Origin: Promethearchaeota archaeon
GTDB lineage: Archaea; Asgardarchaeota; Lokiarchaeia; Sigyniarchaeales; SOKP01
Direction: 5' to 3'
DNA: 64,000 nt
Assembly (NCBI GenBank): GCA_019058295.1
Contig: JAHPZI010000014.1
Span: 32,001 to 96,000 of the forward strand
Shown one piece after another: positions 1 through 64,000 of this stretch. The position numbers were made by a program, and so were the translations under genes. A model generated the notes under the pieces. The model was given only the letters and a program-made list of their open reading frames with translations. It did not search any database and had not been told where the DNA came from. How positions within the stretch are numbered: the stretch's first letter is position 1; every line of letters starts with the position of its first letter.

Positions 1-1078
1 GAGTACAATTCCACCTGGTAGTAGAAACACTTTAGAACATCAAGCAGTGGCTCGTAAAATCGCAGAAGAGGGCATTGTTCTTTTAAAAAATGAGGATAAT
101 CTTCTCCCGCTTGATATCAATTCAATAAAAAAAATCGCTGTAGTTGGACCGAATGCTAATAAAAAAATGTCTAGGGGGGGTGGGAGCTCTCAAGTTAAAC
201 CTCCCTATGAAATTAAGCCGATTGAAGGAATACAAGAGAAATGCAAAGGGAAAATTGAAATCGTGTCCACTCCTTCAGAAGCTGATGTAGTTATTTATGT
301 TGGCGGACTTAATCATAGACCACATAAAGATTCTGAAGGTGCAGATAGGAAAAGATTTAATCTCACATCTACTCACATTAACAGGTTAAATGAAACGATT
401 CAAGAAAATCCTAAAACAATAGTAGTTTTAATAAGTGGTAGTCCTATTGGAATGGATTGGATTGATAAAGTTCCTGCTGTGATTGAAGCATGGTATCCAG
501 GTATGGAAGGAGGAAATGCTATAGCCTCGGTCCTTTTTGGAGATGTGAATCCATCCGGTAAACTTCCAATTACATTTCCCAAAAAGCTTGAAGATTCACC
601 CGCTCAAATAGTAAAGGATTTAGAAGTTAATTATGATGATGGTATTTTTGTAGGATATCGATATTTTGATACAAATAATATTGAACCTCTCTTTCCCTTT
701 GGCCATGGTTTATCTTATACTACTTTTACTTATGATAATCTTAAGATCAGTAAGGATAAAGTGTCGGGAGATGAGACAGTTAAAGTATCTGTCGACATCA
801 CTAACTCTGGCTCTCGAACTGGAGCAGAAGTTGTCCAACTCTATGTTCAAGATGTAGACTGTAGCGTAGAAAGACCACTTAAAGAGTTAAAAGGTTTTAA
901 AAAGATTAAACTTGAGCCCGGCGCTAAAGAAACAATCAATTTAGAGCTTGGAAAGGAAGACCTTTCATTTTATGATGAAAAAAGTGGAGGATGGAAAGTA
1001 GAACCGGGAAAATTTAACATTCTTGTGGGTAGTTCCTCAAGAGATATTCGTTTACAAGGTAAAATTGAATATTTATAA
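1..1078 (+). CDS. GH3 beta-glucosidase, C-terminal part (5' end outside window)
   Basis: Frame is open from position 2. GH3-C motifs IVLLKN, AWYPGMEGG, NPSGKLPITFP, VGYRYFD, FPFGHGLSYTTF and a C-terminal Fn3-like domain (GAEVVQLYV, ELKGFKK). Confidence 0.93.
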   Translation, partial: STIPPGSRNTLEHQAVARKIAEEGIVLLKNEDNLLPLDINSIKKIAVVGPNANKKMSRGGGSSQVKPPYEIKPIEGIQEKCKGKIEIVSTPSEADVVIYVGGLNHRPHKDSEGADRKRFNLTSTHINRLNETIQENPKTIVVLISGSPIGMDWIDKVPAVIEAWYPGMEGGNAIASVLFGDVNPSGKLPITFPKKLEDSPAQIVKDLEVNYDDGIFVGYRYFDTNNIEPLFPFGHGLSYTTFTYDNLKISKDKVSGDETVKVSVDITNSGSRTGAEVVQLYVQDVDCSVERPLKELKGFKKIKLEPGAKETINLELGKEDLSFYDEKSGGWKVEPGKFNILVGSSSRDIRLQGKIEYL

Positions 1079-1086
1079 TATAATAG

Positions 1087-2391
1087 TTGGTTTATAAATT
1101 TAAAATGATTATAAAAGAAGATCTGCAAGAAGCTAAAGAAAGAATGAAAGCATGGTGGGACCATGAAATAATTGATAGACCCGTTCTGTCTTACAATATA
1201 CCGGCAGGCAAGAATTCTATTAAAGCACTTATTGCTTCAACTCCTTTATGTTGGGATTTAGCTAAAGATTTTGATGGTATTGAACCCATTTTAGACACAT
1301 TAGAAAATAATTCAGATGGCTTAATTTTTGGAGGTGAATGTATCCCTTCTTATTTTCCAAACTACGGTCCAGGAATAATGGCATCAGTTTTAGGAGTTAC
1401 ACCAGAATTTAAAGCAAATACAATGTGGTTTCATAAGCCTACTGAAGTGAAAGATATAATCTCCGTACTTGAAAGCGTCAAATTAAACGCCAATAATGAA
1501 TGGTATTCAAGATTAAAACGCATCACGGAATATGCAGCAAAACGTGCTGTCAAAGGCAATTACCATGTCTCCATGACAGATTTAGGAGGCATATTAGACA
1601 TACTAATTTCATTTATAGGATCAACAAATATCATAGTAACAATGAAACGCAATCCTGAACTTATTGATACTTGTCGGGCAATAATTATGGAGAAGTATTT
1701 AAAAGTCTATGACGAATTACAAGATATTATTAATAAATATGTAGATGGATGTAATAGTTGGCTAAATGTTTGGTGTCCTAAACGATACTATACAATGCAA
1801 TGTGATTTTAGCGTAATGCTGAGTCCAAAATGGTTCAAAAGATTTGTATTACCAGATCTTATTGAACAAGCAGAACATATGGATTATTCAATTTATCATT
1901 TAGATGGACCAGAAGAAATAAAATTTATTGATGATATTTTGCCTCATGTTACAGGAATTCAGTATGTGCCTGGTTTAAAACCAGGAATGCCTCAAGATGG
2001 AGCTGATAAATGGATGCCACTCTATAAGAAAATTCAAAAAGCCGGTAAAAATATCCAAATGACGATATTAAATCCTAAAAGAGTTCCTGGTGTGTATAAG
2101 AAATTAGATCCTAAAGGAGTATTTGTGTATGCAGTCTACATGTCAAAAGCACTTGCTAATTGTTATTTACCAAAGTTTATGGGAGGAGATGGGGGAGAAT
2201 TAGTTGATAAAATTTCAAATTGGGGCCAATCTAATAATATAGGAGGACGGTTTACCAAAGAAAAGTTAAGAGAATATTTAGCGGAAAATAATCTTGAAAT
2301 TAGTAAAGAACTTGAAAGCCAAATACTTAAAGAAGTCCGTACGAATCTTAAAAAAGGGGAAAAAAAAGGATTTAAAGTAAAATATCTATAA
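1087..2391 (+). CDS. URO-D/cobalamin-dependent methyltransferase-like TIM-barrel protein with C-terminal extension
   Basis: Motifs NYGPG, QCDFSVMLSPKWFKRFVLP and YHLDGP are typical of this family. Likely start is ATG 1105. Confidence 0.7.
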   Translation: MVYKFKMIIKEDLQEAKERMKAWWDHEIIDRPVLSYNIPAGKNSIKALIASTPLCWDLAKDFDGIEPILDTLENNSDGLIFGGECIPSYFPNYGPGIMASVLGVTPEFKANTMWFHKPTEVKDIISVLESVKLNANNEWYSRLKRITEYAAKRAVKGNYHVSMTDLGGILDILISFIGSTNIIVTMKRNPELIDTCRAIIMEKYLKVYDELQDIINKYVDGCNSWLNVWCPKRYYTMQCDFSVMLSPKWFKRFVLPDLIEQAEHMDYSIYHLDGPEEIKFIDDILPHVTGIQYVPGLKPGMPQDGADKWMPLYKKIQKAGKNIQMTILNPKRVPGVYKKLDPKGVFVYAVYMSKALANCYLPKFMGGDGGELVDKISNWGQSNNIGGRFTKEKLREYLAENNLEISKELESQILKEVRTNLKKGEKKGFKVKYL

Positions 2392-2475
2392 AAAAAAATG
2401 AAAATATTAAATTATAAACGTTTTTATTATAAAGAATTATTTTAAAAATTAAAACTATTTTTAAGCTGAGAAATT

Positions 2476-4155
2476 ATGGCAGAAAGTCTACAATTCATTT
2501 ATAAGGAAGAGTTTTGGTTCATAAGTACTTTTTTAAATACATCTAAAGTCGATACTGAACACCTTAGTATGCTACTTCAAAATCTCATCCAGGACAAACT
2601 GAATAATTTAACAGATGAAGATATTTATCGTAAAGAACTAAAGGATGACTTAATGGAAATGGTTAAGAATATTGCTTTATCTTGCAAATGGGTTTCTTAT
2701 GTGGACAATTTTCCTTATACAGATGAAAATTCTGAGAGAAAATATAATAATCTCGGTTTTTTCCAATTTGATATAGAATATTATAAAAATGATCCTTCAA
2801 AAAAGGAAAAAATTAAACCACTGTTAATACAGCAAGTACCCTATATTGTTCTAAATATCTTAAAGGAATTTAGCAAAAAACCTGGAAGTGAAGGGATTTT
2901 CTTTGATTTAGAGAGTCCTATTTACATCTTTAGCATTTCAAATAAGACAACTCTCCCAAATATTAGTTGGACACAAGAAAATATTAAGAAATACAAGAGA
3001 GAAATTTCATATTGGACAGTGATTTATTCAGGCCAATGGCCAGATTATTCTGAAAAACTTTTTGACAGAAGAATAAGGGACAATCTTTCTAATCGTTTGT
3101 CAGAATTGCATTTTATATATCGAAATTCTGGATTTATATATATGGCAGAGCAAAATTATGAGAATTTCTTTGAATCGTATATGAAACAATATGTTTTAGA
3201 TCCCACTCCAAAAATGAGAGCTGTATTATTCGCTCTAAGGTCAATTAACCAATCTCTTGATTTATTATTCTTAAAAACCCGTTCAGGAGCATTTGTAAAT
3301 ATCGAGATTGTAGAAGATAAAATCAAAAATCTTGGATTATTACGAGGGCTTATTCAAACAAATTTAAGTATAATATACAATGAATTGGATTATAATCGGA
3401 GAGAACATTATACCAGTGTATTAAAACATCTAATAAATGAATTTGAATTAAATGATTTAGTTAATCGAGTGAATGATAAATTTAAGATTATCGAAGGCGC
3501 TTTACAAGAATTATATCTTCAAAAAAGTAAAGAAAATCAAGAGAGAACTGAAAAAGGGCTAAGTTTACTAAATCTTCTTTTTGGTGCGGGTGTTTTAGCC
3601 GATTTAGCGGGAGTTATTCTTATAGCTTTAAGTCTAGAAGAGAGTGATTGGCCCTCAATTCTATTACATAGTCTAATTGCCTTATTTATAGTTGGAATTT
3701 TAGTTATAACACTTGGCTACTATATATTCTTAAGATATAAAATTAAAGAAAAGGAAATTGGAAAAGCTGTAGATGCTATTATTGAAGATAATGAGGGTAA
3801 TATAGTATTAATTAAGCGAAAATATCCTCCCTTTAAAGATTTTTATGCTTTACCTGGTGGACTCGTAGAAAAGGGTGAAAATCTTAAACATGCATTAATA
3901 AGAGAAGTCGAGGAAGAAACCAATTTAGGCATACAAATTATTAAGAAAATTGGATACTATGACGAAGAAGGTAGAGATCCTCGTGGTCCAATTCATTCAA
4001 CAGTATATAAATGCAGAATAAAAGGGAACGTCTCTGATATGAAAAGTAGAGATGATGCAGTAGATGTGATTCTTGTCCCAAAAGGAAAACTGAAGGAAAT
4101 TGACCTGGCTTTTGATCATAAAAAGATGCTTATCGATGCTGATATTATTGAATAA
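2476..4155 (+). CDS. Membrane protein: CorA-like N-terminal/stalk region, 2 TM helices and a C-terminal Nudix hydrolase
   Basis: Nudix box GGLVEKGENLKHALIREVEEETN plus RDPRG and LAFDH. Two hydrophobic helices follow a long amphipathic helical region. Confidence 0.75.
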   Translation: MAESLQFIYKEEFWFISTFLNTSKVDTEHLSMLLQNLIQDKLNNLTDEDIYRKELKDDLMEMVKNIALSCKWVSYVDNFPYTDENSERKYNNLGFFQFDIEYYKNDPSKKEKIKPLLIQQVPYIVLNILKEFSKKPGSEGIFFDLESPIYIFSISNKTTLPNISWTQENIKKYKREISYWTVIYSGQWPDYSEKLFDRRIRDNLSNRLSELHFIYRNSGFIYMAEQNYENFFESYMKQYVLDPTPKMRAVLFALRSINQSLDLLFLKTRSGAFVNIEIVEDKIKNLGLLRGLIQTNLSIIYNELDYNRREHYTSVLKHLINEFELNDLVNRVNDKFKIIEGALQELYLQKSKENQERTEKGLSLLNLLFGAGVLADLAGVILIALSLEESDWPSILLHSLIALFIVGILVITLGYYIFLRYKIKEKEIGKAVDAIIEDNEGNIVLIKRKYPPFKDFYALPGGLVEKGENLKHALIREVEEETNLGIQIIKKIGYYDEEGRDPRGPIHSTVYKCRIKGNVSDMKSRDDAVDVILVPKGKLKEIDLAFDHKKMLIDADIIE

Positions 4156-4227
4156 ATTAATTTCTTTTTTTTTACTTAATTTTTAATAAATTTTTAGATA
4201 TTATCTAACAAGTAATTAAAAAATTTT

Positions 4228-5748
4228 CTATTTTTTCAGCTTTAAATGTTCAACCTTAGTCGTATTTTCGGGTGATACATCGTGAAAAACTCCTTTTGCT
4301 ATAAGTATCGTAACGCTACCATCTGATTGTAGTTCCTTTACCCAACGTCCCTCATGTCTTCCCCATTCTCCCCAGTCTGTATATTCACGTAAATAAGTTG
4401 TTGTAAGAAGCGCCCACTCATCAAGTTCCTCCGGTCGCGACACTTTAGTAGGGGCAGAATCCGCCAATCCAACCCAGTCACGCCATTCGTGGGCTTCATA
4501 TCGATCACCACTCACTCGGTCAGTTGATGGACTCCAAGTCGCACCTCTATAATTCACACGGGATTTTATCCAAAGCCATGGATCTATACTTACTAAAGTA
4601 ATATATCCTGTAGGTGGAGATTCTTCTTCGAATGTTTGGTATGTTGCATTGCGGAAATCTTTATTCACCTCTGCTTCGAGGTGATTTATTAAGAACTCCT
4701 CAAGAGCACTTGTATCAATCGCAGAAGGTTTAGAACCTTTTTTCCCTTTTTTTCTTTTTTCATCATTTTTTTTGCAATATGCTATAACATATGGAAGATG
4801 ATTCTCTTCGAGTGCTCGCCAGTCAGATTTACCAAATTTCTTTACTGTCCATTTATATACAGGATTTCTGTAAAGGTCCAACCATCTTAACTTACTTAAA
4901 TTTCCTAATCCTTTAATCTCGGCAATCTTATTATTTCTAAGATACAAAGATATCAAGTTTTTTTGATTTTCGAGCCCTTTTAGCTCGCCTACTTGATTGC
5001 TTTCAAACCATAACTCTTTCAACTTAGTAAGATTTTCAAACCCTTTAATCTCAGTAATATTATTTTTATTTAACCATAACGATTCTAAATTAATAAGATT
5101 TTCAAGCCCTTTAATCTCGCTAATTTGATTCTCTTGAAGCTGTAATGTTTTTAATTTATTCAACTTATCTAATCCTTTAATCTCGGAGATTTGATTATTA
5201 GATAGAGATAGGCCTTCTAAATTAGTAAGATTCTCTAAACTTTTAATTTCTGTGATTTTATTCTCAGAGAGATTTAAATTTTGTAAATTAATCAAATTTT
5301 CTACTCCTTTTATCTCTGAAATTTGATTTCTAGGAAGATGAATTGCTTTTAATTGAATCAATTTATCTAATCCTTTAATCTCTGTAATCTTATTTCTTCC
5401 CAAATGTAAATATTGCAAGTTAGTGAGCTTTTCTAAACCTTTAATCTCTGAAATCCTATTTATGAAAAAGTGTAATTCTTTTAGATTTATAAGGGAATCT
5501 AAACCTTTAATCTCCGTTATTTTATTTTCATTAAGCTCTAACACTTGTAAATTAGTAAGATTCTCTAGTCCCTTAATCTCGATAATTTTATTATAATTAA
5601 GCTGTAAACGTTCTAAATTAGTTAGTTCGTTTAGACCTTTAATCTCCGTAATATCCGTTATATCTTTCGCTATTAAAGAAAGACTCAAAAGCCCAGAACG
5701 TTCATCTTTTTTTACTTCATATTTTTTACCTTTATATTTTACTGACAT
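4228..5748 (-). CDS. Leucine-rich repeat protein (SDS22/internalin-like 22-aa repeats) with unknown Trp-rich C-terminal domain
   Basis: About 12 repeats of LxxLxLxxNxIxEIKGLxx, then a Lys-rich linker and a non-repetitive C-terminal domain. Confidence 0.9.
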   Translation of the reverse strand: MSVKYKGKKYEVKKDERSGLLSLSLIAKDITDITEIKGLNELTNLERLQLNYNKIIEIKGLENLTNLQVLELNENKITEIKGLDSLINLKELHFFINRISEIKGLEKLTNLQYLHLGRNKITEIKGLDKLIQLKAIHLPRNQISEIKGVENLINLQNLNLSENKITEIKSLENLTNLEGLSLSNNQISEIKGLDKLNKLKTLQLQENQISEIKGLENLINLESLWLNKNNITEIKGFENLTKLKELWFESNQVGELKGLENQKNLISLYLRNNKIAEIKGLGNLSKLRWLDLYRNPVYKWTVKKFGKSDWRALEENHLPYVIAYCKKNDEKRKKGKKGSKPSAIDTSALEEFLINHLEAEVNKDFRNATYQTFEEESPPTGYITLVSIDPWLWIKSRVNYRGATWSPSTDRVSGDRYEAHEWRDWVGLADSAPTKVSRPEELDEWALLTTTYLREYTDWGEWGRHEGRWVKELQSDGSVTILIAKGVFHDVSPENTTKVEHLKLKK

Positions 5749-5840
5749 TTTTCTATTGGAACCTGCGTGACTTCTTTCTTTTTTTAACTTATTTTTTTTT
5801 CCTATAGTTATATCTGTTTTTTTATTTTAATTATTTCTTA

Positions 5841-6575
5841 TTAAAATTCTGAATTCTCTTCTGGGGCAATGAGATTCATTTCGCACGTGACCAGCTTATT
5901 CAGTCCGTCATCATATGTGTTGATATCATATTCCATCGAGTAACCCCACTTCCGTAGTTCCCACACAATAAATTCCTCCACCTCTGGTTTAAGGAATATA
6001 GTGGGTGAGTGCGTAAGCTCCTCAGGGGTTGGAGGTTCACCGGTCAGTCTGATAATCATCACATGAGGATCACTTCTAACATCGACGCGATAACCGAGGA
6101 ATTTAGGGAACCATACCTGAAACTTCTCGGCCATGATTTTCCTTTTGTGATTAAAATCTATACCAATATAAGGAAGAGCTTTCTTTGGGTCCTCTATGAT
6201 AGACTTCATATCAATGATCAATCTGTTTTTAAAATGAGCGATCACCATATTTGTCTCAATCATAATCAATGATGCAATAAATCCTTTATCACCTTTTAAA
6301 TCCTCAAATAGTTCTATAATTGCTTTCAAATCTTTATCTAAAATATTGGTATTCAAATTATCGATTTCGTCATTCTCGACTTCTTCTTTAAGGGATTTCG
6401 CGATTTTTTGAATCTTTTCCAATTTCTCTTTTATATTTTTGCTCACTTTTATTATCAAGTCGCTTAGATCAATAATAACCCCTTTTAATAACTCTCTAAG
6501 TCTTTGGAGTAATTCTTGACCAACCTGTCTGGCTTCATCTTCATCTATTATTTTAGCATGAATGATGTTTGTCAT
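5841..6575 (-). CDS. Hypothetical protein (helical N-terminus, alpha/beta C-terminus)
   Basis: 244-aa ORF with normal composition and no recognised motif. Confidence 0.6.
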   Translation of the reverse strand: MTNIIHAKIIDEDEARQVGQELLQRLRELLKGVIIDLSDLIIKVSKNIKEKLEKIQKIAKSLKEEVENDEIDNLNTNILDKDLKAIIELFEDLKGDKGFIASLIMIETNMVIAHFKNRLIIDMKSIIEDPKKALPYIGIDFNHKRKIMAEKFQVWFPKFLGYRVDVRSDPHVMIIRLTGEPPTPEELTHSPTIFLKPEVEEFIVWELRKWGYSMEYDINTYDDGLNKLVTCEMNLIAPEENSEF

Positions 6576-6661
6576 CTAAGATCATATACCCATTATATCT
6601 CTTAAAAACCTTAAGTTGAATAATAATTGTTTAGAATTAAGTAAAAATAAAGAAAAAAAAT

Positions 6662-7633
6662 CTAATCGTCCTTTTTTCTCTCGAATTTCACATTGCTGAA
6701 TAGATCGTGAACAAGATCGTAGATCTGGAATTTATTATCAATTGCAGTCTTGGAAATTTCTTTTATCTCATCTGGACTAATTAGGCTTTCTAATACATTG
6801 TCAATCTTATAATAAAGCAATTCTCTCACCTTGTAAGCAAATCGATTTCTTTTTCTCTCTCTTAACAATTCTGAGAGTTCTAAATGTTCTTTATGTCCAT
6901 ATAAGTATTCTATTAATTCATCTATACCTTCCCCAGTTATTGAATTTGTCATCGCTACTGGGGGTCTCCAGCCACCTTGAAATGTTGAGTCATCAAGCAT
7001 CATATCTATATGAGCAGCTATATCAGCACCACCTAGATCTTTTTTATTAACATCATATATATCTCCTATTTCAATAATTCCCGCTTTCTGCATTTGAATA
7101 GCATCTCCATAACCTGGGACCATGACAACAATAATCGTATAGGCTAAATTATATATCTCAAATTCAGATTGCCCGACGCCTACCGTTTCGATAATAATGA
7201 AATCCATCCCAAATGCTTCGTATAATAATGTAATATCAAGCACAGCTCTTGAGATACCACCTCTATAACCTCTCGAAGCAAGACTTCTGATAAAGATATT
7301 GGGATCCAATGAAACTTCTGTCATCCTTACTCTATCTCCTAAAAATGCACCTCCACTGAAAGGAGAAGTTGGATCGACTGAGATTACACCGATAGATTTC
7401 CCTTCTTTCAGCAGCCTCTTAGCTATAGCTCCAGTTAAAGTACTTTTTCCAACACCTGGAGATCCTGTTATTCCTATAATGTAGGAATCATGTTTAATAT
7501 GATTAAAATTTTTAAAAATGTCTGAAGCTTTTTCAGGATGATTTTCTATAATAGAAATTAACCTTGCTAAAGCTATTTTATCTTTTTCTTTAAATTTTCC
7601 AATTAAAAGATCAATATCATACTCTCTTCTCAA
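6662..7633 (-). CDS. meaB: MeaB/ArgK GTPase chaperone of B12 acyl-CoA mutases
   Basis: GITGSPGVGKST, DPTSPFSGGAFLGDRVRM, ETVGVGQSE; adjacent to mutase genes. Confidence 0.93.
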   Translation of the reverse strand: MRREYDIDLLIGKFKEKDKIALARLISIIENHPEKASDIFKNFNHIKHDSYIIGITGSPGVGKSTLTGAIAKRLLKEGKSIGVISVDPTSPFSGGAFLGDRVRMTEVSLDPNIFIRSLASRGYRGGISRAVLDITLLYEAFGMDFIIIETVGVGQSEFEIYNLAYTIIVVMVPGYGDAIQMQKAGIIEIGDIYDVNKKDLGGADIAAHIDMMLDDSTFQGGWRPPVAMTNSITGEGIDELIEYLYGHKEHLELSELLRERKRNRFAYKVRELLYYKIDNVLESLISPDEIKEISKTAIDNKFQIYDLVHDLFSNVKFERKKDD

Positions 7634-7699
7634 ATAAATAAAACTCCAAAAATTTATTTCTTTATTGCTTAAATTGTTATTTTCAAAATCTATTTCTTA

Positions 7700-8098
7700 C
7701 TATTTCATAATATTTTCTTTAATAAATTCAACAACATCTTTAGTCATAGTGCCGGGACCATAAACATTAGCTACTCCCATTTTCTTTAACTCGGAAAAAT
7801 CCCTAGCAGGAATTACCCCTCCAACAAGTAACATATATTGGTCCTTAAGTCCTTTTTCTTCTATTAAGTCTAAAAGTCTCTTTACATATGCGAAATGTGC
7901 CCCTGAATGTATGCTTAAACCTATGACATCAACATCTTCTTGAATGGCAGATTCAACACATTGCTCAACATTCTGAAATCCACCAAATATAAGTTCCATC
8001 CCAGCATCTCGTAGCGCTCTTGAAATAACAATCCCTCCGCGCCAATGGCCATCAATTCCCGGTTTTGACATTAAAACCCTAATTTTTCCCTCTACCAT
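7700..8098 (-). CDS. Acyl-CoA mutase small cobalamin-binding subunit
   Basis: DxHxxG motif (DGHWRG), SIHSGAH, VGGVIP, YGPGT. Confidence 0.93.
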   Translation of the reverse strand: MVEGKIRVLMSKPGIDGHWRGGIVISRALRDAGMELIFGGFQNVEQCVESAIQEDVDVIGLSIHSGAHFAYVKRLLDLIEEKGLKDQYMLLVGGVIPARDFSELKKMGVANVYGPGTMTKDVVEFIKENIMK

Positions 8099-8116
8099 TG
8101 TAATAACCTCTAAATC

Positions 8117-9790
8117 TTAAATAGCTAATGGAGGATCCCAAATACCCCAAATTTCTCTGTAGATATCACAGATCTCGCCTACAGTCGCTCCTTCTTTAGT
8201 AGCTTCCATTATAACGGGCATTACATTTTCCTCTTTCTCGCACACCTTACGGAGATCGTCCAAAATTCTCTCTAATTTCGCATTATCTCTTCTTTCTTTA
8301 AGCTTTCTTATTCTTTCTTGTTCAATTTTTACAGCTTCTTTATTTGTTCTGAATACATCTGTAACTTCGTCATAGGGGACAGCATATTTATTGACACCTA
8401 ACATGATTTCTTCACCCTTCTCAATACGTGTTTGTCTACGGTGAAATGCATCTCTCATTTCCTTGTATAAAAATCCTGTAGATAGAGCCTTAGCAATCGT
8501 TCCTACTTTTTCTATTTTCTCAATATATTTCCATACTCTTTCCTCGATCTCATCAGTTAACCATTCAACATAATATGAACCGGCCAATGGATCAACAGTG
8601 TTTGTTATGCGAGTTTCGTCTGATAATACTTGTTGTGTCCTAAGCGCAATTAGAGCTGCCTCTTCTGAAGGCAAACAAATCGCTTCGTCATAGGAATTCG
8701 TGTGAAGGGATTGACATCCGCCTATTGTTGCTTCTAAACCTTGAATCGCAGTTCTTATTATATTAACCAAGGGTGTTTGTGCCGTTAAAGATGATCCAGC
8801 CGTTTGGATGTGAAAGCGAAAACCATGATTCCTTTCATCTTTTGACTCATATCTATCTGTCATTAATTTATACCAAATTCTTCTTGCTGCTCGAAATTTT
8901 GCAATTTCTTCAAAAAAATCCTTATGTGCTGCTAAATGAAAGGCAAGTCTGCCAACAAAATCATCAACTTTCCAACCCCTTTCAATAAGATTATCAATAT
9001 GGGAACAGGCACTTGCAAATACAAATCCTAATTCTTGGATGGCATCAATGCCCCCTTCACGATAATTATATCCCGTAAAATTTATCGGATGCCATTTAGG
9101 CACATTTTTCATTGCTACAGTCCATTCAATAAAATCACATGCTAAACGAAGTAGATGATCTGGTGCAACATTTTTATAAGGAATATATCCAACTGTCATA
9201 GTTAAAATATCATTTTGAGTCGTTCCCACCAGATTTTTAATGTCATATCCACGCATTTTTGCCATATTGAAATACATAGAACATACTGGAGCAGAAGTAA
9301 AAGGCTCCACAACTAAAGCAACACTTATCTTATCAATAGGGATATCTTCTGTAAGAGCAAATAAGCTATCAATACAATATAAAGGAACCCCTGATGTACC
9401 GACCTCTGGTGAACCATCTGGATTTGTTGGATCAATACCATTAAATGTTAAAGCATCAACAGCGGCACTGAATCCAGTTTCACCATTATCGTATAAAAAT
9501 TTCCATCGCTTATTGGTTTCTTCTGGGGTACCATGACCTGAAAACAATCTCATCGTCCATACACGACCTCTATACATAGTCGGATATATCCCACGTGTGT
9601 ATGGAGCACGTCCAGGAAAGTTGATCTTGTCTAAATAGTCGCCTTTTACATCTAATGGAGTATATAATCTTTTAATTGGAATTTCAGAGTCAGTTTCAAA
9701 TTTGCCATCTCGTTCCTTGCTATCTTTAAATTTTTCTTCCCATTCTAATTTTGCTTTACTTATTTTTTCTAAATATTCTTTTTCCCACAT
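8117..9790 (-). CDS. Acyl-CoA mutase large substrate-binding subunit (methylmalonyl-CoA mutase family, divergent specificity)
   Basis: PYTRGIYPTMY, FFEEIAKFRAARRIW, HIQTAGSSLT, SLHTNSYDEA, DPLAGSYYVE. Confidence 0.92.
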   Translation of the reverse strand: MWEKEYLEKISKAKLEWEEKFKDSKERDGKFETDSEIPIKRLYTPLDVKGDYLDKINFPGRAPYTRGIYPTMYRGRVWTMRLFSGHGTPEETNKRWKFLYDNGETGFSAAVDALTFNGIDPTNPDGSPEVGTSGVPLYCIDSLFALTEDIPIDKISVALVVEPFTSAPVCSMYFNMAKMRGYDIKNLVGTTQNDILTMTVGYIPYKNVAPDHLLRLACDFIEWTVAMKNVPKWHPINFTGYNYREGGIDAIQELGFVFASACSHIDNLIERGWKVDDFVGRLAFHLAAHKDFFEEIAKFRAARRIWYKLMTDRYESKDERNHGFRFHIQTAGSSLTAQTPLVNIIRTAIQGLEATIGGCQSLHTNSYDEAICLPSEEAALIALRTQQVLSDETRITNTVDPLAGSYYVEWLTDEIEERVWKYIEKIEKVGTIAKALSTGFLYKEMRDAFHRRQTRIEKGEEIMLGVNKYAVPYDEVTDVFRTNKEAVKIEQERIRKLKERRDNAKLERILDDLRKVCEKEENVMPVIMEATKEGATVGEICDIYREIWGIWDPPLAI

Positions 9791-9934
9791 AATATAATCT
9801 TTCCAATTGAGTATTATTCAAAATTTAATTTGATAAAATATAATTATAATAATAAACTAAAACATTTATTCTTTTAAGATAAATTATGTTTTAGAAAGTA
9901 ATCGAAGAAAATTATAGATAATTGAGGATTAATC

Positions 9935-11089
9935 ATGGATTTTAAGCTTACTCCTAAACAGGAAATGATACGCAAAATCACTCGTGAGTTTGCAGAGGAA
10001 TATATAGCTCCAATCGCAGAAGAGAGTGACCAGAACTCACAGTTAGATCCAAGAGTAATGAAAGAAATGAAAAGAATGGGTTATTTTGGTACTTGTGTTC
10101 CGAAGGAGTACGGGGGTGCGGGATTGGAAGATGATACTGTAAGTTTTTGCATTATCACTGAAGAAATTGGGCGCATTGACGCTTCTTGGTCGATTACAAC
10201 AGGTGTTCATGCCAGTGTTTGCGCTTATCCCATATATATATTTGGAACGGAAGAACAAAAGCAAGAGTTTTTAATTCCGCTTGCGAAGGGCGATAAATTG
10301 GGGGTTTTCGCCTTAACTGAAGCGAACGCCGGTTCTGATGCTCACGGTGTTGAAATGAACGCATATTTAGACGGAGATGAGTGGGTGTTAAATGGTAGTA
10401 AAATTTTTGCTACAAATGGTGGTATTGCTGAGGTTTTACTCGTAGTAACTAAAACTGGAGAAAAGGGAAAAAGACCAGAATTAACCATTTTTATCGTAGA
10501 TACAAACACACCAGGATATTCTGTAGGTGTCAGAGAAGATAAATTGGGCGTAAGAGCATCTAATACTTCAGAGCTAGTTTTTCAAGACGTCCGGATTCCT
10601 AAAGAAAATGTTTTAGGCGGCGTTGGACAAGGATTTCGATTAGGATTACAAATTCTTGATTATGGTCGAATTCTTATGGCCGCACAATGCGTTGGATTAG
10701 GACAAGCAGCACTCGAGGCTTCAATTAAATACGCAAATGAAAGAATACAATTTGGAAAGCCTATTGGACGATTCCAAGGTATTCAATGGAAAATTGCTGA
10801 TATGGGAGTTGCTGTCGAGTGTTCTCGATTATTAACCTATAAAGCAGCATGGATGCGCGATAATAATATCCCTTATGGATTGGTTAGTTCAATGGCAAAG
10901 CTTAAAGCCTCTGAAGCTGCAATGCAGGCAGCTCACGACGCTATTCAAATACATGGTGCTTATGGTTTGATGAAAGCTTATCCTGTTGAGCGTTATTTCA
11001 GAGATGCCAAGATGGCGGAGATATATGAAGGCACCAGCGAAATCCAAAGGATGGTAATCGCGAACCATTTATTAAGAATGACACTTTAA
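9935..11089 (+). CDS. Acyl-CoA dehydrogenase (short/branched-chain type)
   Basis: FALTEANAGSD, LNGSKIFATNG, RIQFGKPIG, RDAKMAEIYEGTSEIQR. Confidence 0.95.
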   Translation: MDFKLTPKQEMIRKITREFAEEYIAPIAEESDQNSQLDPRVMKEMKRMGYFGTCVPKEYGGAGLEDDTVSFCIITEEIGRIDASWSITTGVHASVCAYPIYIFGTEEQKQEFLIPLAKGDKLGVFALTEANAGSDAHGVEMNAYLDGDEWVLNGSKIFATNGGIAEVLLVVTKTGEKGKRPELTIFIVDTNTPGYSVGVREDKLGVRASNTSELVFQDVRIPKENVLGGVGQGFRLGLQILDYGRILMAAQCVGLGQAALEASIKYANERIQFGKPIGRFQGIQWKIADMGVAVECSRLLTYKAAWMRDNNIPYGLVSSMAKLKASEAAMQAAHDAIQIHGAYGLMKAYPVERYFRDAKMAEIYEGTSEIQRMVIANHLLRMTL

Positions 11090-11199
11090 GAACTAATGAA
11101 ATAAAGAAAACTTTTGTGGGTTAGTATACATTAAAAATTTTCAAAAATGTAGAGAAGGCAAAACCCTTACTCATTCATCTAAAAAAAAAGAATTTAGGA

Positions 11200-12261
11200 C
11201 TATTGTACTAAATTAGAAACCCTTTTTATATATTTTTCTGCATCTTTCATGACAGATTCAATAATATCTGAAACGCTCTCAACGCTATTTATAATTCCAA
11301 TACTTTGACCTAAAAGAACTGCTCCATCTTGAATATTTCCAAAGTAAGCCAATTCGTATTTTTTTCCATCTTCTAATAGTTCTTCAATTGATGTCTGTGC
11401 TTCTTGAGCCATTTTTTCTTCTTTGCTAGCCACGAGATCATGATGTAAAGAATACTCATTTTTCCAGAGTCTAATTGGTCCAAAAGCTCCTGTAACTAAT
11501 ACTGTATCTTGAGCTTTTGCTGGGGGTACAACATTTTTATAATTTTCGTGGAATTCGCTTTCTTTTGAAGCGATGAATCTGGATCCCATCGCAATAGCTC
11601 CTGCACCTATAGATAAGGCGGCAGCTAATCCCTGACCAGTTGCAAATCCACCACATGCTACTACTGGAACATCAGGATATTTTTGAAGTACTTGTTGCAA
11701 CACGACTAATGAGCTTACTTTTTCATATGATTGATGTCCACCACCTTCACCTCCAGTTACAACCAATCCATCAACATTTGTAGCAACACATTTATCTGCA
11801 AGCCACAATGCGGGAGCTACATGAAAATGTTTAATATTTGAACCACTTTCCTTCAATGCCTTCCAGCTTTTACTCTGTGGAAGCATTCTTGACGATCCTG
11901 CACTAGTAACTGCATATATACATTGTTCTCTTAGTTTCGGATTTTCCATAATAAATTTAGGAATTTTTCTGCAAAATGCTGGGGCTTCAGGTTCCATTCG
12001 TGAAGTTCTGATATTAAAACCAAAAGGTTTATCAGTATGTTCAATTACTTGCATCATATTATCTTTCATTGTAGCAATAGCGCTTTTTCCAGCTGCCATT
12101 TCGGTAACCATTTCGGTATGGCTTAATACTCCAAGCCCCCCAGCTTCAGATACGGCAATCGTTAATGCTGTTGTGTAAAAGGGGCCCATTGGAGCGGCAA
12201 TTATTGGATGTTTAATCCCTAACATTTCAGTTATATCTGTTTTAATTACCATAAAAATCAT
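11200..12261 (-). CDS. Nitronate monooxygenase / FabK-like FMN enoyl reductase
   Basis: HPIIAAPMG, AVSEAGGLG, GGEGGGH, MGSRFIASKES. Confidence 0.88.
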   Translation of the reverse strand: MIFMVIKTDITEMLGIKHPIIAAPMGPFYTTALTIAVSEAGGLGVLSHTEMVTEMAAGKSAIATMKDNMMQVIEHTDKPFGFNIRTSRMEPEAPAFCRKIPKFIMENPKLREQCIYAVTSAGSSRMLPQSKSWKALKESGSNIKHFHVAPALWLADKCVATNVDGLVVTGGEGGGHQSYEKVSSLVVLQQVLQKYPDVPVVACGGFATGQGLAAALSIGAGAIAMGSRFIASKESEFHENYKNVVPPAKAQDTVLVTGAFGPIRLWKNEYSLHHDLVASKEEKMAQEAQTSIEELLEDGKKYELAYFGNIQDGAVLLGQSIGIINSVESVSDIIESVMKDAEKYIKRVSNLVQ

Positions 12262-12438
12262 TTATAATTTTTAATTAATTAATTTACATAGGTTTTCTAA
12301 CAATAAAAAGTATGTATAAATCTTATATTGAATTCCTTGCAAGAACCAATAATTTGTTAAAATAATTCACGGATAAAAAATATTTAAAATTATTAATATT
12401 ATAAAGTTTAACAAGTTTTAACCTAAAATGTTTAAAAA

Positions 12439-13248
12439 ATGAAGATTTTCGTCTGTATTAAACAAGTACCCGGCATATCAGAAGTTAAAATTGATCCAAA
12501 AACTAATACTTTGATAAGAGAGGGAATACCATCGATCATCAATCCGATGGACAAAAACGGAATCGAGCTGGCTTTAAAGATAAAAGAAGAACGTGGAGCT
12601 GAAGTAATAGCGATCAGCATGGGGCCACCTCAAGCAGAAAAAGCATTACGGGAAGCGCTTGCTATGGGCGTTGATAGAGCCTTCCTTTTAACCGATAAAG
12701 CATTTGCAGGGGCGGATACATTAGCTACTTCACATGCTCTAGCATTATCTATTAAAAAAATATTGAATGATTCAAAAAAGGGTGAGAAATATATTGTAAT
12801 TTGTGGAACCCAAGCGATTGATGGGGATACGGCACAAGTGGGTCCTGAATTGGCAGAAGAACTAGATATTCCACAAATAACATACGTTCAAAAATTCGAA
12901 TTAAAAGACGGTGATAATATTGTTGCTGAGAGAGTGTTTAGAACTGAAGAAATTGTAGTTATTGAAACCAAATTACCAGTGTTAATCTCTGTTTTAAAAG
13001 AAATTAATACGCCTAGGTATCCTACGATGTCTGGAATTGTAGACGCATATGAACAAAATGAAGTAAGTAAATTAGATGCTAAGGCGTTAAACGCAGATAA
13101 TGCATTTATTGGATTAACAGGTTCACAAACAGAAGTCTGGAAAATTTTTGTTCCTAAACGAAAAGGGGAACATATTAAATTAACTGGAACTATGGAAGAG
13201 ATATCTCGAGAACTTTGTCAAAAATTAAAGGAAGATAAAATATTTTAA
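12439..13248 (+). CDS. etfB: Electron transfer flavoprotein beta subunit
   Basis: VCIKQVP, INPMDKNGIE, AFAGADTLATS, QAIDGDTAQVGP. Confidence 0.95.
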   Translation: MKIFVCIKQVPGISEVKIDPKTNTLIREGIPSIINPMDKNGIELALKIKEERGAEVIAISMGPPQAEKALREALAMGVDRAFLLTDKAFAGADTLATSHALALSIKKILNDSKKGEKYIVICGTQAIDGDTAQVGPELAEELDIPQITYVQKFELKDGDNIVAERVFRTEEIVVIETKLPVLISVLKEINTPRYPTMSGIVDAYEQNEVSKLDAKALNADNAFIGLTGSQTEVWKIFVPKRKGEHIKLTGTMEEISRELCQKLKEDKIF

Positions 13249-13680
13249 AAGAAGATCAAAATCCATATATATAAGAATTAAAAATAAAGGAATTAAATCA
13301 GAGGAAGACAAATTAGCTAAATATGCGTTTAAATTTGTTGAGGAGGGGCACTTACCTGAACATGTAGTAAAAAAGCATCCAAGACATGAAGTATATAAAT
13401 TATCAGAGAAAAGAATTGGATTGAATAACAAAATCTTTAAGTAATCTCCAAAAAAGTTGTTAAAATTACATAATAAATGACAATATTTACATTAATTTCT
13501 CTATAATATTTATGAATAGCGATAATTAAGTAATTATTGAGTACTCTTATTTCTTATACTAAATTTACAAATTCTTGATTTTCTTATTAAATTACCTTAT
13601 TTTTCAAAATTTTTACAACAAAATTGTTAAATACTTTGTTGTCAAGAATATTAATTAATAAAAATTTTTGATGAAATTTT

Positions 13681-16266
13681 ATGAAAAAAAAAAGCGAATT
13701 GAAACTAATTATATTAATCTTAGGATTGATTTTCGCTATATCAACCATTAGCAACCAAAATTTTAGCAATGAGCAAGAGACTATTGACGACGATAGCGCG
13801 GAAATTCAAGACGAGACTAATTTAAAACATCCAAAAAATTCGGGTTTTTGGCAAGAAACCTTTATTCATGTTGATAATAATTGGACAGACACTCTTGCAA
13901 AACCATGGTGTAATGAAAAAAATGGTTATTATGTAATTGAAAATGTGACGATTGACGCTGGGGGATTAAGTATCGGGATTTTAATCGAAAACACGAGAGA
14001 ATTGTTTGAGATTCGGAACTGCTCAATATCTAACGCCAAAATTGGAATTAAAATTCTAAATTCCACCAATTTCAAAATAATCAATACCATTATTTATAAT
14101 CTCAACGGATTAGATGGAGATAATGGTGTCTATAGTGCTAGTCAGGATGGAGAGAATGGAACAAATGGAACGGAAGCTATTGGGATTTTCTTGAGTAATT
14201 GTACCGAAGGTATCATTTTATTGACAAACATGACAGACATTTCAGGAGGAAAAGCTGGGTCTGGAGCAAATGGAGGAGATGGAGAGGTTGGTCATATTAT
14301 GGGGTATATTGGAGGAAATGGAAGTAAGGGAGGTATTAGTGCTGGGATGTTATTAAATCAAACTAATAACATCTTAATTAAGCATGTTAATATTTCGAAT
14401 ATTGTAGGTGGTGCTGGTGGTGCTGGTGGTGCAGGTGGTGCTGGGGATAATGGCGTTGCTGGTGGTGCTGGCGGTGATGGCAGCAATGGTGGTGCTGGTG
14501 GTGCTGGCGGTAATGGCGGTATGGGAGGATTAGCTACAGGAATTTATCTTATTGATTCAAAAAATATTACAATTAAAAAAAATAGCATTTTAAACATCAC
14601 AAGCGGAAATGGCGATGTTGGTGGAAATGGTGGTATGGGTGGTGCTGGTGGGGACGGTGGTACTGGTGGCGGTACTGGTGGTGAAGGTGGTGCAGGTGGT
14701 GCAGGCGGTAATAGCGGTATGGGAGGGTTAGCCTCATGTATTTATCTTGCGGATTCAACAAATAATACAATTAAGAAAAACAACATTACATTCATCATAG
14801 GTGGCAATGGTGGTGCTGGCGGCTGGGGCGGCTGGGGCGGTGAGGGCGGTGAGGGCGGTACTGGTGGAGGTGTTGGTGGTTATGGTGGTGCTGGTGGTGC
14901 AGGCAGTTATGGCGGTATGGGAGGGTTATCCTCAGGTATTTATCTTGCAGATTCAACAAATAATACAATTAATGAAAATTTTATTTCAAACATCACAAGT
15001 GGCAATGGTGGTTATGGTGGTGCTGGCGGCTGGGGTGGTAATGGCGGTATTGACGATGGTGGTGCTGGACCCTGGGATTCTGATGGTGGATGGGGTGGTG
15101 ATGGTGGTGATGGCGGTATGGGAGGATTATCCTCAGGTATTTATCTTACTGATTCAACAAATAATACAATCAAGGAAAATATCATTTCAAACATCGAAAG
15201 TGGCAAAGGTGGTATAGGACTTGCTGGCGGTAATGGCGGTTTGGGCGGTTTTGTTGGTTCCGGCCTTGATGGTGATGATGGAAGTGTTTTTTTGCCTCAT
15301 GGATTTATTCTAGAAAATTCAAATAACAGTTTAAGCTATTTAAATTTAATTTATTGTGGCAATAATGTTGATAATGGGATGTACAATCGATGGGATAATG
15401 GACACATTGGAAATTATTGGATCAATTATAATGGAAGTGACGTTAACCCACAAGATGGAATTGGGGATGTTTATTATTATCTTAACGGTACTGCTGATTC
15501 ATACGATACAAAACCATTTGTATGTTCATTAGATGGAGATATTGATTCTGATGGGTTAATAAATCTTGAAGAATTTATTTTCGGAGTTGATGGATATATT
15601 ACTAAAGTATATAATCACGATTCAGATTACGACTGTTTATCAGATTATTGGGAGTGGAAAAATGGAACGAATCCTTTAATGGAGGATACGGACGGCGATT
15701 CATATCTTGATGGTATGGAAGTGTTTATGAATACCGATCCTAATGATCCCGCTTCATATCCTGGAAATGAACTCTATATCGATATAATCGAAGAGTTATT
15801 TACATTGGATGAATTTAATATTACCATTTTTATTCACGACTGGAATAATCAAGGAATTATCGGGGTGAATTTTATTGCTTGGTGGAATGGAAGTTTACTT
15901 CTTCCAGGAAATATTATTCCAATAGGCGGAGGCCATTATGAGATAACTTTAACGCCAATACTAGTAATTCCTGAAAATGACCCAATTCTATTAAACATGA
16001 CTATTTCGGCTATAGGGTATACGGATAAATATTATGAATTATATCTTGCTGTTGATCCAGAAGCTGTTAATATAACACCTGCATCAAAACCATCTCCGCC
16101 AGGCGAAGCGGTGGGTGACGGTGATGATAGTGACGATAATGATGGTGCTCATGGTGATGATGATTTATTACTAATTATTGGTGTTGCATCTGCTATATCT
16201 GCTATCGGTGCTGTTGCTGTGATTTCCGCAATATTGATTAATAAGCGATTAAAATTTAAACGTTAA
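13681..16266 (+). CDS. Large surface protein: signal/anchor, parallel beta-helix with glycine-rich inserts, TSP3-like Ca-binding repeats, C-terminal TM
   Basis: N-terminal hydrophobic segment, GIYLxDSxNNTI beta-helix rungs, (GGxG)n tracts, WDNGHIGNYW, DxDxDGL/DTDGDSYLD motifs, C-terminal TM followed by KRLKFKR. Confidence 0.85.
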   Translation: MKKKSELKLIILILGLIFAISTISNQNFSNEQETIDDDSAEIQDETNLKHPKNSGFWQETFIHVDNNWTDTLAKPWCNEKNGYYVIENVTIDAGGLSIGILIENTRELFEIRNCSISNAKIGIKILNSTNFKIINTIIYNLNGLDGDNGVYSASQDGENGTNGTEAIGIFLSNCTEGIILLTNMTDISGGKAGSGANGGDGEVGHIMGYIGGNGSKGGISAGMLLNQTNNILIKHVNISNIVGGAGGAGGAGGAGDNGVAGGAGGDGSNGGAGGAGGNGGMGGLATGIYLIDSKNITIKKNSILNITSGNGDVGGNGGMGGAGGDGGTGGGTGGEGGAGGAGGNSGMGGLASCIYLADSTNNTIKKNNITFIIGGNGGAGGWGGWGGEGGEGGTGGGVGGYGGAGGAGSYGGMGGLSSGIYLADSTNNTINENFISNITSGNGGYGGAGGWGGNGGIDDGGAGPWDSDGGWGGDGGDGGMGGLSSGIYLTDSTNNTIKENIISNIESGKGGIGLAGGNGGLGGFVGSGLDGDDGSVFLPHGFILENSNNSLSYLNLIYCGNNVDNGMYNRWDNGHIGNYWINYNGSDVNPQDGIGDVYYYLNGTADSYDTKPFVCSLDGDIDSDGLINLEEFIFGVDGYITKVYNHDSDYDCLSDYWEWKNGTNPLMEDTDGDSYLDGMEVFMNTDPNDPASYPGNELYIDIIEELFTLDEFNITIFIHDWNNQGIIGVNFIAWWNGSLLLPGNIIPIGGGHYEITLTPILVIPENDPILLNMTISAIGYTDKYYELYLAVDPEAVNITPASKPSPPGEAVGDGDDSDDNDGAHGDDDLLLIIGVASAISAIGAVAVISAILINKRLKFKR
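14410..15270 (+). repeat. Intragenic 66-67-codon repeat units with GGN-rich low-complexity tracts
   Basis: The ATGGGAGG...ATTTATCTT...GATTCAA unit starts at 14521, 14719, 14917 and 15118 (spacing 198, 198, 201 nt). Confidence 0.85.
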
Positions 16267-16483
16267 TATTAAATTAAAAATTAATAAATTTTTTTTTCCA
16301 TTCTATTTCTCATTTCTATTATATATTATAGAACAAGTATATGAATAATTTATGAAAAAAATATACTATAATTAATATTAAATTTAATTTCTCTTTTTCC
16401 AAATTGTTTTTTATGTTTTTACTCTTTATATTATTATCCTTGTGTAATATTTATTTTGAAGTAAATAAAAATTCGATACAAAA

Positions 16484-17689
16484 ATGAGCATTCGAATAGA
16501 TGATGAGTTATGTACTGGGTGCGGTTCTTGTGTTGCATCATGCCCCTATGGTGGGATTGAAATAATAAATGATAAAGCGTCTATAACAGAAGAATGCACT
16601 TTATGCGGTGCTTGTGTGGAAGCGTGTGTTGTTGAAGCAATTATTTTAGAACGGGAAGAATTTAAAGGGAAAAAAGTTGATATTTCTCAATACAAGGGAA
16701 TTTGGGTTATAGCAGAACATTACAAAAATAAAATTCATGATGTAGCGTATCAACTATTAGGAAAAGGGAGAGAATTAGCTAATATTTTAAAGGTAAATTT
16801 GAATTTAGTAATATTAGGAGATAATTTTGACAATCAATTGGATGAATTTAGTTATTATGGCGTAGATGAGATAATTTATGTTAAATCTAAAATTTTGAAA
16901 GATTATTATTCTGATTTATATGTGAAAGTATTGACTGAATTAATTAGTAAAAATAAACCGGAAATTATATTAATTGGAGCAACGCCAACTGGAAGAGATT
17001 TTGCCCCAAGAGTAGCAAAAAGATTAAATGCTGGTCTTACAGCAGATTGTACTGGATTAGATATAGATATTGAAACAAGAAATCTACTACAAACTCGTCC
17101 TACATTTGGGGGAAATATAATGGCCACAATCAGAACTCCAAGGAGCAGACCACAGATGGCTACCGTTAGGCCTGGAATATTTAAGACCCCTGAAAAGGTT
17201 AAAAAAGAAATAAAAATAAGAACAATTGATTACGATTTCAAAGAAAAAGATTCAGTTTCAAAAATCGTAAAGATAATCACTAAAGATAAAGTGGAAGTAA
17301 ATCTTGAAGAGGCAGAAATAATTGTTTCTGGGGGAAGAGGTGTTGGTTCTAAAGAAAATTTTAAGATCATAGAAGAATTAGCTACTACTTTAAATGCAGA
17401 AGTGGGAGGATCAAGAGTAGCCGTAGAACTCAATTGGATTGATAATGACCATCAAGTAGGGCAGACCGGAAAAACCGTTTCGCCAAGATTATATATAGCT
17501 TGTGGTATATCAGGTGCAATTCAACACATCGTCGGTATGCAAAATTCTGATATAATAGTAGCAATTAATAAAGATGAAAATGCTCCAATCTTTAAAACCG
17601 CTCATTATGGCATAGTTGGAGACCTTCATAAGGTTATACCTTCTCTTATAAAAGAGATAAAAAAGGTAAGAGCTGAAGAAACAATTTAA
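16484..17689 (+). CDS. etfA: Electron transfer flavoprotein alpha subunit with N-terminal 2x[4Fe-4S] ferredoxin
   Basis: CxxCxxCxxxCP and CxxCxxCxxxC, GLTADCT, QVGQTGKTV, GISGAIQH. Confidence 0.95.
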   Translation: MSIRIDDELCTGCGSCVASCPYGGIEIINDKASITEECTLCGACVEACVVEAIILEREEFKGKKVDISQYKGIWVIAEHYKNKIHDVAYQLLGKGRELANILKVNLNLVILGDNFDNQLDEFSYYGVDEIIYVKSKILKDYYSDLYVKVLTELISKNKPEIILIGATPTGRDFAPRVAKRLNAGLTADCTGLDIDIETRNLLQTRPTFGGNIMATIRTPRSRPQMATVRPGIFKTPEKVKKEIKIRTIDYDFKEKDSVSKIVKIITKDKVEVNLEEAEIIVSGGRGVGSKENFKIIEELATTLNAEVGGSRVAVELNWIDNDHQVGQTGKTVSPRLYIACGISGAIQHIVGMQNSDIIVAINKDENAPIFKTAHYGIVGDLHKVIPSLIKEIKKVRAEETI

Positions 17690-18311
17690 ATAAAAATCTT
17701 TAATTTTTCTTCAGAAAAAATTGAAAAAAAGGAAATAGATTATAAGAAAAAAAAGTAATGGAATGTATTATAGTCATAAGTACATAAACCTTAGTGGAGG
17801 AATAAATTAATGGCTAAAAACATTCCACTACAAGAAGAAAAATTTTCTTCAAAATTATATATATTTTTTCAAGTATAAAAATTTAACTGATAAAGTATCA
17901 ATTTTATGAAAGCTCTATTCGATTATTCTATAAAATAAATTGGTACAACTTAGATTGAGAGTCTCGAAAAACTTCGAGAATTTTTAGATAATAATTGAGA
18001 AATAAAAGGAAAATAAACACATAAATTTAATTAAAAAAAAAATTTTTTCATGAAATTCATGGGATAAAAATTACTTTTTTTAAAGCAAATTATCCCAATT
18101 TTTTTACAAAAAAAGATCAAAACCGATATTATTAAAAAAAAATAATAATTTTATTAAGATCTTGATAAGGAAAAAACTATTTTTAAACTATTATTAGATT
18201 GAATTTTTTGAGCTATACCATAATTTTAAATTCATTTAAAATAAATTATTTTTTAATCAAGATTTAATTTCAATAAAAAATCAAATATATTTGTAAAAAG
18301 GTGAGATTATT

Positions 18312-18785
18312 ATGGGTAAAGATGATCCAAAACATATACCTCTGGTAGGATTAGATGCAGATTATGTTGGGCGGTCACCGTGGGATTTTTATAGTTGGGG
18401 ACATATGGCTCTGGGAATCGCGTGTTTTTTGCTCTTATCCTTATTTATAACTGTACCCGAAGCTTTAGGAGGACAAGCTTTAATTCCATGGTGGCTTGTA
18501 ATAATTTTAGTTCTAGTTATATTGCTTGTTTGGGAGGGTTTTGAAAACGTAGTGTTGTGGGGCTTAGGTTGGAAATTTGAAGATCGTCAGGACTCTTTTT
18601 TGAATTTTCTATGGGATATGATCTTTGGTATGGCTACTGCTGCGGTGATGTGGTTATTCCAGTGGATAATAATGGACGTTTTAGGAGCGCTTGGAAGGTG
18701 GTTCTATGTTGCAGGAGCAATTTCGTTTGGCGTAGTTATTTTGGCCTATCTTATTGGATACTCAATGTATAAGAGTCAGGAATAA
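18312..18785 (+). CDS. Membrane protein, DUF2585/VanZ-like
   Basis: DxYSxxH, WEGFEN and DSxxNxxxD pattern in a 4-TM protein. AGGTGA Shine-Dalgarno upstream. Confidence 0.6.
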   Translation: MGKDDPKHIPLVGLDADYVGRSPWDFYSWGHMALGIACFLLLSLFITVPEALGGQALIPWWLVIILVLVILLVWEGFENVVLWGLGWKFEDRQDSFLNFLWDMIFGMATAAVMWLFQWIIMDVLGALGRWFYVAGAISFGVVILAYLIGYSMYKSQE

Positions 18786-18945
18786 TTTCTACATTTCTCT
18801 TTTCAGATTAAATAATTTATAAATTCGTTTTTTTATTATTTAACTTTTTAATTTTTTATTAAAATCGTCTATTATATATTGGAAAAAATTATAATGTCAA
18901 AATGTTAACTATTTAATTAAGAAATAATAATTCAAGACCTTTCTA

Positions 18946-19746
18946 ATGAATAAAAAAAGATTTTACGAGGCACACACAAATTTTTCTCATAGAACAGTAT
19001 CAGAGTATCTTATTTCTCCAGGTATAAAATGTAAATTTGATCTTTTAAAAGCAAATATTGGCTCAAACATAAATTTTAAAAACGGAATTGATTTGGGCTC
19101 TTCAGGAAATTCATTTTTGTATTTTTTAGGAAATATTGCACATAAATCTACTTACGATATCGCATACTTACCATTAAAGCAATATTCTAAAATTAAATTA
19201 AAGAATTTAGATAATGGAGCTTTAAATCAATTTTGGCATCCTATGTGTGGAGATCTCACGAGATTGCCTTATCGTGATAAAACATTTGACTTCATTAGCG
19301 CTCTTGATGTCTTAGAACATATTAAAAACGATAAAATAGCAATATCAGAAATAAGTAGAGTCCTAAAAGAGAATGGAGTCGCTATTATAACGGTTCCCCA
19401 TAGAATGGAGAATTATACTCATCAAGACCAACTAATAGGGCATTATAGGAGATATGAAATTGAACAAATCTATTCTCTTTTCGAGAAATATGATTTAAAA
19501 AACATAAGAACTTTCGGAGTATATGGAAAATTTATGAAACTTGCTGACATTCAATCAGTTAATCCAAAAAAAACAGAAGAAAATTTAATAAAATTACGAA
19601 ATTGGTATGAATCAAATATTCTTTTTCATAAGTTTTGGGACATAGTAGTTAATATTGGAGCAAAATTAATGAAAATTGACGCGAAATATCATTCACTAAA
19701 AAAAGTAATGAATATTGCGTTTATATTTAAAAAACAGTTATTATAA
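18946..19746 (+). CDS. Class I SAM-dependent methyltransferase
   Basis: IDLGSSG, LPYRDKTFDFISALDVLEH, HYRRY. Confidence 0.85.
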   Translation: MNKKRFYEAHTNFSHRTVSEYLISPGIKCKFDLLKANIGSNINFKNGIDLGSSGNSFLYFLGNIAHKSTYDIAYLPLKQYSKIKLKNLDNGALNQFWHPMCGDLTRLPYRDKTFDFISALDVLEHIKNDKIAISEISRVLKENGVAIITVPHRMENYTHQDQLIGHYRRYEIEQIYSLFEKYDLKNIRTFGVYGKFMKLADIQSVNPKKTEENLIKLRNWYESNILFHKFWDIVVNIGAKLMKIDAKYHSLKKVMNIAFIFKKQLL

Positions 19747-19762
19747 TAATTCCTTTAATGTC

Positions 19763-20170
19763 TTAATCGTTATAATCGTTTTTCAATTGTTCAAACATTT
19801 CTTTATATTCATCAATAAACTTTTCTTCTTTTGTTTCTTCAATTTTTTCGATCAATTCAATCGATTTCCAGAGAGCCTCAGCTCGTTTCTTAATTTTATT
19901 CAGATAAAATTGTTTATTGAAAGCTCCTTTTGATAAAGTTAAAGTATTTTTCATCTCATTTATGCTGGCCTCCATTTTGTTTTCTACTTCAATTACTTTA
20001 TCAAACACGCCAAGTTGTAATTCTCGTTTTCTCTGTTCTAATTTAATACAATTTTCACACACAATTGTCTTTAAATCTTCGTCTTTATTAACTAAAAAAG
20101 GATTTCCACATCGAGAGCATGGTTTTAATTCGAGTACTGGCATATCCTTGTCGGTCATTTTAAACCCCAA
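19763..20170 (-). CDS. Hypothetical protein with CxxC...CxxC Zn ribbon and coiled coil
   Basis: CSRC...CENC followed by an E/K-rich helix. Confidence 0.7.
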   Translation of the reverse strand: MGFKMTDKDMPVLELKPCSRCGNPFLVNKDEDLKTIVCENCIKLEQRKRELQLGVFDKVIEVENKMEASINEMKNTLTLSKGAFNKQFYLNKIKKRAEALWKSIELIEKIEETKEEKFIDEYKEMFEQLKNDYND

Positions 20171-20280
20171 TTAAGTATTTAATTAAGTATTTAATTATCT
20201 TAAATCTTTGATTAATATAATATTTTAAGTGATTTTCCCTTTATTATCTTTTTATTAACATTTAGAAAAATAATAATAAT

Positions 20281-21111
20281 GTGCTAAATTTCTCCATTTA
20301 TATGGAACTTTTATGGCAAATAATTATTTTGCTAATTTTTGGTTTAATTGTTGGGATGATAGGTACTATTGCAGGTATCGGTGCTGGTGTGATTATCGTC
20401 TCAATTTTAACACTTTTCTTTTTTATTCCAATAAATGAAGCAATAGACACATCTACTTTTATAATTTTAATAGCTTCCGGAGCAGGGTTTGTTACATACC
20501 TAAAGCAAGGAAGGACCGATTTGAAATTATCGTTAATATTAGCAGGATTTACAATTTTAGGGAGCTTAATTTGCACAATAATATTTTTAATAATTAAAAT
20601 AGATAATACAGCTTTAAGATTAATATTTGCAACTGTGATGGTAATTACAGGATTAAACATGATATATAAAGCAAAAAAGACACATAAAGATTCAAAAAAT
20701 CAAACTGATGAGAAGGAATTACAAGATTTTTCCTTAAAAGATTTCGATTATAAAGCCAATCTTAAAAAAAGCATCCCGTTATTTATGTTAGCAGGATTTT
20801 TAGCTAATTTAATAGGAATTGGAGGAGGCGTAGTGATGGTACCTACTCTTAATATTGTCTTAGGATATCCAATTCATAATTCAACGGCAATATCAACCTC
20901 CGTTATATTTTTTACAGCAATATTTAATACGATTGTCAAGATAATTGTTGGAAAAATAGATTATTTAATAGGGATAATGATAGGGATTGGGGCTGTTATA
21001 GGATCGATAATAGGAGCAAAAATTTCAAATAAAATGCCAAAAGTCACGCTCCAGAGTTTTGTGGCAGTTATTTTAATTAGTTTAGGGCTCTTGATGTATT
21101 TTAGTAATTAA
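20281..21111 (+). CDS. TauE/SafE (TSUP) family transporter
   Basis: Duplicated GIGAG/GIGGG motifs, A-x-x-TS motifs, about 8 TM helices. Confidence 0.88.
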   Translation: MLNFSIYMELLWQIIILLIFGLIVGMIGTIAGIGAGVIIVSILTLFFFIPINEAIDTSTFIILIASGAGFVTYLKQGRTDLKLSLILAGFTILGSLICTIIFLIIKIDNTALRLIFATVMVITGLNMIYKAKKTHKDSKNQTDEKELQDFSLKDFDYKANLKKSIPLFMLAGFLANLIGIGGGVVMVPTLNIVLGYPIHNSTAISTSVIFFTAIFNTIVKIIVGKIDYLIGIMIGIGAVIGSIIGAKISNKMPKVTLQSFVAVILISLGLLMYFSN

Positions 21112-21255
21112 AATTCTTATAATATGATTTCCTTAAGGTAAAAAAAAGCTTAAATATTTACAAGTTTAAAATTAAATAAATGTCAGCAGAAAAAAATGAA
21201 TCCAAGTTTATCAGAAGTAGGGATGTTCAATAATTTTTAGAAGGATGCGATTGTT

Positions 21256-22068
21256 ATGTCAAGCAGATTTGGTTTGTTAAGATTAGAATACACTTTTAGC
21301 GTTATAATCCCTATGTTAATGGCTATTTATCTTAATCGCTTAAATCCATTTTATCATCTTGATATCCTTATTGGTTTTATATTTTTAGCAATTACAGGAA
21401 ATACGTGGAATGATGTAATTGATATGAGGGATCCAACTGAGACTGAGACTTTAAAAAGAGTGGAGGGATATCATCCTAAAGAGATCTTTACTATAGGAGT
21501 AGTTAGCTTCACGCTAGGCATCACTTTATTATTAAGAACTTGCATTCAACATTTTCTTAATGCGATTTTCTTAATCATAATCATAGTTTCGGTCTTATTA
21601 TATTGCTTATGGTTAAAACCAATTCCTTTTTTAAATCATATTTCACTGGGTATATCCCACATGCTTTTACCGTATTTTATGATTAAAATTGATGCTGGTT
21701 TGCCATTATTAGATCTTATTACAGAATTGCCATTATTAATCACATTTTTTGCCTTTGCTCTCACGGGTCAATTTGTACATGAAGTAATAGATTCGGATTC
21801 ATTGACGAAACACTTTAGTTTAAGACAATGCCAAATAATAATAATTATTTCTTCAATAATTTCATTTATATTAGGATTATGGGCTTTTATAATTTTAAAA
21901 CAATTCTATTTCTTTCCTTTCGTTTTCCTACCAATAGGTACTATTTATACATTCAGGCGTCCAACTAAATCTACTCAAGGAGTAAAGGATATAGGAATTT
22001 TAATTGGAAATTTCCTATTAATATATTTTATATGTTTAATTACGCTTCAGATGGTCGGAGTAATTTGA
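21256..22068 (+). CDS. UbiA-family prenyltransferase-like membrane protein
   Basis: NDVIDMRD (NDxxDxxxD-like), YCLWLKP and a second acidic motif HEVIDSD in a multi-TM protein. Confidence 0.65.
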   Translation: MSSRFGLLRLEYTFSVIIPMLMAIYLNRLNPFYHLDILIGFIFLAITGNTWNDVIDMRDPTETETLKRVEGYHPKEIFTIGVVSFTLGITLLLRTCIQHFLNAIFLIIIIVSVLLYCLWLKPIPFLNHISLGISHMLLPYFMIKIDAGLPLLDLITELPLLITFFAFALTGQFVHEVIDSDSLTKHFSLRQCQIIIIISSIISFILGLWAFIILKQFYFFPFVFLPIGTIYTFRRPTKSTQGVKDIGILIGNFLLIYFICLITLQMVGVI

Positions 22069-22185
22069 GTGAAAACTCATTAAACAAGTAATTATCAAAA
22101 ATTTAGAAATATTAATTAAATTAAAAATAAATATAATATATTATAAACTCGACAAAATACTAATTCTTTGAGTTGATTAAATAAT

Positions 22186-22413
22186 ATGGTTAACATGAAA
22201 GATATCGAAAAACTTATGGAGGATTTTATGTTAGATCCAGATGTAAAGTTTGGCGAATTAAAAACATACCTTTTAAATGAATTCGAATGGAATGCAGATC
22301 CCCTGAATTCTCAATTTTATGTTAGAGGACTTCCAATATCAGATGATAGTAGTGTAAGTGAGATGCTAAAAAAGCATTTACCTAATGAAATTATTGTACT
22401 TAAGGAAGTTTAA
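22186..22413 (+). CDS. Small acidic protein, possible ubiquitin-like beta-grasp fold
   Basis: 75-aa ORF whose stop abuts the next ATG. Hydrophobic pattern resembles ubiquitin-like folds. Confidence 0.5.
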   Translation: MVNMKDIEKLMEDFMLDPDVKFGELKTYLLNEFEWNADPLNSQFYVRGLPISDDSSVSEMLKKHLPNEIIVLKEV

Positions 22414-23466
22414 ATGTATTCCATTAATCCAAAATTTTTTAAAAAATCTAAATACCAAAAGAAAATTAACGATAAAATTTCTCAATGTCTAACCTGTGAA
22501 AGAAAATGTAATATTTCATTAGGAAATTCCGGTTTTTGTCAGACTCGGATAAATAAAGATGGCGAAATTTTTACTATAGTTTTTGGTTGTATTCCTGCTT
22601 TATCTTTTAATCCTATTGAAAAAAAGCCGTTCTTTCATTTTTATCCCGGAACTATTGCTTTAACAATAGGGACTTATGGATGCAATTTTAGTTGTTTCTG
22701 GTGCCAAAATCACCACCTTTCCCATCCGAAACCTTCTGTTTTGGATAGAATAAGGAAGGAAAAACAATTTTTATCACCTGAAAAAGTCATAGATATCGCA
22801 TTAAGAAATAATTGTAAAGGGACGTCGATCTCTTTTAATGAACCTACACTATTATTCGAATATTCTCTTGAAGTTTTTAGATTAGCTAAGAAAGAGGGTT
22901 TATATAATACATATGTCTCGAATGGCTATATGACTGAAGATGTATTAAAAGATTTAGCCAAAGCTGGCCTTAATGCAATAAACATTGATATAAAAGGAAA
23001 TGCTGATATGGTTAAGAGATATTGTGGGACGGACATAGAAAGAGTATGGGAAAACGCTAAATTAGCAAAAAAATTAGGGGTACATGTCGAAATTACTACA
23101 TTAATGATTGAAGGTATAAATTCGGATGAACAGATTATTAATAAGATTGCTGAAAGAATTTTAAATGATTTAGGTGCTGATACCCCTTTTCATATTTCTC
23201 GATTCTTTCCCCATTATAAATCAAATGAACATGGAATAAATACACCTACCTCAATACATCTTCTAAAAGAAGGTTATAAAATCGCAAAAAATACAGGATT
23301 GGATTTTGTTTATCTTGGAAACCTGCCCAATACGGATTATGAGCATACAAAATGTCCTCAATGTTCCAAAATAGTAATTAAACGAGTTGTTTTTGGTATT
23401 GAAGAAATTTGGATAGATTCAGAAGGAAAATGCAAAAATTGTGGCTTTCCAATATGTAGGGTTTAA
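22414..23466 (+). CDS. amrS: AmmeMemoRadiSam system radical SAM enzyme
   Basis: N-terminal CxxCxxxC...GFC, PIEKKPFFHFYPG, GCNFSCFWCQN, HISRFFP, YLGN and C-terminal Zn ribbon. Confidence 0.9.
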   Translation: MYSINPKFFKKSKYQKKINDKISQCLTCERKCNISLGNSGFCQTRINKDGEIFTIVFGCIPALSFNPIEKKPFFHFYPGTIALTIGTYGCNFSCFWCQNHHLSHPKPSVLDRIRKEKQFLSPEKVIDIALRNNCKGTSISFNEPTLLFEYSLEVFRLAKKEGLYNTYVSNGYMTEDVLKDLAKAGLNAINIDIKGNADMVKRYCGTDIERVWENAKLAKKLGVHVEITTLMIEGINSDEQIINKIAERILNDLGADTPFHISRFFPHYKSNEHGINTPTSIHLLKEGYKIAKNTGLDFVYLGNLPNTDYEHTKCPQCSKIVIKRVVFGIEEIWIDSEGKCKNCGFPICRV

Positions 23467-23537
23467 TTATTTTTAATGAAACTTTTTTAATTCACTAAAT
23501 TTTTTTAGTATTTTGTTAATATAAATCATGTAAAGAT

Positions 23538-26150
23538 TTATCCAATTTTCTCTAATGCTTCAGTAAGAATTTTAGGAATATCCATAATTTTTAAGATATA
23601 CACAATCTCCCCTTTAGTTGTGTCTAATATCCATTTGGCATAACGTTTAGAATAAGATCTTGTATTCACACCAAGCATAAATTTAACTTTTTGATTAACA
23701 TAGGATTGGAGTTCTTTCTTGATTTCTTGTTCCTTCTCGAAAAATTGACAATCCGTTAATAAAAAACAAATCTTCATTTCAGTAGTAGTTTCCTCTAATT
23801 GTTTTGCACCCCAATTTAGAGCTGCTTGAACTCTTGTACCGCCTCTAGCATGCAAATCTAACAATTCGTCTGCTACATCCTCTAAATTCTTCTCATCACC
23901 AAATTTCTTTACTACATGTGTATTTGATTCAAAAAAGCATATTGCCACCTCATCTGCTCGTAAACTACCAATAAGAACCATGACTGCTATTGAGCACGCA
24001 GCTAATTTCATACCGCCCATAGAACCCGAGATATCTAACATAAAGCAAATTGAAACCCTTCCCTTTTCTGTCTCAGCTACCATAAGATCTTCAGACATAA
24101 TCATATCTAATGATTTTCCTTGCATAACAATATTTTCAATGGACGCATCAATATCAATTAAATCCATATCATCACCTTCTATAAAAATGCGAAGCTTATT
24201 AGTAGGTATAAGCCCTTTTTCACCACTACCACGTTGATTTGAAATCATATTAAGAGCTATTTTGATTAGAGCATCTTTCACCAGATTTCTAACAAAGCTT
24301 TTCATTTTAGAGGGAATTTGTTTCCTGCTCATGAACCATTGAATTAATAAGTTATCTCCTGGACCTGCCGTAAGTGATTCAGCTAATTTTTGTTGAGCGT
24401 GTTCTCCAAATTGTTGGGCTTTACTAAATGCTTGTCCTAGGTTATGATGTCCAAGAGCACCCATAGCTTGAAGATTTCCATTACTTAGAGCAGATTGCAT
24501 TAATTCTTGGATCTGAATCCCTGTAAGATTTCCAATATTTTTCATAATGGATGTATAGCGTTGAAAATTTCCTAATTTATTTGCAATCATAGATTTAAGA
24601 AGTTCATAATTCCCTCCTAGTATTTCTAATATTGTGGGTTCTGGAAGTCCTACCTTTATTCCTAATTTAACTACTTCATTTTTATCCAACGAAACATGTT
24701 GGCTAACTAAGGATCGTAAACAATTTTCAAATATTTCTGGTGTTGTGGCAGCCTCTAAAGATTTCATTCCTGCAATTCCGGCATTCTTTTGAAATCTCTT
24801 ACTACACGAATCAAAGACAGCTTGGGATGATAATTGCATTAACTGCATAGATAAATCTGCCATATTATAAGCCGCTTGTCCCTTTTTTGACTGTATATCA
24901 TTCAATTGATCTTGAACGCATTGATCAAGCATTTTTTGCCATTGTGTTATATCAGTTTGCGCTTGAAAAATTTCAGGTAATGTTGGTGTTGAATTATTTT
25001 TACTCCACTGATTAAATAAATCATTTGTTAGGCTTGTATTAAACATTTGATCCATTGTGCGAGTAATATTAAACGCACCACCCATATCTTTGTTTAAACT
25101 ATTTGTCATAGTTTTTTTATGATCGAATTGAGGTATATATTCTAAAACAGACGAAATTTCCATGATATCTAACAAATCTTTAGCTCTCTGGACTAGATTA
25201 TTAGCAAGATTTTTAGCGGCACTTGAATCTAATCCTGCTTCCTTTAAATAACGTGCAGTTCTGGCTGCTGTCCCTACATCTTCGTTTTTCATGATGTCCG
25301 AGAGCGTTTGTTGAAAATTAGGATCGTTCATACAATATTGAGTTGTGGATTTTATCCAAGGAACTGTTGATTGCTTTATAATATTAGATCCCCACCCTAA
25401 TTTAACAGATGAAATTATATCTTTTGGTGAGATTGTGTTTACTTCTCTCATTATTGTCTGTTGAAGATAATCTTTAAGCATTTGAAGAGAATTAAGATTT
25501 TTCCCCAAAATATCTGAATAACCGTTGCGCTGTTCTAATATATCTATTAAACTTTGATAGGGTTCTTCACCTCTAGCTGCTCTATCATAAAGATCATTAA
25601 TAAAATCCATTAAATTTGAAAAATCTTTCAATGTCTGATCTACAATATTTTCCATATCCAAATTATCTAAATCAAGTCCCGAATCAACAAATTCAGATAG
25701 TAATTCATCCATAAAATCTATCTTATCAGAATCATCTTTATCTTGCAGTATTGCTTTTGTGCTGGGAGTGCCTGCTTTTGCAGATCCTTTCGTTTTTGGT
25801 TCTACCTTTTTTGGAAAGATAATATCAAAAGCAATTTGACGCGCAACTTCTTGATCTTCAATGGGGGTTGTTATAACTGCTGCTTTAATAAAATCCTCAG
25901 GTACTAAAGTAACCTTACGATAATACATTGCAGTTAATAATTTTGGTATAGCCACTGCTTGCCGTGTACTTGGTACGTTTAGCAATTTTTTTTGAGTTTT
26001 TCGCATTTGAAAGATAAATTCTACTGTAAATGAAATAGGGGTCCATTCTAAAAGTTGATTTGTACTAAAATCACCGATATTTCCTTTGTCAATTTGTTTT
26101 CCAATCATTTCTACTATTTTATTAATTTTAATGAAATTATGAAACTCCAA
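23538..26150 (-). CDS. Large VWA-domain protein (MoxR partner) with AAA-lid-like N-terminus
   Basis: C-terminal MIDAS motif DISGS...GGT...LTD and CoxE-like DLIDIDASIEN segment. Overlaps the MoxR gene. Confidence 0.85.
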   Translation of the reverse strand: MEFHNFIKINKIVEMIGKQIDKGNIGDFSTNQLLEWTPISFTVEFIFQMRKTQKKLLNVPSTRQAVAIPKLLTAMYYRKVTLVPEDFIKAAVITTPIEDQEVARQIAFDIIFPKKVEPKTKGSAKAGTPSTKAILQDKDDSDKIDFMDELLSEFVDSGLDLDNLDMENIVDQTLKDFSNLMDFINDLYDRAARGEEPYQSLIDILEQRNGYSDILGKNLNSLQMLKDYLQQTIMREVNTISPKDIISSVKLGWGSNIIKQSTVPWIKSTTQYCMNDPNFQQTLSDIMKNEDVGTAARTARYLKEAGLDSSAAKNLANNLVQRAKDLLDIMEISSVLEYIPQFDHKKTMTNSLNKDMGGAFNITRTMDQMFNTSLTNDLFNQWSKNNSTPTLPEIFQAQTDITQWQKMLDQCVQDQLNDIQSKKGQAAYNMADLSMQLMQLSSQAVFDSCSKRFQKNAGIAGMKSLEAATTPEIFENCLRSLVSQHVSLDKNEVVKLGIKVGLPEPTILEILGGNYELLKSMIANKLGNFQRYTSIMKNIGNLTGIQIQELMQSALSNGNLQAMGALGHHNLGQAFSKAQQFGEHAQQKLAESLTAGPGDNLLIQWFMSRKQIPSKMKSFVRNLVKDALIKIALNMISNQRGSGEKGLIPTNKLRIFIEGDDMDLIDIDASIENIVMQGKSLDMIMSEDLMVAETEKGRVSICFMLDISGSMGGMKLAACSIAVMVLIGSLRADEVAICFFESNTHVVKKFGDEKNLEDVADELLDLHARGGTRVQAALNWGAKQLEETTTEMKICFLLTDCQFFEKEQEIKKELQSYVNQKVKFMLGVNTRSYSKRYAKWILDTTKGEIVYILKIMDIPKILTEALEKIG

Positions 26151-27087
26151 CTACTTTCGTTAAAACTTTTTTCAAAAAACTGTTAACATTTGCTCCAGGA
26201 CGAAGTTCAACAGAATCTGGAAGGATTAATTTCGCAGATTCAGCAATTAATTTATTATCTACGGTCTGATTCAATCTACTTGCCCGTTCTGAAACAAATC
26301 TTGCCAGACCTATACTGGTGCGCAAGCTAGGAGGTTTCTCAATCGCAGGATCTTCCCGACACTGTATCATTATTTCTAAGATTTTCTCTTGTGTTAAAGC
26401 AGAAAGTTTATATTCTGGACAATTTGCGACCATTATTTTCTGTTCTAACGAACGTGGTGGATATCCCATGTGAATCCACACTTTTACTCGATCTTTGATT
26501 GCTGAAGGAAGCTTTCTAGTTCCTTTTAATTCAGCAGGGTTCATAGCAGCGATTACATAGAATTCTTCATCGACTTTTAACCAAGTTTTAAGTTGTGGTA
26601 TGTATAATCGCTTTTCTTCCATGGCATCTAACATACTGTTAAGAACATACTCATCACCTCTATTAAGTTCATTTGCTAGAAAGACACCTCCTTTTAGAGC
26701 AGAGAGTGTAAACGGTCCAGGAATATATGATTCCGGAGAGAACCCATATTTAAACACTAGAGTAGGATCAAATGAACCTATTAGTGTGGCTGGTCGAACT
26801 AAGTCCGAAAAAGTTACCCAGTAGAATTCTCGATTCAAATCAAAGGCGAATTTACGACAAAGAGCGGTTTTACCACATCCCACGGGTCCGACTATACCCA
26901 CAAATAATCCTGCGTTATACGCATCCTTCATGGCTTCATATGCATATTTATATTGGCCTTCTAAGACCAAATTGATATCCTCTTTAATATCAACTATTTT
27001 TTTAGATTCCATCAATTCTGAAAATTCTTTGGAATTTTCATCTATTGATTGAGTTTTTTTTTGCGTTGGTAAAGGTTTTTTTGCCAT
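26137..27087 (-). CDS. MoxR-family AAA+ ATPase
   Basis: Walker A GPVGCGKT, variant Walker B FLANELNR, AAMNP, LPSAIKDR, lid motif PSLR. Confidence 0.92.
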   Translation of the reverse strand: MAKKPLPTQKKTQSIDENSKEFSELMESKKIVDIKEDINLVLEGQYKYAYEAMKDAYNAGLFVGIVGPVGCGKTALCRKFAFDLNREFYWVTFSDLVRPATLIGSFDPTLVFKYGFSPESYIPGPFTLSALKGGVFLANELNRGDEYVLNSMLDAMEEKRLYIPQLKTWLKVDEEFYVIAAMNPAELKGTRKLPSAIKDRVKVWIHMGYPPRSLEQKIMVANCPEYKLSALTQEKILEIMIQCREDPAIEKPPSLRTSIGLARFVSERASRLNQTVDNKLIAESAKLILPDSVELRPGANVNSFLKKVLTKVVGVS

Positions 27088-27135
27088 TATTTTTCATTTT
27101 TTTTTTTTAATTTTATATAAATATAATTTTTTTAT

Positions 27136-27672
27136 CTAATCTTCAAAAAATTTTTCAGTCTCCGTTGGCTGGATGACAATCGGGACTTCATATTTTAATT
27201 TCTTTATAGCATTTGTAATTTTATCATAATCGGTATCGTTAACAATACTTCTTCGAGTGAATCCTAATCTATCTGTTATAAATTTTCCTAAAAAGGTTTC
27301 TTTTAATCCTGAAATATTATATTTTCTCCCTTTTTTAAGAATTTTACATTGTTTTAACTCATCAATTCTCTTTACAAGAATTAGTTTAGCTATTGGCTGC
27401 CAAAATTCATTACTTTTCATAGTATCTAATAGAAAATCACGATGATTTATTTCCTCGTTCTTTAACATTACAGTAAGTTCCTTCAAAAAGTTCATAGAAA
27501 ATCTTCTTTTAAAATCATCAGAAGAAACATATTCTTGAATATCATTCTTCGCACTGAGAAAAACAGATTTAAGATCGTCCATCTTCCCGAGATAAATCTG
27601 TTCAAATTCATCCATAAATGATTTAACACCTTGTTCAATTCCTATAATTTGAGGAGCTTCGTTAGCACACAT
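27136..27672 (-). CDS. Hypothetical protein in Rad50-MoxR-VWA operon
   Basis: 178-aa ORF tightly packed between co-oriented genes. Confidence 0.7.
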   Translation of the reverse strand: MCANEAPQIIGIEQGVKSFMDEFEQIYLGKMDDLKSVFLSAKNDIQEYVSSDDFKRRFSMNFLKELTVMLKNEEINHRDFLLDTMKSNEFWQPIAKLILVKRIDELKQCKILKKGRKYNISGLKETFLGKFITDRLGFTRRSIVNDTDYDKITNAIKKLKYEVPIVIQPTETEKFFED

Positions 27673-27689
27673 TTAATTCCCTTTTGGAT

Positions 27690-30224
27690 TTATCTTTCAA
27701 TTTTAATTTTTTTATTACATGTTATTTTATCTACATCTTGATGGGTGATTAACATTACTTGGGTATTTTCTGATAATGTATTTATATTAGATAATAAGGT
27801 GATTCGGTTATTAGAATCCATAAACTCTGTAGGCTCATCTATTAACAAAAAGGGGGGTGTTCCAATTAAATCTCCAAGCGCAATCTTGTATGCAAGTCCC
27901 AATATGAGTTTATGTCCTCCTCCTTGGTAAACTGCAGCAGGATAAAATTCGTCTGATACCATCTCATTTGGCACGACTGAAAGACTATAGTTTTCATTAT
28001 CTATAATAACTTTTTTAAACTCATCATCAGAAGATAGTTTTTGATGCAAGTTCAATATTTGTTTTTCAAGAACTTTTGAAGCGTTTTCGCGAATAATAGT
28101 TTGAACTTCTACGAATAATTTATGAAAATTTCGATATTTTTCCGCTAATACTTCTTTTTTATTTAGTAAAATTATTTCCTTTTCAATAGCAGCAAAATTT
28201 TTATCTAAATCGATAATTTGATTTCTGATTTCATTAAGATTTTCATTAGTCTCGTTTTTTTGATTATTTAAATGTTCCAATATAGTTGATATCTCAGATA
28301 TCTTGGTAATTATTAATTCTGTTAGCTCGTCTCTAATTTTAATAATATGTTCTAAAGATAGTTCTTCTTTCTTAACTTCCATTTTTTTGGCTATTTGAGA
28401 CAAGGTTTCATTTAAGTATTTCTGATCTTTTGAAGTTTCTTTTGACGTCTTTTCAATCTTCTCTTCAATTCTTTGTTTTGTAGAGGCAAAATTTTTAAGG
28501 AGATTTTCTTCTTCTGTTTGACATGACTTTTCTGCCACTGCAATTTCACCTTTAAATCCCTTTAATTTATCGTCTAACTCTTTTAATCGACTTGTTTGAT
28601 TTTCAATCGTATGTAATTCATTTTCTAAATCTTTTTCTATTCCTCGTAACTCCTCTAATTGTTTTTTATTTTTCTCAACTGTTTTTTCTTTTGATAAAAT
28701 CGAATTTTTAATTGTCTTTAATTTTTGATCTAATTCCTCATCAGAAGAGATTTTTCCCTTCTTTTCTTCTAAGTTCTCAATTTTTTGAATTGAATTCTCA
28801 ATAGTAAGTGTTCCTGAATTTAGTTCTTTTTCCTCTTCCCTTAAGGTTTTTAACTCGTTTTTTACTTCTATCTCTCTATTCTCATTAGACTTAATCTTAT
28901 TCCTTAGATCCTGCAACTTTTCCTTTAATAATTTCATCTCACTCTCAATTTTCGAATGTTCTATAGAAGCTCCGCAATATTCGCATTTTGGTTTATCTTT
29001 TGTTTGTTCTCTTCTTTTTAAAATTCCTTCAATGTCTCCATTTTCTCTTTCTGCATCTCTAAAAAAATTTTGTAAGCTTTCGACTTCTTTTTCAAGAGTA
29101 GATATCTTTTTTGAGATTATTTCCATTTGATTGGATTGAGTCTTTAATTTCTTTAAGAGCTCTTCTTTATTTCCTACATCATCAATAATTATTTTTAGAT
29201 CTTCTGAAATATCATTTAGTTGTTTTATAATATTTTCAGTTTCTATTTTGTTATTTTCCAATTCCCGAATTTCTTTTAAACTAGTCTCTATTTCTGTATC
29301 TGCTGATATTAGTTTATTATTATTATCTGTTAATTTTTTTTTTATAGAAGTTGTTTTTTTTTTTAAACTGCTCTGCGTTCCAAAGTTTTTCTTACTCCCT
29401 TCAAACTCTTTTTTAACCATATCTTCCTTTAATTTAATATCTTCGAATTTTCTTTTTGTCTCTTCGTAGGATTCGACTGAATTAGAAATCTTTTCTGTAG
29501 ATTCCTTAAAAATCTTAAAGCTTTTTAATTCATTTTCTTTATTTTGAACCTCCTTTTGAATTTCTTTCAATTTACCTTCTTGATTTTGTAATTTTTCTTT
29601 TTGTTCTATTTTTTCTTTTTTATATTGATCCAACGTAATTCTTAAAGTATCGATGTTTTTCGCTTCTTTTTCAAATTCTAAGGCTCGCGCTCGAAAAATA
29701 TCCGCTAATGTTGTGGCTGCGGTTATTCCAAAAACAATGTCTAATTTTTTAGAACCAGCAAGAATTTCTGATATTGTTCCTTGGTGGAAATGTATTCCTG
29801 TTTCAAAAAATCTTTTTGAAATTCCCATTAATTCATTAATTTTTAAAGATAGATCTTCTTCGCGATCACCAAAGTCTGATGATATAACATAGCTTTCACT
29901 GTCGTCATATATCTTTTTTAATGTATAAGATCCTTTAGCAGAACGATGCTTTCCAGATAATTTATGAATTCGCTGTAATTTGTATCTTTCACCATTTTTG
30001 CTCTTAAAAATAAGTTCCACACCTACAGCATTAGCTTTATAGGTTGCCAACTGCGAAATCTTTTTAAAGCCAAGCACATTTCCAAAAAGGCAGTATTCAA
30101 TGCCATAAAAAACTGTAGACTTACCCGCATTGTTTCTACCATAAATAAGATTGAATTCATCATCAAATTCTAAGCGGAGATCATCATGTTTCCGGAAATT
30201 TTTTAATCGAATCCCTTCAATCAT
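27690..30224 (-). CDS. Rad50/SbcC-like SMC-family ATPase with zinc hook
   Basis: LKNFRKH, Walker A GRNNAGKST, Q-loop HQG, coiled coils with central CEYC, signature QGGGH, LLIDEPT, ITH. Confidence 0.9.
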   Translation of the reverse strand: MIEGIRLKNFRKHDDLRLEFDDEFNLIYGRNNAGKSTVFYGIEYCLFGNVLGFKKISQLATYKANAVGVELIFKSKNGERYKLQRIHKLSGKHRSAKGSYTLKKIYDDSESYVISSDFGDREEDLSLKINELMGISKRFFETGIHFHQGTISEILAGSKKLDIVFGITAATTLADIFRARALEFEKEAKNIDTLRITLDQYKKEKIEQKEKLQNQEGKLKEIQKEVQNKENELKSFKIFKESTEKISNSVESYEETKRKFEDIKLKEDMVKKEFEGSKKNFGTQSSLKKKTTSIKKKLTDNNNKLISADTEIETSLKEIRELENNKIETENIIKQLNDISEDLKIIIDDVGNKEELLKKLKTQSNQMEIISKKISTLEKEVESLQNFFRDAERENGDIEGILKRREQTKDKPKCEYCGASIEHSKIESEMKLLKEKLQDLRNKIKSNENREIEVKNELKTLREEEKELNSGTLTIENSIQKIENLEEKKGKISSDEELDQKLKTIKNSILSKEKTVEKNKKQLEELRGIEKDLENELHTIENQTSRLKELDDKLKGFKGEIAVAEKSCQTEEENLLKNFASTKQRIEEKIEKTSKETSKDQKYLNETLSQIAKKMEVKKEELSLEHIIKIRDELTELIITKISEISTILEHLNNQKNETNENLNEIRNQIIDLDKNFAAIEKEIILLNKKEVLAEKYRNFHKLFVEVQTIIRENASKVLEKQILNLHQKLSSDDEFKKVIIDNENYSLSVVPNEMVSDEFYPAAVYQGGGHKLILGLAYKIALGDLIGTPPFLLIDEPTEFMDSNNRITLLSNINTLSENTQVMLITHQDVDKITCNKKIKIER

Positions 30225-30246
30225 AAAAATACCTCAAAAAATTGAT

Positions 30247-30486
30247 TTATTCATTATCTTTTAAATCTTCCATTACTACCTCATTTTCAAAAAGTCTCGC
30301 TTCAAACATTTCTTGAATCCGTTCAATTAACTCATCTTTCGCTTTCTTTAAAAGATTAAGAGTTTTTGTTAAATTCTTCTCATCATCATATAAATAGTTG
30401 GTAAATTCGAATAAGCGTGCTAAATTATTTTTTTCTCTATCGTTTAATTCAAATTTACTAAGGATTTCCGTAATTTCAAAATTCAT
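30247..30486 (-). CDS. Small acidic helical hypothetical protein, first gene of the Rad50-like operon
   Basis: 79-aa ORF with GGGGAG upstream on the minus strand, ending 22 nt before the Rad50-like gene. Confidence 0.65.
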   Translation of the reverse strand: MNFEITEILSKFELNDREKNNLARLFEFTNYLYDDEKNLTKTLNLLKKAKDELIERIQEMFEARLFENEVVMEDLKDNE

Positions 30487-30698
30487 GCCGTTCTCCCCTA
30501 TTTACCTTAAATTTATGCTTTTATAATAATAGATTAAAGCTTATGTATGTAATTTTGACAGTTTGTCTTTAGCTTTCATATAATTTTTGAAAAAAGGGTT
30601 TAAAAACCAATATTTAATTTATAAGATTATTCTTTTTTTAATACCGAGGAGTAAAAAAATTTAGTAAAATAATAAAATCTCAAATTAAGTATGATACT

Positions 30699-31556
30699 AT
30701 GAGCGAACATTTTGCTTATGTGAATGGAGTTAAAATCTGCTATAAAATCCATGGTAAGGAGAAAAGTTACCCGATAATTTGTGTTCATGGTTTTGGTTCT
30801 AAAAAAGAAACATGGATATGTCAAGTTGGTATGCTTTCTGAGAAATATAAAGTTATCAATTACGATTTGCGTGGTTCAGGAATGTCTGAGCGGCCAAACA
30901 AACCGTTCACTATGGAAATGTTAGCGGATGACCTTGCTGGTCTTATGGATTTCTTAAAAATTGAAAGGGCTCATTTTTTAGGTTTTAGCATGGGCGGGAT
31001 GGTTATACAAAATTTTGTCATAAAATATCCTGAAAGGGTAAATAAAATTGTTTTAATCAACACGAGCGCAGGAATTTTACGGGAAGAGGGAATAGACATG
31101 TTTAAAAATAATCAACTCAGAAGAATCGAATTAATAAAACAAGATGCGGCTAAAGTTTTTTGGCAAGATGTAAAAGCAGGATTTTATATTAGATTTAGGA
31201 AGCAAATGGAGGCTAATCCTAAAAAGAAAATTCACGGTATTTGGTCACCGGAAGATCTCATCGAATATATTAAAACAAATCCTTCTACTCCTAAAGATGT
31301 TGAAAATCAAGCTTACGCAGTTAAGTCTCATAATACCTATGTTAGATTGAATGAAATTAAAAATGAGGTTTTATTGATTTCTGCCTCTCATGATCGACTT
31401 GTTCCTCGAGCTTCCATGCTTGATATTCATAAAAGAATTCATAATAGTATTTTCACGGTAATTGATAAAGCAGGACACGAAGTTCATAGATCAAGAGCCC
31501 CCGAAGTAAACAAAATAATCCTAGATTTTTTGGAAAGTAAAAAATTAAAATCATAA
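30699..31556 (+). CDS. Alpha/beta hydrolase
   Basis: HGFG, DLRGSG, nucleophile elbow GFSMGG, catalytic His in AGH. Confidence 0.92.
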   Translation: MSEHFAYVNGVKICYKIHGKEKSYPIICVHGFGSKKETWICQVGMLSEKYKVINYDLRGSGMSERPNKPFTMEMLADDLAGLMDFLKIERAHFLGFSMGGMVIQNFVIKYPERVNKIVLINTSAGILREEGIDMFKNNQLRRIELIKQDAAKVFWQDVKAGFYIRFRKQMEANPKKKIHGIWSPEDLIEYIKTNPSTPKDVENQAYAVKSHNTYVRLNEIKNEVLLISASHDRLVPRASMLDIHKRIHNSIFTVIDKAGHEVHRSRAPEVNKIILDFLESKKLKS

Positions 31557-31589
31557 ATTTAAAACATCTAAAAGAATTACTGCAATATT

Positions 31590-32423
31590 ATGAGTGAACA
31601 GTTTGCTGAAGTTAATGGAATAAAAATTTGTTATGAAATTCACGGCGATGGACATCCTGTAATTTTCGTTCATGGGTATGGTGCTGTAAAAGAAAATTGG
31701 ATGTGCCAAATTGGAGCAGTATCCGAAAAATTTAAAGTTATTGTATTTGACAATCGGGGTGCGGGTAAGTCAGATCGTCCTAACATACCTTATACCATGG
31801 ATATGTATCTAGAAGATATTAAGGGGTTAATGGACTTTCTGAAGATTGAGAAAACCCATATTGTGGGATGGTCTCTGGGAGGCATGATTGTTCAGAACTT
31901 TATATTAAAATATCCTGAACGAGTTAATAAATTGGTATTAATTAACACTTTTGCAGGCTTTCCTAACGAACAAGGACTTATCATGTATAAGGATGGTCTG
32001 ATTGATGGATATCACGAGATTTTAAAAGACCCAGTTAAAGCATTTTTCGATCACGCCCTTGGATTCACTCGCAAATTCAAGAAAATGATGCAAGAGGATC
32101 CAAAAAGAAAATTCTTTGGTTTATTTTCTGCCGAGGATATAATAAGGATAAACTCAACGAATCCCGCAACTCCTCAAGACATAGAAAATGGCGCAAATGC
32201 TATAAAGGCGCATAACGTTATGGATCGTCTTCATGAAATAAAGAATGAAACTCTCATTTTAACAGCTGATAAAGACAGAATATCACCGAAATATGCAAAT
32301 GAAAAAATCCATGAAGGAATTCCTAACAGTATTTTAAAAGTAATTAATGCCGCTGGACACGATTCTCCTTTTGAAAAAGCTCCAGATGTAAATCAAATGA
32401 TATTAGATTTTTTAAAAGAATAA
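31590..32423 (+). CDS. Alpha/beta hydrolase (tandem paralog)
   Basis: HGYG, DNRGAG, GWSLGG, AGH. Clearly similar to the upstream gene. Confidence 0.92.
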   Translation: MSEQFAEVNGIKICYEIHGDGHPVIFVHGYGAVKENWMCQIGAVSEKFKVIVFDNRGAGKSDRPNIPYTMDMYLEDIKGLMDFLKIEKTHIVGWSLGGMIVQNFILKYPERVNKLVLINTFAGFPNEQGLIMYKDGLIDGYHEILKDPVKAFFDHALGFTRKFKKMMQEDPKRKFFGLFSAEDIIRINSTNPATPQDIENGANAIKAHNVMDRLHEIKNETLILTADKDRISPKYANEKIHEGIPNSILKVINAAGHDSPFEKAPDVNQMILDFLKE

Positions 32424-32523
32424 ATCCTCTTTTTTTCTTAATATTTTTAATTAATAAATGGTAATTTTATATTTCTTATTGAATTTTCCTTAACATTAAA
32501 GCTATATTTATCTAATTAGAATC

Positions 32524-33762
32524 ATGAATGTTAAACATGGAGATAAAGTTAAGTATCCTGAATTAAGACCCCTATGGATCGGGTTATTTGTGGATATCCT
32601 TGGGTTTTATATCATAATTCCTTTCTTGCCAACATTTATAGACGTTTTTAAGACGACACCTTTAGTAATTGGTTTATTATTGGCAACAAATGCAGTTTTT
32701 ACATTAGTATTTGCACCGATATGGGGAAAAATTAGTGATAAAGTAGGGAGAAAACCTATTTTAATAATTTCTCAAATGGGAACTTGTGTAGCATTTTTAA
32801 TATTAGCTTTTTCTAACACCTTATATCTTCTTTTTGTTGCCCGTATTGTTGACGGAATTTTTGGGGGTAATTTTCCATTAGTAAAAGCAATTATAACAGA
32901 CACCGCCCCTCCAAAAGATCGAGGGCTTCAAATGACAAATGTGGGAGTGGTCCATGTACTTGCAGGACTTGTCGGACCGGGGCTAGGAGGCATTTTATCA
33001 ATTCTACGTATTTTAGGTCCTGAATATCCAGTAGCAACTGCAGGATTAGCTGCTGCAGCGCTTTCGTTCACCACAATCATGATTACAATTTTTTTTGTGA
33101 AGGAATCATGGCCTAAAGAGAGACGTTTAGATGCTGAGAAGCAAATTAAGATTAAATTAAAGTTAAGAAAAAATAAAGATGCATCCTATCTTCTAACCCA
33201 ATATGCATTTCATACTTTTTCTTTTACAATGTACATAACTACGCTGACAATTTTTATTGGACTTGTACTCGGTCTTGGTGCATTAGAAATTGGAATTTTG
33301 TTAACAATCTCAGGCATTTTTCGAGCGATAGTTAGATTTACTTTATTTAAACTTACTCTCAAGTTATTAGGAGAGAAACGAATGACACAACTAGGATTAT
33401 TCATTATTGTAGTAACTTTTTTCCTTGTTGGATTTGTAAGAGATGTCTGGACATTTCTTATATTAATGCTCATTATAAGTTATGGCGTTTCATGTTCAAG
33501 AGGATTATTAATAAGTAAAGTAACCCAATCTGTGGAGCCGAATGAGGTAGGAAAAATAAATGGTTATACCACCACCTTAGATAGTCTTGCCCAAGTTGCA
33601 GGACCAATAATAGGGACCCTTATTCTTACTCTTTATGATCCTGCTTGGTTAGGTGTAAGCATGGGATTATTAGCTGTAGTTGCATTTTTTATGGCTTTCA
33701 AAAAGATTATGCCTCTCCATCTCAAAAATCAGCCACTAGGAAAAGGAGAAACAAATGGTTGA
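32524..33762 (+). CDS. MFS transporter (TetA/DHA1-like)
   Basis: Motif A WGKISDKVGRKP, ARIVDGIFGG, about 12 TM helices. Confidence 0.92.
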   Translation: MNVKHGDKVKYPELRPLWIGLFVDILGFYIIIPFLPTFIDVFKTTPLVIGLLLATNAVFTLVFAPIWGKISDKVGRKPILIISQMGTCVAFLILAFSNTLYLLFVARIVDGIFGGNFPLVKAIITDTAPPKDRGLQMTNVGVVHVLAGLVGPGLGGILSILRILGPEYPVATAGLAAAALSFTTIMITIFFVKESWPKERRLDAEKQIKIKLKLRKNKDASYLLTQYAFHTFSFTMYITTLTIFIGLVLGLGALEIGILLTISGIFRAIVRFTLFKLTLKLLGEKRMTQLGLFIIVVTFFLVGFVRDVWTFLILMLIISYGVSCSRGLLISKVTQSVEPNEVGKINGYTTTLDSLAQVAGPIIGTLILTLYDPAWLGVSMGLLAVVAFFMAFKKIMPLHLKNQPLGKGETNG

Positions 33763-33786
33763 TGATTAATAATTTTAATACTTCTC

Positions 33787-34605
33787 TTAAAAATTGAAAA
33801 TTTCTTTTAACTTATTAAACTCTTCTTCTTGAGCAATTTCTTGTTCATTCTTCTGATAATCTTCATCATCACTCAACCATTTAATTTCTCTTAATTTAGT
33901 ATCAACGCATAAACCTAAATCAGAAATAAAATAATTCTTAGCAGGGGAATACTCCTTAAAAAAACCTTTATTCTTAAGAATTTTAAATAAATTCCATCCT
34001 TTTCCTTCAGCACATTCATTTAAATAATTTAATATCTTTTTATGAATAATGCCTTCCTTATCTTCTGTTCTTTTATTAAATATAATATCTTTATCATTTC
34101 GAATAAAAAATAAGAATTTGTAAAAAGGATCTTTCTTCATTTCTTCTTGTAACCGCCCAATTACATTATTAAAATTTTCTTTCTCCATTTCCATTTCATC
34201 AAGATCCTTTATCGCGTTTCGAGCAAAAACAAGTACCTCCTGAAGTTTCTGGTCATAATCCTCGCAATCCATATCTGGGACACTCTCTTCAGTAATTTTA
34301 ATTAATTCGTCTTTCTTTCTTTTTCTTCTCCAAATCTCAGATTTTAAAAAATCAATTTTTTCTTGATATTTTTGATAAAAAAAGTTCTCGAATTTATCAA
34401 GATGGAACTCGTAACTTTTAACAGGTTTTAAATCGATAATCAATTTTTTATTTAATAAAGATTTTATTTCTGGATATTTCTTTTGAATTACACTTAAGAA
34501 TATTGGTGTCTTAATTGTTGATTTACAAAAATAACTGATTAAATCAAGGTTTTTAATGTTTTGTTTTATAATTTTTATTGCTTTGCGCTTAACCGATTCT
34601 TCCAT
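33787..34605 (-). CDS. Hypothetical protein (coiled-coil, possible C-terminal winged helix)
   Basis: 272-aa K/E-rich ORF with no recognised motif. Confidence 0.55.
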   Translation of the reverse strand: MEESVKRKAIKIIKQNIKNLDLISYFCKSTIKTPIFLSVIQKKYPEIKSLLNKKLIIDLKPVKSYEFHLDKFENFFYQKYQEKIDFLKSEIWRRKRKKDELIKITEESVPDMDCEDYDQKLQEVLVFARNAIKDLDEMEMEKENFNNVIGRLQEEMKKDPFYKFLFFIRNDKDIIFNKRTEDKEGIIHKKILNYLNECAEGKGWNLFKILKNKGFFKEYSPAKNYFISDLGLCVDTKLREIKWLSDDEDYQKNEQEIAQEEEFNKLKEIFNF

Positions 34606-34842
34606 GATTTAATGCACTGAAAAATGAATATAAAAATAGTATCAATTAAAATATAAAATGTTTCCTTTTCATCAGAAATTATGATATCATAAATCTTTAT
34701 CTGTTTAGTATCGTCAAAACAAGGAAAGATAGTGCTTTTTTCTGGAGTTTAGGTAAACTAATTATCGTTTTAAAACATTCACTTTGAAGAAGACTCTTAT
34801 TCTTTTTGGTAAAAAATTATTAATTTTAATGAATATTTATAA

Positions 34843-38001
<3,159 letters not shown>

Positions 38002-38079
38002 CCTACTTGCTAAGGTATTTTTAAGATACAAAAACATTGAATCAAAGGAATTTTAAAGTTTATTATACCTTATAATTGT

Positions 38080-38856
38080 ATGGAAAATAATGAAAAAAAA
38101 CAACAAACAGTTGAACTTCCCGCGTTAGATTTCTTTAAAATTAATTTTTTAAGTTTTTTAGTTCCTTTATATGTGTGTTTAGGATTGTTTTTATTGTTTG
38201 AGTATTGTTTTATAATTCCTTTTTCAATTCCATTAATTATACATTTGCTTCTATTACCTGGTTTTTTTCTTTTTTTATACTATGTATATCTAATAATATT
38301 AATCGAATTTACCGCTTTTTGGGCTAGAAAATGGAGTAAAAAATCTCCTCCCGTACAGGGGGTATTTAAACGAGTTCTTGATGATGTTAATAGTGAAGAG
38401 GGCAGAATGATTAAATATTATCATAAACGGGGCTTCATTATTAAATACCCGATGTGGTTAACTTCCAAATCTCCCTTTCCTTGGTTAATTAACAGAACCC
38501 TTCGAAGAATTGGGCATAATAAAATTGGAAAAAATGTAATTTATTGCGATAGTTATGTAGGTTTAGAATTCACGGATTTAGGCGAAAACGTGTTTATTTA
38601 TCCTACTACGTCACTATCAAGTCATGCGGTTAATACAATTTTTGGCAAAATAAGTATGTTAGAGATCAAATTAAGTAAGAATACTACATTATATCCAGGC
38701 ATAATCGCTGGTCCTGGTGTATTAACCACTGAAAATAACGTAATTTTTCCAAATACGGTACTCCATAAAAATTGGAGAGGTAAACAAGGAAAACGTTATT
38801 ATCAAGGAAGCCCTGGTCGGCCTATAGAAATAAATTACTTAGAAAAAGAGAATTAA
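38080..38856 (+). CDS. Membrane protein with left-handed beta-helix (acyltransferase-like) domain
   Basis: Two TM helices, then hexapeptide-like repeats (IGKNV, LGENV) and a C-terminal GSPG. Confidence 0.6.
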   Translation: MENNEKKQQTVELPALDFFKINFLSFLVPLYVCLGLFLLFEYCFIIPFSIPLIIHLLLLPGFFLFLYYVYLIILIEFTAFWARKWSKKSPPVQGVFKRVLDDVNSEEGRMIKYYHKRGFIIKYPMWLTSKSPFPWLINRTLRRIGHNKIGKNVIYCDSYVGLEFTDLGENVFIYPTTSLSSHAVNTIFGKISMLEIKLSKNTTLYPGIIAGPGVLTTENNVIFPNTVLHKNWRGKQGKRYYQGSPGRPIEINYLEKEN

Positions 38857-40337
38857 GTTTTAGGAAATTTTCCATGGTTTTGGAGGAATTCTCTATATGT
38901 ATTCATTTTATCCAAAACTTCCCCAGCTAATTCGATTTTCTCGAATACGGGAACATTTCGATTTAAGAGTTTAAGTTTAAACTTATACCGGCTCTTGTAT
39001 TCTTCAAAACCCTCATTAATTTTTAACATTACACAAAACATTGGTTTAGTACTTACACTTTTAGCTTTAGATATATATCTTATAAATGTTTTATTTAGAT
39101 CCAATCCTTTAAAGCCCATCTCATCCAACTGAGCTGAGAAATTTCCAAACCTTTCAGGATCCTTTATGAAAACGATAGCAGAAATATTCGGGTCTCTATC
39201 TAATGAGAGTAGGCATCTATAATAAACATCAGGTCTAATTCCCATACCTCCAAGGTCTATAGGATTAGCAACATTTGTATTAACATCTGGAAGAAATCTC
39301 TTCATTTTTTTTATGGTTTTTTCTGTTAATGAACCTATTTTTAGATTATAATTCTCGAGAATATCTACTGCTTCTATTGTCGAACCACCACCTATTCCAA
39401 TTACTCCAACATTACGTGTTTCTGGCAGATGAGTTAGTTTAAAAGCACTCGCTAAAGCTGCTAAAACTGTCGAATTAGTTACCAAAGAGCATCCTGTTTG
39501 TTTAGCAACAGCTTTCCAAATTTCGTTGTTCCCAGCTAAGCCTCCTGTATGAGATAAAATTGCTTTTTTAGTTGCCTCACCATATCCTGCTCTCCACAAT
39601 ATCACTGGTTTCCTATTTAAATTGCATTTTTTTACAATATCTATAAATTTACGACCTTGTTCGATAGAGCGCAAATTTTCAAGATATAAACCAATAATTT
39701 TTGTATAATCATCTGATAAAAAATATTCAAGAAATTCTGGAGGCCCTAAATCTAAAGTATTTCCGATTGAAATAAATTTTGAGATAAAAACCCCGTAAGA
39801 AACCGCAAGCTGAGCTATATTTTGAGAGTTTCCCCCAGACTGAAAGATTCCACCAAAATTTCCAGCTTTTCGAGATTGATCATAAGCAAAATAAAGATTT
39901 GAACTAGGGTTATAAACACCGATACAATTTGGACCAATAATCCGGATATTGTATTTTTTTGCAACTTGTAGCGTTTCTTTTTCGAGGGTTTCATTTCCTA
40001 CCTCACGAAATCCAGAAGCAAAAATTGTAACAAATGGAACTTTTTTTTGACCAATTTCTTCCAGTAATTTTGGACAGATTTTTGCCTTTACTGCCAATAT
40101 CACATAATCTATTGGTTCTGAAATCTCCAAAATTGAACTATACACTTTATATCCATAGAGTTCCTTACCGCTCATTCGAGGATTAAACAAATACAAGGGA
40201 CCTCGAAATTTATCCATCAAGCATCTTACAAAAAATCCACCACCTGCTGGATCGTAGCTTGCTCCAATAATTCCTATAGCCCGTGGTGAAAAAAGGCGCT
40301 CAAAATTTATCCCATTAGAGTCACTTGAATTGGACAT
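38853..40337 (-). CDS. Acyl-CoA synthetase (NDP-forming) alpha-type subunit
   Basis: LFSPRAIGIIGAS, GPNCIG, QSGG, phospho-His motif SHTG, NPIDL. Confidence 0.9.
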   Translation of the reverse strand: MSNSSDSNGINFERLFSPRAIGIIGASYDPAGGGFFVRCLMDKFRGPLYLFNPRMSGKELYGYKVYSSILEISEPIDYVILAVKAKICPKLLEEIGQKKVPFVTIFASGFREVGNETLEKETLQVAKKYNIRIIGPNCIGVYNPSSNLYFAYDQSRKAGNFGGIFQSGGNSQNIAQLAVSYGVFISKFISIGNTLDLGPPEFLEYFLSDDYTKIIGLYLENLRSIEQGRKFIDIVKKCNLNRKPVILWRAGYGEATKKAILSHTGGLAGNNEIWKAVAKQTGCSLVTNSTVLAALASAFKLTHLPETRNVGVIGIGGGSTIEAVDILENYNLKIGSLTEKTIKKMKRFLPDVNTNVANPIDLGGMGIRPDVYYRCLLSLDRDPNISAIVFIKDPERFGNFSAQLDEMGFKGLDLNKTFIRYISKAKSVSTKPMFCVMLKINEGFEEYKSRYKFKLKLLNRNVPVFEKIELAGEVLDKMNTYREFLQNHGKFPKT

Positions 40338-40460
40338 AATTTAATCTCTTTACTATTAATTTCTTGTATAAAATTGATATTGAAAAATTACTAAAATATT
40401 TTATTGTAGAGTTTAGAACACTATAGTTTGTTTATTCTAAAATTCAATGATTTAGATATA

Positions 40461-41186
40461 TTACATTTTCTCTAATAATTCTTTTGCTTTTAAAATATCA
40501 TCCGTTATAAGCCCATCAACACCCATCCTAACAAACTTTTTCATCGCAGCTCTACTATTTACAGTCCAAATATTTATTTTTAAATTGTTTTCATGAGCAA
40601 AATCTACGAATTTTTGATTTACCAGATTATATAGAGGATGAACTGCATAGCAACTGTGCCTAATAGCATTATTAATGATCCCTCCGAGGTAGGACCACTC
40701 TTTTGAGATCTTAGTTGTAATGGGCTCGAGCGTCGCTACTTTTAGGTTGGGCTCAATTTTCTTAATTTTTAGAAGTTCTTCATGCAAAAAAGAAGAAATT
40801 AAAGTAGATTCTATTAAATTCTCACTCTTCAGAAGAGATACAAGAGAATCCGCAAGACTTTTTGCTTTGATTTCGATTTGTAATCCTATTTTTCCTTTCG
40901 CAAGTTCAATTACTTCTCGTAAGGTAGGAATTTTTTCACCTTCACCACAATCCAATTTATTTAATTCGTTTAGCGTCATTCGTTTTATTGTTCCTCTATG
41001 ACCAGTTGTAGCGAAAGTGCTTGAATCGTGCATTATAACAATTTCATAATCTTTAGTTCTATGAACATCAAATTCTATGTAATCAGCACCTAATTCGATT
41101 GCTTTCTTAAAAGATTTCAACGTATTTTCTGGAGCAATATTGTTTGCCCCTCGGTGTCCTATAATTATTACTTTTTTATCATTCAA
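40461..41186 (-). CDS. Glycerophosphodiester phosphodiesterase
   Basis: GHRG, PENT, EFDV, HD, EIK, WTVN, GLITD. Confidence 0.93.
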   Translation of the reverse strand: MNDKKVIIIGHRGANNIAPENTLKSFKKAIELGADYIEFDVHRTKDYEIVIMHDSSTFATTGHRGTIKRMTLNELNKLDCGEGEKIPTLREVIELAKGKIGLQIEIKAKSLADSLVSLLKSENLIESTLISSFLHEELLKIKKIEPNLKVATLEPITTKISKEWSYLGGIINNAIRHSCYAVHPLYNLVNQKFVDFAHENNLKINIWTVNSRAAMKKFVRMGVDGLITDDILKAKELLEKM

Positions 41187-41502
41187 AATCTTTACCTAAA
41201 GGTCAATTTGGTTAAAAATAACGATTCTTTTTTTAATTAAACGAATATTTGAGTAAAATAGAATTAAATATTAAGTTGTTAACAATATCTTATAAATCTT
41301 TATATAGTTTCACTTTAATTTAATAAGATTTTTCATTGTTGATTATTAATTATTTGTAACATCAGATTTATATATCCGAATGAGTCATAATATAATAAAA
41401 TTTGAATAAATTTATATAGGCAATATTATTTTATAATAAAGTTAATAAAAAAAATCAATAATAAAAACGAAACACTTAAATTAGATTATTTTTGAAGAAA
41501 AG

Positions 41503-41769
41503 GTGATCTTGAAAAACATGAGGTTCTGTGAATCTTGTGGAAATATGTTGATCCCTAAGAAGGGTAAACTTTACTGTAAAGCGTGCGATGAGGAATTTGA
41601 GATAGGCGAGTCTCGAGAGGAATATAAGATTATTAAAACGATTAGGCATGATGATAAAGAGGTTGCTCCAATTATTATTAAAGAGGGTATTAAAGGGGAC
41701 AGAATTTCTGACCAAGATCGCAAAGCATTCGAAGAATATTTTAGTGGAGGAGAAGAGTCAGGCTATTAG
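41503..41769 (+). CDS. RpoM/TFS-like protein retaining only the N-terminal Zn ribbon
   Basis: MRFCESCGNMLIP...LYCKAC matches the TFS/RPB9-type N-ribbon. Likely start is ATG 41518 after AGGTGA. Confidence 0.7.
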   Translation: MILKNMRFCESCGNMLIPKKGKLYCKACDEEFEIGESREEYKIIKTIRHDDKEVAPIIIKEGIKGDRISDQDRKAFEEYFSGGEESGY

Positions 41770-41807
41770 TTTTAGCTTCTTTTGTATTGATAAAGAAGGT
41801 TTTATTC

Positions 41808-42242
41808 TCAATCATGTTTTTTAAATATTTGCACTAAATTAGACAATTCTTGGTTTAATCCTTCGTCGTCTTTATCTTTTAATGATTGTAAAATTGCCTC
41901 TTTATCATTTTGAGAGATATCCTCCAAATTATCGAGAAATTCTCGTAAAAAAATTATTTTTTTCATAGGATTATTTCGAATTTTTAATATTGTTGCCTCA
42001 ATAAAATTATTGTTTAGTATTTCTTCTTTTTTTTCTTTAACTACCTGTACATCTCTAAAATCAACATTTAATCCTTGAAAGAGTTTGCTATTTTTAATGA
42101 TATTAAAAGAGATTTCTTTAAGTAAATTAGTTCTTGAATAAATATTCAGATTTGAAACGTAGTTTTCAAATTCTAAATTCTTTCTTTCAATTCCTTTAAT
42201 CATTGAAAGAACTTTACCTAATTTTCCAATTTCTTCTTCCAT
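41808..42242 (-). CDS. Hypothetical protein
   Basis: 144-aa ORF. Confidence 0.55.
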   Translation of the reverse strand: MEEEIGKLGKVLSMIKGIERKNLEFENYVSNLNIYSRTNLLKEISFNIIKNSKLFQGLNVDFRDVQVVKEKKEEILNNNFIEATILKIRNNPMKKIIFLREFLDNLEDISQNDKEAILQSLKDKDDEGLNQELSNLVQIFKKHD

Positions 42243-42306
42243 TATATATTAATATAGAAATGTCTAAATTTTTAAATTTATCTGAAAATAATAGTAAATT
42301 AGAAAG

Positions 42307-43035
42307 ATGCTAAAAAATGAAAATAATAAATTAAAAGAGTTGCAAGAATTTCTTGAATATAAATTTAAGAACGAGGATTTATTAAGGAATGCATTAACTA
42401 CACCTCAATTGGGTAAACAATTAGATCTTCTTGATTATAACGCTTTAGAGCTCCTTGGAGATGCTTGCATTAAATTAATTTTTATTTCAAAGAAAATAAA
42501 AGAGGGGCTAATAGACCCTGGCGAAATTACAATAACTAAGCAGTGTTTAGAAAACGATGAGACTTTAAGCAAAATTTCTAACGACTATTTTAAAATAAAG
42601 AACTTCATTTTAAAATCAGAAAAACAAGTAATTGAAGGGACAAGGATTCTAGCGGATGTCTTTGAAGCAATCTGTGGTGCAATTTTTCTCGATTCAGATT
42701 CAAATCTTCAATTAGTTGAAGAGAAAGTAATTAATCGGTTTTATAATGATTGGGATGTTATCATAAATGAGACGTCAATTCTGAACAAGAGCAAGTTATT
42801 GGAGCATATACAAAAAAGATATAGAATCACTCCAGTAATAAAAACAGAATTCCTTAACAAAGGTCCCGATCACGCTCCAAAATGGATTGCCAAAAATCCC
42901 AAAATCTTAGATCGCAATAATAAAATTTTAATTCCTTTAAAAAAGAACATAAAGTCAGAAGAATGTAAAAGCAAGAAAGAAGCTGAGCAGGATCTATATT
43001 TAAAAATTTTGAATTATTTAAAAAAAAAGAAGTGA
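42307..43035 (+). CDS. rnc: Ribonuclease III with C-terminal dsRBD-like domain
   Basis: LELLGDA signature, LADVFEAICGAIFLDS, KSKLLEHIQ...GPDHAP...SKKEAEQ. Confidence 0.85.
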   Translation: MLKNENNKLKELQEFLEYKFKNEDLLRNALTTPQLGKQLDLLDYNALELLGDACIKLIFISKKIKEGLIDPGEITITKQCLENDETLSKISNDYFKIKNFILKSEKQVIEGTRILADVFEAICGAIFLDSDSNLQLVEEKVINRFYNDWDVIINETSILNKSKLLEHIQKRYRITPVIKTEFLNKGPDHAPKWIAKNPKILDRNNKILIPLKKNIKSEECKSKKEAEQDLYLKILNYLKKKK

Positions 43036-43084
43036 TATTTTCTATTAGTCTCTATTTTTAAACGATAAGGTATATAGATTATTT

Positions 43085-43438
43085 ATGGATAACGAAGATA
43101 CTGAAACATTAAAACATTATAGATGCCCGATTTGTAATAGTACACATAGAATAAAGTTGAATAAAGATCTATTAAAAGGGCGGACGAAGTTTCCATTTCC
43201 ATATGTTATACTTCACGATTCCATTAACGATAATGAGGTTAAAGAACTCTTAACAATTTTATATATTGATAATAATCTACAAATACGTCATGCAGAGGTT
43301 CAAGAACTTAAGAACGATAACATCTTTTCTAAAGATCAAGTTGTAGCAATGACAAAAACTTTATTTGAGGAGAACGAGAGATTAAGACAAGATGTTATTA
43401 GATTAACAGATGAAGTTAATAAACTGAAGCAAAAATAG
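43085..43438 (+). CDS. Hypothetical Zn-ribbon-like protein with C-terminal coiled coil
   Basis: CPIC...LYIDNNLQIR, the same pattern as the gene at 63304. Confidence 0.65.
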   Translation: MDNEDTETLKHYRCPICNSTHRIKLNKDLLKGRTKFPFPYVILHDSINDNEVKELLTILYIDNNLQIRHAEVQELKNDNIFSKDQVVAMTKTLFEENERLRQDVIRLTDEVNKLKQK

Positions 43439-43458
43439 GCAACTTGAACTCTTTTTTT

Positions 43459-44841
43459 TTAATTTATTTTTGGTCTTGGCATTATTTTAAATGAATACGC
43501 AATGGCATGGCTTAAATTTTTTGGAATTAAAATCTTTAAATTGTTATTCTCTTGTTTCCAAATTAGATTTTCTTCGTGTCCTAACAAGTGAACCGTGGAA
43601 TCCTTACTAATATTAAGAGATTTTATTGAAATATGATTATCTTTTGGTGTATCTAATAAAATAGCGTACAAACAATCTTTTTTTTGGGTATATCTCACAT
43701 CAATACCACCTGAAGTTTGTCCTTCAGCCTTAGACCAAGGGCGAGTTCCATAAATTGCATCTCCGTTCACTTCCAACCATTTACCAAGTCCTAATAAACA
43801 CTTCTTTTGAAAATCTGGGATTGTGCCATCAGCCATAGGACCTACATTTAGCAATAGGTTCCCGTTTTTACTCACTATATCAACAAACATTCGCACTAAT
43901 TCTTCCGAGTTCATGTAATCCTTTTCAGTTTCAAATTTATTGTATCCATAAGAATTACCAACACCCCGAGTGCATTCCCATTTTCTTTTTTGGGTTCTAT
44001 TAAATACCTCATATTCAGGAGTGGAGAAATCTTTAAAAGTAATATTTGTATTTTTTTTGCCTTCAATGAATGGTTGCCTCCACCTATCGTTTATTACGCC
44101 ATCGGGGTGTTTATTAAAGAAATACGCAAACAATTCATAAAGGTTAGTATGTGGTGGATATCCGATATCATTCCAAAGGATAATAGGGTCATAATTATCA
44201 ATCAATTCATACCAATGGTTATCTGCATATTTAGTGTACTCGGGAGTCTTAACACCATTTTCTAAAAAGCTTTTAGCATCTTTTATTGGATTTGGCTCAA
44301 AAGACCAATCAAGAATACCCGAGTAATAAAATCCCATTCTTAATCCCGCTTCTTTAACGACATTAGTGAGCTCCTTTACAATATTTCTACCGGCACAATA
44401 GTTTTCTTTATTTGGATTCTTGTATTTACTTGGCCATAAAGTAAATCCATCATGATGCTTTGTAACCAATACGACATACTTAGCCCCCACCTTTTTGAAT
44501 AAATCCACCATTTCTTGTGGATCCCATTTTTGAATCTCTTCATTAAAGATTGGAACAAAATTATCATAGGAATAATCTTCTCCATAGGTTTCTTTATGAT
44601 ATTTCTCAGTCGGACTTCCAGGGATTCTTAATGAGTTTAAATACCACTCCGCATAAGGATTATTCTTAAAATGCCCTTCTAACCCTAATTTTTCCATAGT
44701 TTCAGTTATGTCCATACCAGTAACCGCAAATGCAGGCACAGAATAAAGACCCCAATGGATAAAAATGCCGAGTTTTGTGTCATGAAACCACTGTGGAACC
44801 TCATGATTTCTTATAGACTTTTTATCAGGTGTATATTTCAT
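43459..44841 (-). CDS. GH29 alpha-L-fucosidase
   Basis: GIFIHWGLYSVP, YAEWY, KHHDGF, LWND, VSKNGNLLLNVGP. Confidence 0.95.
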   Translation of the reverse strand: MKYTPDKKSIRNHEVPQWFHDTKLGIFIHWGLYSVPAFAVTGMDITETMEKLGLEGHFKNNPYAEWYLNSLRIPGSPTEKYHKETYGEDYSYDNFVPIFNEEIQKWDPQEMVDLFKKVGAKYVVLVTKHHDGFTLWPSKYKNPNKENYCAGRNIVKELTNVVKEAGLRMGFYYSGILDWSFEPNPIKDAKSFLENGVKTPEYTKYADNHWYELIDNYDPIILWNDIGYPPHTNLYELFAYFFNKHPDGVINDRWRQPFIEGKKNTNITFKDFSTPEYEVFNRTQKRKWECTRGVGNSYGYNKFETEKDYMNSEELVRMFVDIVSKNGNLLLNVGPMADGTIPDFQKKCLLGLGKWLEVNGDAIYGTRPWSKAEGQTSGGIDVRYTQKKDCLYAILLDTPKDNHISIKSLNISKDSTVHLLGHEENLIWKQENNNLKILIPKNLSHAIAYSFKIMPRPKIN

Positions 44842-44878
44842 CTTTCACATTATTCAATTTTATTATTCTTTTTATTTC

Positions 44879-45466
44879 TTAGAAATTTCTTTTTAGAAAT
44901 GAAATTAGCTTTCTAATTGCCTGACCTCGGTGAGAGATTTCATTTTTTTCTTGAGGAGAAAGCTCTGAAAATGTCTTATTTGGAATTAAATCTGGGATAA
45001 ATATTGGGTCAAAACCAAATCCTCCCTTTCCTTTGATTTTATCTGATACCTTTCCTCTCACTTCGCCTTCAAATATCAGAATTTTATCTAATGGCTTAAA
45101 ATATAAAGCTATTACAGCAGAAAAATGTGCTCGGGATCCCTCGAAATCGTCAATTAATCTTAAAATGCCTTCATCTCCTATACTCTTAAACACATAAGAA
45201 GAATAAACACCCGGAAATCCTTTTAATGGTTTGTCTACAAAAAATCCTGAGTCTTCAATGAAGAAAGAACTATTTATTTTGTCTTTAACCGAATTTAATT
45301 TAAATAAAGCAACATCGTTTATATTATCTGCTTGAATTTCAATTGTTTCTAGGTTTAATTGTTGCAATGTAAATTTAACTTTTTGAGTCTGAAATATTTT
45401 CGAAACTTCATTGAATTTGCTTTTATTTCCTGTAACAAAATATAATCTTAAATTTTCGTTCTGCAT
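44879..45466 (-). CDS. rdgB: XTP/dITP diphosphatase (HAM1/RdgB family)
   Basis: TGNKSK, EDSG, GFPGVYS, GFGFDPIF, KNEISHR. Confidence 0.95.
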   Translation of the reverse strand: MQNENLRLYFVTGNKSKFNEVSKIFQTQKVKFTLQQLNLETIEIQADNINDVALFKLNSVKDKINSSFFIEDSGFFVDKPLKGFPGVYSSYVFKSIGDEGILRLIDDFEGSRAHFSAVIALYFKPLDKILIFEGEVRGKVSDKIKGKGGFGFDPIFIPDLIPNKTFSELSPQEKNEISHRGQAIRKLISFLKRNF

Positions 45467-45627
45467 AATTCTATATAAAATTAGATAGAAAATAAAAATA
45501 GCAACTTAAAGAATTGATTAAATTCCAAAATTTTATTTATTTTGCTCTATTATAACTCTAAAGTATTATGGAATTGTTTTTGAATTAAGTTTTTAATTTT
45601 AATAATTAGAAACTAAAATCTGAAATT

Positions 45628-46086
45628 ATGGCAAGACTTCACAGTAGAAAGAAAGGGAAAAGTGGAAGTACTAGACCTCCACGATTGGAGAAACCTGATT
45701 GGATTGAGAGATCCGCGGAGGAAGTTGAAAATTTAGTTGTCAAATTAGCCAAAAAAGGATACTCTAAATCAATAATAGGAGATATATTAAGGGATAGCTA
45801 TGGAATACCCTTAGTAAAGGTAGTTTCTGGAAAAAAAATAAGCCAAATTCTCAAAGAAAATGAAATTGAATCTTCTCTTCCCGAAGATCTAACAAATTTA
45901 GTAAAAAAGGCTCTAAATATAAGAAAGCATATTGAATCGAACCATAAGGATCTTGAAGGAAAAAAAGGATTACAACGGACAGAATCTAAAATATATCGCT
46001 TAATTAAATATTATAAAAAGACTAGTGTATTACCGATGGACTTCAAATACGATCCCGAAAAGATTAGAACAATTGTAGCTAAATAA
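45628..46086 (+). CDS. rps15: 30S ribosomal protein uS15 (S15/S13e)
   Basis: MARLHSRKKGKSGS, LRDSYGIP, PEDL, ESKIYRLIKYYK. Confidence 0.97.
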   Translation: MARLHSRKKGKSGSTRPPRLEKPDWIERSAEEVENLVVKLAKKGYSKSIIGDILRDSYGIPLVKVVSGKKISQILKENEIESSLPEDLTNLVKKALNIRKHIESNHKDLEGKKGLQRTESKIYRLIKYYKKTSVLPMDFKYDPEKIRTIVAK

Positions 46087-46118
46087 TTTATTTTTACACA
46101 TAAACGAATTTTGATAAA

Positions 46119-46895
46119 ATGAGTCAGAAAGCTAAAAGGAAAAAAAAAGCTAAGATTAAAAAAGTATCATTTAAAGATAAGGATTGGTATGAAATTATTA
46201 CCCCTAAAATCTTTAAATTTAAACCTATAGGAGAAATTCTTGGATTAGATAATACTGTTTTAGGTCGAACAGTAGAAGCCTTATTATTCGATTTTACTGA
46301 TGATTTCAATGATATTAATTTAAAGTTAAGGTTCAAGGTTATAAATGTTAATCCTGAGACAAAAAAATGCGAGACTATGTTTCTTGGTCATCAATATACT
46401 AATGATTTCGTTCGGAGTCTCGTTGGGAGGGGAGCTACGAAGATTCAAACAATTCAAAATCTTACAACTAAAGATGGTTTTATATTCCGTGTTACAACTA
46501 TATGTAATACAATTAAACGAGCGAGAAATTCTCAACAAATTATAATTCGAAAAATAATGCGAGACATTTTAAAAGAATTTGCTAAGTCATTAAATCACGA
46601 AAAATTTATTATTGGAATGATTTATGGAGAATTTCAAAATCAAATTGCAAGAGTTGCTAAAAGTATTTATCCATTATCTAGTTCCAAACTCATTAAGAGT
46701 ATTTTAATCTCTTCTCCTGAGGGGATTAAAGATAAGGCTGTAAGCCCAGATGAACAATTTGAGATAGTGGAAGTTGATGTAAAAAGGAGTCGTAAATCTG
46801 AGATTAAACGAACAGAGCGCATCAATGTAAAGAAATTTGTACAAAAAAAAAAAGCGATTAATAATAAAAAAGAAGAATCCACGACCTCTGATTAA
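46119..46895 (+). CDS. rps3ae: 30S ribosomal protein eS1 (S3Ae)
   Basis: KDWYEIITP, GRTVE, KLRFKV, DFVRSLV, TKDG, SIYPL; charged C-terminal extension. Confidence 0.95.
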   Translation: MSQKAKRKKKAKIKKVSFKDKDWYEIITPKIFKFKPIGEILGLDNTVLGRTVEALLFDFTDDFNDINLKLRFKVINVNPETKKCETMFLGHQYTNDFVRSLVGRGATKIQTIQNLTTKDGFIFRVTTICNTIKRARNSQQIIIRKIMRDILKEFAKSLNHEKFIIGMIYGEFQNQIARVAKSIYPLSSSKLIKSILISSPEGIKDKAVSPDEQFEIVEVDVKRSRKSEIKRTERINVKKFVQKKKAINNKKEESTTSD

Positions 46896-47105
46896 AATAT
46901 TCATATAGGAATATTAAAGAATAACCTTATTCTTTCTAAAAAATTTAGATCTTTAAGTTTTTGAATAATTAGAATAATTTCTTTTTGATTTATCTTTATG
47001 TCGTTTTGTTATTAAGAGTTAAATTTTAATTTTTTATGGGTAAATATATATAATAAAGCCTAAATTCTTTTAATTTGATATAAATTAATAATAAAAGGTA
47101 AAAAC

Positions 47106-48875
47106 ATGTGTGCCCAAATTAATGAGGAAGGAAATAGAAATAATCCATACTCTTTTGACGATTATCTATTTGTCAGAAATCAATTTAATTATTATAAAGA
47201 TGACGAATTTTTCCAAGCTTTAGTTAAAAAGTATACTGGAGATGAATTCGAAAAAATAAATAAAGAACTTCTTGCTCTTTCTGATTATGTGTCTTTTAGA
47301 TTTAGGGATTTAGCTGATAAAAGTAATGATCTTGAAAATCGAATAAAAGTTACCAAAATAAAACACTATGATGCTCATAATCATAGAATTGACAGAATAG
47401 AGCGATGTGCTGAAACTGAAATTTTAGAGAGAGAGATATTCAGTCTTGGATTGTTCGATCCTAATAGGAATAGTCCATGGAGTAGATTTGCGAAATTGTT
47501 TTTATTATCTCAAAATAGCGAATTCGGTGTTATCTGCCCCATAGTATGTACTCATGGAATGGTTTGGCTCCTGCAGCAATATGAAGACATGTTAGATCCC
47601 GAAGCATTAAAAATTCTGGAACATGTTCGAAATGGCACGGGCGAATATAGTAATGGTGAATATGGCAGAGGAGCTCAATTTGTTACTGAAATTCAAGGAG
47701 GTAGTGATGTTCCATCAAATCTTGTTGAAGCTGTTTTTGAGGAGGCTGAAGGTCCTGATGGGATCTCGAATTGCTGGAGACTTTATGGACAGAAATTTTT
47801 TTGTTCAGCAGCACATGCTGATTATGCTGTGGTAACAGCTAAACCTAAAGGAACCCCTACATCAACTAAAATTGCGGTGTTTGCCGTTCCAGCTTGGTTA
47901 CCAAAAAATAAGGAGAAAGAAATAAGAAATTCCTATACAATAGATAGACTTAAACCAAAACTAGGAACTGCAGAATTACCAACAGCAGAAATAACATATA
48001 ATGGTGCTGTTGCCTATCCTATAGGGCCTCTTGAAAAAGGATTAGCTGACATTGTTGGGATTGTTCTTTCATTATCACGATTAGATATTGGATTATCAAT
48101 GGCAAGTGGAGCATTGAGAGTTGCTCGTGAAGCTACATTATATGCTCAATTTAGAACCGCATTTGGAGTTCCCGTATCAAACTTTCCTTTAATGATAAAT
48201 CAAATTAATGATTTAAATCACACAGCTATGAGATCTGCAGCAGGAGCTTTTAAAGTATATTCTGAATTTATTCATTTTGGTGAAGAACTAATTGCGGGAT
48301 TAAGAGACTTGGAAAAAATTGGAGATATAACTGAACGTAAACGACGATTTAGGCTACGTGAACTTGTAATGTTGCAAAAGATTGTCGTATGCGACGAAGC
48401 TCCAGCTTTGATAAGAATGGCAATCTCATTTTTTGGAGGGCATGGAATTATGGAAGATTTCTTGTCATTTCCACGCGTGCATCGTGATTCTATGATTATG
48501 GAGCTCTGGGAGGGACCTCGCAACGTTTTACTTACTCAGATTCATCGTGATTTTCAAAGAGTCAAAGATTGGTATCCTGCTGATGATTTTGCTCGAGATC
48601 TCCTAGCAGGTGCCAAATCTGATGTTGTTGAACCTTATGCTGCTGAGTTTCTCCGAATAATGTCTCATGAAAGCTTATTAAAAAATGATGCTGAAACCCT
48701 TGCTATATGTCGAGATTGGCAAGAATTTTCCAACAAGCTTTTACAAGCTTACCAGGATCAAGCACTTGCAGAACTCGATTATCAAGGTACGCCTTTAAAA
48801 TTTTCTCGTTTGTTGCGTAAATTTAAAAAGGAGGAAAAGAAAAAAAAGCAGGTTATTACCGAAGCGAATTCCTAA
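47106..48875 (+). CDS. Acyl-CoA dehydrogenase, AidB-like
   Basis: CPIVCT, TEIQGGSD, GQKFFCS, RLKPKLGT, GGHGIME, WEGPRN. Confidence 0.88.
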   Translation: MCAQINEEGNRNNPYSFDDYLFVRNQFNYYKDDEFFQALVKKYTGDEFEKINKELLALSDYVSFRFRDLADKSNDLENRIKVTKIKHYDAHNHRIDRIERCAETEILEREIFSLGLFDPNRNSPWSRFAKLFLLSQNSEFGVICPIVCTHGMVWLLQQYEDMLDPEALKILEHVRNGTGEYSNGEYGRGAQFVTEIQGGSDVPSNLVEAVFEEAEGPDGISNCWRLYGQKFFCSAAHADYAVVTAKPKGTPTSTKIAVFAVPAWLPKNKEKEIRNSYTIDRLKPKLGTAELPTAEITYNGAVAYPIGPLEKGLADIVGIVLSLSRLDIGLSMASGALRVAREATLYAQFRTAFGVPVSNFPLMINQINDLNHTAMRSAAGAFKVYSEFIHFGEELIAGLRDLEKIGDITERKRRFRLRELVMLQKIVVCDEAPALIRMAISFFGGHGIMEDFLSFPRVHRDSMIMELWEGPRNVLLTQIHRDFQRVKDWYPADDFARDLLAGAKSDVVEPYAAEFLRIMSHESLLKNDAETLAICRDWQEFSNKLLQAYQDQALAELDYQGTPLKFSRLLRKFKKEEKKKKQVITEANS

Positions 48876-48895
48876 GTAATAAGGGTTTTTTTTCA

Positions 48896-49798
48896 CTAAA
48901 ATTCTCTTTCTAAACCTAAAAAATAATCCTCCAAATATTTATATAGTTTAATATCTCCTGAGAATTCTTTATGTAGAATATATTCTTTAGAAATTTGGAT
49001 TTTTAATAACTTCATAAGATCTTTAATTTCAAAAAAATTCCCAGAAGCAAAAATGGTTAAAGAAAAATGGTTTTTATCAATTTGATCGTATAAAATTATT
49101 TTTTTGTTCTTCTTATCTTCTAAATCAAATATATGAATCTGTTTGATATTATACTTGTTAGTCCGTATTAAAGTATTCATTTCAATTGTAGCTAATTGCG
49201 CTGAAAAACTAGAATTATATAATTCAATATTTTCAGCGGTTATTTCTTTATTTAAATTATTTAAAAGAGTTGGCTCGAACAATTTTGATATTATTGGTAA
49301 TCCTTGGCTTGAGATTCCTCCATATAATAATTTATTAGTTGTATCATGATCAACTTCTTGTTTTATTTCCTCATGTTCTAAAAGAATTTCATATTTACTA
49401 CATAAAAAATCAGTAATATTATTAATAATTTCTTTAAATATTGGTTTTTTTGAACATCTTTCTAATAGATCTCCAGTATTATAATTAGCATTAACCTTTT
49501 GATAAAATTCTCCTAACATATTTTGAATCTCTTGAGAACTTTCTTCGTATTCACCGCTCACTAAAAAAAATAAATTTTTATTGGTTTCAGAAAGCTCATG
49601 TCGAATAAATAATCGTTCTTTTTCCTTGTCACTCTTTAAATAAATACTATTTAACCGCCATGTTCGTTTAGGATTAAAACTTCTAATGAGCTTCTCAACG
49701 AATAAAATTATTTCGAAGATATTATATTTTTCTTCGTTCGAACAATAAAGTATTTCATCTTTTAAGACAATTCCGTAGCTTATCTGTGTTTTTGTCAT
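48896..49798 (-). CDS. Hypothetical protein, probably two longin/roadblock-like domains
   Basis: Two alpha/beta modules. The second, SSQGLPIISKL...FSAQLATI, resembles a roadblock/longin pattern. Confidence 0.45.
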   Translation of the reverse strand: MTKTQISYGIVLKDEILYCSNEEKYNIFEIILFVEKLIRSFNPKRTWRLNSIYLKSDKEKERLFIRHELSETNKNLFFLVSGEYEESSQEIQNMLGEFYQKVNANYNTGDLLERCSKKPIFKEIINNITDFLCSKYEILLEHEEIKQEVDHDTTNKLLYGGISSQGLPIISKLFEPTLLNNLNKEITAENIELYNSSFSAQLATIEMNTLIRTNKYNIKQIHIFDLEDKKNKKIILYDQIDKNHFSLTIFASGNFFEIKDLMKLLKIQISKEYILHKEFSGDIKLYKYLEDYFLGLEREF

Positions 49799-50075
49799 GA
49801 GTAAGAATCTTAATACTTATAAAAGCTCTTAATTTTAAGTATTTTAAAGACAAAAAAGTAAAAATTTTTTAAGGCTTCTTCTTATCTTCTAAAAAGAATA
49901 AGTATTTTAATCTTTTATGAAAATTAATCAAAAATATTAATTTCCAATTATTTTAGAAATTAATAAGATTTAATATATCATTTACTAAAGAAAAATGATA
50001 TAAATTTATACGAATAGGAATTTGGAATTACATCCTATTAAAAAGCAATAATATCATTAAAAAAAATGGTTTTAG

Positions 50076-50882
50076 ATGGGGTCAAGAATTTTAAAACATA
50101 CTGAAAGAGAGAAAATTCACAAAGCTGCAGAACTTCTTTTTAATTCTAAAAGTGCCGTCGTATTGACGGGAGCGGGTATTTCGACAGAATCAGGAATACC
50201 CGATTTTAGAGGTGATCATGGAATATGGGAAAAATACAAACCCGAGATATACGGAAACATAAAATCTTTTATACGTGACCCTCAGAAATTTTGGCAAATG
50301 GCTGAAAAAGTAGCACCTAAATTATTCACAGCAAAACCTAATCCTGGTCATATTGCGCTCGCTGAACTTGAGGATATGGATCTTCTTAAAGCAATTATCA
50401 CTCAAAATATTGATGATTTACACCAGAAAGCTGGTTCAGTATTAGTATATGAGGTTCATGGTAATATTAATCGATTTAATTGTTTTGGATGTAGAGCATC
50501 ATACACAAAAAAACAAGTACTACAAAAATTGAAAAAAGAAAAAAGTTTTCCTCCTACATGTGATATATGCACTGCTCCATTAAAACCATCAGTTGTTCTG
50601 TTTGGAGAAGGTCTACCTACTTTTGAAATTTATCAATCCCAGGCATTAGCGCAAAAAGCAGATGTCATGTTAATTGCTGGATCTTCACTTTCAGTTGCTC
50701 CTGTTTGTGATTTACCGGCTTATACTTTAAGTGAAGGTGGCAAATTAATAATCATAAATGATAGACCTACACATTTAGATGATAAAGCAGAAATTGTAAT
50801 TCATCATAAAACTGGAACAATTTTGCCCTTAATCGTTGAAGAAATTAAAAAACTCAAGGCAGAAAAAGACTCAAATGTATAA
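50076..50882 (+). CDS. cobB: Sir2-family NAD-dependent protein deacylase
   Basis: TGAGISTESGIPDFRG, TQNID, HG, CxxC...CxxC, GSSLSV. Confidence 0.95.
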   Translation: MGSRILKHTEREKIHKAAELLFNSKSAVVLTGAGISTESGIPDFRGDHGIWEKYKPEIYGNIKSFIRDPQKFWQMAEKVAPKLFTAKPNPGHIALAELEDMDLLKAIITQNIDDLHQKAGSVLVYEVHGNINRFNCFGCRASYTKKQVLQKLKKEKSFPPTCDICTAPLKPSVVLFGEGLPTFEIYQSQALAQKADVMLIAGSSLSVAPVCDLPAYTLSEGGKLIIINDRPTHLDDKAEIVIHHKTGTILPLIVEEIKKLKAEKDSNV

Positions 50883-52461
50883 TGAAAACATAATTGTAAA
50901 GGATTGGCGAAATGTTGACCTATCATTTGGGCTGATTTACCCTAATGTTTATAAGATTGCTATGTCATCCTATTCAATTAGACTTCTTTACTTTATGATA
51001 AATTCGCACGAAAATTATGTTTGTGAGCGGATTTTCTTACCTGAGCGTATAAAATTTCCTGCCTCTCAAGATACAACTTCTGAAGACAGACTTAGAAGCA
51101 TTGAAAATAAAATTCTTCCGAACCAATTTGATATATTAGGATTTTCAATCCAATTTGAAAATGATTTTAAGAATATTTTATGGATATTAGAGAAAGCAGG
51201 GATTCCCTTAAATTATAAAGAGCGTAAAGAATCCTTTATTCAAAAAAAAGGAATATTCCCACTTATTGTCGGGGGAGGTCCTGTAGCAACTTCTAATCCT
51301 ATGCCTTTAAGTAAAGTATTTGATCTTTTTTTTATAGGAGATTCAGAACCAAATTTAGATTTCATCCTTAAATTATTTTTAAAGTACAAATCTAAAAACA
51401 TAACCTTCCTCAAATTTTTAAAATTAGCAACTTCTATTGAAGGTATTTACGTTCCTTCTCTTAGTAATAAGGTTAGAAGAGCTGTTCTTAAAAATCTTGA
51501 CGATTCATCAATTCCCAATTCCCAATTAATTACCAAAACTTCAAGTGAAAATGCGATATTTGAAGATAGATTTTTTATTGAAATAAATAGAGGCTGTCCG
51601 TTTCAATGCAAATTTTGTATTTCATCGTTTCATAATTCTCCTTTTAGAAATAGAAGTTTTGAAAACATATCAAATGCTATAGAAGAAGGAATAAGATATT
51701 CGGATTTTAAAACAATTAGTCTAATCGGTTCCTGTGTTTCTGCCCACCCAAAATTCTCCGAGATATGTGAATTTATAATTAATAAAGATAAAAGATTATC
51801 AATTCCTTCAATTCGAATAGAGCATCTAACATCTGAAGTGATTCAAATTCTTGAAAAAGGGGATATTAAAACAATTACAGTAGCACCAGAGACAGGATCG
51901 GAAAAATTAAGATATGAGTTAGGAAAAAAAATCTCAAACGATAAGATAATTTTACTCCTTAAAGAACTTAAAGATTCCAAAATTAAAAACGTAAAATTAT
52001 ATTTTTTAATAGGGCTCCCTAACGAAACTAAGCACGAAATAGACGAGACAATTGAATTCCTAAAAGAATTAGCTAATATAAATTTTGATAGAGCTTCTCT
52101 TAGAGTAAGTGTTAATCCATTAGTTCCTAAATTAAATACACCCTATGAAAAAGAGATTAACTCTTTTTTAAAAGAAAATATTAGGACCTTTAAGTTAAAA
52201 TATCAAAAATTAGAACAAGAATTAAAAAATATTTCGACAATTAAATTAAAATTTTTAAATTTAAAGGGTATTATTAATAATGCTAAATTACAAGCTTTAA
52301 TTTCTCTTGGGGATGAAAATATATGTGATCTTCTTATAAATTACTATTTAAACGGGGCTAATTTTGGATCTTTAAGAAGAACCCAAAAAGAGCAAAATTT
52401 CTCTATTGACGATTATTTCCTAAAAATCAAAGGTTGTTATACTCCTTGGAAATTTAACTAA
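50836..52461 (+). CDS. Radical SAM protein with B12-binding-like N-terminal domain
   Basis: EINRGCPFQCKFC, GGP, APETGSE, FLIGLP. Likely start is ATG 50875, overlapping the cobB stop. Confidence 0.88.
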   Translation: MKKLKNSRQKKTQMYNENIIVKDWRNVDLSFGLIYPNVYKIAMSSYSIRLLYFMINSHENYVCERIFLPERIKFPASQDTTSEDRLRSIENKILPNQFDILGFSIQFENDFKNILWILEKAGIPLNYKERKESFIQKKGIFPLIVGGGPVATSNPMPLSKVFDLFFIGDSEPNLDFILKLFLKYKSKNITFLKFLKLATSIEGIYVPSLSNKVRRAVLKNLDDSSIPNSQLITKTSSENAIFEDRFFIEINRGCPFQCKFCISSFHNSPFRNRSFENISNAIEEGIRYSDFKTISLIGSCVSAHPKFSEICEFIINKDKRLSIPSIRIEHLTSEVIQILEKGDIKTITVAPETGSEKLRYELGKKISNDKIILLLKELKDSKIKNVKLYFLIGLPNETKHEIDETIEFLKELANINFDRASLRVSVNPLVPKLNTPYEKEINSFLKENIRTFKLKYQKLEQELKNISTIKLKFLNLKGIINNAKLQALISLGDENICDLLINYYLNGANFGSLRRTQKEQNFSIDDYFLKIKGCYTPWKFN

Positions 52462-52467
52462 AAATCA

Positions 52468-53271
52468 TCAAAAGTTTAAAGTTTTCTTAGTAAAATTAAC
52501 AACTTTCTGTAAGTAATATTCAGCAACACCAAATTTTGTCCTTGTATCAAAAACTAAAATTACAAAATACAAATCTGCGATATAATCAGAAAAAATAAGT
52601 TCATTGTTTTTAGATGTATAGAATAATTTTAATATTGAATTATTACAGATTTTGACTCGAAAATCAACTTCTTTTGAAAAATTTCGTAGATCTATTCTCT
52701 TTAATGTAGAATAAATTACACGCCCTTTATCAGTTAATAAAATAATTCCCTTTATTTCAGTATTTAAGGAAAGTTCTTTTAAAAAATCAATAATTTTCTC
52801 TTCTTTTCGTAAATCAAATTCGGTGCTCAATGTATCTTTTATTAGGGCATCTATCTTGAGATCAAATTCTTCATCGTGAATGTATTCCATGTTGATATCA
52901 ATATTATTCTTACTTATATAATTAATAAATTGAGCATTAATTTTTGAGGCGATTTCATCTAAAAAAATAATATTTTCAGTTGCCTCTGTTAAAAAGCCAT
53001 AATAAATTGTATTTTTTTCAAATACAACTAATTTTACATCCGGCATTTCTATTGTTTTTACTTCATTTTTCAAAAGTTCCCTTGTAAATGACATTAGAGC
53101 TGAAAAAAAAGAACTTATAATTTGTTTACTTCCTATCTCGTAAGAAGATGTGAAGTTTCTACTATATAAACAGATTCCAGGCTTATTGAATATAAATAAG
53201 TTATGGATTTTCTTTTTAAAAGCAGATCTTTTTATTTTAAATAGTACTTTGGTTTTATCTTCGATGATCAT
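52468..53271 (-). CDS. Longin domain + roadblock-like domain protein
   Basis: IHNLFIFNKPGICLYSRNF...IISSFFSALMSFTREL (longin pattern), then IKGIILLTDKGRVIYS (roadblock pattern). Confidence 0.7.
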   Translation of the reverse strand: MIIEDKTKVLFKIKRSAFKKKIHNLFIFNKPGICLYSRNFTSSYEIGSKQIISSFFSALMSFTRELLKNEVKTIEMPDVKLVVFEKNTIYYGFLTEATENIIFLDEIASKINAQFINYISKNNIDINMEYIHDEEFDLKIDALIKDTLSTEFDLRKEEKIIDFLKELSLNTEIKGIILLTDKGRVIYSTLKRIDLRNFSKEVDFRVKICNNSILKLFYTSKNNELIFSDYIADLYFVILVFDTRTKFGVAEYYLQKVVNFTKKTLNF

Positions 53272-53482
53272 ATTATTTTTTTAAATTTAAAATATAAAAA
53301 GCTCGATTTTTCGTTGAAAGAAATTATGTTTGGAATTCAAAAGTTCATTAATAACTTAATAAAAGATCAAAAATTAATTATTAAAACCATTTATTTTATA
53401 AATTGCTAATCGATACATTTAAAAAGATTAGTATTAAAAATTAATATAATACAATCTATTTTAAATAAAAATCTAAAAAAAA

Positions 53483-55306
53483 TTGGATGAAAGCAATATG
53501 AATAAAAAAATTTTATACGCGTTTATTTTTACATCCATTTTTATAGTAAGCACCGTATCAGTGATAGCTCAACCTGCTGCTGCTGCTCATTGGAAATTAG
53601 GGATCCCAGAAGAGGCAAAAGGAATGGAAGTGGAGAGCGAAGTTACAGTATATGATAAGGACGCTTGGGAAGAACATGTAGGCCCTGAACATAATGATAA
53701 GGTTACAGAAGTATATGCAGGGGATTCAGATGAAGTTGGTGCAAGATCAAAAACAAAAGTTAATGATTTCGAGGGCGAAAAAATTGATTTCTTCAGTGAT
53801 TTTGTAATGACAATGGATGTACCACTTGATGAAAATGGTCAGCCACTAGAAATTATGGGAAGATCACTTACAGATTATTGGTCTGCGGTTACTACTGCAA
53901 ATAGCATTTTGAGGGAAATCGCATATAGAGATGAGGACGCACTCGCTGATGACCCACCTTTTGCTAATGTTACTACTGTAAAGCCTTCGCTAGACCTTAA
54001 TGCATCTATTGGTGGCGCTATAGATTGTGGCCCCATCGCGCAACTAGAAATTTTAACACAGCTAATATGGCAACTCAAAAATCCGGCCTTTCCAGATGTA
54101 AATCCATTTGACTGGGGAGATCCTAACCATCGAGCAGGAGCCGTTGCAACAGAGGCGATGAATTATGATGAAAACAGTCCTATGCAGATCTGTAATTGGT
54201 CAGATTATCTTCAATGGATAACAGAAATTGGGATATTAAGTGAAGAACAAAGCCGGGAAAAGTATAATACAGAATATTCAGGAACTGAAATTGATATAGA
54301 TTATTGGGATTATGTCACGGACGGGGATTATGATTCCAATCCAGATGAGGATGATTGGATCCGTCCTATCCTAAACGATCCACATGCCTATTATGATATA
54401 TATCAAAAATTCATAGGATACTTGGGTGAGCAACTTGGTTATGCGGATAAGATAATAGAAGCGATAAAACATATTAAAGGTATATATCAAAATTGTTATC
54501 CCGTTCCTTCATTGGGTCCTATTTTAGGAGTCAATCAAACGATTTTCTGGTATGCATCTCATCTAGCAGTCGATATGGCATTACAAGGGATGTATAATCT
54601 TACAGATCCTGATAATGCCGATAAACTACTTCTATATAATCAAGCACTTGCGACTGGAAATTTAGTTACTTTATATCTTGATGGTCTTCTTGATGCAAGT
54701 GGCACGAATATTCTTCAACAATATTTCGACTATCCTGCTGGACTCAACTATATTAGGCATTTCATCGTGGATGAAGTCCCAATGCAGAAGAAAGAATTCT
54801 TGGCTCTCTTATTTGAACAAGGAATATATGCCATGCAACCTGTGGATAAATACCTTGAGAAAATAATCGATGATTTCGATATTGATGATGATGCGATCTG
54901 GGGAGATAATTTTGTAACTGATGGACTAGTGGCGATGGATGCTTTAAATAGAGGTGGGATTTCAGTTGACGGTAAAGAAGTCACTGTAGAATATGATTGG
55001 GTGTATTTGGTATATGATACTCCTGATGGAATTGTCCAAGTAGAAGATGAAGCCATGGTACCGGGATTAATAGAGGCGGGTATTATTCCTGCGGGTGCAG
55101 AACCTCGTAAAGACTATGAGATCATCTATACTTATGGTGATACTGGAGGTCAAATTGCAATTGAATATAAGGGGTCTGATACATTCTTCAAGGTTGAAAG
55201 TATTGCACCACTTATTCCTGGCTATGAAATTACGATCTTATTAGCCTCAGCCGCAATTTCTGCAATTGCACTTATCTATGTCGTTATGAAAAAGAAAAGG
55301 ATGTAA
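53483..55306 (+). CDS. Secreted acidic surface protein with IPGY-type C-terminal sorting signal
   Basis: Signal peptide (likely start 53498), several N-x-S/T sequons, C-terminal IPGYE, TM helix and KKKR. Confidence 0.8.
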   Translation: MDESNMNKKILYAFIFTSIFIVSTVSVIAQPAAAAHWKLGIPEEAKGMEVESEVTVYDKDAWEEHVGPEHNDKVTEVYAGDSDEVGARSKTKVNDFEGEKIDFFSDFVMTMDVPLDENGQPLEIMGRSLTDYWSAVTTANSILREIAYRDEDALADDPPFANVTTVKPSLDLNASIGGAIDCGPIAQLEILTQLIWQLKNPAFPDVNPFDWGDPNHRAGAVATEAMNYDENSPMQICNWSDYLQWITEIGILSEEQSREKYNTEYSGTEIDIDYWDYVTDGDYDSNPDEDDWIRPILNDPHAYYDIYQKFIGYLGEQLGYADKIIEAIKHIKGIYQNCYPVPSLGPILGVNQTIFWYASHLAVDMALQGMYNLTDPDNADKLLLYNQALATGNLVTLYLDGLLDASGTNILQQYFDYPAGLNYIRHFIVDEVPMQKKEFLALLFEQGIYAMQPVDKYLEKIIDDFDIDDDAIWGDNFVTDGLVAMDALNRGGISVDGKEVTVEYDWVYLVYDTPDGIVQVEDEAMVPGLIEAGIIPAGAEPRKDYEIIYTYGDTGGQIAIEYKGSDTFFKVESIAPLIPGYEITILLASAAISAIALIYVVMKKKRM

Positions 55307-55782
55307 AAACTATTGAATTTTTAAAATTTATTATTTATTATTATTTTTTTTTTTCCATTTTTATGAATTTTTTAATTTTTAGTAAAATCTAATTTCGTCT
55401 TTTTTAAAATATTAAGTAATCTTTGATTTATTTTTCTCAGTAATTGTTTTTAGAATTTCACCAATTTTCAATTTCAATGCAACTGTTTAAAAATTATTCT
55501 AATTGTTAATCATGTTAAATTTAAGATAATCATTCAAAAGTGTTGATTTTACGATGAGATCGATGGTAAATATTCATGCTTTTTCGTAAAATGATTGATT
55601 TCGCTTACATTTTTGAATTATTTTGTGTAACTAAAAAATGCATTTAGACCAACATTATTAACATTCTATGATGGTTTAACCTTAAAGTTTAAAAACAAGC
55701 TTAACTAATCAATATTTAAATTTAAAATATTTTTAAATTTATTTTTAAATTATATTTAAAACAATAATGGAGGAATATAAAA

Positions 55783-55983
55783 ATGGCTAAAAAGAAAGCA
55801 GGAGCTGAGGCCCTTTTTGTTAAGAGCAAAGTTCGAGAATATATTAAATCGAAAGGATGCAATACGAGTGGAGATGTAATCGATGGAGCTTCTCTTAACG
55901 ATGCGATAATAGACGTTCTCGATAAAGCAATAGGCAGGGCTAAAGCTAATGGCAGAAAGACCGTTCAAGAAAAGGATTTATAA
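55783..55983 (+). CDS. Histone-fold protein, alpha3/face-to-face-like type
   Basis: LFVKSKVREYIK...RAKANGRKTVQEKDL, short alpha2/alpha3, strong GGAGG Shine-Dalgarno. Confidence 0.88.
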   Translation: MAKKKAGAEALFVKSKVREYIKSKGCNTSGDVIDGASLNDAIIDVLDKAIGRAKANGRKTVQEKDL

Positions 55984-56218
55984 TTAATTAATTTAAAAAT
56001 TTAATTTTTCTTTTTTTTCTAATTCTAATTTTCTTTTTATTTTTTAATATAAATTAGTAAATTATAGCAGTATTAGAATATAAATTACAGATTAAACAAA
56101 TAAAAATTAACACACACCTAACCTAATAAAGAATAAACTTTCCTTCAAATCGCCTTATCAGATAACCCTTTTTTAGAGAATAGGAAAACTTTATTCTTAT
56201 TACTCTTTTTTTAATACA

Positions 56219-56782
56219 TTATTCGATTGAATCAATGCTATCTTCTTTATCAACAACATAAAATCCAACTGATAATACGCTCTTTAAACCTTGAAGTTGG
56301 TCTCTTAAATTTTTTACTCTCTCATAAGGACCTGATACTGCGATAATTTCCATACATTTTTCATACTCTAAATGGATATGTAAAGTTGAAAGGATAACAT
56401 CTTCGTGGTGATGCTGTATATCTGTTGATAAAAGTGAATCGGTTTGCTGAACATTTGCGTAAATAGGTTTAGAAATATATTTATGAGCGTGTTGATGATC
56501 ATGATCGTGATGATGTTTAGTATTTATGTCAGAAGCAAGACCATCAAGGACTTCATCAACCTCTTTGATATGTTCGTGAGCCATAATCATTGTAATGCAT
56601 CCCGCAACGTTTCCTGATGATTCAGCAATATTTTCTTCGCTAATCATGAAAGATTTCATAGCCTTTCTAATGCTTTCGGATCTTGCCCATTTTTTTTTTT
56701 TTCTTAAAGACTCGAAGGCTTCATATAATTTTTTTGGAAGAGAAACAGTGAATCGCTTATAATCTTCCTTATCTTCTTCCAT
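56219..56782 (-). CDS. nikR: NikR-family nickel-responsive regulator with His-rich insert
   Basis: Ribbon-helix-helix RFTVSLP...RSESIRKAM, C-terminal QHHH...LHIHL...CMEII, insert HHHDHDHQHAH. Confidence 0.85.
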   Translation of the reverse strand: MEEDKEDYKRFTVSLPKKLYEAFESLRKKKKWARSESIRKAMKSFMISEENIAESSGNVAGCITMIMAHEHIKEVDEVLDGLASDINTKHHHDHDHQHAHKYISKPIYANVQQTDSLLSTDIQHHHEDVILSTLHIHLEYEKCMEIIAVSGPYERVKNLRDQLQGLKSVLSVGFYVVDKEDSIDSIE

Positions 56783-56821
56783 TTAGATTCATTTTTTCCT
56801 TTATTAAATTAGAATACAAAT

Positions 56822-57559
56822 TTATGGCTTTCTTATAAAAATAGCAATTGGTACACTTGCTTCACGCCACTGCGCGATTTTCCCAGAATACTCAAGATTT
56901 AATTTAGATCTCCCATGATCCCCCAGGATTATCATTAAAGATTTTCTTCTAAGTTGTTTGTAATTGCTTAAAATCCATTTATCAGTACGTAGGATTAATT
57001 TTTGAATCAAATCTTCAGGAGTTCTTTGTTTTAACTTTTGTTGTTGTTTGTGAAGATTCTCAAAATCTAAATAATGCATCCATGATAGGGGGTATGTATT
57101 AATTGTTTTGGCAGATTCCACCCATGTAGACATATCTGTATCTTTAGAGATTGAGAGAGTTCCCCCATCATAACGCTCCAAATCTTTTTTTCTCGCAATA
57201 AAGCACGATTTTTTACCGTTATCATTAAGATATCTTAGTAGATGAAAACCGTTAGGTTCAATTTCAAAACCACCAAACATCAATTGGTGCAAAACGCCTA
57301 ATGTATAAGGATTTTTTGTACTTAAAAGTAACATTACTTCAGAGTTAGTTATCATAAATTGAGGTTTATGGTAAGTAATTTCAAATAAACCAAAGTTATC
57401 TATCATGTTAATACTTATTCGTTCAATATCCTGATACATATCTAATATTGATTGAACCGGTTCAGAAATCGTATTTAATGGGGGCTTAAGACCTAATAAT
57501 TGAATTATCGTCGCAGGTAATTGATTCAAATAACATTTTAAAGTTTGAAGTTCTGACAT
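56822..57559 (-). CDS. Alkaline-phosphatase-superfamily-like protein (degenerate)
   Basis: LPATIIQLLG, IDNFG, ILGDHG and a C-terminal VPI. Confidence 0.55.
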   Translation of the reverse strand: MSELQTLKCYLNQLPATIIQLLGLKPPLNTISEPVQSILDMYQDIERISINMIDNFGLFEITYHKPQFMITNSEVMLLLSTKNPYTLGVLHQLMFGGFEIEPNGFHLLRYLNDNGKKSCFIARKKDLERYDGGTLSISKDTDMSTWVESAKTINTYPLSWMHYLDFENLHKQQQKLKQRTPEDLIQKLILRTDKWILSNYKQLRRKSLMIILGDHGRSKLNLEYSGKIAQWREASVPIAIFIRKP

Positions 57560-57671
57560 TTTTTAAATCGAATCTAATAATTAAATGTCTAATTTTATTT
57601 TTTCTAATTTCTTATATTTATTATAATCATATCAATATAATTATTTTTAGTTATTCTTTATTTGTGTTTTA

Positions 57672-59012
57672 TTGCTCATAAAATTTCTAATGTATTCGTT
57701 AAAAAAATCCCATATCAAAATGAAATTATTATATATCGATGCGATTAATTCTGGAATATCGGGTGACATGTTTTTAGCTTCACTTTTAGGTCTTGTTCCA
57801 GCTTCAGATCCCATATTAAATGAATTAAAAAGCTTGAAAGATTACCTTCCAGGTGTGTCCAATTTACATATAGAATTAGTAAATATTAAGCGATCAGGTA
57901 TTAAATTAAATAAACTTAAAATAGATATTAAAGAAAATAAGCATCAGCGAACTGCAAACGTTTTAAAAATCTCGTTAAATAAATTTCTGGAAGATAATAA
58001 TTTTACAAATGAAGCCAAAAATTACGCTAATAATGTATTAAATACTTTAATAAATGCAGAAGCAGATATACACGGTGAACTAATTGAAAACTTACATTTG
58101 CACGAGTTAAGTTCTGTTGATACATTAATAGATATTATTGGTGTTTCAAGAGCATTGGAAACGATAGGTGTTTTCAATAATAATTTTAAAATATTTTGCA
58201 GTAAATTACCTTTAGGTGGGGGTACAATTAAAACAGCCCATGGAATTTTACCTATACCAGCTCCCGCAACTTTGAAAATTTTAGAAAAATCGAATTTAGT
58301 GGTATATAATGGTCCAATTGAGAATGAATTAGTAACTCCCACGGGAGCTGCATTATTAGCGAATTTAAACGCGATAAATTTTCAATGTGAAGTGAAACTT
58401 AATAAAGTTATATACAGTACGGGGCAAAAAGAATTTAATAATTTTTTAAATATCTTGCGTTTATACTATGGAGAGATAGAGGGAGAGGAAGTCCTTATTG
58501 AAGCTCACCCTTTAAAAGATTATATCGAACCAATAACGGTTTTAGAAACTAATGTTGACGATGTTTCAGGGGAAGTACTCGGAAACTTCATTAAAAAATT
58601 TAAAAATGAAGATATATTAGATATACAAATTATTCCAAGTATTACAAAAAAAAATAGACCGGGTCATAATATAAAGGTATTGTGTCGACCTGAAGATAAA
58701 TTTAAAATTATTGAAAAAATTTTATACGAGTTAGGGACTTTAGGAGTAAGATTCAATACGATAAGTCGAGTCTGCGTTGAGAGAAAAATTGAAAATACTG
58801 ATATTGAAATAAATGGAAAAATCTATGATTTAAGATATAAAATCTCTTATTTTGATACTGAAACAGAAAGGAAGATCGTGAATATTAAGCCAGAAAACGA
58901 AGATCTTAGAAGAATTGCTGAGGATTCAGGACTTTCATTAAAAGAAATTCTATTTTTCACTCAAGCAAAAAGTGAGCAGTTCTATTATAAATATAAAAAG
59001 AATAACAAGTAA
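57672..59012 (+). CDS. larC: Nickel pincer cofactor biosynthesis protein LarC
   Basis: SGISGDMFL, HLHE, HGILPIPAPAT, ELVTPTGAA, LETNVDD, KKNRPG, GTLGVR. Likely start 57720. Confidence 0.93.
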   Translation: MLIKFLMYSLKKSHIKMKLLYIDAINSGISGDMFLASLLGLVPASDPILNELKSLKDYLPGVSNLHIELVNIKRSGIKLNKLKIDIKENKHQRTANVLKISLNKFLEDNNFTNEAKNYANNVLNTLINAEADIHGELIENLHLHELSSVDTLIDIIGVSRALETIGVFNNNFKIFCSKLPLGGGTIKTAHGILPIPAPATLKILEKSNLVVYNGPIENELVTPTGAALLANLNAINFQCEVKLNKVIYSTGQKEFNNFLNILRLYYGEIEGEEVLIEAHPLKDYIEPITVLETNVDDVSGEVLGNFIKKFKNEDILDIQIIPSITKKNRPGHNIKVLCRPEDKFKIIEKILYELGTLGVRFNTISRVCVERKIENTDIEINGKIYDLRYKISYFDTETERKIVNIKPENEDLRRIAEDSGLSLKEILFFTQAKSEQFYYKYKKNNK

Positions 59013-59051
59013 ATAAAAAATAAAAAAATAATTTTGGTTGACAATACTAGC

Positions 59052-59591
59052 TTAATACTTATCGATATTGAATTCTTTAAGGTAGTATTCATCCTCAACC
59101 ATTTGCTTTGAAAAATCACTTAAGCGTTGGAGTTCTTTTTTAATTTCTTTTACTTTTCGTAGTTTCCCGAGTTCTCGAAATATTTCTTCTGCATCTTCAA
59201 AAGCTTTAATACAATTTTCATAATTACCAGAAACCTCAAGATCTTCGGCAAGATACAATAATCCTTCAGCAACATCCATTTTTTTCCCTAATTTTCGTTG
59301 AATCTTTAAAGATTCTTCATGATACTTTAAACTTTCAACATATTGCTTAAAGATGGAATGAGTTCTGCCTAAAGATCTTAAAACTATCGCTTCTTCTTCT
59401 TTAAGATTTTTTTCTCTACAATAACTTAGAATCTGGTTTAAGAATTGGAGATAAATCGATTTATCCTTTTGATCAATATAAGAAATAGCTTTCTCATATG
59501 ATTCTAATGTATTCTTGATATCACCATCTTCAAAAAAAGTTTTAGATTGTTCAAAAAAATTGTTGCTCATAATTGCGACCATTGGTCTCAA
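59052..59591 (-). CDS. TPR-repeat protein
   Basis: TPR-like helices (LGRTH...SLKYHEESLKIQRKLG). Confidence 0.8.
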   Translation of the reverse strand: MRPMVAIMSNNFFEQSKTFFEDGDIKNTLESYEKAISYIDQKDKSIYLQFLNQILSYCREKNLKEEEAIVLRSLGRTHSIFKQYVESLKYHEESLKIQRKLGKKMDVAEGLLYLAEDLEVSGNYENCIKAFEDAEEIFRELGKLRKVKEIKKELQRLSDFSKQMVEDEYYLKEFNIDKY

Positions 59592-59788
59592 CTTGAATAT
59601 CTTTAATTTTTTTAAATTAGATTTTAATTAAAAATTAGTCCAATAATACATATATTCAAACCCATATTTAAAATTAATGATTTGTTTATTTAATCAAAAG
59701 TTTATTTGAATATACCCATTTTATTCCCATTTTATAAAAAAAGTTCTCTTTTAAATCCCATTCTAAAGCTGTAATTATTATATTAAAA

Positions 59789-60574
59789 CTATTTTACTAT
59801 TTTATTAGCAATTAGAGCAGCAGAAGCACCAGCTCCGAAACCATTATCAATATTTACAACTAATAAGCCAGGAGAACAGGATTGTAACATAGTTATAAGT
59901 GCTCCTTTACCTTTTTCACCCATTCCATAACCACTAGAAATGGGAACGCCTATAACTGGTATATCTACTAATGCAGCAACAACTCCAGGTAAAGTTCCCT
60001 CCATTCCGGCACAAACAATAATCACATGAACATTTTTTTTAATCATTTCGCTGAGGGGCGTAAAAATTCTATGTACACCAGCGATTCCTACATCATAGCT
60101 AGTTAAAACTTCACATCCCATTGCTATTGCTGTGGTTTTTGCCTCCTCAGCAACCAGAATATCTGAACTTCCCGCAGTGATTATCCCGACAATCCCCCCT
60201 CTCTTAGGAAAATCGAATGATTTTTCTTTAATAACTATAATTTTCCCTAATTCATTTATATCTATTTCATATTTATCCTGATTTCCGAAAGTTTGAACTA
60301 TAAATTCCCTCTGTTCTTCAATATATCGAGAGATTATAGCAAATTTATTTATTTTCAGAAAGCGTTCAATAATATCAATAATAGTTTTAGCGTCTTTATT
60401 TTGAGCAAGTATAACTTCGGGGACACCAGTCCTCGTCTTTCGAAATACATCTAATTTTGCTAAATCTCCTACTTCTTCTATTAATTTAGCTTTTAAAAGT
60501 TTCTCAGCTTCTTCGATTGAGCATTCCTTTTCAAGTAATTTTTTCAAAATTTCCTTAATATTATCCATAACCAA
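59789..60574 (-). CDS. larB: Nickel pincer cofactor biosynthesis protein LarB
   Basis: RTGVPEVI, AGSSD, DVGIAGVHR, AGMEGTLP, VVNIDNGFGAG. Confidence 0.94.
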   Translation of the reverse strand: MVMDNIKEILKKLLEKECSIEEAEKLLKAKLIEEVGDLAKLDVFRKTRTGVPEVILAQNKDAKTIIDIIERFLKINKFAIISRYIEEQREFIVQTFGNQDKYEIDINELGKIIVIKEKSFDFPKRGGIVGIITAGSSDILVAEEAKTTAIAMGCEVLTSYDVGIAGVHRIFTPLSEMIKKNVHVIIVCAGMEGTLPGVVAALVDIPVIGVPISSGYGMGEKGKGALITMLQSCSPGLLVVNIDNGFGAGASAALIANKIVK

Positions 60575-60726
60575 TCTTTTAAAAATAAGATTTTAACATT
60601 TAATTATAATTTCTTTCAATTTAACTTAATAGTTAAATCTTTTATTCTTTTTAAATATAAAAAAAGATAATAAGAATTCAAAATAATCATAAAATATATT
60701 CTTAATAAAAACTAGAGTGATGTGTT

Positions 60727-61947
60727 ATGAAGATAGATTATACCTCTTATAAAGATGTAGATTTGAAAGGAAAGAAAGTGTTGATGCGGGTTGATATCAA
60801 TTCTAACATAGATGTAGAAAAGATGCAAATTACCAAATCACCTCGAATTGAAGTATTAGTACCATTTTTGAAGGATATTTACAATGAGAGTGCTGTAATT
60901 ATTATGGCTCACCAATCAAGACCAGGTAACGATGATTTCACCGATTTAGATATTCATGCTAGAGAAATCGAAAGACAACTTGGTAAACCCGTAAAATTTG
61001 TCAAGGATATTTATGGTGAAGTTGCTGTCAATGCAATAAAGGCTCTTAAACCGGGAGAAGTCTTAGTACTGAATAATATACGTAAATATGAAGCTGAAAT
61101 GAAGGGATATAAAGATTTTTCCGAAGCAGAGAATACTGATATGATAAAGACGTTGTTTCCCCTAGTGGATTATGTGATAGTGGATGCTTTTGGAGCAGCA
61201 CATCGAGCACATGCGTCTATCGTTGGTTGGCCTAAGATGTTAGCTGGCCCAATAACTGATAAGGAATTACACAATTTGAAAAAAATTGTGGAAGCACCTG
61301 ATAAACCTATGGCTATGCTTATCGGAGGGGCAAAAGCAATCGATAAATTTAAAGCTATGAAATACAATTTTGACAATGACAAATTAGATTATGCGTTATG
61401 CTCAGGATTAACAGCCATCTTAATTTTTGAAGCATTAGGTAAAGACATGGGAGAGATTAACCTTAAAATTACGGCGAAAGATCTGGAAGCAAATAAGGAT
61501 ATGATTATTGAAACTTATAATAAATACAAAGACAAGATAATCTTACCTGAAGATTTAATTATTGATGACAATGGGAAGAGAAAAGCGATTACAATTGATG
61601 AAGCTGGAACTGCAAATACAACCACAGGGGACATAGGACAAAAAACTGTAGAAGTTTTTAAAGAGATAATGGTAAAATGTAAAACTATAGTAGCAAATGG
61701 ACCTCCTGGCATATTTGAGAAAGAAGTGTTTAGAGCTGCTACCATGGATATGGTTGATGCTATGGTGGAAGCGACTAAAAAAGGAGCTTTAACCATAATA
61801 GGCGGAGGGGAAATGGGAGCTGCAGCTGCAATGTCTGGTAAAGATGATCAAGTCTCATTCATATCTACAGCAGGTGGAGCCATGCTTGAAATTCTCTCTG
61901 GAAATGACTTGCCCATGATTCGAGCATTAAGAGAAAAAAAATTATAG
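60727..61947 (+). CDS. pgk: Phosphoglycerate kinase
   Basis: RVDIN, HQSRPG, DAFGAAHR, GGAK, NGPPGIFE, ISTAGGA. Confidence 0.96.
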   Translation: MKIDYTSYKDVDLKGKKVLMRVDINSNIDVEKMQITKSPRIEVLVPFLKDIYNESAVIIMAHQSRPGNDDFTDLDIHAREIERQLGKPVKFVKDIYGEVAVNAIKALKPGEVLVLNNIRKYEAEMKGYKDFSEAENTDMIKTLFPLVDYVIVDAFGAAHRAHASIVGWPKMLAGPITDKELHNLKKIVEAPDKPMAMLIGGAKAIDKFKAMKYNFDNDKLDYALCSGLTAILIFEALGKDMGEINLKITAKDLEANKDMIIETYNKYKDKIILPEDLIIDDNGKRKAITIDEAGTANTTTGDIGQKTVEVFKEIMVKCKTIVANGPPGIFEKEVFRAATMDMVDAMVEATKKGALTIIGGGEMGAAAAMSGKDDQVSFISTAGGAMLEILSGNDLPMIRALREKKL

Positions 61948-62005
61948 AAGAATAATTTATTTTTTATTTTTTATTTTTATTTCACCGATACCTTCGCAAA
62001 GGTCA

Positions 62006-62042
62006 GTCCTCTTACGACTCCATTTTTTCTCGTAAGAATCAT
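62006..62042 (-). promoter_or_regulatory. SECIS-like element (eukaryote/Loki-type) in the 3' UTR of the UGA-containing ORF
   Basis: Minus strand reads AUGA-U-UCUUACGA-GAAAAAAUGGAG-UCGUAAGA-G-GA-C: tandem G.A/A.G core, perfect 8-bp helix and unpaired AAA at the 5' side of the loop. Confidence 0.62.
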
Positions 62043-62083
62043 TCAATTCGGGACTATTTTTAGTTTTTCTTTTGAAATACTTG

Positions 62084-62311
62084 CTATTGGATTTGTATTA
62101 ATTTAATGTCGTATATTTTATTGAGTTTATAAATTGAGAAGCCTTGCTTAAAGTTCACACATCCTCAACCTCCTCCTCCAGAATCACTAGCGTCTGCGCT
62201 ATTTTCACCATCACCTTCATAATACTGACTATTTAAATAAATAACAATTATCGTTATTGAAAAAGTCGTTAGAAGTGCAACTAAGGCAATTATTATAATA
62301 GTCTTTTTCAT
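62084..62311 (-). CDS. Candidate small membrane-anchored selenoprotein (75 aa, UGA at codon 49; 48 aa if UGA is a stop)
   Basis: Manual translation MKKTIIIIALVALLTTFSITIIVIYLNSQYYEGDGENSADASDSGGGG-UGA-GCVNFKQGFSIYKLNKIYDIKLIQIQ-UAG, followed by the SECIS-like hairpin. Not in the ORF track. Confidence 0.55.
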
Positions 62312-62508
62312 GTTTTTTTTTTTAGTAAGTTCCGATTTGGAAATTATAAAAACACCAATCCTTTTTTTTATTTTAATATAAATTGGGAATTTTTACTATA
62401 TAAAATGTGATAATTTTCTTAGAAATAAAATTAAATAAAATTAATATTTAGAGATTAATTTACAAATAGTAAAAGTTATATTTCAAAGGCAACAAGGGCG
62501 TGTTTTTG

Positions 62509-62611
62509 GGGCGCGTGTTAAGTTTTCAGATAGAAGCTTACGTGAAGTCTAGCCCGGTATGACGTCCGCTTGACGTGCGGAAGGTCGCGAGTTCGAGTCT
62601 CGCCGCGCCCA
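62509..62611 (+). tRNA. tRNA-Val(GAC) with 29-nt intron (62518-62546) between positions 9 and 10
   Basis: Acceptor GGGCGCG/CGCGCCC-A, D arm GTCT..TGAC, anticodon arm TCCGC-TTGACGT-GCGGA (GAC at 62572-62574), T arm GCGAG-TTCGAGT-CTCGC. The insertion is bounded by a BHB motif. Confidence 0.92.
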
Positions 62612-62647
62612 TTTTAATAATTTTTTATAATCAGCTAAAAGTTAAAA

Positions 62648-63136
62648 GTGAAAGATATGCCTTTAAAAATTCGATGGGTTAAGCGTGAATATTTTGGCAT
62701 AGCTTTAATGCTCTTTGGATTGTGTGCAATTTTTCAAGCTTTTTATATTTTTATTGCACAATATTTTCTAAGTATAGGAAATTATATTGTAATTATTATA
62801 ATCCCAATAGGGGTTATATTCGCATTATTTTACTGCTCTATAATTATATATGAAAGTTATGCCCAAGTGCAACGAAGTAGGAAAATTAAACGTGGATTTG
62901 CTAAAAGGATAATTGAAAAAGTTAGATTTAGAAAGTTCCTCGAAAGTCCTGTTGTAAGACCACTATTAATTATTTTTGCGATATATAGCGTTTTTTTCTT
63001 TCCTTCTTATTTTATTAGTATTATATGGTTTAACAATATTTATTCTTTTATTATAGCTGAAGTCATGGGGGCTATTGGATGCATTTTTGCTGCAAATATA
63101 ATCGAAAGACACTATGCAAAAATTCAAAGATATTAG
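62648..63136 (+). CDS. Hypothetical 4-TM membrane protein
   Basis: Four hydrophobic segments with a basic cytoplasmic loop. Confidence 0.7.
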   Translation: MKDMPLKIRWVKREYFGIALMLFGLCAIFQAFYIFIAQYFLSIGNYIVIIIIPIGVIFALFYCSIIIYESYAQVQRSRKIKRGFAKRIIEKVRFRKFLESPVVRPLLIIFAIYSVFFFPSYFISIIWFNNIYSFIIAEVMGAIGCIFAANIIERHYAKIQRY

Positions 63137-63303
63137 ATAGCATTAAGATTTAGAATCTATATATTTCAATTTTAAAATTCTCAAAAAAAGGTTTTATATT
63201 TCATTAGATATAAATATAAAAAATATTGTTATTTTATCAAATTATAATATTTATCTTATAACAATAATTGAATTTCATCATTAAATACTGAATTTGATTA
63301 ATA

Positions 63304-64000
63304 ATGTCTCATGTTAAAATACGTTGTCCATCATGCTCCGCAAATGGAGATATAGAAATCTCAGAAGATTATTTAAAAAATGTTACTAAAGGGCTGCTAG
63401 CGATCAATATTCCAGAGGGTACAATATGTGAACATACTTTTATCGCTTATGTTGATAGAAATCTTAAAGTAAGGGATTATTTTATTGCTGACTTTAAAAT
63501 TGAGCTACCAGATCTCGCTCCGCCTGAAGAAATTGAAGAGAAAAAAATTCCCTCTAAGGATGTAATTAATTTAGATTTAATTAAACTGAATTTATCTGCA
63601 TTATTGCTTACTTATGTTCTCAAATCAATTTTCTCTAAGCAAAAAATTGTACTAGTTTCCGATCAAGAATTTTTATATGAACATATTCACAATTTTTTTA
63701 ATTATATTACTCGAGATTCTTTTAAAGCTGAAATTGAAATTATAAATAAACAAGATTACAAAAATAATAAAAAAAAATATCAAGATTGCATGATATTCGA
63801 GGGTAATAAAATTCTAAATAATATTGAGAAGATTATAGATGATAAAAAACTTAAGGTGGAGAAATATTTTATTCAAAGTTTTTTATCTGAGTATGATTTA
63901 TCCTATAGCTATATTATGTTAAAAAACGAGATTCGTAAATCCTATCAATTATCAAAAGCCATTGTAGATTATACTAATGAACAACAAATTGAAAAACTCG
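63304..64000 (+). CDS. Hypothetical Zn-ribbon protein (3' end outside window)
   Basis: Manual translation MSHVKIRCPSCS...ICEHTFIAYVDRNLKVRDY..., open to the end of the window. Confidence 0.75.
   Translation, partial: MSHVKIRCPSCSANGDIEISEDYLKNVTKGLLAINIPEGTICEHTFIAYVDRNLKVRDYFIADFKIELPDLAPPEEIEEKKIPSKDVINLDLIKLNLSALLLTYVLKSIFSKQKIVLVSDQEFLYEHIHNFFNYITRDSFKAEIEIINKQDYKNNKKKYQDCMIFEGNKILNNIEKIIDDKKLKVEKYFIQSFLSEYDLSYSYIMLKNEIRKSYQLSKAIVDYTNEQQIEKL

Follow-up and report, generated by a model that had tools for sequence, protein, structure and literature searches.

Introduction

Selenoprotein genes of Asgard archaea have been assigned to seven families, SelD, FrhA/VhuU, HdrA, FrhD/VhuD, PrxL, AhpF-N-like and DsbA-like, all of which came from homology to known enzymes (listed in 2024, PMC11227280, and again in a 2026 review, PMC13188914). 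No eukaryote-specific selenoprotein family was found in these archaea by Huang et al. 2024 (PMC11227280), and the SECIS-first search of two metagenomes by Mariotti et al. 2016 reported no new family (PMC4989117). The element that directs selenocysteine (Sec) insertion in this lineage, the lokiSECIS, has been defined as an AUGA directly in front of a 9-bp stem with a loop of 11 nt, and then a GA after the stem, the first bases of the loop being mostly A and its last base, a G, usually being preceded by A (PMC4989117). In lokiSECIS elements, or Asgard eSECIS-like elements of type I, AA rarely takes the place of the GA. Standard SECIS tools, according to a published statement, fail on Loki elements.

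The window analysed here, namely the whole stretch of 64,000 nucleotides, belongs to Promethearchaeota archaeon (GCA_019058295.1 JAHPZI010000014.1:32001-96000). Promethearchaeota, or Promethearchaeia, is what the Loki lineage of the Asgard archaea is now called. The source genome comprises 3.2 Mb with 30.7% GC, and is 79%-complete. Its gene at 62311-62084 very probably encodes a 75-residue single-pass membrane selenoprotein, in which a UGA is recoded under a lokiSECIS and a Sec/Cys arm is predicted to face outward. Recoding would follow the mechanism already known from Lokiarchaeota, and the protein family is new. An initial annotation, made from the sequence, had proposed a hidden selenoprotein at this place, and its open reading frame, UGA, TAG, hairpin and second hairpin are all present on the minus strand at the positions it gave. 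In this report, we focus on the SECIS element, on the conservation of the UGA and of what follows it, and on the family to which the protein belongs, together with the readings that compete with recoding or with a redox function.

A Small Membrane Protein Gene with an In-Frame UGA

The gene lies convergent to pgk, and its features are collected in Table 1. The N-terminus is MKK, followed by 22 hydrophobic residues, and the Kyte-Doolittle mean of the transmembrane (TM) segment is 2.9 over 19 residues. The linker differs in length among homologs via in-frame indels; strain variants from an independent sediment run include a 12-nt in-frame deletion there, with no listed difference at the TGA codon. 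As many as 26 residues stand C-terminal of Sec49. Searches of Pfam and NCBIfam with the protein gave no domain match above noise. Upstream, the TTTATAA box, in a region that is AT-rich, is possibly an archaeal promoter from which the transcript would have a very short leader, and the 80 nt in front of the gene are identical in the closest relative.

Table 1. Features of the candidate selenoprotein gene and of its SECIS element, numbered from the first nucleotide of the window.
Feature	Position	Strand	Basis or remark
TATA-like box TTTATAA	62344..62350	(-)	Read from sequence; ATG 33-39 nt downstream
Complete CDS, 75-aa product	62084..62311	(-)	Translation from ATG (62311-62309) through in-frame TGA (62167-62165) to TAG (62086-62084); predicted Sec = codon 49; homologs with same architecture and TGA column
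Single TM helix, about residues 4-25, Lys-Lys in front	62237..62302	(-)	Kyte-Doolittle; AlphaFold2
Acidic Ser/Gly-rich linker, residues 26-48, ending GGGG	62168..62236	(-)	Predicted disorder, pLDDT <50
In-frame UGA, predicted Sec U49	62165..62167	(-)	TGA column kept in homologs; context S-G-G-G-G-U-G-C
Gly50-Cys51, predicted Sec partner in U-G-C motif	62159..62164	(-)	Cys51 is the sole invariant residue of a 14-sequence family alignment
Post-Cys tail, 24 residues, hydrophobic/amphipathic	62087..62158	(-)	Weakly conserved C-x-[VIF]-[LIF]-x-[QRH] ...
Complete SECIS	61985..62051	(-)	R1 match, folding, covariation, flanks in common with VhuD elements
SECIS helix I, CCGA paired with UCGG	62051-62048 and 61988-61985	(-)	Closes the whole element
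SECIS AUGA core	62042-62039	(-)	Directly 5' of helix II
SECIS helix II, 5' arm and 3' arm	62038-62030 and 62017-62009	(-)	9 bp, zero mismatch, one U.G (first pair)
SECIS apical loop GAAAAAAUGGAG	62029-62018	(-)	A-rich, ends AG, 12 nt
SECIS GA	62008-62007	(-)	Directly 3' of helix II
Inserted mini-hairpin ACCUU-UGCG-AAGGU, five pairs	62003-61990	(-)	After GA, before 3' strand of helix I

A Lokiarchaeota-Type SECIS Element Downstream of the Gene

The element starts 41 nt past the TAG and 125 nt past the UGA, within a family range of 48-125 nt from the UGA. Every feature of the published lokiSECIS is found in the hairpin, with a loop of 12 nt against the usual 11; a 12-nt loop is present in one known VhuD element, and the leading G of the loop also occurs among known VhuD elements. 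The hairpin itself is real, while its initial parse as 8 bp plus a spare U is to be corrected to 9 bp with a U.G pair. The accompanying reservation that helix II was too short also falls away, as 9 bp is the normal length in lokiSECIS elements. Folding gave an energy of -16.9 kcal/mol (z = -2.6), and a strict SECIS pattern produced just 10 matches over the whole genome.

For a quantitative comparison, a covariance model (R1) was built from the SECIS elements of 20 selenoprotein genes already known, 19 of them VhuD and one SPS, with the candidate excluded; three VhuD elements and the SPS element came from the source genome, and the remaining 16 VhuD elements from relatives. The AUGA and GA columns are invariant across these 20 known elements, and all nine pairs of the training helix have changed on both sides, 92% of cells being paired as against 38-45% in slid controls. 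With filters off, the candidate hairpin scored 47.6 bits under R1 (E = 9e-9, match 62001-62048), and the second-best match within the 64-kb window reached 16 bits. The eukaryote-type SECIS suggested at the outset is thus borne out as a Loki-type, eukaryote-like element. When R1 was run on the whole 3.2 Mb genome at E <= 0.1, it returned seven elements, each just downstream of a UGA-containing ORF: three VhuD genes, SPS, VhuU, the window gene and a conserved gene with tandem TGA-TGA. In this run, the four training members scored 47.8-56.4 bits, the candidate 47.7 and the VhuU element 41.4. The candidate is therefore on par with bona fide elements, its score being equal to that of one training member; scoring by a covariance model of Loki SECIS elements was a check that the initial annotation had proposed. 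As side observations, the VhuU gene with its R1 element adjoins a NiFe-hydrogenase large subunit gene, and the conserved tandem TGA-TGA gene with its R1 SECIS is a second unlisted UGA gene in the source genome.

Across the family, helix II covaries as well, 7 of its 9 pairs having changed on both sides among 24 elements, with 91% of cells paired against 44-58% in slid controls. Both helix I and the mini-hairpin are present in VhuD SECIS elements too. The second hairpin accordingly belongs, as a conserved part, to an extended SECIS and is more than a terminator of the convergent pgk, the other role that had been considered initially. Helix II (UCUUACGA/UCGUAAGA) is identical in sequence to that of a VhuD element in another genome (G015). 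The window SECIS is closely paralogous to the VhuD-type elements found in this lineage, and one of these was probably the source from which it was copied. An Rfam scan of 61500-62700 at E <= 10 found no match to a SECIS family, eukaryotic SECIS included; this miss is uninformative, since standard SECIS models reportedly miss Loki elements.

Selenocysteine Machinery and Genetic Code of the Source Genome

Most of the Sec machinery that the initial annotation had named for confirmation in this genome was recovered. A candidate tRNA-Sec with the anticodon UCA scores 44.2 bits in Rfam, against a gathering threshold of 47, and has mismatches in its acceptor stem; it precedes a SepSecS gene (480 bits) by 77 nt. 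EFSec is present with the Pfam domain aSelB_III (archaeal SelB domain III), and SPS is present with an in-frame TGA and a SECIS of its own. The exception is PSTK, which was not found with TIGR03574 in the 79%-complete genome. Recoding in the window gene would accordingly be expected to proceed by the archaeal/eukaryote-type Sec pathway, with UCA tRNA-Sec, SepSecS, EFSec and SPS, and the UGA at codon 49 would be translated as Sec under the direction of the Lokiarchaeota-type SECIS in the 3' UTR.

A different way of decoding the codon would be as Trp or Gly, through a local or genome-wide reassignment of UGA, and several metagenome pipelines have indeed placed W at this codon. TGA, however, is the stop of 182 of the 1271 ORFs of >= 300 codons (14%), and is therefore not reassigned in the source genome. 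Moreover, SepSecS, EFSec and the Cys-type FlpD are without internal TGA, scans with aragorn and Rfam for tRNA-Sec found no UCA-anticodon tRNA besides the tRNA-Sec candidate, and a SECIS stands directly behind the ORF in 24 of the 30 loci fetched with the protein profile, so that we give reassignment hardly any credence.

Conservation of the UGA and of the Sequence Beyond It

A six-frame search of relatives that read through stops showed that four further genomes of the genus have the gene, at identities of 87%, 49%, 40% and 34%. Each of their copies (G007, G006, G009 and G004) carries a single TGA, in that column, with Gly-Cys after it and then an R1-positive SECIS, and their SECIS stems differ by compensatory changes. 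TGA occupies the U column in 5/5 members of the genus, and in 11/11 and 7/7 members, respectively, of two sister genera (g2 and g11). TAA or TAG at this column, singled out beforehand as evidence against recoding, was seen neither in relatives nor in protein databases.

The suspicion that gene callers had missed the protein proved well founded, since database copies either end in ...GGGG or carry W at the TGA. Six metagenomic proteins have been called with W at the U column (P0002, P0006, P0007, P0008, P0011 and P0014), and other calls end at the glycines before the TGA (P0003, P0004, P0005, P0009, P0010 and P0013). A word-based search of 5.8 billion proteins retrieved truncated ...GGGG calls, together with one 103-aa call that has W at the TGA and then GC. 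An exhaustive HMM search of 1.84 billion representative proteins yielded 11 matches, ten of them in the family; five of the ten end at the glycines, and in the other five the TGA is given as W, with GC or TPTNC after it. The remaining match (P0012, E = 1.2e-4) has neither the truncation nor the W pattern, and is probably a match to the TM segment and acidic linker only. Neither Cys nor another stop was found at the U column among the eleven HMM matches or in the 5.8-billion word-based search. One locus of a sister genus (L065, g11) has a possible C-N-C reading, with an internal duplication and an intact SECIS. Of the signs that the initial annotation had proposed to look for, a TGA kept in homologs and conservation past the UGA are both seen in the relatives. 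No homolog with Cys in place of the Sec was found in these two protein searches, so that the matching of Sec and Cys homologs, by which selenoproteins are classically recognised, does not add to the evidence here.

Conservation of protein sequence downstream of the UGA is seen in the invariant Cys, and the g11 tails are clearly conserved. The codons around U vary synonymously, with GGA, GGT, GGC and GGG for Gly and TGT and TGC for Cys, Gly50 itself being GGA or GGT. In five divergent homologs, the frame after the UGA is open for 24-30 codons, while the other two frames contain 1-5 stops each. Constraint on the protein is weak throughout, as pN/pS before/after the UGA is 0.63/0.69 in the window group and 0.43/0.81, 1.09/0.65 and 0.53/0.89 in three further groups. 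The post-Cys tail is fast-evolving and weakly constrained in the window subfamily, and the post-UGA changes between the two closest relatives are all non-synonymous.

These properties of the tail bear on a rival explanation, in which the UGA is an ordinary stop. The gene would then yield a membrane peptide of 48 residues with GGGG at its end, and the hairpin would act as a terminator or in mRNA stability, or be the relic of a SECIS copied from VhuD. Gene callers have made the same call, TGA is a common stop in the source genome, and the element sits between convergent genes, where terminators are expected; the tail, too, is AT-rich as well as fast-evolving. An ordinary stop nevertheless fits poorly with a family whose sole invariant residue lies after the UGA and is encoded by a synonymously varying codon. 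Nor does it explain why the column is always TGA and never TAA or TAG in about 30 sequences, given that TAA is five times commoner in the genome, why the frame stays open for the additional codons in divergent homologs, or why the full SECIS signature has been kept, with compensatory changes, in 24 genomes. We therefore regard termination at this UGA as very unlikely, and return to its recoding as Sec.

The Wider Family and Its Genomic Neighbourhood

With a profile of the protein, small ORFs were also obtained from three sister genera (g2, g10 and g11) within the same archaeal family, and an R1 SECIS is located directly behind the ORF in 24 of the 30 loci fetched with it. The g2 members consist of a TM segment, SLEE-x-GGG, a U-P-x-x-C motif (U-x3-C) and a 14-residue hydrophobic tail, and the g11 members of a TM segment, an acidic run, one of the motifs C-F-U, C-x3-U and C-xx-U, and a conserved tail of 41-48 residues. 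In the g10 member, the contig ends just after GGG-U. Alignment of the groups with hhalign gave a probability of 96.9% over 40 columns. The alignment extends over the N-terminal flank and the TM helix into the first part of the linker only, and for the Sec modules of the window protein and of the sister subfamilies, which lie beyond it, common descent is plausible. Among 400 Asgard genomes searched with the profile, convincing members were found in one family of Lokiarchaeia only, and a sister family (f2), represented by four single-contig genomes, gave no match. The source samples are sediments.

The neighbours of the gene differ by genus: pgk and tRNA-Val in the window genus, a radical-SAM gene and trmB in g2, and a Trm112-like gene and a glycosyltransferase-like gene in g11. 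No functional partner common to these three neighbourhoods was found, and in a pgk-anchored search of related genomes the gene adjoins pgk in 2/15 loci. A gene for a CcdA/DsbD_TM-type thiol-reductant exporter adjoins some g11 members. The source genome has no clear copy of it, and this neighbour is therefore given little weight for the window gene.

Predicted Membrane Topology and Proposed Function

AlphaFold2, run on a 6-row alignment, predicts one confident helix at residues 2-30 (pLDDT 84-91), and the rest of the chain falls below 50. In 29 family members, the N-terminal flank contains 112 K/R, and the 20 residues after the helix contain 12 K/R and 126 D/E. By the positive-inside rule, this charge pattern would place the N-terminus in the cytoplasm, and the linker and Sec/Cys pair are therefore predicted to face outward. 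From N- to C-terminus, the mature protein would be composed of a Lys-flanked TM anchor, a flexible acidic/Gly-rich linker, Sec49-Gly-Cys51 and a short amphipathic tail, with the N-terminus presumably on the cytoplasmic side and the linker and Sec/Cys pair outside the membrane. Of the conceivable chemistries, a reversible selenenylsulfide joining Sec and the invariant Cys would be the likeliest. Since the sole absolute constraint falls on Sec and its neighbouring Cys, we interpret the protein as a Sec/Cys pair that faces outward and is tethered to the membrane. Such a pair might serve as a redox-active arm in thiol/disulfide, peroxide or polysulfide chemistry, a tentative assignment from sequence features for which we would put the chances slightly below even.

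The spacing of Sec and Cys differs between subfamilies, from one to three residues, and this leaves room for another function of a genuine selenoprotein, in which the outward Sec/Cys pair is a high-affinity ligand for soft metals or metalloids (Hg, Cu, Cd or As) or a carrier of Se/S, and not a catalytic redox centre. The unfixed spacing (U-G-C, U-x3-C, C-x-U and C-xx-U) suits chelation as well as it does redox chemistry, the pair is not embedded in a folded domain, and the long acidic linker could attract cations, in organisms that were sampled from sediments. On the other hand, no gene for metal resistance or transport was seen as a conserved neighbour, and the CcdA/DsbD-type neighbour of some sister-genus members points to redox maintenance. 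In addition, replacement of Cys by Sec is typical of redox catalysis. We consider the ligand or carrier function the main alternative, possible but unlikely.

Two further extensions of the redox-active arm are bolder. In the first, the window protein would be the founding member of an obligately Sec-containing family of Lokiarchaeia, which comprises outward, membrane-tethered selenenylsulfide arms and nowhere has a Cys form, the pair being carried by a disordered linker outside any folded domain; in the boldest form of the same proposal, it would be the archaeal counterpart of eukaryotic SelK/SelS, by convergence or by very distant ancestry. Taken jointly, these two steps are quite unlikely, and we put them forward for what they would imply.

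Significance

As this gene shows, starting from the SECIS brings out families that are overlooked in gene calling and in searches by homology. The present family adds a membrane-anchored, domain-less selenoprotein, of which no Cys form was found, to the repertoire of the organisms closest to eukaryotes, and, following on the AhpF-like and DsbA-like genes, it is the second instance in which a selenoprotein gene that is new has a VhuD-like SECIS. It also offers short, defined peptides as proteomics targets in Loki enrichments, by which the working of the lokiSECIS in vivo could be demonstrated. If the arm is indeed obligately Sec-containing, no membrane-anchored selenoprotein family would have been described in Archaea before this one. 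If it is a counterpart of SelK/SelS, small tail-type membrane selenoproteins, along with the eukaryote-like SECIS, would have come into eukaryogenesis from the archaeal side.

Comparison with Known Selenoproteins

The closest described systems are the Lokiarchaeal genes for VhuD-HdrA, VhuU, PrxL and SPS (Mariotti 2016, PMC4989117; Huang 2024, PMC11227280), which use the same recoding system. The window gene has the same SECIS architecture as these Lokiarchaeal selenoprotein genes, including helix I, the mini-hairpin and the position in a short 3' UTR. Unlike their products, which are enzyme subunits, its product is a 75-aa membrane-anchored peptide for which no Cys-containing homolog was found. 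The protein showed no domain homology to the seven published Asgard families in Pfam or NCBIfam, in agreement with the initial view that it does not resemble the known Loki selenoproteins. Almost certainly, the UGA is read as Sec and the product represents a one-helix membrane selenoprotein family that is absent from the searchable published archaeal lists.

In eukaryotic SelK and SelS, Sec is located in a GG-U-G motif 1-3 residues from the C-terminus, the linker is basic and Pro-rich, and the tail is cytosolic. The window protein resembles SelK (SelK_SelG) and SelS (Selenoprotein_S) in being small and single-pass, in having a disordered Gly-rich segment after an N-terminal TM helix, in its local GG-U-G motif, and in the AUGA/GA SECIS of its 3' UTR. 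It differs from them in its acidic linker, in the 26 residues that follow Sec, in its predicted outward tail, in its invariant Cys two residues past Sec, and in a narrow taxon range, with members in a single family among the Asgard genomes searched. Eight family members gave no match to the Pfam models SelK_SelG and Selenoprotein_S at E <= 1 or E <= 0.1. The SelK/SelS-like nature proposed initially is therefore not upheld, and that the protein is an archaeal homolog or ancestor of these ER-membrane proteins appears highly improbable, even though Asgard archaea are closest to eukaryotes and have eukaryote-like SECIS elements (PMC4989117); the lack of eukaryote-specific selenoprotein families in Asgard archaea also speaks against it (PMC11227280).

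As regards function, a mammalian enzyme offers a comparison for the redox-active arm. Mammalian thioredoxin reductase has a C-terminal Gly-Cys-Sec-Gly arm that forms a selenenylsulfide and shuttles electrons. The two proteins are alike in their vicinal, Gly-flanked Sec/Cys pair on a flexible segment, a likeness that serves functional speculation only; the reductase carries G-C-U-G on a flavoenzyme, whereas the window protein carries G-U-G-C on a membrane anchor, probably outside the cell. There is also a likeness to the sister subfamilies of g2, g10 and g11, which have in common with the window protein the N-terminal flank, the TM helix, the acidic linker, one Sec near one Cys, and a lokiSECIS behind the gene.

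Selenocysteine machinery and tRNA genes

The genome from which the window derives carries a cluster of selenocysteine-machinery genes outside the window (G000:C30:98363-104077), where two NUDIX genes lie between the Sec genes. The coordinates of these and the other features are collected in the table. Within the window, the tRNA adjacent to the 75-aa selenoprotein candidate fits the Rfam model over positions 4 to 67 only, and aragorn makes no call for it. Outside the window, 27 intron-less tRNA genes are packed on both strands within 3 kb (G000:C22:30303-33335), whereas the other tRNA genes of this genome are mostly scattered and intron-bearing. This is not typical of archaea, and the array could be the signature of a mobile or viral element, or of a contaminant contig.

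Coordinates of tRNA, Sec-machinery, selenoprotein and neighbouring genes
Feature	Location	Strand	Remark
tRNA	window 62541-62607	+	Rfam tRNA model match; just upstream of the selenoprotein candidate, opposite strand
EFSec	G000:C30:98363-99403	-	
tRNA-Sec candidate	G000:C30:102616-102699	+	
SepSecS	G000:C30:102776-104077	+	
Tandem TGA-TGA gene	G000:C8:17997-18513 (locus L140/L147)	-	outside the window
CcdA/DsbD_TM-type membrane thiol-reductant exporter	L050:1933-2601	-	28.5 bits
CcdA/DsbD_TM-like neighbour	L060:1895-2560	-	resemblance by eye

A second selenoprotein family

The same genome encodes a second selenoprotein family, with a product of about 155 aa, whose conserved tandem TGA-TGA sits in the context ...PD-x-G-C-U-U-E... 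and is followed by a strongly conserved region of 40 residues (..GKFKT..RKK.GKD.E.FAHYF). About 120 nt 3' of the tandem codons lies a SECIS element scoring 42.3 bits with R1, the covariance model built from elements of known genes, and members with two or three in-frame TGAs occur in 25 of 31 related genomes. The protein has no Pfam match, and the family was not found in published lists.

Variation among the small selenoproteins

Among relatives of the 75-aa candidate, the frame is closed by a second UGA, 5-15 nt before the SECIS, at L024 (genome G006) and at three loci of the sister genus g2 (L052, L056 and L058). On the same mRNA one UGA would then specify Sec and the second, too near the SECIS, termination. 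A member of the type found in sister genus g11 (L065, genome G085, about 1500-1810) reads C-N-C without an in-frame TGA, keeps an R1 SECIS (40.9 bits), and contains an internal duplication of ~35 nt; another of its frames reads C-R-A-U-P. It could represent a Sec-to-Cys conversion, a frameshifted copy or an assembly artefact. In some g11 genomes, a convergent CcdA/DsbD_TM-type gene adjoins the small selenoprotein gene, and the exporter is a possible functional partner of the latter. The L060 neighbour has no Pfam match at E <= 0.001, and no clear copy is present in the genome of the window.

An extended SECIS architecture

The local SECIS elements, including that of the 75-aa candidate (window 61985-62051, minus strand) and those of VhuD loci such as L139, L133 and L124, have an extended architecture in common, in which the AUGA/GA core is enclosed by a covarying lower helix (e.g., CCGAAU/AUUCGG), and a mini-hairpin of 4-6 bp (ACC...GGU) is inserted after the GA, ahead of the 3' strand of that helix. 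This architecture is present both in the elements of VhuD, a known selenoprotein family, and in the new family of the candidate.

Follow-up and report, generated by a model that had tools for sequence, protein, structure and literature searches.

The window is a stretch of 64,000 nucleotides, and it lies on contig C14 of a 3.2 Mb assembly with 30.7% G+C that is 79% complete. The features described here for this locus all lie on the + strand. A phosphoglycerate kinase (PGK) gene at 60727–61947 (Pfam PGK, 6.9e-95) serves as the synteny anchor, and downstream of it a G+C-rich island consists of GGGCGCGTG, 29 AT-rich bases and then tRNA-like sequence. This island is the locus of a tRNA-Val(GAC) gene in two exons. 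Exon 1 (62509–62517) is GGGCGCGTG itself and supplies tRNA nucleotides 1–9, comprising the 5′ acceptor strand, U8 and G9; its sequence is identical to that of an intronless ortholog. It is followed by a 29-nt bulge–helix–bulge (BHB) intron at position 9/10 (62518–62546), which is placed by sequence, ARAGORN, a BHB scan and shuffling. The intron is composed of a hairpin (62519–62526 with 62533–62540), the loop of this hairpin (62527–62532) and the 3′ strand of the central helix (62541–62544). Exon 2 (62547–62611) supplies nucleotides 10–73, with the anticodon GAC at 62572–62574 and the discriminator A73 at 62611, as defined by the ARAGORN cloverleaf and the Rfam alignment. The gene does not encode CCA, and it is followed by a T-rich trailer (TTTT..TTTTTT, 62612–62626) that, judged from its sequence, is a likely transcription stop. 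Upstream, an AT-rich block at 62437–62475 (AAATTWATAWTTAGAGA... TTTWMAAATAG) is a candidate BRE/TATA promoter. The block is conserved across the genus and is kept in orthologs with and without the intron, and the sequence 3′ of it diverges. The gap between PGK and the tRNA gene (61948–62436 in the window) is an AT-rich region of approximately 560 nt with no long ORF in the genus; it measures approximately 145 nt in other genera.

ARAGORN makes no tRNA call in the raw window. After excision of 62518–62546, it returns a 74-nt tRNA-Val(gac) with all stems paired. The product shows U8, A14, the D-loop GG (G18G19), U33, a TTCGA T loop and A73, and its feature score is 7/5/5/3 stem pairs with 8/8 conserved features. 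The Rfam tRNA model matches the interrupted gene only in part (model positions 4–67, 41.4 bits), and it matches the intronless ortholog L004 over its full length with 62.6 bits. The assignment as tRNA-Val(GAC) made by the sequence-only reading is therefore borne out by the cloverleaf obtained on removal of the 29 nt, as is its warning that tRNA finders may miss the gene, since ARAGORN finds nothing and Infernal with Rfam finds a partial match.

The nucleotides flanking the insertion can be paired into a complete splicing motif. The outer helix is formed by 62509–62511 with 62548–62550 (G·U, G–C and G·U; 3 bp), and the central helix by 62512–62515 with 62541–62544 (CGCG/CGUG; 4/4 paired). Two bulges of 3 nt each, 62516–62518 (UG|U) and 62545–62547 (AA|G), separate the central helix from its neighbours, and the inner helix is the intron hairpin of 62519–62526 with 62533–62540, with 8 bp including a terminal U·G. 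The full BHB with cuts after the second bulge base, proposed earlier from the sequence, thus stands; the hairpin, given there as 7 bp, has 8 bp once the terminal U·G is counted. The motif satisfies the strict hBHBh′ criterion, with a weak h of 3 bp (two G·U pairs and one G–C) and an h′ of 8 bp. Cutting each strand behind its second bulge base (62517/62518 and 62546/62547) gives a normal mature tRNA. In the G007 ortholog (L004/L033), GGGCGCGTG is joined straight to GTCTAG with the same GTG|GTC junction. The comparison with G007 puts the insertion of 29 nt precisely between nucleotides 9 and 10, a placement that is independent of the motif and agrees with the position first suggested; no alternative placement of the 29-nt insertion gives the sequence of the intronless ortholog. 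We also shuffled the intron at fixed boundaries in 200,000 trials. A 4/4 central helix together with an inner helix of at least 3 bp arises in 5.8e-4 of the trials, and together with one of at least 7 bp in 1e-5. Since DNA contigs from the source run and from a second sample bridge the intron with zero differences, the intron is not an assembly artefact.

The pairing is just as good in a second BHB register, which cuts after 62518 and 62545: the central helix is GCGU/ACGU (4 bp), the outer helix has 4 bp and the inner helix has 7 bp. This register would remove 27 nt and leave a 76-nt product with two extra bases between nucleotides 9 and 10, so that no normal tRNA would result. Excision of 29 nt, by contrast, yields exactly the junction found in the ortholog. 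In G002, moreover, the shifted register loses one central-helix pair (U opposite U). Splicing in the shifted register is thus most improbable, despite its pairing.

Of 15 related loci in Promethearchaeota MAGs, 11 have PGK followed by tRNA-Val(GAC), and this conserved gene pair identifies the tRNA-Val genes compared here as orthologs. Among 10 species representatives of the genus, the 29-nt intron at 9/10 is present in the genome studied here (G000), G002 and G006, and absent from G007, G004 and G009; four gave no match. The intron is identical in two JGI metagenome contigs, whose leader and T loop differ at a few positions. The survey of relatives proposed at the outset thus recovers the 9/10 intron in G002, G006 and both JGI contigs besides our genome. 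The introns of our genome and G002 are 62% identical (38% changed), and the exons differ in the T loop only. The central helix is 100% paired in both, with a G·U changed to G–C; the hairpin shows one compensatory change from A–U to U–A, and its inner part re-pairs in a new register. With four sequences, this covariation is not significant alone.

The closest relative by PGK is G007 (AMARA_1S type; 95% identity). In the PGK tree, which is based on a single gene, our genome and the G007 type are sister to an ABR15-type MAG (L034), and this trio is sister to a pair of the G002/G006 type. The simplest history suggested by these sequences would be one intron gain at the base of the clade of our genome, G007, L034, G002 and G006, with a loss in the G007 lineage. 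Other genera of the family carry different insertions in tRNA-Val(GAC), namely one or two in the D loop, in the T arm and after the anticodon arm (L009, L012–L015, L022, L023, L026, L030, L037, L042 and L043). Since these orthologs carry differently placed insertions, tRNA-Val(GAC) has been interrupted many times at different sites. This variety matches the repeated gains that a preprint census describes for Asgard tRNAs (10.64898/2026.10.13.758758). The same-genus genome G001 (92% complete, 10 contigs) has no BLAST match to exon 2 of tRNA-Val(GAC), and its gene may be broken by further introns.

Could the locus be a decaying pseudogene that keeps its 29 nt, with GUY codons read by another tRNA? 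The one RNA contig examined has no coverage of the tRNA, hence no spliced RNA is seen; the assembly is 79% complete only, and an array of 27 tRNA genes elsewhere in the genome carries Val(TAC). Against this stand the exons, which equal those of the intronless ortholog except in the T loop, the boundaries, which fall exactly at the BHB cut sites, and the persistence of the interrupted form in three species and several samples. The sequence-only reading had named a lack of spliced reads together with another intact tRNA-Val(GAC) gene as the observation that would point to a pseudogene. No second Val(GAC) gene is found in this 79%-complete assembly, where exon 2 has a single match and ARAGORN adds only Val(cac) and Val(tac), and GUU and GUC make up 55% of the valine codons in 1264 long ORFs. 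We regard decay as very improbable on these grounds, and assign a probability of about 0.88 to the reading that 62509–62611 is a single functional tRNA-Val(GAC) gene with a 29-nt endonuclease-type BHB intron at 9/10.

The genome encodes two PF01974 proteins (EndA paralogs) of 201 aa each, on contigs C1 and C26. The C1 protein keeps Tyr/His/Lys and a Crenarchaeal-type L1 loop (the '..kPR..' region; a broad-specificity loop), and its best match among solved structures, with an alignment that spans its length, is chain B of the Aeropyrum pernix splicing endonuclease (3P1Z_B; 186 residues, 3.9e-36). The C26 protein has Ser at the position of the catalytic His. The pair fits an (αβ)2-type splicing endonuclease, with a predicted tetramer assembly, and this type of EndA has been reported for Asgard archaea (PMC5829648). 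A search of our 79%-complete assembly gives no match to RtcB; three relatives in the genus, G002, G006 and G007, encode the ligase. In G007, RtcB is one intact 497-aa frame. In G002 (C3:15844–17180) and G006 (C13:33313–34649), the reading frame lies in two open pieces (profile positions 1–47 and 47–426) approximately 26 nt apart, and the interruption could represent a BHB micro-intron of the ligase mRNA. Nineteen of the sequencing runs containing the locus are DNA runs and one is a polyA metatranscriptome (a share of 0.05), whose contig covers 62656–62797, in the downstream ORF outside the tRNA gene.

From the motif and the enzymes present, we infer that splicing at 9/10 takes place. In the precursor, pairing of acceptor nucleotides 4–7 with the final portion of the intron would give the 4-bp central helix and pairing of nucleotides 1–3 with nucleotides 11–13 the outer helix, and the intron would fold into its 8-bp hairpin. 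The putative (αβ)2 endonuclease would cut each 3-nt bulge behind its second base, and the acceptor and D stems would form only once an RtcB-type ligase had joined G9 to G10.

This geometry sets the splicing motif against the tRNA fold. The BHB uses tRNA nucleotides 1–7 and 11–13; therefore the acceptor and D stems are absent in the substrate. When 62509–62611 is folded alone, the predicted structure has the acceptor stem and the intron hairpin in place of the BHB. Forcing the BHB in leaderless folds carries a penalty, relative to the acceptor fold, of 11.6 kcal/mol in our genome and of 11.6–13.6 kcal/mol across four versions of the gene. The mutual exclusion of BHB and mature acceptor stem that had been anticipated from the sequence is thus confirmed, with nucleotides 1–7 taken up by the motif.

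The leader holds a feature that bears on this conflict. At 62496–62502 (position −13), a copy of the 5′ acceptor strand, GGGCGTG, is followed by a T5-G spacer (62503–62508) that extends to the 5′ end of the tRNA. The copy pairs with the 3′ acceptor strand (62604–62610) at 7/7 positions, with one U·G. When the leader is included, the minimum free-energy fold pairs the copy to the 3′ acceptor strand, and the BHB and acceptor folds become iso-energetic in our genome (−39.4 and −39.2 kcal/mol) and lie within 0–2 kcal/mol of each other in all four versions. In these models, the copy offsets the approximately 12 kcal/mol cost of placing the acceptor strand in the BHB. The copy GGGCGTG is identical in all four intron-bearing versions. 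Between our genome and G002/G006 it shows 0/7 changes, where the leader flanks differ by 23% and the introns by 38%; the spacer is T6-A in G002 and G006. Where the 9/10 intron is absent (at least 18 orthologs), the best leader match covers 3–6 of 7 positions, and in G007 the copy and the intron are lost jointly.

The same arrangement recurs in two other tRNA genes of our genome. The tRNA-Tyr(GTA) gene on contig C4 has a 28-nt intron at 8/9, in addition to introns at 37/38 and in the T arm, and its leader holds a full 7/7 heptamer copy, CCCCTCT, at −15. The tRNA-Cys(GCA) gene (C28:121772) has a 30-nt intron at 10/11, and its leader copy (type A) is a tandem GCCAGC of 6 nt that shares G1 of the tRNA. 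ARAGORN accepts both tRNAs after excision. The tRNA-Cys gene (C28:121772–121883) has a 13-nt variable region after intron removal, and its 3′ CCA is encoded, unlike that of tRNA-Val. A census pipeline based on GC islands, strict BHB motifs and ARAGORN recovered Val and few other interrupted genes, and relaxed anchor searches for interrupted tRNAs were swamped by G·U noise. The interrupted Cys, Tyr, Ala, Asp and Arg(CCT) genes were located by weak Rfam hits and targeted patterns, and the census is partial in this sense.

Within the genome, a leader copy is found in 3/3 tRNA genes with an intron at 8/9, 9/10 or 10/11, and a 7/7 leader copy in 0/22 of the other native tRNA genes with a defined 5′ end; the exact probability of this split is 1/2300. 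Relatives show the same association. For Tyr, the intron and the copy occur together only in G000 and G007, and ten intronless orthologs are without an exact copy. Exact copies alone were counted here, because, once G·U pairs are allowed, T-runs in two intronless orthologs score trivially as 7/7 'copies'. For Cys, an insertion at approximately 10/11 and a leader copy co-occur in six genomes, one of which belongs to another genus, and eleven intronless orthologs, including three of the same genus, are without the copy. The Cys genes fall into three types with different introns and different spacers (tandem, 5 nt and 3 nt), and the copies lie at −6, −10 and −12. Among the relatives compared for Val, Tyr and Cys, there are no exceptions in either direction to the co-occurrence of intron and copy.

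The tRNA-Cys genes at L088 (G003) and L103 (G001) carry a 33-nt insertion at approximately 10/11 with the copy 5 nt upstream, and by hand check no canonical BHB fits this insertion at 8/9, 9/10 or 10/11; its motif may be relaxed, or its boundaries may lie elsewhere. In our genome, both tRNA-Pro genes have leaders (C2:59206–59215 and C21:216745–216760) that end in a pyrimidine run, CCTCCTC and CCTCTCT, respectively; this run does not copy the 5′ acceptor strand GGGAGGG but is complementary to it. At C22:30303–33335 (L105:8300–11340), 27 tRNA genes for 19 amino acids, all intronless and with lower G+C, form a compact array. It holds second copies of Tyr(GTA) and Cys(GCA); Val(TAC) is present in it and Val(GAC) is absent. 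Its neighbours are chromosomal genes of an ordinary kind, for 3-dehydroquinate synthase II, Snf7/ESCRT-III, a DNA methylase and a WD40 protein. The array may be an acquired cassette, with the native tRNA genes being mostly interrupted.

We consider the odds slightly in favour of a helper role of the leader copy (62496–62502) in removal of the intron. During this removal, the copy would be paired to the 3′ acceptor strand; it would then give way to the true 5′ strand, which pairs without a U·G, and RNase P would trim the leader. Several observations tell against such a role. A TATA-like TTATATTT at 62476–62483 would start transcription 3′ of the copy; G002 and G006 do not conserve this element. 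The run of five to six T between the copy and the tRNA counts against read-through, since a T-run is a possible archaeal terminator. The BHB (62509–62550) is transcribed well before the 3′ acceptor strand, and could therefore form and be cut co-transcriptionally with no helper. Finally, a common mutational origin, rather than function, could explain why intron and copy arise together.

In a rival reading, the intron is real and spliced from a BHB formed co-transcriptionally, and the copy is a functionless by-product of the origin of the intron or of tandem duplication. In its favour, even the recent Tyr gain confined to G000 and G007 involved both intron and copy, and the type A Cys copy is a plain tandem hexamer; the BHB of tRNA-Val lies 54 nt upstream of the 3′ strand. 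The extent of the copies speaks otherwise. All five types (Val, Tyr, and Cys A, B and C) match acceptor nucleotides 1–7, with Cys A using six leader nucleotides and its own G1, which argues for selection on pairing with the 3′ strand over arbitrary duplication. There is no consistent extension into nucleotides 8–9 or the intron, and random duplications would not be so bounded; similarity beyond nucleotides 1–7 is weak and inconsistent (TGTT in Val if a CG deletion is assumed, 5/8 in AT-rich sequence in Tyr and none in Cys). The unchanged copy amid flanks and introns that have diverged, its joint loss with the intron in G007 and, in the models, its offsetting of the energetic cost of the BHB also weigh against a functionless copy, and we hold that reading to be possible while leaning against it. 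A different proposal makes the copy an alternative exon 1: with cuts after 62504 and at 62546, GGGCGUGUU would be joined to G10 to give a second Val isodecoder. The same outer helix can form, the central helix would be CGUG/CGUG with two G·U pairs, and the copy pairs 7/7 with the 3′ acceptor strand. The inner helix, however, would have 1 bp only, and the motif is therefore absent from the output of the BHB scan. The product would carry U6·G67 and U9, unlike every intronless ortholog, and the tandem copy of Cys type A leaves no room for such a motif. An alternative exon is accordingly very unlikely.

Returning to the helper role, we put at even odds the broader proposition that the 8/9–10/11 introns of Promethearchaeia tRNAs form a distinct class with a cis-acting, leader-encoded stand-in for the 5′ acceptor strand, in which splicing would precede RNase P and be followed by strand exchange.

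The 9/10 intron is a real non-canonical BHB intron, and its position is rare and not isolated, given the introns at 8/9 and 10/11 in the same genome. Marck and Grosjean reportedly described, in 2003, non-canonical BHB introns of Thermoproteales tRNA genes. Such introns are now a well-known kind (PMC4090602, PMC3218864, PMC8450103); among them is a 3/4 intron in Thermoproteales (Sugahara et al. 2008, as cited in PMC4090602), and introns near the 5′ end are the reason why tRNAscan-SE 2 lengthens its candidates by 60 nt (PMC8450103). The novelty first claimed for a 9/10 intron therefore holds in part: a 9/10 tRNA intron is not named in the literature examined, where position strings could not be queried directly, but introns near the 5′ end are recognized and our genome itself adds positions 8/9 and 10/11. 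In the same literature, we found no description of a leader copy of the acceptor strand accompanying a tRNA intron.

The closest parallel is with the Thermoproteales introns. Both are short protein-spliced introns outside 37/38 with two 3-nt bulges 4 bp apart, both go with an (αβ)2 endonuclease of broad specificity (predicted here), and introns near the 5′ end are known in Thermoproteales. These organisms, however, are Crenarchaeota rather than Asgard archaea, and the intron described here has a strict hBHBh′ motif, not a relaxed one, and a leader copy. The positions listed for the Thermoproteales type (3/4, 20/21, 22/23, 25/26, 29/30, 30/31, 45/46, 53/54, 56/57, 59/60 'etc.') do not include 9/10. 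Within the Asgard archaea, tRNA genes are described as intron-rich in Atabeyarchaeia and Freyarchaeia (PMC11291895), and the preprint census mentions, without positions in its main text, a few insertions in 'acceptor stem and junctions' (10.64898/2026.10.13.758758). As described in these two sources, the tRNAs of the superphylum share with ours many non-canonical introns at BHB motifs, introns that annotators miss (mostly in the D arm), and repeated recent gains and losses. Our genome belongs to a different class (Promethearchaeia, of Lokiarchaeia type), outside the three focal families of the preprint, and neither a 9/10 intron nor a leader copy is mentioned in the main text of either paper. 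A further parallel is offered by split and permuted tRNAs (Nanoarchaeum equitans, Caldivirga, Thermofilum; PMC4090602, PMC3218864), in which sequence outside the tRNA pairs with it and enables a BHB. In those cases, the extra sequence lies inside the BHB and joins two transcripts or permuted ends, whereas the leader copy lies outside the BHB and, in our model, would occupy the 3′ acceptor strand. The canonical archaeal intron at 37/38 has the same helix, 4-bp helix and 3-nt bulges cut after the second base on both strands; it leaves the acceptor, D and T arms folded, whereas the 9/10 intron needs nucleotides 1–7 and 11–13. We rate the coupling of the intron to a leader copy as a new aspect of an otherwise known kind of intron.

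In summary, the tRNA-Val(GAC) that reads more than half of the valine codons is encoded by a gene that standard finders miss or truncate, and Asgard tRNA sets judged 'incomplete' may hold genes interrupted near the 5′ end. A site at which the splicing motif excludes the acceptor and D stems of the tRNA can hold a BHB intron, which raises the question of how the precursor is steered towards the fold that can be cut. The association with a leader copy, seen in three tRNA genes with several independent gains and losses, offers a testable answer, and the helper model predicts the order of processing, with splicing before 5′ trimming. The route by which Asgard tRNA introns arrived is left open in the 2026 census preprint (10.64898/2026.10.13.758758). 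If the helper model is true, the leader copy would decide where 8/9–10/11 introns persist, which bears on the gain of introns in archaeal tRNA genes; since no prokaryotes are more closely related to eukaryotes than Asgard archaea, the rules by which their introns persist would bear on intron gain generally.
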